Shown: positions 1 through 64,000 of the stretch, one piece after another
Layout of the letters: each line of letters begins with the position of its first letter
Position numbering within the stretch: position 1 is the first letter of the stretch
NCBI RefSeq assembly: GCF_053078305.1
Contig: NZ_CP166879.1
Reading direction: 5' to 3' (one strand)
DNA: 64,000 nucleotides
Notes under the pieces: generated by a model
The model's database searches: none
What the model was told of the DNA's origin: nothing
What the model saw: only the letters and a program-made list of their open reading frames with translations
Program-made: the position numbers and the translations under genes

Positions 1-9766: not shown

Positions 9767-10342
9767 TCAAAGCAATTTTTTCGCTAACGTCCAGACTCCG
9801 GTATTCGTGGTGGAAAGCGCCACGACACCCGCGTTAATCGCATTACGCGCATCTTCTTCATCGCATACCAGCCCGCCAGCAATCAGCGGTTGGCGGATTT
9901 TTTCCGTCACCCAGCCCAGCACTTTGGGCATGCAGCCTGGCAGGATCTCAATACAATCCGGATTCGATTGCGCAACTTGCTTATCAATGTTGTGAAACGA
10001 AATCGAATCAACAATAAACAGGCGATGAATACAGAAAAAACCTTCCGCTCTTGCCGCTTTCAACATTGAGGCTTTGGTACTGATAATGCCGTCCGCCTCG
10101 GTCACCAGTTTCAAAAACTGAATCACGACTTCTTTATTTGACGCGCCTTCCAGCAAATCAACATGAATAAAAGCATATTTCCCGGCGTTCTTAATCTTTT
10201 TAACGATATTACTGATGGTGCAGATATTGCCGTACAACACGGAAATAAATTGGCATTCAGAATCGATTGCCAGTTGCAGGCTGGCATTATCTTTAACGGC
10301 AGCAATCACCGGATTCTGGCGGAGCAGGTGTAAGAGGGGCAT
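9767..10342 (-). CDS. ygcP: GlpP-family (glycerol-3-phosphate-responsive-type) antiterminator-like protein
   Basis: 191-aa ORF; synteny with the K-12 ygc cluster. Confidence 0.75.
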   Translation of the reverse strand: MPLLHLLRQNPVIAAVKDNASLQLAIDSECQFISVLYGNICTISNIVKKIKNAGKYAFIHVDLLEGASNKEVVIQFLKLVTEADGIISTKASMLKAARAEGFFCIHRLFIVDSISFHNIDKQVAQSNPDCIEILPGCMPKVLGWVTEKIRQPLIAGGLVCDEEDARNAINAGVVALSTTNTGVWTLAKKLL

Positions 10343-10358
10343 AAATTATCCTTATTAT

Positions 10359-10619
10359 TTATCCAAAGCGGTAGGTGATGCCGAATCCGGAAGGTGGATA
10401 GCGCCACTGTTGTAGTGTTGATTCGTCGCACAGCAAACGGCAGGTGCCACACTCAAGGCAACCGCGATAATCAACACGCAAGTCGCCTTCCGGCGTGAGC
10501 GCAAAAAGACCTGCCGGGCAGGCGTTAATTAATCGTTCTGCCGTCTGGCGCTCAACGGAGTCAGCCGGAACAATATGCGGCGCATCAGCAGCGCGCCAGA
10601 GATTACGGGCTACAGACAT
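10359..10619 (-). CDS. ygcO: FixX-like ferredoxin
   Basis: 86 aa from the internal ATG; Cys-rich (CLECGTCRLLC) ferredoxin-like motif; overlaps ygcN end. Confidence 0.75.
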   Translation of the reverse strand: MSVARNLWRAADAPHIVPADSVERQTAERLINACPAGLFALTPEGDLRVDYRGCLECGTCRLLCDESTLQQWRYPPSGFGITYRFG

Positions 10620-11881
10620 CGAACACTCCTGATAACATCGCCCGCCAGATTCCACAAGCCATGACGACGTAAATGACGCCAGAGTAACTGGCGCAGCGGT
10701 GGAACAGGTTTATCACCCTGATCCCATAAATCGCGGGAAATATCCTGCATTAACGCAGGCCACGTACGGTACCATCCCGGGCGTTGCAAAAGCGCCGGAA
10801 CATGCTGATAACGCTGTAGAACTTCCCACAGCAGGCTGCGCTCTACGTTGTGATGATAAAGCGGAAACAGATTTTGCGGCTCGCGGTGCTGGCAGGCGCT
10901 TATCAGTGTTTGTGCCGCCGCCTGCGCGCCAGTTAGCGCCGTATCCATGCCGCGCACAGAAATTCCGGTATTGACGCAACTGCGCAACGCATCGCCCACC
11001 AGCAGCCAGCCGTTACCGGCGTATTGTACCGGCATACTGTGCAAGCCACCTTCTGGCACCAGATGCGCACCATACTCCAGTGATTCCGTGTTTTTGATAA
11101 GCGGGCGCACTGCCGGATGCGTTTTAAAGCGAGCAAGCAGCTCGCTTGCCGGAACACGACTTTGCGTAAGGGAAGAGAGTGGGCAAACAATCCCTAACGA
11201 GAGCGTTTGTTGATTAGTATAAAGAAATGCGCCGCCGGGTAAGTCATCACAGATTCCGCCGCTGAACAGCAACGCTGCGCCTTCGTTATTCTCCAGATGA
11301 AAACGTTCTTCAATAGCGGATGTTTCCAGCGACAGCACTTCTTTGATCCCCAACGCCATCGCTTCGCCAGCAGGACGAGTCACTAACCCGTGACGTTCAG
11401 CCAGGACGCTGTTGGCACCTTCTGCCAGCACCACATAACGGGCGCGGAGAATATCGTCACCACAAATGACACCACACACCCTGCCGTTTTCTTCATACAG
11501 TGCATCCACCGTCGCACCAGGGATGCATTCGACACCTTCTTTTTCGGCTTCGGCAACCAGCCACGGATCGAACCGTGCACGTAATACACTCCAGGATTCA
11601 CCGCCGGGCTGTAAGCTGGAAAACGTCGTTGCGCAATCCGGCGTTAACAGGGAAAGGCTTTCGTGAGTGATGCGTCGTTCAAGAGGCGCGGTCAGATGAA
11701 ATTGAGGGAGGAGTTCCGCGAGTGCATGGGTATATAACCGCCCGCCGGAAAGATTTTTGCTGCCGGGGATTTCAGCGCGTTCCAGTAACAAAACGGATAA
11801 ACCCGCTCGCGCGCAGCGTAACGCGCAAGCGGTGCCTGCAATACCGGCACCAATAATAATAATGTCGCAGTCGTCTTCCAT
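10610..11881 (-). CDS. ygcN: FixC-like FAD-dependent oxidoreductase (ETF-quinone oxidoreductase-like)
   Basis: N-terminal dinucleotide-binding motif DIIIIGAGIAG; 423 aa from the internal ATG. Confidence 0.85.
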   Translation of the reverse strand: MEDDCDIIIIGAGIAGTACALRCARAGLSVLLLERAEIPGSKNLSGGRLYTHALAELLPQFHLTAPLERRITHESLSLLTPDCATTFSSLQPGGESWSVLRARFDPWLVAEAEKEGVECIPGATVDALYEENGRVCGVICGDDILRARYVVLAEGANSVLAERHGLVTRPAGEAMALGIKEVLSLETSAIEERFHLENNEGAALLFSGGICDDLPGGAFLYTNQQTLSLGIVCPLSSLTQSRVPASELLARFKTHPAVRPLIKNTESLEYGAHLVPEGGLHSMPVQYAGNGWLLVGDALRSCVNTGISVRGMDTALTGAQAAAQTLISACQHREPQNLFPLYHHNVERSLLWEVLQRYQHVPALLQRPGWYRTWPALMQDISRDLWDQGDKPVPPLRQLLWRHLRRHGLWNLAGDVIRSVRCL

Positions 11882-11958
11882 GTCATGCCCCAGATATCCT
11901 GAACACAACACCCTAACATAGCGTTACTTAAGGGAAATTGACCGCCGCCACACTCTTA

Positions 11959-12324
11959 TCATTCGCCGCGATAGATACAACCAGCGGTGCAGGTTTCTTT
12001 TACCATCACCGCACTTAACAGCGGCACAACGGGTTTAACCTGATCCCAAATCCATTTTGCTAAAACTTCGCTAGTTGGGTTTTCCAGACCTGGAATATCA
12101 TTGAGATAATGGTGATCGAGGCGCTCATAAGTTGGCTTAAACGCCGCTTTTAGTTCAGCGAAATCGATAATCCAGCCCGTATGCGGATCGACTTCCCCGG
12201 TAATTTCCAGTCGCACCATAAAGGAATGCCCGTGCAGGCGACCACATTTATGCCCTTTCGGGACGTGTGGTAAGCGGTGAGCGGCTTCGAAGGTGAAATC
12301 TTTAAATAACGTGGTGGACATCAT
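11959..12324 (-). CDS. queD: 6-carboxy-5,6,7,8-tetrahydropterin synthase
   Basis: 121 aa from [19 protein letters not shown]...; His/Cys zinc-site motifs typical of the QueD/PTPS family. Confidence 0.9.
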
Positions 12325-12639
12325 AATTTCTCTACAGGACGATAAAACCGCCGTAGAGTACCGGAAAGGCTGTTTTTTCGCATTATCTAAAACGACTTTG
12401 TTGCGCAAAATCGCTGATTTATCTTAATGATTGGCTAAATTCATTTGTTTTTCATTAGGTTGGTTAATCTATTTTGTTGTTAAAGACTATTGCTAAAACA
12501 GGTTAGTCGATTTGGTTATTAGTTATCGCTATCCCGTCTTTAATCCACACCGTTCACCCCGTTAACCTTACCTTCTCTTCTGTTTTATGGGCGCTGACAG
12601 GGCGCAGAAACAGCTTTGCTTACTGGAACATAACGACGC

Positions 12640-14439
12640 ATGACGACACAGGTCCCACCTTCCGCGTTGCTTCCGTTGAACCCGGAGCAACTGGCACGCC
12701 TTCAGGCGGCCACGACCGATTTAACTCCCACCCAGCTTGCCTGGGTTTCTGGCTATTTCTGGGGCGTGCTCAATCAGCAGCCTGCTGCGCTTGCAGCAAC
12801 GCCAGCGCCAGCCGCAGAAATGCCGGGTATAACTATTATCTCCGCCTCGCAAACCGGCAATGCGCGCCGGGTTGCTGAAGCATTACGCGATGATTTATTG
12901 ACGGCAAAACTGAACGTTAAGCTGGTGAACGCGGGCGACTATAAATTCAAACAAATCGCCAGCGAAAAACTGCTTATCGTGGTGACGTCAACGCAAGGAG
13001 AAGGGGAACCGCCGGAAGAAGCCGTCGCGCTGCATAAGTTCCTGTTCTCCAAAAAAGCGCCGAAGCTGGAAAACACCGCATTTGCCGTGTTTAGCCTCGG
13101 CGATAGCTCTTATGAATTTTTCTGCCAGTCCGGGAAAGATTTTGACAGCAAGCTGGCGGAACTGGGCGGTGAACGCCTGCTCGACCGTGTCGATGCCGAC
13201 GTTGAATACCAGACCGCTGCCAGCGAGTGGCGCGCTCGCGTGGTTGATGCGCTTAAATCGCGTGCGCCTGTCGCGGCACCTTCGCAATCCGTCGCTACTG
13301 GCGCGGTAAATGAAATCCACACCAGCCCGTACAGCAAAGACTCGCCGCTGGTGGCGAGCCTCTCTGTTAACCAGAAAATTACCGGGCGTAACTCTGAAAA
13401 AGACGTTCGCCATATCGAAATTGACTTAGGTGACTCGGGCCTGCGTTACCAGCCGGGTGACGCGCTGGGTGTCTGGTATCAGAACGATCCGGCACTGGTG
13501 AAAGAACTTGTCGAACTGCTGTGGCTGAAAGGCGATGAACCTGTCACCGTCGAGGGCAAAACGTTGCCTCTGAACGAAGCGCTACAGTGGCACTTCGAAC
13601 TGACCGTCAACACCGCCAACATTGTTGAGAATTACGCCACGCTTACCCGCAGTGAAACACTGCTGCCGCTGGTGGGCGATAAAGCGAAGTTACAGCATTA
13701 CGCCGCGACGACGCCGATTGTTGACATGGTGCGTTTCTCCCCGGCACAGCTTGATGCCGAAGCGCTAATTAATCTGCTGCGCCCGCTGACGCCGCGTCTC
13801 TATTCCATTGCCTCCTCGCAGGCGGAAGTCGAGAACGAAGTACACGTCACCGTTGGTGTGGTGCGTTACGACGTGGAAGGCCGCGCCCGTGCCGGGGGGG
13901 CCTCCAGCTTCCTTGCGGACCGCGTGGAAGAAGAGGGCGAACTCCGCGTATTTATCGAACATAACGATAACTTCCGCCTACCAGCCAATCCAGAAACCCC
14001 GGTGATTATGATTGGCCCAGGCACCGGTATCGCGCCGTTCCGCGCCTTTATGCAGCAACGTGCTGCCGATGAAGCACCGGGTAAAAACTGGCTGTTCTTT
14101 GGCAACCCGCATTTTACGGAAGATTTCCTCTACCAGGTGGAGTGGCAGCGCTACGTCAAAGAGGGTGTGCTGACACGTATCGATCTCGCCTGGTCGCGCG
14201 ATCAAAAAGAAAAAGTTTACGTACAAGACAAACTACGCGAACAGGGCGCGGAGCTGTGGCGCTGGATCAATGACGGTGCCCACATTTATGTCTGCGGCGA
14301 CGCTAATCGCATGGCGAAAGACGTTGAGCAGGCACTTCTGGAAGTGATTGCCGAATTTGGTGGTATGGACACCGAAGCGGCGGATGAATTTTTAAGTGAG
14401 CTGCGCGTAGAGCGCCGTTATCAGCGAGATGTCTACTAA
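12640..14439 (+). CDS. cysJ: Sulfite reductase [NADPH] flavoprotein alpha component
   Basis: 599-aa ORF with flavodoxin and FAD/NADPH domains; [18 protein letters not shown]-terminus. Confidence 0.95.
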
Positions 14440-16151
14440 TGAGCGAAAAACATCCAGGGCCTTTAGTGGTCGAAGGAAAACTGACAGACGCCGAGCGCAT
14501 GAAGCTTGAAAGCAACTACCTGCGCGGCACCATTGCGGAAGATTTAAACGACGGTCTGACCGGCGGCTTTAAGGGCGACAACTTCCTGCTGATCCGCTTC
14601 CACGGCATGTATCAGCAGGATGACCGCGACATCCGCGCCGAACGTGCTGAACAGAAGCTGGAGCCGCGCCACGCGATGCTGTTGCGCTGCCGTCTGCCGG
14701 GTGGGGTGATTACCACTAAACAGTGGCAGGCGATAGACAAATTTGCCGGTGAAAACACCATCTATGGCAGCATTCGCCTGACCAACCGCCAGACGTTTCA
14801 GTTCCACGGCATTCTGAAAAAGAACGTCAAACCGGTGCACCAGATGCTGCACTCGGTTGGTCTTGATGCGCTGGCGACCGCTAACGACATGAACCGTAAC
14901 GTACTCTGCACCTCGAACCCTTACGAGTCGCAGCTACACGCGGAAGCGTATGAATGGGCGAAGAAAATCTCTGAACATCTGCTGCCGCGTACCCGCGCGT
15001 ATGCGGAGATCTGGCTCGATCAGGAAAAAGTCGCCACCACTGATGAAGAACCGATCCTCGGCCAGACCTACCTGCCGCGTAAATTCAAAACCACGGTAGT
15101 GATCCCGCCACAGAACGATATCGATCTGCACGCCAACGACATGAACTTCGTGGCGATCGCCGAAAACGGCAAGCTGGTGGGCTTTAACCTGTTGGTGGGC
15201 GGTGGGCTTTCCATCGAACACGGCAACAAGAAAACCTACGCCCGCACCGCGAGTGAGTTTGGCTATCTGCCGCTAGAGCATACGCTAGCGGTGGCGGAAG
15301 CCGTCGTGACAACTCAGCGTGACTGGGGTAACCGAACCGATCGTAAAAATGCCAAAACCAAATACACGCTGGAGCGCGTGGGGGTTGAGACGTTTAAAGC
15401 GGAAGTGGAGCGTCGCGCGGGGATCAAATTTGAACCGATCCGTCCGTATGAGTTCACCGGACGCGGAGATCGTATTGGCTGGGTTAAGGGCATTGATGAT
15501 AACTGGCACCTGACGCTGTTTATCGAAAATGGTCGCATCCTTGATTATCCGGGGCGTCCGCTGAAAACCGGCCTGCTGGAGATCGCGAAGATCCACAAAG
15601 GTGATTTCCGCATTACGGCGAACCAGAATCTGATCATCGCCGGTGTGCCGGAAAGCGAGAAAGCGAAGATCGAGAAGATCGCCAAAGAGAGCGGGTTAAT
15701 GAATGCCGTCACGCCGCAGCGTGAAAACTCAATGGCCTGCGTCTCGTTTCCGACTTGCCCGCTGGCGATGGCGGAAGCGGAGCGTTTCCTACCGTCTTTT
15801 ATCGACAACATCGATAATTTAATGGCGAAACATGGTGTTAGCGATGAGTATATCGTGATGCGTGTAACAGGCTGCCCGAACGGTTGTGGTCGCGCGATGC
15901 TGGCGGAAGTGGGCCTGGTGGGTAAAGCGCCGGGTCGCTACAACCTGCATCTTGGCGGCAACCGTATTGGGACACGTATCCCACGGATGTATAAAGAAAA
16001 CATCACCGAGCCGGAAATCCTGGCGTCGCTTGATGAACTGATAGGGCGCTGGGCGAAAGAGCGCGAAGCGGGTGAAGGCTTCGGCGACTTTACGGTGCGT
16101 GCGGGCATCATTCGCCCGGTGCTCGATCCGGCGCGCGATTTGTGGGATTAA
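14439..16151 (+). CDS. cysI: Sulfite reductase hemoprotein beta component
   Basis: 570-aa ORF; start overlaps the cysJ stop; siroheme/4Fe-4S Cys motifs. Confidence 0.95.
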
Positions 16152-16166
16152 CCATCAGCCCGGTCT

Positions 16167-16203
16167 TGTAGGCCTGATAAGACGCGTGAGCGTCGCATCA
16201 GGC
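16167..16203. repeat. REP element
   Basis: TGTAGGCCTGATAAGACGCGTGAGCGTCGCATCAGGC between cysI and cysH. Confidence 0.8.
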
Positions 16204-16224
16204 AAGGCAAACAGTGAGGAATCT

Positions 16225-16959
16225 ATGCCCAAACTCGATCTAAACGCCCTGAACGAACTGCCGAAGGTAGATCGCATTCTGGCGCTGGCAGAAACTAACG
16301 CCCAACTGGAAAAACTGGACGCTGAAGGCCGCGTAGCCTGGGCGCTGGATAATCTGCCCGGTGAATATGTGCTTTCTTCCAGCTTCGGCATTCAGGCGGC
16401 GGTGAGCCTGCATCTGGTGAATCAGATTCGCCCGGATATTCCAGTGATCCTCACCGATACCGGTTACTTGTTCCCGGAAACCTACCGCTTTATTGACGAG
16501 TTAACGGACAAACTCAAGCTCAACCTGAAAGTGTACCGTGCTACCGAAAGCGCAGCCTGGCAGGAAGCACGCTACGGAAAACTGTGGGAACAGGGCGTTG
16601 AAGGCATTGAAAAGTACAATGACATCAACAAAGTCGAACCGATGAACCGGGCGCTGAAAGAACTTAACGCGCAAACGTGGTTTGCTGGCCTGCGCCGCGA
16701 ACAATCCGGCAGCCGCGCCAATTTACCGGTGCTGGCAATTCAGCGTGGCGTATTTAAAGTGCTGCCGATTATCGACTGGGATAACCGAACTATTTATCAG
16801 TACCTGCAAAAACATGGCCTTAAATATCACCCATTATGGGATGAAGGATATTTATCGGTTGGTGATACCCATACAACCCGTAAATGGGAACCCGGCATGG
16901 CTGAAGAAGAAACGCGTTTCTTTGGCTTAAAAAGGGAATGTGGGTTACACGAAGGGTAA
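16225..16959 (+). CDS. cysH: Phosphoadenosine phosphosulfate (PAPS) reductase
   Basis: 244 aa from ATG 16225 ([14 protein letters not shown]...); C-terminal ECGLH motif. Confidence 0.95.
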
Positions 16960-17223
16960 ATATTGCCGGATAAATTAAACGCCTCTGTCAGAAATGATGG
17001 GGGCGTTTTTATTTTGCGAGCAGCATTCCTGATTTTAAACGTGAACGCCGCTGGAAGAATTAACAGGTATAGAATGGTGTTGGGTGCTTGAGGCTGTCTG
17101 GCGTTAAGCATTCGCGAGGTTCCAGATGGACAAAAGCCCCAGGCGATATTTCTATCAACCTGAGGCCAGCGTTCGAACCTAAGCAATTCGAATGTTAGTC
17201 TCTTCTTTGCAGGGAGGCAAGAC

Positions 17224-17376
17224 ATGCTGACAAAATATGCCCTTGTGGCAATCATCGTACTGTGTTGTACAGTACTGGGATTCACGCTGATGGTAGGCGA
17301 CTCGTTGTGTGAGTTGAGTATCAGAGAACGTGGTATGGAGTTTAAGGCTGTTCTCGCTTACGAATCGAAGAAGTAG
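17224..17376 (+). CDS. Hok/Gef-family type I toxin (50 aa), intact
   Basis: Translation [50 protein letters not shown]: hydrophobic N-terminal helix, conserved SLCE and AYES motifs of the Hok family; GGAGG 9 nt upstream of ATG. Below the track's 60-aa cutoff. Confidence 0.85.
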
Positions 17377-17381
17377 CCACC

Positions 17382-17403
17382 ACGCGGGGGTAAAACCCCG
17401 CGT
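17382..17403 (+). terminator. GC-rich hairpin directly after the hok-like ORF (mRNA 3' structure or terminator)
   Basis: ACGCGGGGG-TAAAA-CCCCGCGT perfect 8-bp stem; the following T-tract is weak. Confidence 0.4.
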
Positions 17404-17568
17404 ATTGAATTGTGATGGTTTGGTCTCCTGCACCCTTTTTTAAATTTATATTTTTTATGTGAATATATTGTCTCTATTTATTATTATGAATTTCAAATGA
17501 AAATCATAAATTTATTCACAATATAAATGTTTTATTGGCTGATATATATCACAGATAATTTTTAAAAT

Positions 17569-20268
17569 ATGCGTAAATATCCTTTAAGTTTACTGAAGGA
17601 TAAAAATATTGTGACTTTCTTTGATTTCTGGGGAAAAACCCGACGCGACGAGAAAGAAGGGGGTGACGACTATCACCTTCTTTGCTGGCATTCGCTGGAT
17701 GTGGCCGCGATGGGCTATTTAATGGTTAAAAGAAATTGCTTCGGGCTGGCTGATTATTTTCGTCAATTAGGGATTTCTGACAAGGAACAGGCGGCTCAAT
17801 TTTTCGCCTGGTTGTTGTGCTGGCACGATATTGGAAAATTTGCCCGCTCATTTCAGCAACTTTACCTGCACCCACAACTCAAGGTTCTGGAAGGCGCAAG
17901 AAAGAATTACGAAAAGATCTCTCATTCAACGCTGGGCTACTGGTTGTGGCATCATTATTTAAGTGAATGCGAAGAATTGCTTCCTGCCTCTTCACTCTCT
18001 ACTCGCAAACTTAAACGTGTAATAGCGATGTGGATGCCCATGACTACCGGGCATCATGGTCGGCCCCCTGACCGTATTGATGAACTGGATAATTTTCTGC
18101 CTGAAGACAAAGCTGCCGCACGAGATTTTCTCCTTGAAATCAAGTCACTGTTTCCGCTCATAGAGATTCCCACATTCTGGGATGATGACGAGGGCGTTGA
18201 ACTTTTAAAACAACTTTCCTGGTATATCTCTGCAACAGTCGTACTCGCAGACTGGACGGGTTCGTCAACGCGATTTTTTCCACGCGTCGCACAGACAATG
18301 AATATTAAAGATTACTGGCAGAAAACTTTAGTTCAGGCTCAAAACGCCTTAACCGTCTTTCCTCCAAAAGCAGAAACCGCACCTTTCACCGGAATTAATA
18401 CGCTGTTTCCTTTTATTGAGCACCCGACACCATTACAGCAAAAGGTACTGGATCTGGATATCAGCCAGCCAGGGCCACAGTTATTTATTCTGGAAGATGT
18501 GACTGGCGCAGGTAAAACAGAAGCGGCGCTTATCCTGGCGCACAGGTTGATGGCTGAGAATAAAGCTCAGGGTTTGTTTTTTGGCCTGCCAACAATGGCA
18601 ACGGCCAATGCCATGTACGATCGGCTGGTCAAAACCTGGCTTGCTTTCTTTTCGCCAGAATCCCGCCCCAGCCTGGTGCTGGCACACAGCGCCCGTACAT
18701 TAATGGAACGCTTTAATGAATCACTCTGGTCCGGTGATTTAGTCGGGTCAGAAGAACCGGATGAACAAGCGTTCAGTCAAGGATGTGCAGCCTGGTTTGC
18801 CGACAGTAACAAGAAGGCTTTACTGGCTGAAATTGGCGTCGGCACGCTGGATCAGGCGATGATGGCAGTGATGCCGTTTAAACATAATAATCTGCGGCTT
18901 CTGGGGTTGAGTAACAAAATCCTGCTGGCTGATGAGATCCACGCCTGTGACGCTTACATGTCGTACATTCTTGAAGGGTTGATTGAGCGACAGGTGCGTG
19001 GCGGAAACAGCGTCATTTTGCTTTCTGCTACGTTATCTCAACAGCAGCGCGACAAACTTGTCGCCGCCTTTGCGCGTGGCACAGAGGGCCAGCAAGAAGC
19101 TCCGTTCCTGGAAAAGGATGATTACCCCTGGCTGACGCATGTCACGAAATCCGATGTGCATTCGCACCGGGTAGCGACGCGCAAAGACGTTGAGCGTAGC
19201 GTGAGCGTGGGTTGGCTTCATAGCGAACAAGAATGTATTGCGCGTATCGAATCAGCGGTAAGTCAGGGGAAATGCATCGCCTGGATCCGGAATTCTGTCG
19301 ATGACGCTATTAAGGTTTATCGTCAGTTACTTGCCCGCGGCGTCATTCCTGCTTCCAGCCTTTCACTTTTTCATAGCCGCTTTGCTTTTAGCGATCGCCA
19401 GCGAATTGAAACGGAAACGCTGGCACGCTTTGGTAAAAATTGTAGTTTAAAAAGATCATCTCAAGTCATTGTTTGTACACAAGTAATTGAGCAAAGTGTG
19501 GATATTGACCTGGACGAAATGATCTCCGACCTGGCCCCCATTGATTTGCTGATCCAGCGAGCGGGGCGATTACAACGGCATATTCGTGATATTAATGGTC
19601 AGTTAAAACGTGATGGAAAAGACGAGCGTTCCCCTCCTGAATTGCTGATTCTGGCCCCCGTCTGGGACGACTCTCCGGGTGACGAATGGTTTGGTAGTGC
19701 GATGCGTAACAGCGCATATGTCTACCCCGATCATGGGCGAATCTGGCTGACGCAGCGAGTATTGCGTGAGCAAGGCGCTATTCAGATGCCACACGCAGCC
19801 CGGCTTCTTATTGAATCCGTCTACGGTGAGGACGTGGTAATGCCGGAAGGATTTGCCCGCAGCGAGCAGGAGCAAGTGGGCAAATATTACTGCGATCGCG
19901 CAATGGCTAAAAAGTTTATGCTGAACTTCAGGCCCGGCTATGCCGCCAATATCAACGATTACCTCCCGGAAAAGCTGTCGACACGTCTGGCTGAAGAGTC
20001 TGTTTCCCTGTGGCTGGCTACCTGTATTGACGGTGTGGTGAAGCCTTATGCCAGCGGTGCTCACGCATGGGAAATGAGCGTTGCCAGAGTGCGTCGAAGC
20101 TGGTGGAAAAAACATCGGGATGAATTTTCTTTACTGGAAGGGGAAGCGTTCAGGCAGTGGTGCATTGAACAACGGCAAGATCCGGAGATGGCAAACGTGA
20201 TTTTAGTCACCGATGACGAAAGCTGCGGGTATTCGGCTACGGAAGGATTGATTGGCAAGGTTGATTGA
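17569..20268 (+). CDS. cas3: Cas3 helicase-nuclease (type I-E)
   Basis: 899-aa ORF; N-terminal HD domain region, DExH helicase motifs (GAGKTEAAL, DEIH). Confidence 0.95.
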   Translation: MRKYPLSLLKDKNIVTFFDFWGKTRRDEKEGGDDYHLLCWHSLDVAAMGYLMVKRNCFGLADYFRQLGISDKEQAAQFFAWLLCWHDIGKFARSFQQLYLHPQLKVLEGARKNYEKISHSTLGYWLWHHYLSECEELLPASSLSTRKLKRVIAMWMPMTTGHHGRPPDRIDELDNFLPEDKAAARDFLLEIKSLFPLIEIPTFWDDDEGVELLKQLSWYISATVVLADWTGSSTRFFPRVAQTMNIKDYWQKTLVQAQNALTVFPPKAETAPFTGINTLFPFIEHPTPLQQKVLDLDISQPGPQLFILEDVTGAGKTEAALILAHRLMAENKAQGLFFGLPTMATANAMYDRLVKTWLAFFSPESRPSLVLAHSARTLMERFNESLWSGDLVGSEEPDEQAFSQGCAAWFADSNKKALLAEIGVGTLDQAMMAVMPFKHNNLRLLGLSNKILLADEIHACDAYMSYILEGLIERQVRGGNSVILLSATLSQQQRDKLVAAFARGTEGQQEAPFLEKDDYPWLTHVTKSDVHSHRVATRKDVERSVSVGWLHSEQECIARIESAVSQGKCIAWIRNSVDDAIKVYRQLLARGVIPASSLSLFHSRFAFSDRQRIETETLARFGKNCSLKRSSQVIVCTQVIEQSVDIDLDEMISDLAPIDLLIQRAGRLQRHIRDINGQLKRDGKDERSPPELLILAPVWDDSPGDEWFGSAMRNSAYVYPDHGRIWLTQRVLREQGAIQMPHAARLLIESVYGEDVVMPEGFARSEQEQVGKYYCDRAMAKKFMLNFRPGYAANINDYLPEKLSTRLAEESVSLWLATCIDGVVKPYASGAHAWEMSVARVRRSWWKKHRDEFSLLEGEAFRQWCIEQRQDPEMANVILVTDDESCGYSATEGLIGKVD

Positions 20269-20297
20269 GATGCCCTGGCGTCGGATGACGCCAGGGC

Positions 20298-20321
20298 TTA
20301 TCCCCGCTGACGCGGGGAACA
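20298..20321 (-). repeat. Solitary CRISPR repeat-like sequence, inverted relative to the arrays
   Basis: TTATCCCCGCTGACGCGGGGAACA matches the reverse complement of the array repeat (TTATCCCCGCTGGCGCGGGGAACA) at 23 of 24 positions; preceded by an 11-bp-stem hairpin at 20272-20297. Confidence 0.7.
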
Positions 20322-20712
20322 GGAACCAATTTTTGTATCTCACTAACTTGGTTAATCCCTAGAATCAGGGAATGGATTTATTTTATCAATGCTATTGTGA
20401 TTATGATAGATGGGTAATTGCTATGAGTTAATGAGAAACAAAAATTTTAAATAATGTCCGGATCCGGAGTTGAGTCACACCGTTACAAGGCGTATTTTCG
20501 TGACCGGTGAAAAGCTGCGGTGAAGAGGACTACGATGTTGTCGATTTTTTTGCTTCAACTTGTGCTAAGTCTGCTTTCAAAACGACAAACTAAGTTCGAT
20601 TTTCGTATCACATTCAACGTCTTTTCTTTTATCCGACTCAGATTAAGTCTCCAACTAAATCTGAAAATATGGTGATGGACAACCGACCAGGGATGGTCTT
20701 TTCTACGAGAGG

Positions 20713-22281
20713 ATGCGTATGAACTCGTTTTCACTTCTGACAACCCCGTGGTTGCCCGTTCGTTTTAAAGACGGAACGACAGGCAAACTGGCGCCAGTCG
20801 ATCTGGCTGATGAAAATGTTGTCGATATCGCTGCGCCACGAGCAGATCTCCAGGGAGCAGCATGGCAGTTTTTACTGGGGCTACTACAAACCAGTTTCGC
20901 GCCCAAAAATCATGGTCGTTGGGATGATATCTGGCAAGACGGACTGGAAGCCGAAAAGCTACGGGAAGCATTGCTGTCTTTAGAACATGCTTTCCAGTTT
21001 GGGCCAGATTCCCCTTCATTTATGCAGGATTTCGAGGCGCTCACGGGAGATAAAGTTCAGGTTGCTTCATTACTGCCTGAGATTCCCGGCGCTCAAACAA
21101 CGAAGTTTAATAAAGACCACTTTATTAAGCGTGGCGTGACTGAACACGTATGCCCTCATTGTTCCGCGTTAGCTCTGTTCTCCCTACAGTTAAATGCACC
21201 GTCAGGCGGCAAAGGCTACCGAACCGGTTTACGCGGCGGTGGGCCGATGACGACTCTGATTGAATTGCAGGAGTATCAGGGCAATCAACAAGCCCCCTTG
21301 TGGCGCAAACTGTGGCTCAACGTGATGCCGCAGGATGAAGCCGACTTACCGCTACCCAAAAAATTTGACGATCTGGTTTTCCCCTGGCTTGGCCCGACGC
21401 GTACCAGCGAACTGGCCGGTGCGGTGGTAACCGATGATCAGGTCAATAAACTCCAGGCGTACTGGGGAATGCCGCGGCGTATTCGTATTGATTTTAATAC
21501 CACGACAGTCGGCAACTGCGATATTTGCGGTGAGCAGGACGACGCGCTTCTGAGCCTGATGACGACCAAAAATTACGGTGCGAATTATGCCATGTGGCAG
21601 CATCCATTAACGCCTTACCGTGTACCACTTAAAGAGGGTGGCGAGTTTTACTCAGTTAAACCACAACCAGGCGGTTTAATTTGGCGCGACTGGTTAGGCC
21701 TTATCGAAACGGGTAAGTCAGAAAACAATACGGAACTTCCCGCTCTGGTGGTGAAACTCTTTAATGCCAGCAGTCTCAAGCAGGCAAAAGTAGGCCTATG
21801 GGGATTTGGCTATGATTTCGACAACATGAAAGCCCGCTGTTGGTACGAACACCGTTTCCCGCTGCTGCTCAATAAAAAAGAAGGCCAGATACCGAAACTG
21901 CGGCTGGCTGCGCAAACGGCTTCACGCATTCTAAGTCTGTTACGGAGTGCATTGAAAGAAGCATGGTTCTCCGATCCAAAAGGTGCACGGGGTGATTTCA
22001 GTTTTGTGGATATCGACTTCTGGAACAAAACTCAGCATCGCTTCCTGAGGTTAGTGCGCCAAATTGAAGAAGGTCAGGATGCGGATGAATTACTCAGCAA
22101 ATGGAATAAGGAGATTTGGTTATTCTCGCGTCAGGATTTTGACGAGCGTGTATTCACCAATCCTTATGAGCCCGTTGATTTAAAACGCGTCATGACCGCG
22201 CGCAAAAAATATTTTACAACATCGGCGGAGAAGCAAAATGCTAAAGCCGCCAGGGAGAAAAAGCAGGAGGCTGCTGAATGA
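20713..22281 (+). CDS. casA: Cascade large subunit Cse1 (CasA)
   Basis: 522-aa ORF; start could be the ATG at 20719; first gene after the AT-rich intergenic region. Confidence 0.9.
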   Translation: MRMNSFSLLTTPWLPVRFKDGTTGKLAPVDLADENVVDIAAPRADLQGAAWQFLLGLLQTSFAPKNHGRWDDIWQDGLEAEKLREALLSLEHAFQFGPDSPSFMQDFEALTGDKVQVASLLPEIPGAQTTKFNKDHFIKRGVTEHVCPHCSALALFSLQLNAPSGGKGYRTGLRGGGPMTTLIELQEYQGNQQAPLWRKLWLNVMPQDEADLPLPKKFDDLVFPWLGPTRTSELAGAVVTDDQVNKLQAYWGMPRRIRIDFNTTTVGNCDICGEQDDALLSLMTTKNYGANYAMWQHPLTPYRVPLKEGGEFYSVKPQPGGLIWRDWLGLIETGKSENNTELPALVVKLFNASSLKQAKVGLWGFGYDFDNMKARCWYEHRFPLLLNKKEGQIPKLRLAAQTASRILSLLRSALKEAWFSDPKGARGDFSFVDIDFWNKTQHRFLRLVRQIEEGQDADELLSKWNKEIWLFSRQDFDERVFTNPYEPVDLKRVMTARKKYFTTSAEKQNAKAAREKKQEAAE

Positions 22282-22814
22282 GTATTGTAAAAGAGGAGCA
22301 CAAAGCCACGCTGCGTAAATGGCACGAAGAGTTGCAGGCTAAACGCGGCAATCGTGCCAGTCTGCGGCGTAGCACAACGGTTAATGATGTTTGCTTGTCA
22401 GAAGGGTTTCGTTCTCTGCTGATGCAGACCCACACTTTGTGGAAAATTGAAGCACAAGAGTGGCGTTTTACCGCACTGGCGCTGGTCGCCGCAGTTAGCG
22501 CCAATGTAAAAGCCATTGATGAACGGCAGCCTTTTGCCGCGCAGCTGGCGGCGGTAATGTCGGAGGGGCGTTTTACTCGCCTGTCGGCAGTAAAAACGCC
22601 GGATGATTTACTGCGTCAGTTACGTCGCGCGGTCAAATTATTAAACGGTTCCGTCAATCTTATCTCTTTGGCAGAAGATATTTTCCGCTGGTGCCAGGAG
22701 AGCGACGACCTGCTCAATCATCACCGCCGCCAGCAGCGGCCAACCGAATTTATCCGTATCCGCTGGGCACTGGAATATTACCAGGCTGGCGACGCCGATA
22801 ACGAACAAAATTAA
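22278..22814 (+). CDS. casB: Cascade small subunit Cse2 (CasB)
   Basis: 178-aa ORF overlapping the casA stop. Confidence 0.9.
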   Translation: MSIVKEEHKATLRKWHEELQAKRGNRASLRRSTTVNDVCLSEGFRSLLMQTHTLWKIEAQEWRFTALALVAAVSANVKAIDERQPFAAQLAAVMSEGRFTRLSAVKTPDDLLRQLRRAVKLLNGSVNLISLAEDIFRWCQESDDLLNHHRRQQRPTEFIRIRWALEYYQAGDADNEQN

Positions 22815-22828
22815 TAAAGGACTATCTC

Positions 22829-23884
22829 ATGACAACATTTATTCAGCTTCATTTGTTAACCGCTTACCCTGCTGCCAACCTTAACCGTGATGATACTGGT
22901 GCGCCAAAAACTGTGGTACTGGGTGGTGCAACGCGTCTGCGCGTTTCCTCACAAAGTCTGAAACGTGCGTGGCGCACTTCTGCACTTTTTGAACAGGCAC
23001 TGGCGGGCCATATTGGTATTCGCAGTGGGCGAATTGCGCGTGAGGCGGCAACTATCCTGATTGAGAAAGGAATCGAAGAGAAAAAAGCCATCGAATGGGC
23101 GGCAAAAATTGCGGATTATCTTGGGAAAGCTAAAAACGACAAAAAACCAAAAGATCCGCTCACTAACGCCGAAACTGAACAATTAGTTCATATCAGCCCG
23201 GCAGAATTTGACGCCGTAAAAGCGCTGGCCCATCAACTGGCAGAAGAAAAGCGCGCGCCAAAAGAGGAAGATCTCGCGTTGTTACGTAAAGACCGTATAG
23301 CGGTAGATATCGCTATGTTTGGTCGTATGCTGGCGAATAAACCTGAGTTTAATGTTGAAGCCGCCTGCCAGGTCGCGCATGCGTTTGGTGTCAGTGAAAC
23401 GATTGTCGAAGATGATTTTTTCACCGCCGTTGATGATTTGCGCCAGGCCTCTGAAGATGCCGGTGCCGGGCATCTCGGAGAAACCGGATTCGGTTCAGCA
23501 CTTTTCTACACCTATATCTGCATTGATAAAGATCTGCTGGTAGAAAACCTCGGCGGTGACGAAGCGTTAGCTAATCAGACCATACGCGCTTTTACGGAAG
23601 CCGCGCTTAAAGTTTCCCCAACCGGTAAACAAAATAGCTTTGCCAGCCGTGCCTACGCCTCCTGGGCGCTGGCGGAAAAAGGCACTGATCAACCGCGTTC
23701 TCTGGCGGCGGCTTTCTATGAACCCATTAATGGTACCCGTCAGTTAGATGTGGCGGTGCAGCGTATTACAACGCTTCGCGAAAACATGAATACGGTCTAC
23801 GAACAGAAGACTGAATGCGCAAGTTTTGACGTGATGAACAAACAGGGAAGCATGAAGGACGTACTGGACTTTATCTGCGCGTAA
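22829..23884 (+). CDS. casC: Cascade backbone Cas7e (CasC)
   Basis: 351-aa ORF; N-terminal MTTFIQLHLLTAYPAANLNRDDTGAPK. Confidence 0.9.
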   Translation: MTTFIQLHLLTAYPAANLNRDDTGAPKTVVLGGATRLRVSSQSLKRAWRTSALFEQALAGHIGIRSGRIAREAATILIEKGIEEKKAIEWAAKIADYLGKAKNDKKPKDPLTNAETEQLVHISPAEFDAVKALAHQLAEEKRAPKEEDLALLRKDRIAVDIAMFGRMLANKPEFNVEAACQVAHAFGVSETIVEDDFFTAVDDLRQASEDAGAGHLGETGFGSALFYTYICIDKDLLVENLGGDEALANQTIRAFTEAALKVSPTGKQNSFASRAYASWALAEKGTDQPRSLAAAFYEPINGTRQLDVAVQRITTLRENMNTVYEQKTECASFDVMNKQGSMKDVLDFICA

Positions 23885-23894
23885 GGGGCGGCTT

Positions 23895-24641
23895 ATGAGC
23901 CAATATCTGATTTTTCAGCTTCATGGGCCAATGGCATCCTGGGGCGTCGATGCCCCCGGCGAAGTGCGTCATACCCATGAACTGCCTTCGCGCTCAGCAT
24001 TGCTGGGTCTGCTGGCTGCCGGGGTAGGGATTCGGCGTGATGATACCGAACGCTTAAACGCGTTTAATCGCCACTATTCACTGGTGGTTTGCGCCAGCCG
24101 TAACCCGCGCTGGGCACGGGATTATCACACGATCCAGATGCCAAAAGAGGTGCGCAAAGCGCGTTATTTCAGCCGTCGCGAAGAGTTGAGCGACTCTGAT
24201 CTTCTGAGCGCGATTATCTCCCGGCGCGACTACTACACCGACGCCTGGTGGATGGTGGCGGTGGCAACAACAGCCGATGCGCCTTACAGCCTCGAACAGT
24301 TGCAGGGCGGTTTACGCCATCCAGTTTTTCCTCTTTATCTGGGGCGAAAAAGTCATCCGCTGGCATTACCACTTGCGCCGTTACTGCTCGAAGGCAACGC
24401 GTCTGATGTTTTACGTAACGCATACCAACAGTATCAGGATCATTTCCACGACCTGAAAGTCTCACTCCCGAAACTTCAGGATGAATGCTGGTGGGAAGGG
24501 GAGCACGACGGCCTGGTCGTGAGCAAAATATTACGCCGCCGGGATGTTCCTTTAAATCGCCAGCAGTGGCTGTTTGGGGAACGCACCGTCAATCAGGGGC
24601 CGTGGCTCAGCAAGGAGGAACCATGTACCTCTCAAGAATAA
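23895..24641 (+). CDS. casD: Cascade Cas5e (CasD)
   Basis: 248-aa ORF at the expected position in the operon. Confidence 0.9.
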   Translation: MSQYLIFQLHGPMASWGVDAPGEVRHTHELPSRSALLGLLAAGVGIRRDDTERLNAFNRHYSLVVCASRNPRWARDYHTIQMPKEVRKARYFSRREELSDSDLLSAIISRRDYYTDAWWMVAVATTADAPYSLEQLQGGLRHPVFPLYLGRKSHPLALPLAPLLLEGNASDVLRNAYQQYQDHFHDLKVSLPKLQDECWWEGEHDGLVVSKILRRRDVPLNRQQWLFGERTVNQGPWLSKEEPCTSQE

Positions 24642-25269
24642 CCTTACATACCGCTCAGCTTTTGCCTGCGCAGTTGCTGCATCTGGTGGATCGCGGTGAA
24701 TATGTGATGCATCAGTGGCTGTGGGATCTCTTCCCTGGCGGCAAAGAAAGGCAATTTCTTTATCGTCGGGAGGAACTTCAGGGTGCGTTTCGCTTTTTTG
24801 TCCTCTCGCAGGAACGCCCGGCGGAAAGTGAAACTTTCACTATCGAATGCCGGTCATTTGCTCCGGAGCTGCGTACCGGACAATCCCTTTGTTTCAACCT
24901 GCGGGCGAATCCCACAATTTGTAAAGCGGGCAAGCGCCACGATCTGCTGATGGAGGCGAAACGGCAGGTGAGGGGACAGGCGGAAGGGCGTGATGTCTGG
25001 TTGCATCAACAACAGGCGGCGCTGGACTGGCTGGCAGCGCAGGGGGAGAGAAGCGGTTTTACACTGCTGGATACCTCGGTTGATGCCTACCGACAACAGC
25101 AACTGCGGCGGGAAAACTCCCGGCAACTGATCCAGTTCAGTAGCGTGGATTATACGGGGATGCTTACGGTCACCGATCCCGGGTTATTTCTGCAACGTCT
25201 CAGTCAGGGGTATGGCAAAAGCCGCGCGTTCGGCTGTGGTCTGATGCTGATCAAACCCGGAGCAGAGGT

Positions 25270-25273
<4 letters not shown>
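24623..25273 (+). CDS. casE: Cas6e (CasE) pre-crRNA endoribonuclease
   Basis: 216 aa from ATG 24623 (MYLSRITLHTAQLL...); the track ORF starts upstream at 24485; overlaps casD end. Confidence 0.9.
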
Positions 25274-26483
<1,210 letters not shown>

Positions 26484-26580
26484 GTTATGTGTTCTTTAAA
26501 AATAAGGAAATGTTTGAATTTAGTTGGTAGATTGTTGATGTGGAATAAATTTGTTTAAAAACAGATATGTATGCTTAGTG
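26484..26580 (+). promoter_or_regulatory. CRISPR leader (AT-rich) between cas2 and the first repeat
   Basis: 97-bp AT-rich stretch ending ...AACAGATATGTATGCTTAGT directly before the first repeat. Confidence 0.8.
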
Positions 26581-27579
26581 TGTTCCCCGCGCCAGCGGGG
26601 ATAAACCGGGGGGGCAATAATATGTGCGGCGGATCACCAGGTGTTCCCCGCGCCAGCGGGGATAAACCGTCGGAAAAATGGCTGGCCTCAACGGTGAAAA
26701 CGTGTTCCCCGCGCCAGCGGGGATAAACCGCCAGGGTGAAACTTTTCGCTGACGTAAATAAAGTGTTCCCCGCGCCAGCGGGGATAAACCGACAATCACA
26801 TATACGACGCGAGACGGAGATCGGTGTTCCCCGCGCCAGCGGGGATAAACCGTGATGGGCGAATACAAGCGCTGGCGCAACGAGGTGTTCCCCGCGCCAG
26901 CGGGGATAAACCCGGCATTCTTAACCGGCGCAACAAGGGGGGCGCGTGTTCCCCGCGCCAGCGGGGATAAACCGGTTAACTCCAGGTGGCGCGGCAGTGT
27001 TCAGAAGTGTTCCCCGCGCCAGCGGGGATAAACCGTGCTCTCATTTGTGTCGGCATCACTCGCGTCGGTGTTCCCCGCGCCAGCGGGGATAAACCGTCTG
27101 CCGCGAGCTGGTCTACGCCTACGCCATGGTGTTCCCCGCGCCAGCGGGGATAAACCGACATATGCCACAACCAGGCGAAGAAAAGTGTTCCCCGCGCCAG
27201 CGGGGATAAACCGCCCGTCACCGACGCGCAGTGGCGCTACCGTGAGTGTTCCCCGCGCCAGCGGGGATAAACCGGTCGCTGGGTTATTTTGTGTTGTGGG
27301 GCGATCGTGTTCCCCGCGCCAGCGGGGATAAACCGCTCATATTCGGATTGATCGTGTGTTTCGGTTTGTGTTCCCCGCGCCAGCGGGGATAAACCTGCGT
27401 ATATCTGTTGATGCGCACGGCGTGGCGGGTGTTCCCCGCGCCAGCGGGGATAAACCGAATGATTTAATACCAGACGCAGAGTGCCACACGTGTTCCCCGC
27501 GCCAGCGGGGATAAACCGGGCGCACTGGATGCGATGATGGATATCACTTAGAATTCCCCGCCCCTGCGGTAGAACACCC
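26581..27579 (+). CRISPR. cas-proximal CRISPR array (type I-E): 16 intact repeats plus 1 degenerate terminal repeat, 16 spacers
   Basis: Repeat GTGTTCCCCGCGCCAGCGGGGATAAACCG starting at 26581, 26642, 26702, 26763, 26824, 26885, 26946, 27007, 27068, 27129, 27185, 27246, 27307, 27368, 27429, 27490; degenerate GAATTCCCCGCCCCTGCGGTAGAACACCC at 27551-27579. Confidence 0.97.
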
Positions 27580-27599
27580 AGCTCCCATTTTCCAACCCA

Positions 27600-28637
27600 T
27601 CAAGACGCCTTCGCCAACTCCTTCACCAGCGGTAGCATTATCCGCATAACGTCACGGCAACGACGTTCTATTCTTCCAGGAAGTGCTTTATCAATATGTT
27701 GCTGATTATCCAGTCTTACGTCATGCCAGCTATTTCCCGCAGGGAATGCGGCTGTTTTTGCGCGTTGCTGATAACCATCCTTATTCCCAAGATTCCAGTT
27801 AGTCGCTTCCACCGAAAGTACAGCAATGCCCGCTTTGTCGAATATTTCTGCGTCATTACAACACCCAGTGCCTTTCGGATAATTTTTATTCAAACCCGGA
27901 TTGGTCGTTGCGGCAATTCCATGACTACGCGCAATTGCCAGCGCCCTGTCGCGCGTTAATTTCCTTACTGCTTCAGGGGTTTTTACACCGCTGTTGAAAT
28001 ACAATTTATCGCCAACAATTAAGTTATCGAGATTAATCACCAGCAGCGTATTTTTCTTTTCGGTGTCACTCATCCGCTTGAGTAAATTCTCAGCGCCTAA
28101 TTTCCCTTCCTCTTCGCCGCTGGTCGCCACAAATCGAATACCATACTCGGTAGGCGTATTTTTCAGGCGTTCTGCCAATTCCAGCATGACACCTAAACCT
28201 GCGGCGTTATCATCCATTCCTTGTAACGTCAGCCCGCCGAGATTGGCATCGGCGTCAGCATCGCTCAGCGGGGCGTAAGTATCCAGATGCGCCATAATGA
28301 TGATCTGCTGCGGCGCTTTGCCTTCATGAGCGGCAATCACCGTACTTCCCGTCACGTTATGCCAGCTCTTGCGATTATCGCGGGCGGTATAAATATACCG
28401 ACTATTAAATGTCCGAATATCACTGCGATAACCCATTTGCTGAAACTGTTGGCGAATATAATCGGCAGATAACATTTCTGCAGGAGTTCCGGTCATGCGT
28501 CCCGGAAAGAAAGTAGCAATATGTCGTGCCTGGGTATTAGCAAAATCGCCAGGTTTAGGTGACGAGGCGTGTACGGGGAGAATAAAGCATACGCCGAGCG
28601 CCAGGGCAGCGGTACGGTGGCGCAATGCGGAAAACAT
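27600..28637 (-). CDS. iap: Alkaline phosphatase isozyme conversion aminopeptidase
   Basis: 345-aa ORF with signal-peptide-like N-terminus; flanks the CRISPR array. Confidence 0.85.
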   Translation of the reverse strand: MFSALRHRTAALALGVCFILPVHASSPKPGDFANTQARHIATFFPGRMTGTPAEMLSADYIRQQFQQMGYRSDIRTFNSRYIYTARDNRKSWHNVTGSTVIAAHEGKAPQQIIIMAHLDTYAPLSDADADANLGGLTLQGMDDNAAGLGVMLELAERLKNTPTEYGIRFVATSGEEEGKLGAENLLKRMSDTEKKNTLLVINLDNLIVGDKLYFNSGVKTPEAVRKLTRDRALAIARSHGIAATTNPGLNKNYPKGTGCCNDAEIFDKAGIAVLSVEATNWNLGNKDGYQQRAKTAAFPAGNSWHDVRLDNQQHIDKALPGRIERRCRDVMRIMLPLVKELAKAS

Positions 28638-28888
28638 AGTGAGTCCTTAAATACCATGCAAATTTTTTTACCGCCATAGTATGAAACTGCCGCTGCGCTA
28701 AAACAATTTCAAATCTTCCTAAACGCCCGAAATCCGGTGCCTTAAGCACTTTTTGATATTAGCTTTGCCAAATCGTTATTCCGTTAAGGAACTACTCATT
28801 CTAATTGGTAATTTCATTCGTTCTCTTACGCTCCCTATAGTCGAAACATCTGATGGCAAGAAAATAGCGGTATTGCAAAGGAACGGTT

Positions 28889-29797
28889 ATGGATCAAATA
28901 CGACTTACTCACCTGCGGCAACTGGAGGCGGAAAGCATCCACATTATTCGCGAGGTGGCGGCAGAATTCTCAAATCCGGTGATGCTCTACTCTATCGGTA
29001 AAGATTCCAGCGTCATGCTGCATCTGGCGCGCAAGGCGTTTTATCCAGGTACGCTACCTTTCCCGTTGCTGCATGTCGATACCGGCTGGAAATTCCGCGA
29101 GATGTATGAGTTCCGCGATCGTACGGCGAAAGCCTACGGCTGCGAGCTGCTGGTGCATAAAAACCCGGAAGGCGTGGCGATGGGGATTAATCCATTCGTG
29201 CACGGCAGCGCGAAACATACCGATATTATGAAAACTGAAGGTCTGAAACAGGCACTGAACAAATACGGTTTTGATGCCGCCTTCGGTGGTGCGCGCCGTG
29301 ACGAAGAGAAATCCCGTGCTAAAGAGCGTATCTACTCTTTCCGTGATCGCTTCCATCGCTGGGACCCGAAAAATCAGCGCCCGGAGCTGTGGCACAACTA
29401 TAACGGGCAGATTAACAAAGGCGAAAGCATCCGCGTTTTCCCGCTCTCTAACTGGACCGAGCAGGATATCTGGCAATACATCTGGCTGGAAAATATCGAC
29501 ATTGTTCCGTTGTATCTCGCTGCGGAACGTCCGGTTCTGGAACGCGACGGTATGTTGATGATGATTGATGACAACCGTATCGACCTGCAACCGGGCGAAG
29601 TGATTAAAAAACGGATGGTGCGTTTCCGTACGCTGGGCTGCTGGCCGCTGACCGGTGCGGTGGAGTCAAATGCACAAACGCTGCCGGAGATCATCGAAGA
29701 GATGCTGGTTTCCACCACCAGTGAACGTCAGGGGCGTGTGATTGACCGCGACCAGGCTGGTTCTATGGAGCTGAAAAAACGTCAGGGGTATTTTTAA
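28889..29797 (+). CDS. cysD: Sulfate adenylyltransferase subunit 2
   Basis: 302-aa ORF of the PAPS-reductase-like ATP pyrophosphatase family. Confidence 0.95.
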
Positions 29798-29798
29798 G

Positions 29799-31226
29799 AT
29801 GAACACCGCACTTGCACAACAAATCGCCAATGAAGGCGGCGTCGAAGCCTGGATGATTGCGCAACAACATAAAAGCCTGCTGCGTTTTCTGACCTGTGGT
29901 AGCGTCGATGACGGCAAAAGTACCCTGATTGGTCGTCTGCTGCACGATACCCGCCAAATCTATGAAGATCAGCTCTCATCGCTGCATAACGACAGCAAAC
30001 GACACGGTACCCAGGGCGAGAAACTGGATTTGGCGTTGCTGGTGGATGGCCTGCAAGCTGAACGCGAACAGGGTATTACTATCGACGTGGCTTACCGTTA
30101 TTTCTCTACCGAGAAGCGTAAATTTATTATCGCCGACACCCCCGGGCACGAGCAGTATACCCGCAATATGGCGACCGGCGCCTCAACGTGTGAGCTGGCG
30201 ATCTTATTGATCGACGCCCGTAAAGGCGTGCTCGATCAAACCCGTCGTCACAGTTTTATCTCCACGCTGCTGGGGATCAAACATCTGGTCGTAGCGATCA
30301 ACAAAATGGATCTGGTGGATTACAGTGAAGAGACATTCACCCGCATTCGTGAAGACTACCTGACTTTCGCCGAACAGTTACCTGGCAATCTGGATATTCG
30401 CTTTGTGCCGCTCTCTGCGCTGGAAGGCGACAACGTGGCTTCGCAAAGTGAAAGTATGCCGTGGTACAGCGGTCCGACACTGCTCGAAGTGCTGGAAACC
30501 GTGGAGATCCAGCGAGTGGTGGATGTCCAGCCAATGCGCTTCCCAGTGCAGTACGTTAACCGCCCAAATCTCGATTTTCGTGGCTACGCCGGAACGCTGG
30601 CATCCGGTCGCGTGGAAGTCGGGCAACGTGTAAAAGTGCTGCCCTCTGGTGTGGAATCAAACGTCGCGCGGATCGTGACTTTTGATGGTGATCGCGAAGA
30701 AGCCTTTGCCGGAGAAGCGATCACCCTGGTGCTGACGGATGAGATCGACATCAGCCGTGGCGATCTGCTGCTGGCGGCAGACGAAGCGTTACCAGCTGTG
30801 CAGAGCGCGTCGGTGGATGTGGTATGGATGGCGGAACAGCCGCTTTCCCCGGGCCAGAGTTATGACATCAAAATTGCCGGTAAGAAGACGCGTGCTCGTG
30901 TTGATGGCATTCGTTATCAGGTTGATATTAATAACCTTACCCAACGCGAAGTTGAAAACCTGCCGCTGAACGGCATCGGCCTGGTGGATCTCACTTTTGA
31001 CGAGCCACTGGTGTTAGATCGTTATCAGCAAAACCCGGTTACCGGTGGGCTGATTTTTATCGATCGCCTGAGCAATGTGACCGTAGGTGCCGGTATGGTG
31101 CATGAGCCAGTTAGCCAGGTAACTGCTGCGCCATCTGAATTTAGTGCATTCGAACTGGAATTGAATGCCCTGGTTCGCCGCCACTTTCCACACTGGGGCG
31201 CGCGCGATTTGCTGGGGGATAAATAA
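29799..31226 (+). CDS. cysN: Sulfate adenylyltransferase subunit 1 (GTPase)
   Basis: 475-aa ORF; GTP-binding motifs GSVDDGKST and DTPGH. Confidence 0.95.
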
Positions 31227-31831
31227 TGGCGCTGCATGACGAAAACGTCGTCTGGCATAGCCATCCGGTCACTGTGCAACAACGCGAGCTACACCACGGT
31301 CATCGTGGTGTAGTGCTGTGGTTTACCGGCCTCTCCGGGTCCGGTAAATCAACGGTCGCCGGGGCGCTGGAGGAGGCGTTACATAAACTCGGCGTTAGTA
31401 CGTATCTGCTGGATGGCGATAATGTTCGCCACGGATTATGCAGCGATCTCGGTTTTAGCGATGCCGATCGTAAAGAGAATATCCGTCGCGTCGGTGAAGT
31501 GGCGAATTTGATGGTTGAAGCCGGACTGGTGGTGCTGACCGCATTTATCTCGCCACACCGCGCCGAACGCCAGATGGTTCGCGAACGCGTAGGAGAAGGG
31601 CGCTTTATCGAAGTGTTTGTCGATACGCCGCTGGCGATTTGCGAAGCCCGCGATCCAAAAGGCTTATATAAGAAAGCGCGTGCCGGTGAACTGCGCAACT
31701 TTACGGGAATAGATTCCGTTTACGAAGCGCCTGAATCGGCAGAAATTCATCTCAATGGTGAACAATTAGTAACAAATTTGGTACAGCAATTATTAGATCT
31801 GTTGAGACAGAACGATATTATCAGATCCTGA
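31226..31831 (+). CDS. cysC: Adenylylsulfate (APS) kinase
   Basis: 201-aa ORF; P-loop GLSGSGKST. Confidence 0.95.
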
Positions 31832-31880
31832 GACACCACCGGGTTTCCATGCCCGGTTCGTCAAAGTAACAGGATCAAAT

Positions 31881-32204
31881 ATGCGTAATAGCCATAACAT
31901 TACACTAACAAATAACGACAGCCTTACTGAGGATGAAGAAACCACATGGTCACTGCCTGGTGCCGTGGTCGGTTTTATCTCTTGGTTATTTGCGCTGGCG
32001 ATGCCGATGTTGATTTATGGCTCTAACACGCTGTTCTTCTTTATCTACACCTGGCCTTTCTTTCTGGCACTGATGCCTGTCGCGGTAGTGGTGGGGATTG
32101 CGCTGCATTCATTGATGGACGGAAAGCTACGCTACAGTATTGTTTTCACCCTGGTGACAGTAGGCATTATGTTTGGCGCACTGTTTATGTGGCTACTGGG
32201 CTAA
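31881..32204 (+). CDS. ygbE: Small inner-membrane protein
   Basis: 107-aa hydrophobic ORF; synteny. Confidence 0.7.
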   Translation: MRNSHNITLTNNDSLTEDEETTWSLPGAVVGFISWLFALAMPMLIYGSNTLFFFIYTWPFFLALMPVAVVVGIALHSLMDGKLRYSIVFTLVTVGIMFGALFMWLLG

Positions 32205-32397
32205 TTTGTACTTTCTCGTCTCCTCTGTTCATAATTCAAACCGTAACTAATAATGAGATTATGTTCTGCACGCCCTGGGTATACGTAACAATGGACAAAT
32301 GTGGTACATTTGCCCGCGTTGTCGCGGTATCCCCAACAGAGGATGTAGAGTCGTCTTCGGATGCATGGGATGATGATGCCGTTTTTCAGGGGGCAGG

Positions 32398-32709
32398 ATG
32401 GGTAAACTAACGCTGCTGTTGCTGGCTATTCTGGTCTGGCTACAGTATTCGCTGTGGTTCGGTAAGAACGGTATACATGACTATACCCGCGTCAATGATG
32501 ATGTGGCGGCACAGCAAGCTACAAACGCGAAACTTAAAGCGCGAAACGATCAACTTTTTGCCGAAATTGACGATCTCAATGGCGGCCAGGAGGCGCTCGA
32601 AGAGCGTGCGCGTAATGAACTCAGCATGACCAGGCCGGGCGAAACTTTTTATCGTCTGGTACCTGACGCGTCGAAGCGCGCACAGTCTGCGGGGCAAAAC
32701 AATCGATAA
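32398..32709 (+). CDS. ftsB: Cell division protein FtsB
   Basis: 103-aa ORF with N-terminal transmembrane segment followed by a coiled-coil-like region. Confidence 0.9.
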
Positions 32710-32727
32710 ATCAGCCCGGGAATTAAC

Positions 32728-33438
32728 ATGGCAACCACTCATTTGGATGTTTGCGCCGTGGTTCCGGCGGCCGGATTTGGCCGTCGAATGCAAACGGAAT
32801 GTCCTAAGCAATATCTCTCAATCGGTAATCAAACCATTCTTGAACACTCGGTGCATGCGCTGCTGGCGCATCCCCGGGTGAAACGTGTCGTCATTGCCAT
32901 AAGTCCTGGCGATAGCCGTTTTGCACAACTTCCTCTGGCGAATCATCCGCAAATCACCGTTGTAGATGGCGGTGATGAGCGTGCCGATTCCGTGCTGGCA
33001 GGTTTGAAAGCCGCTGGCGACGCGCAGTGGGTATTGGTGCATGACGCCGCTCGTCCTTGTCTGCATCAGGATGACCTCGCGCGATTGTTGGCGTTGAGCG
33101 AAACCAGCCGCACGGGAGGGATCCTAGCAGCACCAGTGCGCGATACTATGAAACGTGCCGAACCGGGCAAAAATGCCATTGCTCATACCGTTGATCGCAA
33201 CGGCTTATGGCACGCGCTGACGCCGCAATTTTTCCCTCGTGAGCTGTTACATGACTGTCTGACGCGCGCTCTAAATGAAGGCGCGACTATTACCGACGAA
33301 GCCTCGGCGCTGGAATATTGCGGATTCCATCCTCAGTTGGTCGAAGGCCGTGCGGATAACATTAAAGTCACGCGCCCGGAGGATTTGGCACTGGCCGAGT
33401 TTTACCTCACCCGAACCATCCATCAGGAGAATACATAA
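32728..33438 (+). CDS. ispD: 2-C-methyl-D-erythritol 4-phosphate cytidylyltransferase
   Basis: 236-aa [13 protein letters not shown]-terminal motif. Confidence 0.95.
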
Positions 33439-33917
33439 TGCGAATTGGACACGGTTTTGACGTACACGCCTTTGGCGGTGAAGGCCCAATTATCATTGGT
33501 GGCGTACGCATTCCTTACGAAAAAGGATTGCTGGCGCATTCTGATGGCGACGTGGCGCTCCATGCGTTGACCGATGCATTGCTTGGCGCGGCGGCGCTGG
33601 GGGATATCGGCAAACTGTTCCCGGATACCGATCCGGCATTTAAAGGTGCCGATAGCCGCGAGCTGCTACGCGAAGCCTGGCGTCGTATTCAGGCGAAGGG
33701 TTATACCCTTGGCAACGTCGATGTCACTATCATAGCTCAGGCACCGAAGATGTTGCCGCACATTCCACAAATGCGCGTGTTTATTGCCGAAGATCTCGGC
33801 TGCCATATGGATGATGTTAACGTGAAAGCCACTACTACGGAAAAACTTGGATTTACCGGACGTGGGGAAGGGATAGCCTGTGAAGCGGTGGCGCTACTCA
33901 TTAAGGCAACAAAATGA
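33438..33917 (+). CDS. ispF: 2-C-methyl-D-erythritol 2,4-cyclodiphosphate synthase
   Basis: 159-aa [15 protein letters not shown]... N-terminus. Confidence 0.95.
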
Positions 33918-34943
33918 TTGAGTTTGATAATCTCACTTACCTCCACGGTAAACCGCAAGGCACCGGGCTGCTGAAAGCCAATCCGGAAGACTTTGTGGTG
34001 GTGGAAGATTTGGGCTTTGAGCCTGATGGTGAAGGTGAGCATATTCTGGTTAGAATCCTCAAAAACGGCTGCAATACCCGTTTTGTGGCGGATGCACTGG
34101 CGAAATTCCTGAAAATTCATGCCCGTGAAGTCAGCTTCGCTGGGCAAAAAGACAAACATGCTGTAACGGAACAGTGGTTATGTGCTCGCGTGCCGGGCAA
34201 GGAAATGCCCGATCTGAGCGCCTTTCAATTGGAAGGCTGCCAGGTGCTGGAGTATGCGCGGCACAAGCGCAAGCTGCGTTTAGGGGCGCTGAAAGGTAAC
34301 GCCTTTACCCTGGTTCTGCGCGAAGTGAGCAATCGCGATGACGTTGAACAACGTCTGATCGATATTTGCGTAAAAGGTGTACCGAACTACTTCGGTGCCC
34401 AACGTTTTGGGATTGGCGGTAGCAACTTGCAGGGCGCGCTGCGCTGGGCGCAAACCAATACTCCGGTGCGCGATCGCAATAAACGGAGTTTTTGGTTGTC
34501 GGCAGCCCGCAGTGCGTTGTTTAATCAGATTGTTGCTGAGCGCCTCAAAAAAGCAGACGTTAATCAAGTTGTTGACGGCGATGCGCTACAATTAGCCGGA
34601 CGTGGTAGCTGGTTTGTAGCAACCACCGAAGAACTGGCGGAATTACAGCGTCGCGTCAACGATAAAGAGCTGATGATAACCGCCGCATTGCCGGGCAGTG
34701 GCGAATGGGGAACTCAGCGTGAAGCGTTGGCATTCGAACAAGCAGCGGTCGCCGCAGAAACTGAATTACAAACCTTACTGGTGCGCGAAAAAGTTGAAGC
34801 CGCGCGCAGAGCGATGCTGCTGTATCCGCAACAATTAAGCTGGAACTGGTGGGATGACGTCACCGTAGAGATCCGTTTCTGGCTTCCGGCGGGTAGTTTT
34901 GCAACCAGCGTTGTCAGGGAACTTATCAACACAACAGGTGATT

Positions 34944-34963
<20 letters not shown>
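33914..34963 (+). CDS. truD: tRNA pseudouridine(13) synthase
   Basis: 349-aa ORF; synteny. Confidence 0.9.
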
Positions 34964-36325
<1,362 letters not shown>

Positions 36326-36464
36326 AACGTGAGGAAATACCTGGATTTTTCCTGGTTATTTTGCCGCAGGTCAGCGTATCGTGAACATCTTTTCCAGTGT
36401 TCAGTATGGTGCCTTGCACGGTAATTATGTCACTGGTTATTAACCAATTTTTCCTGGGGGATAA

Positions 36465-37604
36465 ATGAGCGCGGGAAGCCCAAAATTCACCGTTCGCCGC
36501 ATTGCGGCTTTGTCACTGGTTTCGCTATGGCTGGCAGGCTGTTCTGACACTTCAAATCCACCGGCACCGGTCAGCTCCGTTAATGGCAATGCGCCTGCAA
36601 ATACCAATTCTGGTATGTTGATTACGCCGCCGCCGAAAATGGGGACGACGTCTACAGCGCAGCAACCGCAAATTCAGCCGGTACAGCAGCCACAAATTCA
36701 GGCCACTCAACAACCGCAAATCCAGCCAGTGCAGCCAGTAGCTCAGCAGCCGGTACAGATGGAAAACGGACGCATCGTCTATAACCGTCAGTATGGGAAC
36801 ATTCCGAAAGGCAGTTATAGCGGCAGTACCTATACCGTGAAAAAAGGCGACACGCTTTTCTATATCGCCTGGATTACTGGCAACGATTTCCGTGACCTTG
36901 CTCAGCGCAACAATATTCAGGCACCATACGCGCTGAACGTCGGTCAGACCTTACAGGTGGGGAATGCTTCCGGTACGCCAATCACTGGCGGAAATGCCAT
37001 TACCCAGGCCGACGCAGCAGAGCAAGGAGTTGTGATCAAGCCTGCACAAAATTCCACCGTTGCTGTTGCGTCGCAACCGACAATTACGTATTCTGATTCT
37101 TCGGGTGAACAGAGTGCTAACAAAATGTTGCCGAACAACAAGCCAACTGCGACCACGGTCACAGCGCCTGTAACGGTACCAACAGCAAGCACAACCGAGC
37201 CGACTGTCAGCAGTACATCAACCAGTACGCCTATCTCCACCTGGCGCTGGCCGACTGAGGGCAAAGTGATCGAAACCTTTGGCGCTTCTGAGGGGGGCAA
37301 CAAGGGGATTGATATCGCAGGCAGCAAAGGACAGGCAATTATCGCGACCGCAGATGGCCGCGTTGTTTATGCCGGTAACGCGCTGCGCGGCTACGGTAAT
37401 CTGATTATCATCAAACATAATGATGATTACCTGAGTGCCTACGCCCATAACGACACAATGCTGGTCCGGGAACAACAAGAAGTGAAGGCGGGGCAAAAAA
37501 TAGCAACCATGGGTAGCACCGGAACCAGTTCAACACGCTTGCATTTTGAAATTCGTTACAAGGGGAAATCCGTAAACCCGCTGCGTTATTTGCCGCAGCG
37601 ATAA
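36465..37604 (+). CDS. nlpD: Murein hydrolase activator lipoprotein NlpD (LysM + M23 peptidase domains)
   Basis: 379-aa ORF; lipobox LAGCS; Q/P-rich repeat linker; M23-like C-terminus. Confidence 0.95.
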
Positions 37605-37666
37605 ATCGGCGGAACCAGGCTTTTGCTTGAATGTTCCGTCAAGGGATCACGGGTAGGAGCCACCTT

Positions 37667-38659
37667 ATGAGTCAGAATACGCTGAAAGTTCATGATTTAA
37701 ATGAAGATGCGGAATTTGATGAGAACGGAGTTGAGGTTTTTGACGAAAAGGCCTTAGTAGAAGAGGAACCCAGTGATAACGATTTGGCCGAAGAGGAACT
37801 GTTATCGCAGGGAGCCACACAGCGTGTGTTGGACGCGACTCAGCTTTACCTTGGTGAGATTGGTTATTCACCACTGTTAACGGCCGAAGAAGAAGTTTAT
37901 TTTGCGCGTCGCGCACTGCGTGGAGATGTCGCCTCTCGCCGCCGGATGATCGAGAGTAACTTGCGTCTAGTGGTAAAAATTGCCCGCCGTTATGGCAATC
38001 GTGGTCTGGCGTTGCTGGACCTTATCGAAGAGGGCAACCTGGGGCTGATCCGCGCGGTAGAGAAGTTTGACCCGGAACGTGGTTTCCGCTTCTCAACATA
38101 CGCAACCTGGTGGATTCGCCAGACGATTGAACGGGCGATTATGAACCAAACCCGTACTATTCGTTTGCCGATTCACATCGTAAAGGAGCTGAACGTTTAC
38201 CTGCGAACCGCACGTGAGTTGTCCCATAAGCTGGACCATGAACCAAGTGCGGAAGAGATCGCAGAGCAACTGGATAAGCCAGTTGATGACGTCAGCCGTA
38301 TGCTTCGTCTTAACGAGCGCATTACCTCGGTAGACACCCCGCTGGGTGGTGATTCCGAAAAAGCGTTGCTGGACATCCTGGCCGATGAAAAAGAGAACGG
38401 TCCGGAAGATACCACGCAAGATGACGATATGAAGCAGAGCATCGTCAAATGGCTGTTCGAGCTGAACGCCAAACAGCGTGAAGTGCTGGCACGTCGATTC
38501 GGTTTGCTGGGGTACGAAGCGGCAACACTGGAAGATGTAGGTCGTGAAATTGGCCTCACCCGTGAACGTGTTCGCCAGATTCAGGTTGAAGGCCTGCGCC
38601 GTTTGCGCGAAATCCTGCAAACGCAGGGGCTGAATATCGAAGCGCTGTTCCGCGAGTAA
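37667..38659 (+). CDS. rpoS: RNA polymerase sigma factor RpoS (sigma-38), full length
   Basis: 330 aa from [17 protein letters not shown]... with no internal stop or frameshift; the track ORF starts upstream at 37631. Confidence 0.97.
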
Positions 38660-38676
38660 GTAAGCATCTGTCAGAA

Positions 38677-38710
38677 AGGCCAGTCTCAAGCGAGGCTGGC
38701 CTTTTTTCTT
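38677..38710 (+). terminator. Rho-independent terminator after rpoS
   Basis: AGGCCAGTCTC-AAGC-GAGGCTGGCCT stem-loop followed by TTTTTCTTTTG. Confidence 0.8.
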
Positions 38711-38779
38711 TTGTTTGGGAAGCATGTGTTTTTGTCGCCTGGATAAGACACGTCAGCGTCCTACCCGGCAATCAGCATT

Positions 38780-39187
38780 CTATGTGCTCATCATCTTGCG
38801 CACCAGCTGCACAAACAGCTCCTGCTCTTCTGCACTCAAACGCCCCAAAAATTCCTCATCCACGCTGTCACCAATCGGTATCGCCGCAGCAAGTACCTTT
38901 TCTCCTTCGGCAGTCAGCCAGACAAAGCGTCGCCGCTTGTCAGCGGCGTCATGTTCACGTCTGACTAAGCCACGATTCTCCATTCTTGCCAACATTTCTG
39001 CCAACGTTGCTTTGGTGCTGACTGCTGCTTCTATCAGTGCCACCTGTTCGATACCAGGCTTATCAGCAATGGCGCGCATCACCGCATACTGTGGTTTGGT
39101 CAGGTCAGGTAACTCGTGCTGCCAGCGAGCCGTGTGCTGCTGAAAAAGCTGTCGTAACTGATGGAACGCTTTATTTCGTAACGCCAT
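38780..39187 (-). CDS. MarR/SlyA-family transcriptional regulator
   Basis: 135-aa ORF with winged-helix MarR character; divergent from the decarboxylase genes. Confidence 0.8.
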   Translation of the reverse strand: MALRNKAFHQLRQLFQQHTARWQHELPDLTKPQYAVMRAIADKPGIEQVALIEAAVSTKATLAEMLARMENRGLVRREHDAADKRRRFVWLTAEGEKVLAAAIPIGDSVDEEFLGRLSAEEQELFVQLVRKMMST

Positions 39188-39333
39188 GTAAACTCCGGGC
39201 TAATTCTCTGTCGCTATCATAGCGGTTTTTTAGTGACGAAGAAGATGTTGTTACTTTTCAATCCTTGCCGCTGTGGAAATGAAGGAGTATGTTAATAATA
39301 ACGTTCGTATACGAACAATTAAGAGAGTAAGCA

Positions 39334-39927
39334 ATGAAACTGATCGTCGGGATGACAGGGGCTACCGGTGCGCCTCTTGGTGTGGCATTACTGCAAGCGC
39401 TGCGGGAGATGCCGAATGTCGAGACTCATCTGGTGATGTCGAAGTGGGCGAAAACCACCATTGAACTGGAAACGCCTTACAGCGCCCGCGATGTTGCTGC
39501 CCTCGCAGACTTCAGCCATAACCCGGCGGATCAGGCGGCGACCATCTCCTCAGGTTCCTTTCGTACCGACGGCATGATCGTTATTCCGTGCAGTATGAAA
39601 ACGCTCGCCGGTATCCGTGCCGGTTACGCCGATGGCCTGGTAGGGCGCGGGGCGGACGTCGTGCTCAAAGAAGGCCGCAAACTGGTGCTGGTACCGCGTG
39701 AAATGCCGCTTAGCACCATCCATCTCGAAAATATGCTCGCACTTTCACGCATGGGCGTGGCGATGTTGCCGCCGATGCCTGCCTTTTATAACCATCCCGA
39801 AACGGTAGATGACATTGTCCACCATGTGGTAGCCCGCGTGCTGGATCAATTTGGCCTCGAACATCCCCACGCCAGGCGCTGGCAAGGATTGCCGCAGGCC
39901 CGGAATTTTTCTCAGGAGAATGAATAA
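39334..39927 (+). CDS. ecdB: UbiX/Pad1-family flavin prenyltransferase (decarboxylase B subunit)
   Basis: 197-aa ORF; MKLIVGMTGATGAPLGVALLQAL flavoprotein N-terminus. Confidence 0.85.
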   Translation: MKLIVGMTGATGAPLGVALLQALREMPNVETHLVMSKWAKTTIELETPYSARDVAALADFSHNPADQAATISSGSFRTDGMIVIPCSMKTLAGIRAGYADGLVGRGADVVLKEGRKLVLVPREMPLSTIHLENMLALSRMGVAMLPPMPAFYNHPETVDDIVHHVVARVLDQFGLEHPHARRWQGLPQARNFSQENE

Positions 39928-41354
39928 TGGCATTTGATGATTTACGCAGCTTTTTACAGGCGCTTGATGACCACGGCCAGTTACTGAAAATCAGCGAAGA
40001 GGTGAACGCGGAACCGGATCTGGCTGCCGCTGCCAACGCCACCGGGCGTATCGGCGATGGTGCACCGGCGCTGTGGTTTGATAATATTCGCGGTTTTACC
40101 GATGCCCGCGTGGCGATGAATACCATCGGTTCCTGGCAGAACCACGCGATTTCCTTGGGCCTGCCGCCAAACACCCCGGTTAAAAAACAGATTGATGAGT
40201 TTATCCGCCGCTGGGATAACTTCCCGATTGCCCCGGAGCGCCGCGCCAATCCAGCCTGGGCGCAGAACACCGTCGATGGTGACGAGATTAATCTGTTCGA
40301 TATCCTGCCGCTGTTTCGTTTAAACGACGGTGATGGCGGTTTCTATCTCGACAAAGCGTGCGTGGTTTCCCGCGATCCGCTCGACCCGGATAACTTCGGC
40401 AAGCAGAACGTCGGCATCTACCGCATGGAAGTGAAGGGCAAGCGTAAGCTCGGCCTGCAACCGGTGCCGATGCACGATATCGCCCTGCATCTGCATAAAG
40501 CAGAAGAGCGCGGTGAAGATCTACCGATTGCGATCACGCTCGGTAACGATCCGATCATCACGCTGATGGGCGCAACGCCACTGAAATACGATCAATCTGA
40601 GTACGAAATGGCAGGCGCGCTGCGTGAAAGCTCGTACCCGATCGCCACCGCCCCGCTGACCGGTTTTGATGTGCCGTGGGGTTCAGAAGTGATCCTCGAA
40701 GGGGTCATCGAAAGCCGTAAACGCGAAATCGAGGGGCCGTTCGGTGAGTTTACCGGACACTACTCCGGCGGGCGTAACATGACCGTGGTGCGCATCGATA
40801 AAGTCTCTTACCGCACCAGGCCGATTTTCGAATCGCTGTACCTCGGCATGCCGTGGACCGAAATCGACTACCTGATGGGGCCAGCCACCTGTGTGCCGCT
40901 GTATCAGCAACTGAAAGCCGAGTTCCCGGAAGTGCAGGCGGTAAACGCCATGTACACCCACGGCCTGCTGGCGATTATCTCCACCAAAAAACGCTACGGC
41001 GGCTTTGCCCGCGCGGTGGGCCTGCGTGCGATGACCACGCCGCACGGTCTGGGCTACGTAAAGATGGTGATTATGGTCGATGAAGACGTTGACCCGTTCA
41101 ACCTGCCGCAGGTGATGTGGGCGCTCTCCTCGAAAGTAAATCCGGCAGGGGATTTGGTGCAGTTGCCGAATATGTCCGTGCTGGAACTCGACCCAGGCTC
41201 AAGCCCGGCGGGGATCACCGACAAGCTGATTATCGACGCCACCACGCCTGTCGCCCCGGACAACCGTGGTCACTACAGCCAGCCGGTGGTGGATTTGCCG
41301 GAAACCAAAGCCTGGGCTGAAAAACTGACCGCTATGCTGGCCGCACGTAAATAA
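39927..41354 (+). CDS. ecdC: UbiD-family hydroxyaromatic acid decarboxylase (C subunit, YclC-like)
   Basis: 475-aa ORF with UbiD-family character; start overlaps the upstream stop. Confidence 0.85.
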   Translation: MAFDDLRSFLQALDDHGQLLKISEEVNAEPDLAAAANATGRIGDGAPALWFDNIRGFTDARVAMNTIGSWQNHAISLGLPPNTPVKKQIDEFIRRWDNFPIAPERRANPAWAQNTVDGDEINLFDILPLFRLNDGDGGFYLDKACVVSRDPLDPDNFGKQNVGIYRMEVKGKRKLGLQPVPMHDIALHLHKAEERGEDLPIAITLGNDPIITLMGATPLKYDQSEYEMAGALRESSYPIATAPLTGFDVPWGSEVILEGVIESRKREIEGPFGEFTGHYSGGRNMTVVRIDKVSYRTRPIFESLYLGMPWTEIDYLMGPATCVPLYQQLKAEFPEVQAVNAMYTHGLLAIISTKKRYGGFARAVGLRAMTTPHGLGYVKMVIMVDEDVDPFNLPQVMWALSSKVNPAGDLVQLPNMSVLELDPGSSPAGITDKLIIDATTPVAPDNRGHYSQPVVDLPETKAWAEKLTAMLAARK

Positions 41355-41364
41355 GGAGAACAAG

Positions 41365-41601
41365 ATGATTTGTCCACGTTGTGCCGATGAACAGATTGAA
41401 GTGATGGCGAAATCGCCGGTGAAAGATGTCTGGACGGTATATCAGTGCCAGCATTGCCTTTATACCTGGCGCGATACCGAACCGCTGCGCCGTACCAGCC
41501 GCGAACATTATCCCGAAGCGTTCCGCATGACGCAGAAAGATATTGATGACGCGCCAATGGTGCCGAGCATCCCGCCGCTGCTGGCGGAAGGTAAGCGCTA
41601 A
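41365..41601 (+). CDS. ecdD: Small Cys-rich decarboxylase D subunit (YclD-like)
   Basis: 78-aa ORF with CPRC...CQHC zinc-ribbon-like motif; follows the UbiD gene. Confidence 0.75.
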   Translation: MICPRCADEQIEVMAKSPVKDVWTVYQCQHCLYTWRDTEPLRRTSREHYPEAFRMTQKDIDDAPMVPSIPPLLAEGKR

Positions 41602-41609
41602 TAAAAAGT

Positions 41610-41637
41610 GCCGGGTAGTGGCTTTGCTTTACCCGGC
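41610..41637. terminator. Putative bidirectional terminator hairpin between convergent ecdD and pphB
   Basis: GCCGGGTA...TACCCGGC 8-bp perfect stem, A-run upstream and T-rich downstream. Confidence 0.4.
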
Positions 41638-41641
41638 CTCA

Positions 41642-42298
41642 TTACTTTATTTTATAAAATGACAGCCGCCCGCTTTTCGGCGATCCGGTATCAATATAAA
41701 TCTGGTTAGCGAACGTCTGAATGTTATCAAACATCATATGTCCAAATATAAAATAATCAGCGCCGTTTATTTGTTGTAACTCGCCATTAAGCGATTTCTG
41801 CACACGATCAACAGGCCAGAGTAATTCGCTCTCCGCTATTTCTTTACCAAAGAGATATTCACTCCCCGGATAATCTGCATGTGCGATGACATATTTTATG
41901 TTGTCGTTAGTGATTTCAATAATATGTGGAAGGTGATGGAATTTCAGCAACAGATCTGTAGCTTCTTTTTGCTCTGAATCATTTAAATCGAAAAACCAGT
42001 CACCACCGCTGGCAAGCCACATATTGCCATCGCCGGTCGCGAACGCATCCAGCGCCATTGCTTCGTGGTTGCCTTTAACGGAGATAAACCAGGGCTGGTT
42101 TAGCAGGCGCAGGACGTTAAGACTCTCCGGCCCACGATCAATATTATCGCCGACAGAAATAAGTAAGTCGGTTTCGGGGAAAAAAGAGAGTTGATGTAAG
42201 CGGGATTGTAATAACTGATATTCACCATGAATATCACCAACGACCCATATATGGCGATAGTGATGGGCATTGATTTTTTGATAGCGTGTAGATGGCAT
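41642..42298 (-). CDS. pphB: Serine/threonine protein phosphatase 2
   Basis: 218-aa ORF with calcineurin-like metallophosphatase motifs (GDIHG, GNHE). Confidence 0.9.
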   Translation of the reverse strand: MPSTRYQKINAHHYRHIWVVGDIHGEYQLLQSRLHQLSFFPETDLLISVGDNIDRGPESLNVLRLLNQPWFISVKGNHEAMALDAFATGDGNMWLASGGDWFFDLNDSEQKEATDLLLKFHHLPHIIEITNDNIKYVIAHADYPGSEYLFGKEIAESELLWPVDRVQKSLNGELQQINGADYFIFGHMMFDNIQTFANQIYIDTGSPKSGRLSFYKIK

Positions 42299-42403
42299 GG
42301 TTTTACCCTGTAAAATAAGCTTTCCTATTATACAGGGTATTTTTATTTGATTCGTCAGCTGTAGATAATATTCCCGATAGTATTTTTCTACCGGGAATTA
42401 TAA

Positions 42404-44965
42404 TTACACCAGACTCTTCAAGCGATAAATCCACTCCAGCGCCTGACGCGGGGTGAGTGAATCCGGATCGAGGTTTTCCAGTGCCTCGACAGCAGGCGAG
42501 GTTTCTTCCGGTACGGACAGCAAAGACATTTGCGTACCATCCACTTGTGTAGCGGCGGCGTTCGGCGAAATGCTCTCCAGCTCACGCAGTTTCTGCCGCG
42601 CGCGTTTGATCACCTCTTTTGGCACGCCCGCAAGGGCTGCAACCGCCAGGCCGTAGCTTTTGCTCGCCGCGCCATCCTGCACGCTATGCATAAAGGCAAT
42701 GGTGTCGCCGTGCTCCAGTGCATCGAGATGCACGTTGGCGACGCCTTCCATTTTCTCCGGTAACTGGGTCAGCTCGAAATAGTGGGTAGCAAACAGCGTC
42801 AACGCTTTAATCTTATTCGCCAGATTTTCCGCGCACGCCCACGCCAGCGACAGACCATCGTAAGTGGAAGTTCCGCGCCCAATCTCATCCATCAGCACCA
42901 GACTGTACTCGGTGGCGTTATGCAGAATATTAGCGGTTTCGGTCATCTCCACCATAAAGGTTGAACGCCCGGAAGCCAGATCATCCGCTGCCCCTACGCG
43001 GGTAAAGATACGGTCAATCGGGCCAATCTCGACTTTTTGTGCCGGTACATAGCTGCCGATGTAGGCCATCAACGCAATCAGTGCGGTCTGGCGCATATAG
43101 GTACTTTTACCGCCCATGTTCGGGCCGGTAATAATCAACATCCGGCGCTGCGGTGACAGATTCAGCGGGTTGGCGATAAATGGCTCGTTCAGCACCTGTT
43201 CAACCACCGGATGGCGGCCTTCGGTAATGCGAATGCCCGGTTTATCAATAAAGGTCGGGCAGGTGTAGTTCAGGGTATAGGCCCGTTCCGCCAGGTTCAC
43301 CAGCACGTCGAGTTCCGCCAGCGCGCTCGCGCTCTGTTGCAACGCTTCCAGATGCGGCAACAGCAGGTCGAACAACTCTTCATAAAGCTGTTTTTCCAGT
43401 GCCAGTGCTTTGCCTTTTGAGGTGAGAACTTTATCTTCGTACTCTTTTAGCTCTGGAATGATGTAGCGCTCGGCGTTTTTCAGCGTCTGGCGACGCATGT
43501 AGTTGATGGGTGCCAGATGGCTTTGCCCACGGCTGATTTGAATGTAGTAGCCGTGCACCGCATTAAAGCCAACTTTCAGCGTGTCCAGGCCGGTACGTTC
43601 ACGCTCGCGGACTTCCAGACGCTCCAGATAATCGGTCGCGCCGTCAGCCAGCGCGCGCCACTCATCCAGCTCTTCGTTATAGCCCGATGCGATAACACCA
43701 CCGTCGCGTACCAGCACCGGCGGTGTGTCGATGATTGCTCGCTCCAGCAGATCGCGCAGCTCGGCAAACTCGCCCATCTTCTCACGTAGCGCCTGTACCG
43801 GTGCACTATCGACAGTTTCTAACTGCGCACGCAGCTCCGGCAGTTGCTGGAAAGCGTGGCGCATACGGGCCAGATCGCGTGGGCGAGCAGTTCGTAAAGC
43901 CAGACGTGCCAGAATACGTTCCAGGTCGCCGACCTGACGCAGTACCGGCTGTAGCCCGGCGGTGAAATCCTGCAATGCGCCAATAGTTTGCTGGCGCTCA
44001 AGCAACACGCGGGTATCGCGCACTGGCATATGCAGCCAGCGTTTCAGCATACGGCTGCCCATCGGCGTGACGGTGCAGTCGAGCACAGAAGCCAGCGTAT
44101 TTTCCGCACCACCCGCCAGGTTCTGGGTGATTTCCAGATTACGACGCGTCGCGGCATCCATAATGATGCTGTCCTGCTCACGTTCCATGGTGATGGAACG
44201 AATATGCGGCAGAGTCGTACGTTGGGTATCTTTCGCATACTGCAACAGACAACCGGCAGCACAAAGTCCGCGCGGCGCGTTCTCGACGCCAAAACCGACC
44301 AGATCGCGGGTCCCAAATTGCAGATTCAACTGCTGGCGCGCGGTGTCGATTTCAAACTCCCACAGCGGGCGACGGCGCAGGCCGCGACGGCCTTCAATTA
44401 ACGACATTTCAGCAAAATCTTCTGCATACAGCAGTTCCGCAGGATTAGTGCGTTGCAGTTCTGCCGCCATCGTTTCCCGGTCAGCCGGTTCGCTCAGGCG
44501 AAAACGCCCGGAACTGATATCCAGCGTCGCGTAGCCGAAACCTTTGCTGTCCTGCCAGATAGCCGCCAGCAGGTTGTCCTGACGCTCCTGCAACAGGGCT
44601 TCATCGCTGATGGTGCCTGGCGTAACGATACGCACAACTTTGCGCTCAACCGGACCTTTGCTGGTCGCCGGATCGCCAATTTGTTCGCAGATGGCAACGG
44701 ACTCACCCTGATTCACCAGTTTGGCGAGGTAGTTTTCCACCGCATGGTAGGGAATCCCCGCCATCGGGATCGGCTCTCCCGCCGAAGCACCGCGTTTGGT
44801 CAGTGAAATATCCAGCAGTTGCGACGCGCGTTTTGCGTCGTCATAAAACAGTTCATAAAAATCACCCATCCGGTAAAACAGCAGGATCTCGGGATGCTGG
44901 GCTTTCAGCTTGAGATACTGCTGCATCATGGGCGTATGGGCGTCGAAATTTTCTATTGCACTCAT
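42404..44965 (-). CDS. mutS: DNA mismatch repair protein MutS
   Basis: 853-aa ORF; Walker [10 protein letters not shown]; full length. Confidence 0.97.
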
Positions 44966-45211
44966 GGGGTTATGTCCGGTTCCCTGATATTAAATGGGGT
45001 GTGATGGTTTTTATTTTCGTTGTAATCACATAAGGCGCACATGATACCGGAGTTAATCATTTCAGGGGAAGAAGCGAACGGCGAGTTCTTGATGCTGGTT
45101 CCGGGAAAGATGCTGTTTTGCAGCTTTTGCGTGATGCTTATGAAGCAAGTACGCAAAATTGCGTCGGTTGAATAAACCACCTCCTTCAGAGCCATAGTCC
45201 CCTTTCAAATT

Positions 45212-45234
45212 AAGTTGTAGTATAAATACACCTT
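45212..45234 (+). promoter_or_regulatory. Candidate operator/-10 region upstream of ygbA (possible NsrR site)
   Basis: Partial palindrome AAGTTGTAGTATAAATACACCTT overlapping a TATAAAT -10-like hexamer about 25 bp before the start codon; ygbA is known to be NsrR-regulated in K-12. Confidence 0.3.
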
Positions 45235-45251
45235 AAGAGTATGGAGGCAGC

Positions 45252-45596
45252 ATGTCCGGCAAGCGTATCTCTCGTGAAAAACTGACGATTAAAAAAATGA
45301 TCGATCTTTATCAAGCGAAATGCCCGCAGGCGTCAGCGGAGCCGGAGCATTACGACGCGCTGTTTGCCTACGCGCAAAAGCGGCTGGATAAATGTGTGTT
45401 CGGCGAAGAGAAACCAGCCTGTAAGCAGTGTCCGGTGCACTGTTACCAGCCTGCAAAGCGTGAAGAGATGAAACAGATTATGCGTTGGGCCGGGCCGAGA
45501 ATGCTGTGGCGTCATCCGATCTTAACCGTGCGTCATCTCATCGATGACAAGCGTCCGGTGCCGGAGTTGCCAGAAAAATATCGTCCAAAGAAATAA
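45252..45596 (+). CDS. ygbA: Cys-rich small protein YgbA
   Basis: 114-aa ORF; position between mutS and fhlA. Confidence 0.8.
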   Translation: MSGKRISREKLTIKKMIDLYQAKCPQASAEPEHYDALFAYAQKRLDKCVFGEEKPACKQCPVHCYQPAKREEMKQIMRWAGPRMLWRHPILTVRHLIDDKRPVPELPEKYRPKK

Positions 45597-45634
45597 ATCT
45601 GCCGGAGAGCCATACTCTCCGGCAAATAAGGCGT

Positions 45635-46063
45635 TTACGCTTTGGTGGCAATCAGGATGGCTGATGCTTTGATCAATGCAATAACGCGTGAGCCAGTGGT
45701 GAGTTTCATTTCATCCTGACTTTCATTTGTTACCACTGCCACAATTTCAAAACCCGCATCCGTTTTGATATGGACAGTGGCGTTCACTGCGCCTTCGGTG
45801 ATTGTCGACACGCTGCCAGCAAACTGGTTGCGAGCAGAGAATTTCAGTCCACAGTCTTCCGTGGCCAGCGTTACCCACGGGGCTTTAATCAGGGCAATCG
45901 CTTCTTTCCCTTTTGCCAGCCCCAGAGCCTGTTGGCTGCTGTGTGTAACAATCGCCACCAGTTTTGCACCACCTGCCAGCGTCAGTTCTACTTCGTCATT
46001 CACCGCGCCCATTGCTACTGCGCTAACTGTTCCGGTTAATTGATTTCTTGCTGAAACTGCCAT
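45635..46063 (-). CDS. Tandem Mop/TOBE-domain molybdate-binding protein (molbindin-like)
   Basis: 142 aa from the ATG at 46063, preceded by AAGGAGG; two repeats of about 70 aa each (...LTGTVSAV...VELTLAGGAKLVAIVT... / ...FAGSVSTI...VHIKTDAGFEIVAVVT...). Lies 44 bp downstream of the fhlA stop, same strand. Confidence 0.75.
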   Translation of the reverse strand: MAVSARNQLTGTVSAVAMGAVNDEVELTLAGGAKLVAIVTHSSQQALGLAKGKEAIALIKAPWVTLATEDCGLKFSARNQFAGSVSTITEGAVNATVHIKTDAGFEIVAVVTNESQDEMKLTTGSRVIALIKASAILIATKA

Positions 46064-46107
46064 ACTGCCTCCTTTCATTGAATGTTGATCGAGTATAACC
46101 ACATCTG

Positions 46108-48186
46108 TTAAATCAATGCCGATTTATCAATTCCCAGTCGCTTCATCCGTGACAGCAGGGTCGTGCGTTTCAGCCCCAGACGTTGCGCAGCGCCTTTAGG
46201 CCCGGCAACCACGCCGTTAGTTTCTTTCAGCACGCGAACAATCAACTGATATTCATCTTCGCCCTCCTGAGCGACAACCGTTGCGGCAGGCGGCGTTTCA
46301 GGTTCCGGTAAAGCAATATCTGGCAATGACAGCTGCAGCACGTTGCCGCGTGTTAGCAATACTGCGCGCTCAATGACGTTTTCCAGTTCGCGTACGTTAC
46401 CCGGCCACTCCATGTTGCTCAAGGTGCGCAGCGTCTCGGCAGGAATGCTGTCGATATTGCGCCCCAGACGACGGGCAATTTTGAAGGTAAAGGCTTTCGC
46501 CAGCAGCGGAATATCTTCCGGACGCTCGCGTAGTGGCGGAAGGTGAATCGGAAATACGTTCAGGCGGTAATAGAGATCGCTACGGAACTCTCGGTCGGCG
46601 ACCATTTTTTTCAGATCGCGGTTAGTCGCGGCGATTAGACGCACGTCCGTCTGAATGATTTTGTTGCTGCCGAGGCGTTCAAACTCCTGTTCCTGCAATA
46701 CACGCAGCAACTTCGGCTGTAACTCCAGTGGCATATCGCCCACTTCGTCGAGGAACAGGGAGCTTTTATCCGCCAGTTCAAAACGACCGATACGCTGGGC
46801 GCTGGCACCGGTAAAAGCCCCACGCTCATGACCAAACAGATCGCTCTCCAGCAATCCGGCAGGCATCGCCGCGCAGTTCATTTTGACCATGCGGCGATTA
46901 TTACGCCCACTGAGATTATGGATAGCACGGGCAATCAGCTCTTTACCCGTGCCAGTTTCACCGAGGATCAGCACGGTACTGTCACTTTGCGCCACCATTT
47001 CAACTTGTTTAAGCACGCTGTACATGGCTTCGCTGCGGCCAATAATCTCGCCAAATTCACTATCAACATTGTTGAGCTGCTCGGTCAGGGCGAGGTTTTC
47101 ATCAACCAGCCGTTCTTTCAGACGATGGATTTCCTGATAGGCGAGGGCGTTATCGACAGCGATTGCCACACGTTCGGCAATCTGGCGCAGTAAATTCAGA
47201 TTGGTAGTGGTAAACACTTTCTCTTCACATTGCGCCAGTTTCAGCACGCCCAGCATGGTGTCGCCAGACATCAGCGGTAACAGGCACAAGGTTTGAATCT
47301 GGTTGCCCCAGGTATCGAACAACATGCGTTCATAGGGGGCTAAATCATCCCGCTCGTGGAGATTAATCAGCAGCATCTCTTTACTTTTGAACACGCGTTC
47401 GGTGAGGGTTCCGGCTTCATCGACTTCGCTCTGTTCGTGGGCGGGATGCTGTTTATCAAGATAGTGAGTGGAGTAGATGTTGAGTTTGTTTTTACGGTGG
47501 CTGCGTAAGACAATGCTGATATCGTCAATGTCGAAATAGTAATGGATTTCTTTGGCGACTTCGCTGACCAGTTCGTCCATATCCAGGCGGGAAAGCACCG
47601 CGTTGGTGATGGCGACCAGGATGCGGAAGTTATCGCGTTCCCGGCATAACAACTCATAGTCGACATTGTTAACGACGCGACTCTGGATTTGTTCGGTGAC
47701 GACAGAAACGATTTGCGTAAATGTTTGCAGACGATTGAACTCTTTTTCGCTCCAGGGGCGATCGTCATAACGAATAAATTCACAGCCACCAAAAATATGC
47801 CCTTCCGCCGCCAGTGGCATCAGGCAATAGTGACCAAATTTTGGGTATAGCCCACCTGCGGCCAGCTGCGGCCAGGTTTCACAAAATTCTTCGTAACTGC
47901 AATGCAGCGTATCAGGGCGCGACAAAATGCTGCGTACCGGACCGTGTGCCAGAACAGTTTCGTCTTCATATTTAATGGGGGTGTCTTTTTCACGCGATGC
48001 GTAATAAGACGCACGTTGAGTCTGCGCTTGCCACAACACAATAGCCGCGTTGTCGGCGAGCGCAGAACGCTTTACCAGTTGCGAAAGAGCCTCACACAGC
48101 GAGGCCAGATCGGGCTGCTGCAATAGTGTCCGAGTGATGTCGAACAACCCTTGCTGTCCGAGATCACTCATCGGTGTATATGACAT
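46108..48186 (-). CDS. fhlA: Formate hydrogenlyase transcriptional activator (sigma-54 enhancer-binding protein)
   Basis: 692 aa from MSYTPMSDLGQQG...; AAA+ sigma-54 activation domain (GETGTGKE, GAFTGA) and C-terminal HTH. Confidence 0.95.
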   Translation of the reverse strand: MSYTPMSDLGQQGLFDITRTLLQQPDLASLCEALSQLVKRSALADNAAIVLWQAQTQRASYYASREKDTPIKYEDETVLAHGPVRSILSRPDTLHCSYEEFCETWPQLAAGGLYPKFGHYCLMPLAAEGHIFGGCEFIRYDDRPWSEKEFNRLQTFTQIVSVVTEQIQSRVVNNVDYELLCRERDNFRILVAITNAVLSRLDMDELVSEVAKEIHYYFDIDDISIVLRSHRKNKLNIYSTHYLDKQHPAHEQSEVDEAGTLTERVFKSKEMLLINLHERDDLAPYERMLFDTWGNQIQTLCLLPLMSGDTMLGVLKLAQCEEKVFTTTNLNLLRQIAERVAIAVDNALAYQEIHRLKERLVDENLALTEQLNNVDSEFGEIIGRSEAMYSVLKQVEMVAQSDSTVLILGETGTGKELIARAIHNLSGRNNRRMVKMNCAAMPAGLLESDLFGHERGAFTGASAQRIGRFELADKSSLFLDEVGDMPLELQPKLLRVLQEQEFERLGSNKIIQTDVRLIAATNRDLKKMVADREFRSDLYYRLNVFPIHLPPLRERPEDIPLLAKAFTFKIARRLGRNIDSIPAETLRTLSNMEWPGNVRELENVIERAVLLTRGNVLQLSLPDIALPEPETPPAATVVAQEGEDEYQLIVRVLKETNGVVAGPKGAAQRLGLKRTTLLSRMKRLGIDKSALI

Positions 48187-48259
48187 TTTGTTCTTCCAGG
48201 AAAGCACCGCAAAGCGGTGCAAAAGGTCATTGACTAACTATAGGAGATTTAGAATTTTA

Positions 48260-49270
48260 TTAGCATATACGCGGAAGCGGTTCGGCGTGTGGTAAATCGA
48301 GGGTTCGTTTCACGCCATACAGACCGGCAAGACGAACACCTTTACGTTCCACCACTTCACCAATCAGCGCCGCGTCTTTCCCCAGTGGATGGGAATGTAA
48401 CGCTGCCAGCACTTGCTCTGCCGCGTTGCGTTCAACGGCGATCACCAGTTTGCCTTCGTTGGCAAAGTTCAGGGCGTCCAGTCCCAGCAATTCGCAAACG
48501 CCGCGCACGGCAGGTTTAACCGGCAGTGCCGCTTCTGAAATTTCAATACCGCAACCGCAGGCTGCCGCGAACTCATGAACCACCGCGTTTACACCACCAC
48601 GGGTGGCATCACGCAGCGCTTTCACGCCGGGAATGTCACGCAGCGTCTGAATAAGCGGCGTCAGCACCGCGCAGTCGCTGACCAGTTCGCCATCCAGCCC
48701 CAGCTGCTCACGCAGGTTAAGGATAGTCGCCCCGTGGTCGCCGAGTGTACCGCTAACCAGCAATACATCGCCTGCGGTTAGCGTCTGTGCGCCCCAGTGA
48801 ATATTCGCCGGAATTGCGCCCATGCCCGCGGTGTTGATAAACAGTTTATCTGCCGCGCCGCGCTGCACCACTTTAGTATCGCCAGTAACGATGGCAATGC
48901 CTGCCGTGCGGGCGGTTTCTGCCATGCTGGTCACTACGGCTTTCAGTGTCTCCATCGGCAATCCTTCTTCGAGGATAAAGCCACAGGAGAGATAGCGCGG
49001 AATAGCGCCACTGACCGCAACGTCATTGGCGGTGCCGCAAATCGCCAGCTTGCCGATATTACCGCCAGGGAAGAACAGCGGGTCAATAACGTAACTGTCG
49101 GTGGAGAACGCCAGACGGTCGCCTTCCGCTACCAGTTGCGCCAGATCAAGACGTGCCTGATCTTCCTGCTCTGCCAGCCACGGGTTGGCAAAGGCTTCCA
49201 TAAACAGGCTGTTGATTAATTGCTGCATCGCCTGGCCGCCGCTGCCGTGGGCGAGTTGGATATTATTCAC
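48260..49270 (-). CDS. hypE: Hydrogenase maturation carbamoyl dehydratase HypE
   Basis: 336-aa ORF ending ...PRIC. Confidence 0.95.
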   Translation of the reverse strand: MNNIQLAHGSGGQAMQQLINSLFMEAFANPWLAEQEDQARLDLAQLVAEGDRLAFSTDSYVIDPLFFPGGNIGKLAICGTANDVAVSGAIPRYLSCGFILEEGLPMETLKAVVTSMAETARTAGIAIVTGDTKVVQRGAADKLFINTAGMGAIPANIHWGAQTLTAGDVLLVSGTLGDHGATILNLREQLGLDGELVSDCAVLTPLIQTLRDIPGVKALRDATRGGVNAVVHEFAAACGCGIEISEAALPVKPAVRGVCELLGLDALNFANEGKLVIAVERNAAEQVLAALHSHPLGKDAALIGEVVERKGVRLAGLYGVKRTLDLPHAEPLPRIC

Positions 49271-50388
49271 GCTTCACTCTCCTGCTGACGATACTGATAC
49301 CACGCGGCGCACGCTCCTTCGGAGGAAACCATCAGCGCACCAAACGCGGTTTGAGGATTACAGGTGTTACCAAACAGCGGGCATTGATGCGGCTTACATT
49401 TGCCCGTCAAGACTTCGCCACAACGCGCGCGCGGGTCATCGCAGACCTGCTGCGGTGCCGGGCGGAAATGTGCTTCGGCATCGAATCGTTGATAATCCGG
49501 CGTCAGGTGCACGCCAGAAGATTCAATCACGCCTAAGCCGCGCCATTCGCTGTCGCCGTTGACACAGAACACATCGGCAATCGCCTGTTGCGCCAGCAGG
49601 TTACCGGCATCCGGTACCACCCGACGATACTGATTCTCTACCTTGCTGTGGGCCGCTATTTTCTGCTCCACCAGCATCACCACGCCTTGCAGTAGATCAA
49701 GGGGTTCGAAACCAGCGACCACCAGCGGACGCTGAAAATCGCTGGCGATAAAATTATAGGCATCAGTGCCGATAACCATACTAACGTGGCCCGGCGCGAG
49801 GAACGCGTCGATACCGTTATCCGGCTGTTCCAGCAAACTGCGAAGCGTCGGGATAAGCGTAATGTGCTGGCAGAAGAAGTAAAAATTCTGCACATCACGC
49901 GCTTTCGCCTGTTGCAGAGTGATAGCGGTGGTCGGCATGGTGGTTTCAAAACCTAAGCCGAAGAACACCACTTTGCGGGTTGGATTCTCCTGCGCCAGTT
50001 TCAACGCATCCATCGGCGAGTAAACGATGCGCACATCGGCACCGCGTGCTTTTGCCTGCAACAGCGATCCCTGTTTCCCCGGCACGCGCATGGCGTCGCC
50101 AAAGGTACAGAAGATGACTTCCGGATGGCTGGCAATCTCCACGCAGGTGTCGATTCTGCCCATCGGCAGTACGCACACCGGGCAACCCGGACCGTGGATA
50201 AACTCAACGTTTTCAGGCAGTAACTGGTCGAGGCCGAATTTAAAAATGGCGTGGGTATGACCACCGCACACTTCCATAATCCGCAGAGGGCGTTCGGCGG
50301 TGTAAGAGAGATGTGAAGCACGTTCGCGCAGATGCTCAATTAACTGCATCACCTGTTCCGGCGCGCGATATTCATCAACAAAACGCAT
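49267..50388 (-). CDS. hypD: Hydrogenase maturation factor HypD
   Basis: 373-aa ORF with conserved Cys motifs. Confidence 0.95.
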   Translation of the reverse strand: MRFVDEYRAPEQVMQLIEHLRERASHLSYTAERPLRIMEVCGGHTHAIFKFGLDQLLPENVEFIHGPGCPVCVLPMGRIDTCVEIASHPEVIFCTFGDAMRVPGKQGSLLQAKARGADVRIVYSPMDALKLAQENPTRKVVFFGLGFETTMPTTAITLQQAKARDVQNFYFFCQHITLIPTLRSLLEQPDNGIDAFLAPGHVSMVIGTDAYNFIASDFQRPLVVAGFEPLDLLQGVVMLVEQKIAAHSKVENQYRRVVPDAGNLLAQQAIADVFCVNGDSEWRGLGVIESSGVHLTPDYQRFDAEAHFRPAPQQVCDDPRARCGEVLTGKCKPHQCPLFGNTCNPQTAFGALMVSSEGACAAWYQYRQQESEA

Positions 50389-50660
50389 TATTTTTCCTCG
50401 CCATACAACAGCGCGCCGACATCCGGCTCAACGTCAAACATGTTTTGTAAGGCGTCGAGAGTGTCGCGTGCTTCGGCTTCATTAATTACGCTCATGGCAA
50501 AGCCAACGTGTACCAGTACCCACTGGCCCACGCGCGGCTGACCGTTTTCATCGCAGCTGCCGACTAACGTTAAATCGACATCGCGCTGAATGCCGCAGAC
50601 GTCGACTTTCGCCTGGTTGCCGTCAATGGTGCGGATCTGGCCGGGAACGCCTATGCACAT
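50388..50660 (-). CDS. hypC: Hydrogenase maturation chaperone HypC
   Basis: 90 aa from MCIGVPGQI... Confidence 0.9.
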
Positions 50661-51523
50661 CGCTGTGTCTCCAGCCAGTTCAGCCACTGGTCCATCCCTT
50701 CGCCGCTGGTGGCGGAAATAAGGATGATTTCAATTTCTGGATTGACTTCGCGGGCGCAGGCGATGCACTTCTCAACGTCAAAGTTGAGATACGGCAACAG
50801 GTCAACTTTGTTGAGCAGCATCAGCGAGGCGGCGGCAAACATATGCGGATATTTCAGCGGTTTGTCTTCACCTTCGGTAACGGAAAGCACCGCCACTTTG
50901 TGTTTTTCACCGAGATCGAAGCTGGCCGGGCATACGAGGTTGCCAACGTTTTCGATAAACAGAATACCGTTATCGTCCAGTGGCAGGCGCGGTGCGGCGT
51001 CAGCAATCATCTGTGCGTCAAGATGGCAGCCTTTACCGGTATTCACCTGAATCGCTGGTGTGCCGGTAGCGCGAATGCGTGCGGCATCGTTCACGGTTTG
51101 CTGATCGCCTTCAATAACCGCGCACGGAACGCTGTCTTTCAGGCGCATTAAGGTTTCCGTCAGCAGGGTGGTTTTACCGGAACCAGGGCTGGAAACCAGG
51201 TTGAGCACCAGTTGCTTGCGGGCAGCAAAGCGCGCGCGGTTGCGTTCAGCCAGACGGTTGTTTTTGTCCAGCACGTCAATTTCGACTTCCAGCATCCGGC
51301 GCTGGCTCATGCCCGGTGCGTGAGTGCCCGCTTCGCCATGACCGTAATGCAGGTCGCCTTCTTCAGTCTGGCTGGGGGTAAATTCAGGCGCTTTAATGCC
51401 GGTGATTTTCATCTTCGGGCGTGCCGCCGGGGCAAATGGCGCGCTACGAAACGCGGAATGAGGGTTATGTTCATCACCCTCGATATACAGGTTGCCTTCA
51501 CCGCAACCGCATGTTGTACACAT
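50651..51523 (-). CDS. hypB: Hydrogenase nickel-incorporation GTPase HypB
   Basis: 290-aa ORF; His/Cys-rich N-terminus; P-loop GSGKTT. Confidence 0.95.
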
Positions 51524-51526
51524 CGC

Positions 51527-51877
51527 TCACTCCTGGTCTATTTCTATCCGCCGAATCTGTAAACCGTCGTCTGCCACAATCTGTAGCATGTCACCATGAC
51601 ACTGTGGACAGCGGCGGACGCGCTGGGTCAGTAGCGTCACATACTGTTGGCATGTTTCACACCAGCATTCGGCCTCTTGTTCTTCGAGGTGCAGTTTACA
51701 ACCTTCCGCCACGCTGCCGCGGCAAACCAGATCAAAACAAAAGGCAAGAGAGCTGGTTTCGACACAAGAAAATGCGCCAATTTTGAGCCAGACCCCAGTT
51801 ACGCGTTTTGCGCCGTGTTTTGCGGCCTGCTGTTCGATCAATTCCAGTGCCCGTTGGCAGAGGGTTATTTCGTGCAT
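51527..51877 (-). CDS. hypA: Hydrogenase nickel-incorporation protein HypA
   Basis: 116 aa from MHEITLCQRALELIE...; C-terminal CxxC...CxxC zinc site. Confidence 0.95.
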   Translation of the reverse strand: MHEITLCQRALELIEQQAAKHGAKRVTGVWLKIGAFSCVETSSLAFCFDLVCRGSVAEGCKLHLEEQEAECWCETCQQYVTLLTQRVRRCPQCHGDMLQIVADDGLQIRRIEIDQE

Positions 51878-51918
51878 ATCGCCTCCCATTAACTATTGCC
51901 AGCTACAAGCAATAATTG

Positions 51919-51933
51919 TGCCAGTGTTGATTA
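51919..51933 (-). promoter_or_regulatory. Sigma-54 (-24/-12) promoter for the hyp operon
   Basis: The bottom strand reads TGGCACAATTATTGC (TGGCAC-N5-TTGC), about 30 bp upstream of the hypA start. Confidence 0.6.
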
Positions 51934-52036
51934 TCCCTGCAGTGAATAATGTCGATGATGTCGAAATGACACGTCGACACGGCGACGAAATTCACCAAAA
52001 TCTTAAAAATCGCTTTAATAACAATAAATTAAAAGT

Positions 52037-52051
52037 TGGCACAAAAAATGC
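52037..52051 (+). promoter_or_regulatory. Sigma-54 (-24/-12) promoter for the hyc operon
   Basis: TGGCACAAAAAATGC with GG/GC spacing as in the sigma-54 consensus, about 38 bp upstream of the hycA start. Confidence 0.55.
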
Positions 52052-52088
52052 TTAAAGCTGGCATCTCTGTTAAACGGGTAACCTGACA

Positions 52089-52550
52089 ATGACTATTTGG
52101 GAAATAAGCGAGAAAGCCGATTACATCGCACAGCGGCATCGTCGCCTACAGGACCAGTGGCACATCTACTGCAATTCGCTGGTTCAGGGGATCACGTTAT
52201 CGAAAGCTCGCCTGCATCACGCCATGAGCTGCGCGCCGGACAAAGAACTCTGTTTCGTCCTTTTTGAACATTTTCGTATTTACGTCACCCTGGCGGATGG
52301 CTTTAACAGCCACACCATCGAGTATTACGTCGAAACAAAAGATGGCGAAGACAAACAGCGGATTGCGCAGGCACAACTGAGCATTGACGGCATGATTGAT
52401 GGCAAGGTCAACATCCGCGATCGCGAACAGGTTCTGGAACACTATCTCGAAAAAATCGCTGGCGTTTACGACAGCTTATACACCGCTATTGAAAACAATG
52501 TGCCGGTGAATTTAAGCCAACTGGTAAAGGGACAAAGCCCGGCAGCATGA
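52089..52550 (+). CDS. hycA: Formate hydrogenlyase regulatory protein HycA
   Basis: 153-aa ORF, first gene of the hyc operon. Confidence 0.9.
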   Translation: MTIWEISEKADYIAQRHRRLQDQWHIYCNSLVQGITLSKARLHHAMSCAPDKELCFVLFEHFRIYVTLADGFNSHTIEYYVETKDGEDKQRIAQAQLSIDGMIDGKVNIRDREQVLEHYLEKIAGVYDSLYTAIENNVPVNLSQLVKGQSPAA

Positions 52551-52674
52551 GCTGAGGCTTTGCCCGTTTTGCAGGCGTTACGCCTGTTTGGGGATGGGCG
52601 TGTCGATGAGTGTCGAAAATGACATTTCATCGGCATGTTTTCGTCAAAAATGACAATCACCTGAGGAATGCCTG

Positions 52675-53286
52675 GTGAATCGTTTTGTAATTGCTGACTC
52701 CACGCTCTGTATCGGCTGCCACACTTGTGAGGCCGCCTGTTCAGAGACGCATCGCCAGCACGGCCTGCAATCAATGCCGCGCCTGAGAGTGATGCTAAAT
52801 GAAAAAGAATCTGCGCCGCAGCTCTGTCACCACTGTGAAGATGCACCCTGCGCGGTGGTCTGCCCGGTTAACGCCATCACCCGCGTTGATGGGGCCGTGC
52901 AGTTGAATGAAAGCCTGTGCGTAAGCTGCAAACTGTGCGGCATCGCCTGCCCGTTTGGCGCAATTGAATTTTCCGGCAGCCGTCCGCTGGATATTCCGGC
53001 AAACGCCAATACCCCGAAAGCGCCACCGGCACCGCCTGCTCCGGCGCGTGTCAGCACATTGCTTGACTGGGTGCCAGGTATTCGCGCGATCGCCGTCAAA
53101 TGTGACCTTTGTAGCTTTGATGAACAAGGTCCGGCCTGCGTGCGGATGTGCCCGACTAAAGCCCTGCATCTGGTGGATAACACCGATATCGCCCGCGTCA
53201 GCAAACGTAAGCGTGAGCTGACCTTTAACACGGACTTTGGCGATCTCACCTTGTTTCAGCAGGCTCAAAGTGGAGAGGCTAAATGA
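52675..53286 (+). CDS. hycB: FHL complex 4Fe-4S ferredoxin subunit
   Basis: 203-aa ORF with multiple CxxCxxCxxxCP motifs. Confidence 0.95.
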   Translation: MNRFVIADSTLCIGCHTCEAACSETHRQHGLQSMPRLRVMLNEKESAPQLCHHCEDAPCAVVCPVNAITRVDGAVQLNESLCVSCKLCGIACPFGAIEFSGSRPLDIPANANTPKAPPAPPAPARVSTLLDWVPGIRAIAVKCDLCSFDEQGPACVRMCPTKALHLVDNTDIARVSKRKRELTFNTDFGDLTLFQQAQSGEAK

Positions 53287-55109
53287 GCGCAATTTCCCTG
53301 ATCAATAGCGGCGTGGCGTGGTTTGTCGCCGCCGCTGTTCTGGCATTTCTCTTTTCTTTTCAAAAGGCGCTAAGCGGCTGGATAGCCGGAATTGGCGGCG
53401 TTGTTGGTAGTCTGTATACGGCAGCCGCGGGCTTCACTGTACTGACTGGCGCGGTTGGCGTGAGCGGTGCGCTGTCGCTGGTAAGCTACGATGTGCAAAT
53501 CTCTCCGCTTAACGCGATTTGGCTGATTACGCTCGGTCTGTGCGGTCTGTTTGTCAGCCTCTACAACATTGACTGGCATCGCCACGCGCAGGTGAAGTGC
53601 AACGGCTTGCAGATCAATATGTTGATGGCTGCCGCCGTCTGCGCCGTCATCGCCAGCAACCTCGGCATGTTCGTGGTAATGGCTGAAGTCATGGCCTTGT
53701 GTGCGGTGTTCCTCACCAACAACAGCAAAGAGGGCAAACTGTGGTTTGCGCTGGGGCGTCTTGGCACTCTGCTGCTGGCGATTGCTTGCTGGCTGCTGTG
53801 GCAGCGTTACGGCACGCTGGATCTGCGCCTGCTGGATATGCGTATGCAACAGCTGCCGCTCGGTTCCGATATCTGGCTGCTCGGTGTGATTGGCTTTGGC
53901 CTGCTGGCCGGGATTATTCCGCTGCACGGCTGGGTGCCGCAGGCACATGCGAACGCCTCTGCGCCAGCTGCCGCGTTGTTTTCTACGGTAGTCATGAAAA
54001 TTGGCCTGCTGGGCATTTTAACCCTGTCACTGCTGGGCGGTAATGCACCGCTGTGGTGGGGGATCGCGCTGCTGGTGCTCGGTATGATCACCGCGTTCGT
54101 CGGTGGTCTGTATGCGCTGATGGAGCATAACATCCAGCGTCTACTGGCTTACCACACCCTGGAAAATATCGGCATTATCCTGCTGGGGCTGGGCGCTGGC
54201 GTAACGGGTATCGCGCTCGAACAACCGGCGCTGATTGCTCTTGGCCTGGTCGGTGGTCTGTACCATCTGCTTAACCATAGCCTGTTCAAAAGCGTACTGT
54301 TCCTCGGGGCGGGGAGCGTCTGGTTCCGTACCGGTCATCGCGATATCGAAAAACTCGGTGGTATTGGCAAGAAAATGCCGGTTATCTCCATCGCTATGTT
54401 AGTCGGGCTGATGGCAATGGCTGCACTGCCGCCGCTGAACGGTTTTGCCGGGGAATGGGTTATCTATCAATCCTTCTTCAAACTGAGCAATAGTGGCGCG
54501 TTTATTGCCCGTCTGCTGGGGCCGCTGCTCGCTGTGGGTCTGGCAATTACCGGTGCGCTGGCGGTGATGTGTATGGCGAAAGTCTATGGCGTCACGTTCC
54601 TCGGCGCGCCGCGTACCAAAGAAGCCGAAAACGCCACCTGTGCGCCGCTCCTGATGAGCGTAAGCGTAGTGGCACTGGCGATTTGCTGCGTAATTGGCGG
54701 TGTTGCTGCGCCGTGGCTGCTGCCGATGCTGTCTGCTGCTGTACCTCTGCCGCTGGAGCCTGCTAACACCACCGTTTCTCAACCGATGATCACGTTGCTG
54801 CTGATTGCCTGCCCGCTGCTGCCATTCATCATTATGGCGATTTGCAAAGGCGATCGTTTGCCATCGCGTTCCCGCGGCGCGGCCTGGGTGTGCGGCTACG
54901 ACCACGAAAAATCAATGGTGATTACCGCTCACGGTTTTGCCATGCCGGTGAAACAGGCGTTTGCGCCGGTGCTGAAACTACGCAAATGGCTGAATCCGGT
55001 GTCTCTGGTGCCGGGCTGGCAGTGCGAGGGGAGTGCGTTGCTGTTCCGCCGGATGGCGCTGGTTGAACTGGCGGTACTGGTGGTGATTATTGTTTCACGA
55101 GGAGCCTGA
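53283..55109 (+). CDS. hycC: FHL complex membrane subunit (NuoL-like antiporter module)
   Basis: 608-aa polytopic membrane ORF. Confidence 0.95.
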   Translation: MSAISLINSGVAWFVAAAVLAFLFSFQKALSGWIAGIGGVVGSLYTAAAGFTVLTGAVGVSGALSLVSYDVQISPLNAIWLITLGLCGLFVSLYNIDWHRHAQVKCNGLQINMLMAAAVCAVIASNLGMFVVMAEVMALCAVFLTNNSKEGKLWFALGRLGTLLLAIACWLLWQRYGTLDLRLLDMRMQQLPLGSDIWLLGVIGFGLLAGIIPLHGWVPQAHANASAPAAALFSTVVMKIGLLGILTLSLLGGNAPLWWGIALLVLGMITAFVGGLYALMEHNIQRLLAYHTLENIGIILLGLGAGVTGIALEQPALIALGLVGGLYHLLNHSLFKSVLFLGAGSVWFRTGHRDIEKLGGIGKKMPVISIAMLVGLMAMAALPPLNGFAGEWVIYQSFFKLSNSGAFIARLLGPLLAVGLAITGALAVMCMAKVYGVTFLGAPRTKEAENATCAPLLMSVSVVALAICCVIGGVAAPWLLPMLSAAVPLPLEPANTTVSQPMITLLLIACPLLPFIIMAICKGDRLPSRSRGAAWVCGYDHEKSMVITAHGFAMPVKQAFAPVLKLRKWLNPVSLVPGWQCEGSALLFRRMALVELAVLVVIIVSRGA

Positions 55110-55111
55110 GA

Positions 55112-56035
55112 ATGAGTGTTTTATATCCGTTAATTCAGGCGCTGGTGTTATTTGCCGTTGCGCCGCTGCTCTCCGGTATTACCCGCGTGGCGCGCGCCCG
55201 TCTGCATAACCGTCGTGGGCCGGGTGTGTTGCAGGAGTATCGTGACATTTTCAAACTGCTGGGCCGCCAGAGCGTTGGCCCGGATGCCTCCGGCTGGGTG
55301 TTCCGCCTGACGCCGTATGTGATGGTGGGCGTCATGCTGACTATCGCTACTGCGCTGCCGGTGGTGACCGTCGGTTCTCCGCTGCCGCAACTGGGTGATT
55401 TGATCACCTTACTGTATCTCTTTGCCATCGCGCGTTTCTTCTTTGCCATTTCTGGTCTGGATACCGGTAGCCCGTTTACCGCTATCGGCGCGAGCCGTGA
55501 AGCGATGCTTGGCGTGCTGGTCGAACCGATGCTGCTGCTTGGTCTGTGGGTTGCCGCACAGGTTGCCGGTTCCACCAACATCAGCAACATCACCGACACC
55601 GTTTATCACTGGCCGCTGAGCCAGAGCATCCCGCTGGTGCTGGCGCTTTGTGCCTGTGCGTTCGCCACTTTTATCGAAATGGGCAAACTGCCGTTCGACC
55701 TGGCGGAAGCCGAGCAGGAGTTGCAGGAAGGTCCGCTCTCTGAGTATAGCGGCAGCGGCTTTGGCGTCATGAAATGGGGTATCAGCCTGAAACAGCTGGT
55801 GGTGCTGCAGATGTTCGTCGGGGTGTTTATTCCGTGGGGACAAATGGAAACCTTCACCGTCGGTGGGCTGCTGCTGGCGCTGGTGATTGCCATCGTCAAA
55901 CTGGTCGTCGGCGTCCTGGTTATCGCGCTGTTCGAAAACAGCATGGCCCGTCTGCGTCTTGATATTACTCCGCGCATTACCTGGGCTGGGTTTGGCTTTG
56001 CATTTTTAGCGTTCGTCTCCTTGCTGGCGGCGTGA
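55112..56035 (+). CDS. hycD: FHL complex membrane subunit (NuoH-like)
   Basis: 307-aa membrane ORF. Confidence 0.95.
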   Translation: MSVLYPLIQALVLFAVAPLLSGITRVARARLHNRRGPGVLQEYRDIFKLLGRQSVGPDASGWVFRLTPYVMVGVMLTIATALPVVTVGSPLPQLGDLITLLYLFAIARFFFAISGLDTGSPFTAIGASREAMLGVLVEPMLLLGLWVAAQVAGSTNISNITDTVYHWPLSQSIPLVLALCACAFATFIEMGKLPFDLAEAEQELQEGPLSEYSGSGFGVMKWGISLKQLVVLQMFVGVFIPWGQMETFTVGGLLLALVIAIVKLVVGVLVIALFENSMARLRLDITPRITWAGFGFAFLAFVSLLAA

Positions 56036-56052
56036 TTAAAGAGAGTTTGAGC

Positions 56053-57762
56053 ATGTCTGAAGAAAAATTAGGTCAACATTATCTCGCCGCGCTGAATGAG
56101 GCATTTCCGGGCGTCGTGCTGGACCACGCCTGGCAGACCAAAGATCAGCTGACTGTTACCGTAAAGGTGAACTATCTGCCGGAAGTGGTGGAGTTTCTCT
56201 ACTACAAGCAGGGGGGCTGGCTGTCGGTGCTTTTTGGTAACGACGAACGCAAACTGAATGGTCATTACGCCGTTTATTACGTGCTGTCGATGGAGAAGGG
56301 TACCAAGTGCTGGATTACGGTGCGCGTCGAAGTTGATGCCAACAAACCGGAGTATCCGTCCGTGACGCCGCGCGTTCCGGCGGCGGTGTGGGGCGAGCGC
56401 GAAGTGCGCGATATGTACGGTTTGATTCCGGTTGGTCTGCCGGATGAACGTCGTCTGGTGCTGCCGGATGACTGGCCGGATGAACTTTATCCGCTGCGTA
56501 AAGACAGCATGGATTACCGTCAGCGTCCGGCACCAACTACTGATGCTGAAACCTACGAGTTCATCAACGAACTGGGCGACAAGAAAAACAACGTCGTGCC
56601 GATTGGTCCGTTGCACGTCACTTCCGACGAACCGGGTCACTTCCGTCTGTTCGTCGATGGCGAAAACATTATCGACGCCGACTACCGTCTGTTCTACGTC
56701 CATCGCGGCATGGAAAAACTGGCGGAAACCCGCATGGGTTACAACGAAGTGACCTTCCTCTCTGACCGTGTGTGCGGGATCTGCGGCTTTGCTCACAGCA
56801 CCGCCTACACCACGTCGGTGGAAAACGCGATGGGTATTCAGGTGCCAGAACGTGCGCAGATGATCCGCGCCATTCTGCTGGAGGTGGAACGCCTGCACTC
56901 GCATCTGCTCAACCTCGGTCTTGCCTGCCACTTTACCGGCTTTGACTCCGGCTTTATGCAGTTCTTCCGCGTGCGTGAAACCTCCATGAAAATGGCAGAG
57001 ATCCTTACCGGTGCGCGTAAAACCTACGGCCTGAACCTGATCGGCGGGATTCGTCGCGATCTGCTGAAAGATGACATGATCCAGACCCGCCAGCTGGCGC
57101 AACAGATGCGTCGTGAAGTGCAGGAGCTGGTGGATGTGCTGTTGAGCACACCGAACATGGAACAACGCACTGTCGGCATTGGTCGTCTGGACCCGGAAAT
57201 CGCTCGCGACTTCAGTAACGTCGGCCCGATGGTCCGTGCCAGCGGTCACGCTCGCGATACTCGCGCCGATCACCCGTTTGTTGGTTATGGCCTGCTGCCA
57301 ATGGAAGTCCACAGCGAGCAGGGCTGCGACGTTATTTCCCGTCTGAAAGTGCGTATCAACGAAGTCTATACCGCGCTGAACATGATCGACTACGGTCTGG
57401 ATAACCTGCCGGGTGGCCCACTGATGGTGGAAGGCTTTACCTACATTCCGCACCGCTTTGCGCTGGGCTTTGCCGAAGCGCCGCGCGGCGATGATATCCA
57501 CTGGAGCATGACCGGCGACAACCAGAAGCTGTACCGCTGGCGCTGCCGTGCCGCGACTTACGCGAACTGGCCGACCCTGCGCTACATGCTGCGTGGCAAT
57601 ACCGTTTCCGATGCGCCGCTGATTATCGGTAGCCTCGACCCTTGCTACTCCTGTACCGACCGCATGACCGTGGTCGATGTGCGTAAGAAGAAGAGCAAAG
57701 TGGTGCCGTACAAAGAACTCGAGCGTTACAGCATTGAGCGTAAAAACTCGCCGCTGAAATAA
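56053..57762 (+). CDS. hycE: Hydrogenase 3 large subunit
   Basis: 569 aa from MSEEKLGQHYL...; NiFe-binding RVCGICGFAH and DPCYSCTDR motifs. Confidence 0.95.
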   Translation: MSEEKLGQHYLAALNEAFPGVVLDHAWQTKDQLTVTVKVNYLPEVVEFLYYKQGGWLSVLFGNDERKLNGHYAVYYVLSMEKGTKCWITVRVEVDANKPEYPSVTPRVPAAVWGEREVRDMYGLIPVGLPDERRLVLPDDWPDELYPLRKDSMDYRQRPAPTTDAETYEFINELGDKKNNVVPIGPLHVTSDEPGHFRLFVDGENIIDADYRLFYVHRGMEKLAETRMGYNEVTFLSDRVCGICGFAHSTAYTTSVENAMGIQVPERAQMIRAILLEVERLHSHLLNLGLACHFTGFDSGFMQFFRVRETSMKMAEILTGARKTYGLNLIGGIRRDLLKDDMIQTRQLAQQMRREVQELVDVLLSTPNMEQRTVGIGRLDPEIARDFSNVGPMVRASGHARDTRADHPFVGYGLLPMEVHSEQGCDVISRLKVRINEVYTALNMIDYGLDNLPGGPLMVEGFTYIPHRFALGFAEAPRGDDIHWSMTGDNQKLYRWRCRAATYANWPTLRYMLRGNTVSDAPLIIGSLDPCYSCTDRMTVVDVRKKKSKVVPYKELERYSIERKNSPLK

Positions 57763-57771
57763 GGAATCGCC

Positions 57772-58314
57772 ATGTTTACCTTTATCAAAAAAGTCATCAA
57801 AACCGGCACGGCGACCTCGTCTTATCCGCTGGAGCCGATTGCGGTTGATAAAAACTTCCGTGGTAAGCCAGAGCAGAACCCGCAGCAGTGCATCGGCTGC
57901 GCGGCCTGCGTCAATGCCTGCCCGTCAAACGCCTTAACGGTTGAAACTGACCTCGCCACAGGAGAGCTTGCGTGGGAGTTTAATCTCGGGCGTTGCATCT
58001 TCTGTGGACGCTGCGAAGAAGTTTGCCCGACGGCGGCGATTAAGCTGTCGCAAGAGTACGAACTGGCGGTGTGGAAGAAAGAAGACTTCCTGCAACAGTC
58101 CCGCTTCGCGCTGTGCAACTGTCGCGTCTGCAATCGTCCTTTCGCCGTCCAGAAAGAGATCGACTACGCCATTGCGCTGCTTAAGCACAACGGCGACAGC
58201 CGCGCGGAAAACCACCGCGAAAGCTTTGAGACTTGCCCGGAATGTAAGCGCCAGAAATGCCTGGTGCCGTCCGACCGTATTGAACTGACTCGCCATATGA
58301 AAGAGGCCATCTGA
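57772..58314 (+). CDS. hycF: FHL complex iron-sulfur subunit
   Basis: 180-aa ORF with 4Fe-4S Cys clusters. Confidence 0.95.
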
Positions 58315-59081
58315 TGAGCAATTTATTAGGCCCCCGTGACGCCAACGGCATTCCGGTCCCGATGACGGTGGATGAATCCATCGCCAGTATGAAGGCGTCG
58401 TTACTGAAAAAAATCAAACGCTCTGCCTACGTTTACCGCGTGGACTGCGGCGGCTGCAACGGCTGCGAAATCGAAATTTTCGCCACGCTTTCGCCGCTGT
58501 TTGATGCAGAACGCTTCGGCATTAAAGTCGTTCCTTCACCGCGTCATGCGGATATTTTACTGTTTACCGGCGCGGTCACCCGTGCAATGCGATCCCCTGC
58601 GCTGCGTGCGTGGCAGTCCGCGCTGGACCCGAAAATTTGTATCTCCTACGGTGCCTGCGGTAACAGCGGCGGGATCTTCCACGATCTCTACTGCGTGTGG
58701 GGCGGTACGGATAAAATCGTCCCGGTGGATGTTTATATCCCTGGCTGCCCGCCAACGCCTGCCGCCACGCTGTACGGCTTTGCAATGGCGCTCGGCCTGC
58801 TGGAGCAGAAAATTCACGCCCGTGGGCCGGGTGAGCAGGATGAACAACCGGCAGAAATTCTGCATGGCGATATGGTGCAGCCGCTGCGTGTGAAAGTGGA
58901 TCGCGAAGCACGTCGACTGGCGGGTTATCGTTACGGTCGTCAGATTGCCGATGATTACCTTACACAGTTAGGGCAGGGCGAAGAACAGGTTGCACGCTGG
59001 CTGGAAGCGGAAAACGATCCGCGTCTGAACGAGATTGTCAGCCATCTGAATCATGTTGTAGAAGAGGCGCGTATCCGATGA
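58314..59081 (+). CDS. hycG: Hydrogenase 3 small subunit
   Basis: 255-aa ORF (NuoB-like; GCPP motif). Confidence 0.95.
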
Positions 59082-59488
59082 GTGAAAAGGTGGTGTTCAG
59101 TCAACTGAGCCGTAAATTTATTGATGAGAACGATGCCACGCCCGCCGAGGCGCAGCAGGTGGTCTATTACAGCCTGGCGATTGGTCACCACCTTGGGGTT
59201 ATCGATTGCCTGGAAGCGGCGCTCACCTGCCCGTGGGATGAATATCTGGCATGGATTGCCACTCTGGAGGCGGGCAGCGAAGCCCGCCGCAAAATGGAAG
59301 GTGTGCCGAAATATGGTGAGATCGTCATCGACATTAACCATGTGCCGATGCTGGCCAATGCATTCGATAAAGCCCGGGCAGCGCAAACTTCGCAGCAGCA
59401 GGAATGGAGTACAATGCTGTTAAGTATGCTGCATGATATTCATCAGGAAAACGCCATCTATTTGATGGTGAGGAGACTGCGTGACTGA
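59078..59488 (+). CDS. hycH: FHL maturation protein HycH
   Basis: 136-aa ORF; operon position. Confidence 0.9.
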
Positions 59489-59951
59489 CGTTTTACTCTG
59501 TGTTGGCAATAGCATGATGGGCGATGATGGCGCAGGTCCGCTGCTGGCGGAAAAGTGCGCCGCCGCGCCGAAAGGTAACTGGGTGGTGATTGACGGCGGT
59601 AGCGCACCGGAAAACGACATCGTCGCTATCCGTGAACTGCGCCCGACACGACTGCTGATTGTCGACGCCACGGATATGGGGCTAAACCCCGGCGAAATCC
59701 GCATCATCGACCCGGATGATATCGCCGAGATGTTTATGATGACTACCCATAACATGCCGTTGAACTACCTTATCGACCAGTTAAAAGAAGACATTGGCGA
59801 AGTGATTTTCCTCGGCATCCAGCCGGATATCGTCGGCTTTTACTACCCGATGACTCAGCCGATTAAAGATGCGGTAGAAACCGTTTATCAACGACTGGAA
59901 GGCTGGGAAGGGAACGGCGGCTTCGCGCAGTTAGCGGTGGAAGAAGAGTAG
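59481..59951 (+). CDS. hycI: Hydrogenase 3 maturation endopeptidase
   Basis: 156-aa ORF; operon position. Confidence 0.9.
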   Translation: MTDVLLCVGNSMMGDDGAGPLLAEKCAAAPKGNWVVIDGGSAPENDIVAIRELRPTRLLIVDATDMGLNPGEIRIIDPDDIAEMFMMTTHNMPLNYLIDQLKEDIGEVIFLGIQPDIVGFYYPMTQPIKDAVETVYQRLEGWEGNGGFAQLAVEEE

Positions 59952-60021
59952 TTTTTCAATAAGGAATCAGGACAGGGATGTTCTTGATGGGGTGAACCAG
60001 CTCTGATGCCAAATGCTAAAT

Positions 60022-60103
60022 TGCCCGATGCGCTGCGCTTATCGGGCCTACATGTCGCACGAACTATGTAGGCCGGATAAGGCGTTCACGCCGCATCCGG
60101 CAC
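60022..60103. repeat. BIME (pair of REP palindromic units)
   Basis: GCCCGATGCGCTGCGCTTATCGGGCCTACA and TGTAGGCCGGATAAGGCGTTCACGCCGCATCCGGCA between hycI and ascB. Confidence 0.85.
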
Positions 60104-60109
60104 GGTTAC

Positions 60110-63000
<2,891 letters not shown>

Positions 63001-63250
63001 CGGATTTTATCCTGTTATCAGTAGGGTAGATGTAGTTGTTATCAGTCGACGTGACGGAAAAATGCCGATGCTGAAACGGAATTAAGAAACCGGTTTCACA
63101 AAATCATGAATAGTTGTCACCAAATAAGCAAGAGAGTTAATTGTTCATTTTTTATATTTGTGAAACCGGTCACCTGAATATTTTTCCCGCCGATTGCGCA
63201 AGGACAATCGGCAAACGGTGCAGTACACTGCGTTGATTGCGTGTAAAGGG

Positions 63251-64000
63251 ATGAAAATGATGACGACGATGCTGGAAGTGGCGAAGCGCGCCGGGGTTTC
63301 AAAAGCGACCGTTTCCCGCGTGCTTTCAGGTAATGGCTACGTCAGCCAGGAGACTAAAGATCGCGTGTTTCAGGCGGTAGAAGAGAGCGGTTACCGTCCA
63401 AACTTGCTGGCGCGCAATCTGTCGGCGAAGAGTACTCAGACGCTGGGGCTGGTAGTGACCAACACGCTTTACCACGGCATTTATTTTAGTGAATTACTGT
63501 TTCATGCCGCGCGAATGGCGGAAGAGAAAGGGCGGCAGTTGCTATTGGCAGATGGTAAACACAGCGCCGAAGAAGAGCGCCAGGCGATTCAGTATCTGCT
63601 GGATTTGCGCTGCGACGCCATTATGATTTACCCGCGTTTTTTAAGCGTGGATGAGATCGATGACATTATTGACGCGCACAGTCAGCCGATAATGGTGCTT
63701 AATCGCCGCCTGCGCAAAAATAGCAGCCATAGCGTCTGGTGCGATCATAAACAGACCAGCTTTAACGCCGTGGCAGAGTTGATAAACGCCGGGCATCAGG
63801 AGATTGCTTTCCTTACCGGCTCGATGGATTCCCCCACCAGCGTTGAACGTCTTGCCGGGTATAAAGACGCGCTGGCGCAGCATGGTATTGCGCTCAATGA
63901 AAAACTTATCGCTAACGGTAAATGGACGCCCGCCAGCGGGGCCGAAGGGGTAGAAACGTTGCTCGAACGTGGGGCTAAATTTAGCGCGTTAGTTGCCAGT
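63251..64000 (+). CDS. ascG: LacI-family repressor of the asc operon (3' end truncated by window)
   Basis: N-terminal HTH (TMLEVAKRAGVSKATVSRVLSG) followed by a periplasmic-binding-protein-like domain; runs to the window end without a stop. Confidence 0.9.
   Translation, partial: MKMMTTMLEVAKRAGVSKATVSRVLSGNGYVSQETKDRVFQAVEESGYRPNLLARNLSAKSTQTLGLVVTNTLYHGIYFSELLFHAARMAEEKGRQLLLADGKHSAEEERQAIQYLLDLRCDAIMIYPRFLSVDEIDDIIDAHSQPIMVLNRRLRKNSSHSVWCDHKQTSFNAVAELINAGHQEIAFLTGSMDSPTSVERLAGYKDALAQHGIALNEKLIANGKWTPASGAEGVETLLERGAKFSALVAS

Follow-up and report, generated by a model that had tools for sequence, protein, structure and literature searches.

The fhlA–ygbA interval of the window, by which we mean the whole 64,000-nucleotide stretch of DNA analysed here, carries a gene for a small tandem-domain protein, referred to below as mop, on the same strand as fhlA and directly downstream of it. 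The features of the locus are:

45252..45596, plus strand: ygbA, 114 aa, convergent with mop; its last codons are unlike those of the K-12 allele (117 aa)
45597..45627, both strands: bidirectional intrinsic terminator hairpin serving mop and ygbA and, probably, fhlA
45626..46107, no strand assigned: 482-nt segment replaced by 7 nt (TTTGCAG) in K-12-type E. coli, from junction comparison
45635..46063, minus strand: mop, a ModG-type di-Mop (tandem TOBE) gene of 142 aa plus stop codon, from translation, profiles and structure
46064..46107, minus strand: fhlA–mop spacer, 44 nt, without terminator and without stable structure
46068..46073, minus strand: Shine–Dalgarno sequence AGGAGG, 4 nt 5′ of the ATG at 46063
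46108..48186, minus strand: fhlA, formate hydrogenlyase (FHL) transcriptional activator, 692 aa, an open reading frame adjoining mop upstream

The open reading frame drawn mechanically at the mop locus spans 45635–46102 on the minus strand and opens with GTG (155 codons). This start at 46102, which would give a product of 155 aa, was rejected because the orthologues all begin with MxVSARNQ after a conserved GGAGG. Upstream of this motif and start, an alignment of 13 genera reveals spacer sequence without conservation, and the GGAG(G) core of the ribosome-binding site is invariant in the same genera. Translation from the ATG at 46063 yields a product of 142 aa that begins MAVSARNQLTG and ends LIATKA, and in the closest, near-identical genome (E. 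coli LH50-c) RefSeq calls mop with equal coordinates as a ‘TOBE domain-containing protein’. The first-pass annotation had described a 142-aa reading frame with tandem Mop/TOBE repeats and a strong Shine–Dalgarno site, lying 44 bp after fhlA on the same strand and convergent with ygbA, and all of this stood on closer analysis.

The stop codon of fhlA occupies 46108–46110, and the FhlA of the window is 100% identical to the annotated FhlA of one E. coli record (L001) by tblastn. In all E. coli records inspected (L001–L004 and L085), RefSeq/PGAP labels fhlA as ‘flhA’ with the product name ‘FlhA’; flhA is the symbol of a flagellar export gene, and the correct symbol for the FHL activator is fhlA. 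The mutS–ygbA interval holds a 44-aa open reading frame (45041–45175) that RefSeq lists as a hypothetical protein (WP_000611926/WP_000611932) and of which a longer variant occurs in some strains. Elsewhere in the window, a complete type I-E CRISPR-Cas system (cas3, casA–E, cas1 and cas2) extends over 17569–27520, with an array of 61-bp period at about 26580–27520; from offsets in ORF coordinates, the cas3–casA spacer and the array length apparently differ from those of LH50-c, in which a small Hok/Gef-family ORF is annotated just upstream of cas3.

Two Mop/TOBE domains in tandem make up the whole of the mop product. Pfam PF03459 (TOBE) matches it at residues 4–66 (E = 1.6e-17) and again at residues 76–137 (E = 6.2e-16), the NCBIfam model TIGR00638 (‘Mop’) scores 142 bits over two stretches (cut-off 55), and 30 of 72 positions are identical between the two halves. 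These E-values and this score, together with the dN/dS ratios given below, place the domain matches far beyond chance. The best match among solved structures is Azotobacter vinelandii ModG (1H9J, E = 5e-33, residues 1–140 aligned with 4–143), followed by the di-Mop domain of E. coli ModE (E about 1e-15) and then by single-domain Mop/Tub proteins. An AlphaFold2 model built from an alignment of 15 orthologues has a mean pLDDT of 90.9 and superposes on 1H9J in Foldseek with a TM-score of 0.95 and an rmsd of 1.4 Å over 142 columns (48% identity). The tandem-Mop, molbindin-like identity suggested in the first-pass annotation is therefore borne out by the profile search, by the 1H9J match and by the superposition of folds.

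Two further identities for a protein with TOBE domains were considered. ModE was rejected since the mop product has only 142 aa and no N-terminal helix-turn-helix, the ModE profile NF007957 being matched only at positions 124–261 of its 263 (88 bits, against a cut-off of 369). A TOBE-bearing ModC/ABC-transporter subunit was likewise rejected since no ABC ATPase domain lies ahead of the TOBE domains; the ModC and WtpC profiles were matched only over their last ~65 positions, far under their cut-offs. With two Mop/TOBE domains and neither a helix-turn-helix nor an ABC ATPase, the mop product is thus a ModG-type molbindin, and neither ModE nor ModC. The molbindin/ModG family is structurally well characterised.

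Both repeats carry the residues expected of an oxyanion site. In Tub, the type 1 site is provided by the backbone of Ala20-Val21-Asn22 and the type 2 site by Ser4, Arg6, Ser40, Lys60 and Ala61, and these residues have been described as similar in ModG, Mop and ModE (PMC11980592). In register with the Tub ligands, the first repeat of the mop product has S4, R6, A20-V21-N22, T40, K60 and A61, and the second has S76, R78, A92-V93-N94, T112, K132 and A133. The motifs S-A-R-N, A-V-N, T-x-x-S and K-A occur in both repeats, and across the alignment of 15 orthologues the predicted ligand positions of both are invariant or at least 90% conserved.

Comparison of mop with its orthologues in E. coli LH50-c, CFT073, E. 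albertii, Citrobacter, Klebsiella, Kluyvera, Yokenella, Lelliottia and Kosakonia gave dN/dS ratios of 0.03–0.09 (Nei–Gojobori; dS is saturated across genera). Such ratios show that mop is a real gene under strong purifying selection. Between the window and CFT073 there are 14 synonymous and no non-synonymous differences in mop, and the corresponding dS of 0.14 is seemingly high within E. coli.

When one genome per species was scanned, 42 species proved to have a mop orthologue with 80% identity or more; they belong to Escherichia, Citrobacter, Pseudocitrobacter, Klebsiella, Raoultella, Kluyvera, Pluralibacter, Yokenella, Lelliottia, Enterobacter, Kosakonia and Phytobacter. Of the 42, 36 have fhlA directly upstream of mop on the same strand, and the usual order is hypE-fhlA-mop-(ygbA). 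The retention of the hypE-fhlA-mop order across genera indicates that mop is ancestral at the fhlA–ygbA site in Enterobacteriaceae. Three species have hypE followed by mop without fhlA: in Phytobacter diazotrophicus (L038), P. ursingii (L043) and Kosakonia sp. S29 (L078), hypE, mop and ygbA follow one another directly at about 3850–5430. Since no fhlA lies between hypE and mop in these genomes, fhlA appears to have been lost or moved while mop stayed.

More distant orthologues (at most 73% identity; Serratia, Hafnia, Cedecea, Edwardsiella, Mangrovibacter and others) have neither fhlA nor hypE within 5 kb. In Serratia, Hafnia, Cedecea and Edwardsiella, the genes around mop encode unrelated transporters and dehydrogenases and so are uninformative as a clue to function, and the weakest matches, in Caballeronia, apparently form the C-terminal portion of a longer ORF, which at 274 aa is the size of ModE. 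The Salmonella enterica orthologue, 89% identical, lies away from fhlA (L087, 5001–5429; L088, 4025–4453), in surroundings that include an IstB/IS21 remnant, a CaiF/GrlA-like regulator and a fimbrial usher, and also near an MsrPQ-like pair (Oxidored_molyb and Ni_hydr_CYTB); this suggests that the Salmonella copy was relocated horizontally and now sits inside an accessory island. The link with fhlA is confined to Enterobacteriaceae, and both the distant orthologues and the Salmonella copy lie elsewhere, so the adjacency of fhlA and mop could reflect inherited gene order instead of functional coupling.

Within E. coli, mop is present in about a third of the complete RefSeq genomes (1892 of 5426), always as one chromosomal copy at a single site, and is full length in 1889 of the 1892. 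The exact protein sequence encoded in the window is found on at least 1000 public contigs, and carriers include CFT073 with its gene C_RS15650, the type strain ATCC 11775, F11 and BEN2908. PGAP names the product ‘TOBE domain-containing protein’ or, occasionally, ‘molybdopterin-binding protein’. Of the alternatives raised in the first-pass annotation, that the gene may be strain-specific or that it may have been overlooked, the former is supported by this distribution and the latter is not, as PGAP annotates mop routinely. IAI39, E. albertii and E. fergusonii have been reported to carry the gene under the name ‘modE’ (PMC7232297), which is a misnomer because the product has no helix-turn-helix.

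Derivatives of K-12 are without mop, and O157:H7 is identical to K-12 at the locus (PMC7232297). The impression that no gene is annotated here in K-12 was confirmed by comparison of the K-12 fhlA–ygbA interval, where the replacement of the 482-nt segment removes the mop coding sequence and its ribosome-binding site and keeps the downstream hairpin. All K-12-type genomes sampled show the same 635-bp span, consistent with a single deletion allele. Given that 7 nt stand in the place of 482 nt and that the gene order is conserved across genera, the K-12-type state is a clean deletion of an ancestral mop. A recent insertion or mobile element was rejected on the grounds that the gene occurs as a single chromosomal copy at one site with junctions devoid of repeats, and that its location is shared by E. 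albertii, Citrobacter, Klebsiella and other genera.

The fhlA–mutS interval is a described hotspot at which genes are gained and lost (PMC7232297). Haplotypes with and without mop differ in the 3′ end of ygbA (114 against 117 codons) and in the terminator stem (window 45560–45630 compared with L002 3361–3442), and these differences, together with the dS of 0.14 in mop, would be consistent with old, recombining haplotypes in this hotspot. In E. coli FDAARGOS_1285 (L004, 2288–3126), IS1A truncates mop and nlpD-pcm-surE is brought alongside, an arrangement which implies an IS1-mediated deletion or rearrangement that took ygbA, mutS and rpoS from the side of mop. Between rpoS and mutS (window 38780–41601) a MarR-family regulator and subunits B, C and D of a hydroxyarylic acid decarboxylase lie beside pphB, and CFT073 has ygbI at the corresponding position; this is the known polymorphic mutS–rpoS region.

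The sole terminator-like element near mop is the hairpin at 45597–45627, located between the convergent mop and ygbA genes and directly 3′ of the mop stop codon. It comprises 14 pairs followed by a T-rich tail in the terminator scan. Its predicted folding energy is −25.2 kcal/mol when read from the minus (mop) strand, with a z-score of −6.4, and −20.7 kcal/mol when read from the plus (ygbA) strand, with a z-score of −5.1. In K-12 the corresponding hairpin is found directly 3′ of the fhlA stop codon, with a compensatory C:G to G:C change in the stem. No terminator was detected by the scan of the 44-nt fhlA–mop spacer, nor was any stable structure found there (z = +0.35 relative to shuffled sequences), and a scan of the spacer and the 3′ end of fhlA for consensus sigma-70 promoters gave none. 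As the spacer holds no terminator and the terminator 3′ of mop matches that of K-12 fhlA, it is likely from this anatomy that mop is co-transcribed with fhlA as the last cistron. Part of the transcription of fhlA itself starts at the hyp promoters, which depend on formate/FhlA and on FNR, and reads through.

About 25 nt 5′ of the mop ATG there is a TATACT sequence, common to Escherichia and Citrobacter and partly to Pluralibacter; with no usable −35 element and no TGn extension, it is a weak candidate for a promoter of mop's own. The fhlA–mop spacer is longer (77–95 nt) in Lelliottia (L035) and Enterobacter soli (L036), at about 4905–5000. That of Lelliottia contains a GC-rich, terminator-like hairpin with a T tail as well as TGnTATAAA, and that of E. 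soli has an extended −10-like element of the TGnTATAAA type, which suggests an independent mop promoter in these two, and the last-cistron reading may not be valid in every genus. No ModE-box-like TATAT-N7-TAYAT site occurs within 15 kb of mop. The window holds four matches to this pattern when one mismatch is allowed, a number at the level of chance, and a ModE operator at mop was rejected because all four are away from the gene. A Moco riboswitch or other RNA element was rejected as well, given that Rfam gave no match over 44900–46500 at E ≤ 1.

We propose, with a probability of about 0.75, that mop encodes a ModG-type molbindin which, as the product of the last gene of the hyp–fhlA unit, acts as a cytoplasmic molybdate buffer for cofactor supply to FDH-H. 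In the proposed mechanism, mop would be transcribed at the end of this unit under fermentative, formate-induced conditions, and a trimer of its product would, by analogy with ModG, bind molybdate (and tungstate) at interface sites formed by the motifs of both repeats. The protein would hold a cytoplasmic pool of molybdate, buffering molybdenum-cofactor synthesis for the Mo/Se enzyme FDH-H, and may indirectly alter the occupancy of ModE. A buffer or store is favoured because a protein made from the fhlA transcript would raise the molybdate-binding capacity just when a molybdenum enzyme is being built. FDH-H, which is required by FHL, is a molybdenum enzyme, and fdhF and hyc are fully expressed only when molybdate and ModE are available besides FhlA and formate (PMC3149613). 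The connection of mop with molybdate-dependent FHL expression is one that we infer from synteny within Enterobacteriaceae. Against a tight coupling are the restriction of the fhlA–mop adjacency to one family, the presence of mop without fhlA in Phytobacter and the separate location of the Salmonella gene. Moreover, mop is dispensable for FHL, since FHL operates without it in about 65% of E. coli genomes, among them K-12.

The position of mop directly after a regulator gene in 36 of 42 Enterobacteriaceae species, the fold and 34–36% identity that its product has in common with the di-Mop sensor domain of ModE, and the description of ModG as a ‘molybdate homeostasis regulator’ (PMC11980592) could also be taken to mean that the mop product is mainly a regulator, which sequesters molybdate or contacts ModE or FhlA and thereby sets how much molybdate is needed before ModE activates hyc, fdhF, moa and nap and represses modABC. 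We consider this unlikely, as the protein has no DNA-binding domain (the ModE profile covers it only from position 124 to 261 of 263, at 88 as opposed to 369 bits), there is no sign of contact with FhlA or ModE, and Phytobacter retains mop beside hypE without fhlA. A related and somewhat more doubtful proposal is that the mop product is a strain-variable component of the FHL regulon that couples molybdate availability to FHL/FDH-H output, for example through a shifted ModE-molybdate threshold or through the channelling of molybdenum to cofactor synthesis. Were it correct, carriers such as the extraintestinal pathogens CFT073, F11, BEN2908 and IAI39 would handle molybdenum in another way than K-12 and O157, in which the gene was lost.

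It is very improbable that the protein prefers tungstate, as a ‘TudG’ that keeps tungstate off molybdoenzymes or stores tungsten. Its second repeat is 40% identical to Tub, and Mop/TOBE proteins bind both oxyanions, single-domain Tub storing tungstate, while proteins of ModG-type architecture are frequent among gut species with predicted tungsten use (PMC11980592); the closest solved relative, however, is the molybdate protein ModG (48% identity), and the neighbours of mop serve a molybdenum enzyme system. No tungstoenzyme and no TupABC transporter is known from E. coli, which also counts against a tungstate function. Least credible is the view that mop is a decaying or functionless accessory remnant. 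Its absence from about 65% of complete E. coli genomes, the one allele truncated by IS1 and the location in a documented hotspot of gain and loss (PMC7232297) would be expected of a remnant, but a dN/dS of 0.03–0.09 across genera (where dS is saturated), the full length of 1889 of 1892 E. coli copies and the conservation of the ribosome-binding site and ligand residues would not.

The gene is annotated in public databases, and its fhlA–ygbA position has been published, though misnamed. The literature searched yielded no experimental study of the enterobacterial mop product, the sole mention found being the passing ‘modE’ remark (PMC7232297), and a 2020 review of molybdoenzymes in pathogens mentions neither Mop, ModG nor molbindins. 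Knowledge of molybdate homeostasis and FHL regulation comes mostly from K-12, which is without mop, and about a third of sequenced E. coli, extraintestinal pathogens among them, as well as many other Enterobacteriaceae, possess an extra predicted cytoplasmic molybdate-binding protein. If the molybdate buffer proposed here does alter the handling of molybdenum, ModE thresholds, FDH-H maturation and H2 production established in K-12 may not transfer to carriers. More modest gains are the correction of the ‘modE’ label and the recognition of the K-12 state as the deletion of an ancestral gene.

Of the known systems, A. vinelandii ModG (1H9J/1H9K/1H9M) is the closest to the mop product. Both proteins have the same length and two Mop/TOBE domains only, they align over their full length (48% identity, E = 5e-33, TM-score 0.95), and the SARN, AVN, T-x-x-S and KA motifs are found in both repeats of each. 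The genomic settings differ: the ModG gene lies with mod genes, whereas mop follows fhlA in the hyp–fhlA cluster; mop has no nearby ModE-box-like site, unlike A. vinelandii modG with its ModE/mod association; and the hosts of mop, unlike A. vinelandii, are mostly not nitrogen fixers. The C-terminal di-Mop of E. coli ModE (1O7L, 1H9R/1H9S) is more distant (34–36% identity, TM-score 0.87–0.89), with the tandem Mop fold and the type 2 ligand motifs in common; ModE has an N-terminal helix-turn-helix, and the mop product, being without one, cannot be a DNA-binding regulator. In MopII of Clostridium pasteurianum (1GUG), Mop of Sporomusa ovata (1FR3) and Tub of Eubacterium limosum (9BEB) the Mop domain corresponds to each single repeat, and the second repeat of the mop product is 40% identical to E. 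limosum Tub with the ligand positions in register. These single-domain proteins, of about 70 aa, form hexamers, whereas the mop product is a covalent tandem. A. vinelandii ModG is a trimer that binds eight molybdates and is equivalent to a hexamer of single-domain Mop, and by analogy the mop product should also form a trimer equivalent to that hexamer.

Follow-up and report, generated by a model that had tools for sequence, protein, structure and literature searches.

The best-described relative of the locus analysed here is the divergent hycA/hypA promoter pair of Escherichia coli K-12, which is transcribed by RNA polymerase carrying sigma-54 (RpoN). The hyc and hyp sigma-54 promoters are said to have been described originally by Lutz and co-workers in 1990. 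In a sigma-54 ChIP-seq study of cells grown in M9 minimal medium with no formate induction, both sites were occupied (Bonocora et al. 2015, PMC4591121). Table 1 of that study lists OS27 (TTGGCACAAAAAATGCT, hycA) with an occupancy score of 91 and OS28 (CTGGCACAATTATTGCT, hypA) with a score of 201, the top of its 50 intergenic peaks; it flags both with a 'C', for experimentally confirmed in EcoCyc, and tabulates K-12 leaders of 26 nt (hycA) and 20 nt (hypA). The hycA/hypA spacer was also recovered in vitro by genomic SELEX with reconstituted holoenzyme (Shimada et al. 2021, PMC8743547). Neither hycA nor hypA is mentioned anywhere in the supplements of Cho et al. 2014.

Salmonella Typhimurium LT2 carries the orthologous divergent pair in the same architecture. 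Sigma-54 holoenzyme binds the orthologous sites TGGCATGGAAAATGCTTA (hycA) and TGGCATAAATATTGCTTT (hypA), expression of the operons is sigma-54-dependent (26-fold for hyc, 5.6-fold for hyp), and FhlA is named as the activator (Samuels et al. 2013, PMC3844500, who cite Lutz et al.). Two other members of the formate regulon, fdhF and hydN-hypF, likewise have a sigma-54 element with clusters of TGTCG/TGACA-type repeats ~60-110 bp upstream, but these are single promoters rather than a divergent pair, and no second downstream enhancer was seen at either. A more distant parallel is provided by zraP/zraSR (OS38 and OS39 in Table 1 of Bonocora et al., PMC4591121), where two sigma-54 promoters also stand back to back, there ~150 bp apart, and where one promoter also expresses its own activator, ZraR. 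In that system, however, the activator is ZraR and the signal is zinc, and nothing corresponds to the anti-activator HycA or a remote second enhancer.

Compared with these systems, the locus under study has the genes, orientation, 211 bp spacer, 17-mer promoter elements, enhancer core, IHF-like site and leaders of K-12, from which it differs only by seven substitutions in the spacer. It departs from Salmonella LT2 in having TGGCAC instead of TGGCAT at -24 and a promoter centre-to-centre distance of 128 rather than 126 bp.

Genomic context of the hypA-hycA spacer

The window, by which we mean the whole 64,000-nucleotide stretch of DNA that was analysed, is E. coli chromosome: of 5426 complete E. 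coli genomes, 5425 contain a match to the segment 51400-52600, which their annotation assigns to hypB, hypA and hycA. The hypA-hycA region is entirely missing from one of the 5426 genomes, and one copy in this genome collection sits on a record typed as plasmid. We identified fhlA, hypA and hycA by NCBIfam equivalog or subfamily models (Table 1). The HypA match spans positions 1-116 of 116, HycA, the regulator that counteracts FhlA, matches its equivalog model with 301 bits, and FhlA matches its own with 1548 bits against a cut-off of 830, residues 13-704 covering profile positions 1-692 of 692. The gene of the cognate activator is present and intact within the same window as both promoters.

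Using the annotated hypA start (ATG 51877..51875), the spacer between hypA and hycA extends from 51878 to 52088 and is 211 bp long. A preliminary description of this DNA had placed its left edge at 51890, because the open reading frame list began hypA at an upstream in-frame ATG (51887-51889, minus strand); the K-12 annotation and the HypA profile, which covers 1-116 of 116, move the edge to 51878. The upstream ATG (51889) overlaps the hypA ribosome-binding site CCTCCC (51882-51887).

Both promoter elements are base-for-base identical to those of K-12 MG1655, as are the central repeats of the enhancer core, the AT-rich tract with the IHF-like site, and both leaders. The seven substitutions that distinguish the spacer from MG1655, one at 51941 and six within 51995-52012, all fall outside recognised elements. 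In most E. coli genomes the identity of the spacer to the window is 95-99%, with 451 records at 90-95%, whereas a longer stretch that takes in the flanking genes reaches 99% identity or more in most of them.

Table 1. Genes, promoter elements and candidate regulatory features around the hypA-hycA spacer (positions in the window)
Feature	Position	Strand	Remarks
fhlA	46108..48186	-	formate-sensing sigma-54 activator, end of the hyp transcription unit; ORF 46108-48222
hypA (116 aa)	51527..51877	-	first gene of hypABCDE-fhlA; ORF list, K-12 annotation, NCBIfam
hypA ribosome-binding site GGGAGG	51887-51882	-	
Predicted hyp transcription start	51897	-	motif geometry; 20-nt leader to hypA ATG
P_hyp sigma-54 -24/-12 element CTGGCACAATTATTGCT	51908..51924	-	GG 51922-51921, GC 51910-51909
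UAS-A, candidate FhlA enhancer core TGTCGATGATGTCGAAATGACACGTCGACA	51950..51979	.	repeats, conservation, TGWCR cluster, FhlA matrix
Variable spacer	51995..52012	.	between enhancer and IHF-like site; length kept, sequence free
IHF-like site TAACAATAAATTA	52019..52031	+	one mismatch to WATCAANNNNTTR; ends 5 nt before hyc TGGCAC
P_hyc sigma-54 -24/-12 element TTGGCACAAAAAATGCT	52036..52052	+	GG 52038-52039, GC 52050-52051
Predicted hyc transcription start and 26-nt hycA leader	52063..52088	+	motif geometry
hycA (153 aa)	52089..52550	+	first gene of hycABCDEFGHI; ORF list, K-12 annotation, NCBIfam
Third sigma-54-like element GTGGCACATCTACTGCA	52157-52173	+	inside hycA; 15.6 bits, rank 3 in window
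UAS-B, candidate second FhlA enhancer	52601..52655	.	hycA-hycB spacer; TGTCGATGAGTGTCGAAAATGACA (52601-52624) and CGTCAAAAATGACA (52642-52655)

Two sigma-54 elements face hypA and hycA

The preliminary description had noted matches to the -24/-12 consensus on both strands of the spacer, and these are indeed present. The hyp 15-mer, TGGCACAATTATTGC, lies at 51923..51909 on the minus strand and points towards hypA, while the hyc 15-mer, TGGCACAAAAAATGC, lies at 52037..52051 on the plus strand and points towards hycA. In both elements the GG and GC doublets are exactly 10 bp apart. Only the hyp site matches TGGCAC-N5-TTGC exactly, against 0.34 such matches expected in the whole window, and the hyc site carries one mismatch, an A for T before the GC, so that its -12 region reads ATGC, not TTGC. 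With one mismatch allowed, the pattern occurs seven times in the window against 7.33 expected; since this is no more than the chance frequency, a string match alone is little proof.

Because consensus matching is weak evidence, we built a sigma-54 weight matrix of 17 columns from the 48 other intergenic ChIP-seq motifs in Table 1 of Bonocora et al. 2015, omitting the hyc and hyp entries, and scanned both strands of the 64 kb window (~128,000 positions). P_hyp ranked first with 20.6 bits and P_hyc second with 17.6 bits. When the window was shuffled by a first-order Markov model, 0.005 sites per 64 kb reached the score of the former and 0.14 that of the latter. Both sites lie inside the single 211-bp spacer, each directed at its own gene. 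These results confirm that the pair of sigma-54 motifs is real and far above chance.

To predict the transcription starts we set the C of the GC doublet to -12 and counted 12 nt beyond it, the convention also used in Table 1 of Bonocora et al. By this geometry transcription would start at 51897 (hyp) and 52063 (hyc), each in the correct orientation and a short distance from its gene. The leaders so predicted, 20 nt for hypA and 26 nt for hycA, agree with those tabulated for K-12.

The two promoters are also related to each other as a 27-nt inverted repeat with 81% complementarity (51897-51923 and 52037-52063), which spans -26 to the predicted +1; beyond the -12 GC they share 10 of 12 bases (...GCTTnnAGCTGGCA). 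We dropped this repeat as a functional unit: the portion past -12 is common only to Escherichia, including E. albertii, and absent in other genera, and we therefore treated it as a lineage-specific extension.

The matrix scan also returned an element inside hycA, between UAS-A and UAS-B (Table 1). Its score is about that of the typical best chance match in 64 kb (15.9 bits). The element overlaps Trp-His-Ile-Tyr-Cys codons, among which those for Trp, Tyr and Cys account for most of its conservation; in orthologues its score ranges from 7 to 18.7 bits, and both TGC and TGT, the two Cys codons, occur at its -12 position. The published sigma-54 ChIP-seq lists contain no separate site at 52157-52173, where a weak peak could not be told apart from the strong hyc peak at a distance of 120 bp. 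We consider it unlikely that this element is a third FhlA-dependent start, giving a hycB-I message without intact hycA; if it were, hydrogenase 3 subunits would be made while the anti-activator HycA is bypassed.

Conservation of the promoter pair across Enterobacteriaceae

Orthologous loci were collected by a HycA scan, taking one genome per species, which gave 80 loci (81 when the window is added) from Escherichia, Salmonella, Citrobacter, Enterobacter, Klebsiella, Kluyvera, Raoultella, Lelliottia, Kosakonia, Pseudescherichia and other genera. In all 80, hypA is divergent from hycA across a spacer of 188-223 bp and a sigma-54 site is found on each strand in the same orientation. The hyp site scores at least 16.4 bits throughout (median 17.6), and the hyc site at least 13.0 bits (median 16.0). 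Leader lengths are similarly constrained among the 81 loci, at 24-27 nt for hyc and 18-24 nt for hyp with a single exception of 32. In an alignment of 15 genera, TGGCA and TGC(T/A) of both promoters, including the -24 GG and the -12 GC, are invariant; the intervening bases vary. The conservation of both sites agrees with the supplementary conservation table of Bonocora et al. (PMC4591121).

Measured centre to centre, the promoter spacing forms a few classes: 128-130 bp at 58 of the 81 loci, 126 bp at one, 116-117 bp at 19 and 106 bp at three. The conserved enhancer core is separated from the hyp -24 region by 37-39 or 49-50 bp, and from the hyc -24 region by 75-76, 64-67 or 53 bp. These steps of about one or two helical turns are suggestive of helical phasing and would fit a need for the bound proteins to lie on the same helix face; they are only suggestive, because just three or four independent insertion/deletion events (~12 and 23 bp) underlie the spacing classes.

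The 26-nt hycA leader, ATCTCTGTTAAACGGGTAACCTGACA, is also strongly conserved across genera, to a degree nearly equal to that of the promoter core. It has no obvious strong Shine-Dalgarno sequence, and Rfam returned no credible RNA family.

Candidate FhlA enhancers UAS-A and UAS-B

The preliminary description had suggested locating the FhlA sites between the two promoters. One candidate enhancer, UAS-A, does lie there, but a second and equally good one, UAS-B, lies downstream of hycA. UAS-A consists of two direct TGTCGA repeats 9 bp apart, followed by AAATGACA and an inverted TCGACA, with weaker palindromic arms extending to 51942-51995. It is centred at about -67 from the predicted hyp start and -98 from the predicted hyc start, and its core is the most conserved block of the spacer after the promoters. 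The motif TGWCR or its complement occurs four times at UAS-A against 0.37 expected per 56 nt, a count that is reached by 0.1% of 56-nt windows. The window-wide peak of TGWCR density is not in the hypA-hycA spacer but at ~52596-52657, between hycA and hycB, which is where UAS-B lies. Relative to the predicted starts, UAS-B is ~716 bp upstream for hyp and ~550 bp downstream for hyc.

Since a MAFFT alignment of four FhlA-controlled upstream regions mis-registered the repeats, we used a gapped pattern search and a matrix scan instead. The gapped pattern, drawn post hoc from both copies, matches only UAS-A and UAS-B in the 64 kb, both on the plus strand. The FhlA matrix (14 columns) was made from 13 characterised sites (PMC7658346, Table 2). 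In the whole window it ranks 52611-52624 first (16.7 bits), 51950-51963 second (15.3 bits) and 52642-52655 fourth (12.3 bits), a ranking that is partly circular, because the 13 source sites probably include these E. coli sites. Among orthologues, UAS-B is recognisable in 78 of 81 hycA-hycB spacers, though the length of that spacer varies from 67 to 146 nt, and the median of the best FhlA-matrix score is 10.8 bits in one orthologous spacer and 10.7 bits in the other, compared with a background median of 6.5 and a 95th percentile of 10.1.

Taken together, these observations point to two FhlA-type enhancers within looping distance of the promoters, UAS-A between them and UAS-B downstream of hycA. 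Schlensog, Lutz and Bock reportedly footprinted FhlA at both places in 1994 and assigned the hycA-hycB site to hyp. On that assignment, UAS-A would presumably serve hyc and UAS-B hyp.

A 16-mer FhlA consensus, CATTTCGTACGAAATG, has also been proposed (Leonhartsberger et al. 2000, quoted in the review PMC4987338). It has no match with three or fewer mismatches in the window, and we dropped it as an FhlA detector, as its best agreement upstream of hyc-hyp, fdhF and hydN is 9 of 16 positions. Its half-site CGAAATG is found at 51962 and 51986.

Towards the right end of the window, at 63252-63674, there is also a group of several moderately high FhlA-matrix matches (11.3-13.0 bits), among them the palindrome CGTCAATAATGTCA/TGACATTATTGACG at 63661-63674. 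The K-12 gene order would place this region in the spacer between ascF and ascG and the first part of ascG. The cluster is probably unrelated to FhlA.

An IHF-like site beside P_hyc and a variable patch

The AT-rich tract before P_hyc holds a near match to the IHF consensus (Table 1). Such one-mismatch matches occur 50 times in the window against 48.7 expected, that is, at chance level. In 27 of the 81 loci, though, a perfect IHF match stands at the same 5-6 nt offset, and in a further 30 a match with one mismatch falls within the 45 nt that precede the hyc TGGCA, while no match in the hyp-sense orientation was found in any of the 81. An AT-rich block (...AACAGTAAATTAAAAACTGGCA) resembling the one before P_hyc is also present at hydN. 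IhfAB is listed as an activator of both hyc and hyp (PMC2636881). The match at 52019-52031 may be an IHF site that would bend UAS-A towards P_hyc.

The patch at 51995-52012 is hypervariable. It has the six K-12 differences in 18 nt, with both flanks identical, and it contains the least conserved columns of the orthologue alignment.

Discussion

We are highly confident that the spacer contains the two divergent sigma-54 promoters that belong to the formate regulon of E. coli, with P_hyp driving hypABCDE-fhlA leftwards and P_hyc driving hycABCDEFGHI rightwards. The preliminary description had proposed just such a pair under FhlA and formate control, and the proposal is supported by the identity with K-12 and by the published ChIP-seq, SELEX and Salmonella dependence data. 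Sigma-54 occupancy, and the dependence of the promoters on sigma-54, FhlA and formate, are taken from the literature.

In the mechanism that we envisage, sigma-54 RNA polymerase would sit on each -24/-12 element as a stable, inactive closed complex, and FhlA would bind the arrays of TGTCGA/TGACA-type repeats at UAS-A and at its near-copy UAS-B. As formate builds up in fermentation, formate-bound FhlA would hydrolyse ATP and, acting through a DNA loop, open the promoters, with an IHF-induced bend beside the hyc -24 element probably assisting loop formation; transcription is expected to begin near the two predicted starts. Transcription from P_hyp would continue into fhlA, a positive feedback, whereas P_hyc would transcribe hycA first, a negative feedback. 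The two feedbacks would be coupled, because one promoter yields the activator and the other its antagonist.

Three other readings were weighed. That both matches are chance likenesses to the sigma-54 consensus, without promoter action, has a negligible probability in our view: the one-mismatch 15-mer pattern is no commoner in the window than in shuffles (7 versus 7.33) and hycA contains a third match of similar quality (52157-52173), but an independent matrix ranks these two sites 1 and 2 where 0.005 and 0.14 would be expected per 64 kb, both face their own genes from one spacer, their key bases are invariant in 15 genera with sites at 80 of 80 loci, and sigma-54 occupancy has been published (PMC4591121). 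It is also distinctly improbable that sigma-54 binds here mostly unproductively, as at many of the sites of Bonocora et al., and that hypA and hycA are expressed chiefly from sigma-70 promoters. Bonocora et al. (PMC4591121) do stress that binding is not the same as productive transcription, but their Table 1 marks both of these promoters as EcoCyc-confirmed, and in Salmonella the sigma-54 dependence amounts to 26-fold for hyc and 5.6-fold for hyp (PMC3844500). The hyp operon is positively regulated by FNR (PMC3149613) and an FNR ChIP-seq peak lies at the hypA start, yet the study reporting that peak found no sigma-70 peak here and remarked on the sigma-N site (Myers et al. 2013, PMC3688515). 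Within the spacer itself, sigma-70 promoters and terminators occur at chance level only; the two weak sigma-70-like matches on its plus strand compare with 1.2 expected, and there is none on the hypA strand.

The remaining reading accepts the sigma-54 promoters as real and makes their main activator here one other than FhlA, for example its paralogue HyfR or NtrC, which we judge very improbable. HyfR and FhlA reportedly cross-activate hyf, according to Skibinski and co-workers in 2002, and we counted this in its favour. Induction of hypA under nitrogen limitation, and the discussion of more than one activator by Bonocora et al. (PMC4591121), speak for it as well, but the conserved repeats fit the FhlA matrix and are similar to the sequences upstream of hydN and fdhF, and fhlA is intact in the window. 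Each of these three readings is contradicted by cited data, and we retain that of a divergent, FhlA-activated pair of sigma-54 promoters.

This promoter pair is already known. The preliminary description had labelled it expected biology, and the label was apt: the promoters are EcoCyc-confirmed and textbook, and the finding is correct and ordinary. Its value is that of a calibration point, not a discovery, with two textbook promoters recognised from the letters alone and then confirmed at single-base resolution. What is added is the detail that the promoter pair, the candidate enhancer core and the candidate second enhancer between hycA and hycB are kept across at least 15 enterobacterial genera; the conservation and the spacing classes do not alter what is accepted about control by formate and FhlA.

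The FNR ChIP-seq summit of Myers et al. 2013 (PMC3688515), at K-12 position 2,848,688, is assigned there to hyc with the remark 'TSS not in peak region, sigma-N site'. The corresponding position in the window is ~51858, inside hypA and 19 nt from its start. Searching 51500-52014 for TTGAT-N4-ATCAA with up to three mismatches gave no match, which led us to reject a canonical FNR box as the source of the peak near 51858; the sole match, TTAATAACAATAAA, lies at 52015 in the AT-rich tract. The FNR peak may reflect indirect capture at what is the strongest sigma-54 site in the intergenic table of Bonocora et al., or a non-canonical FNR site.
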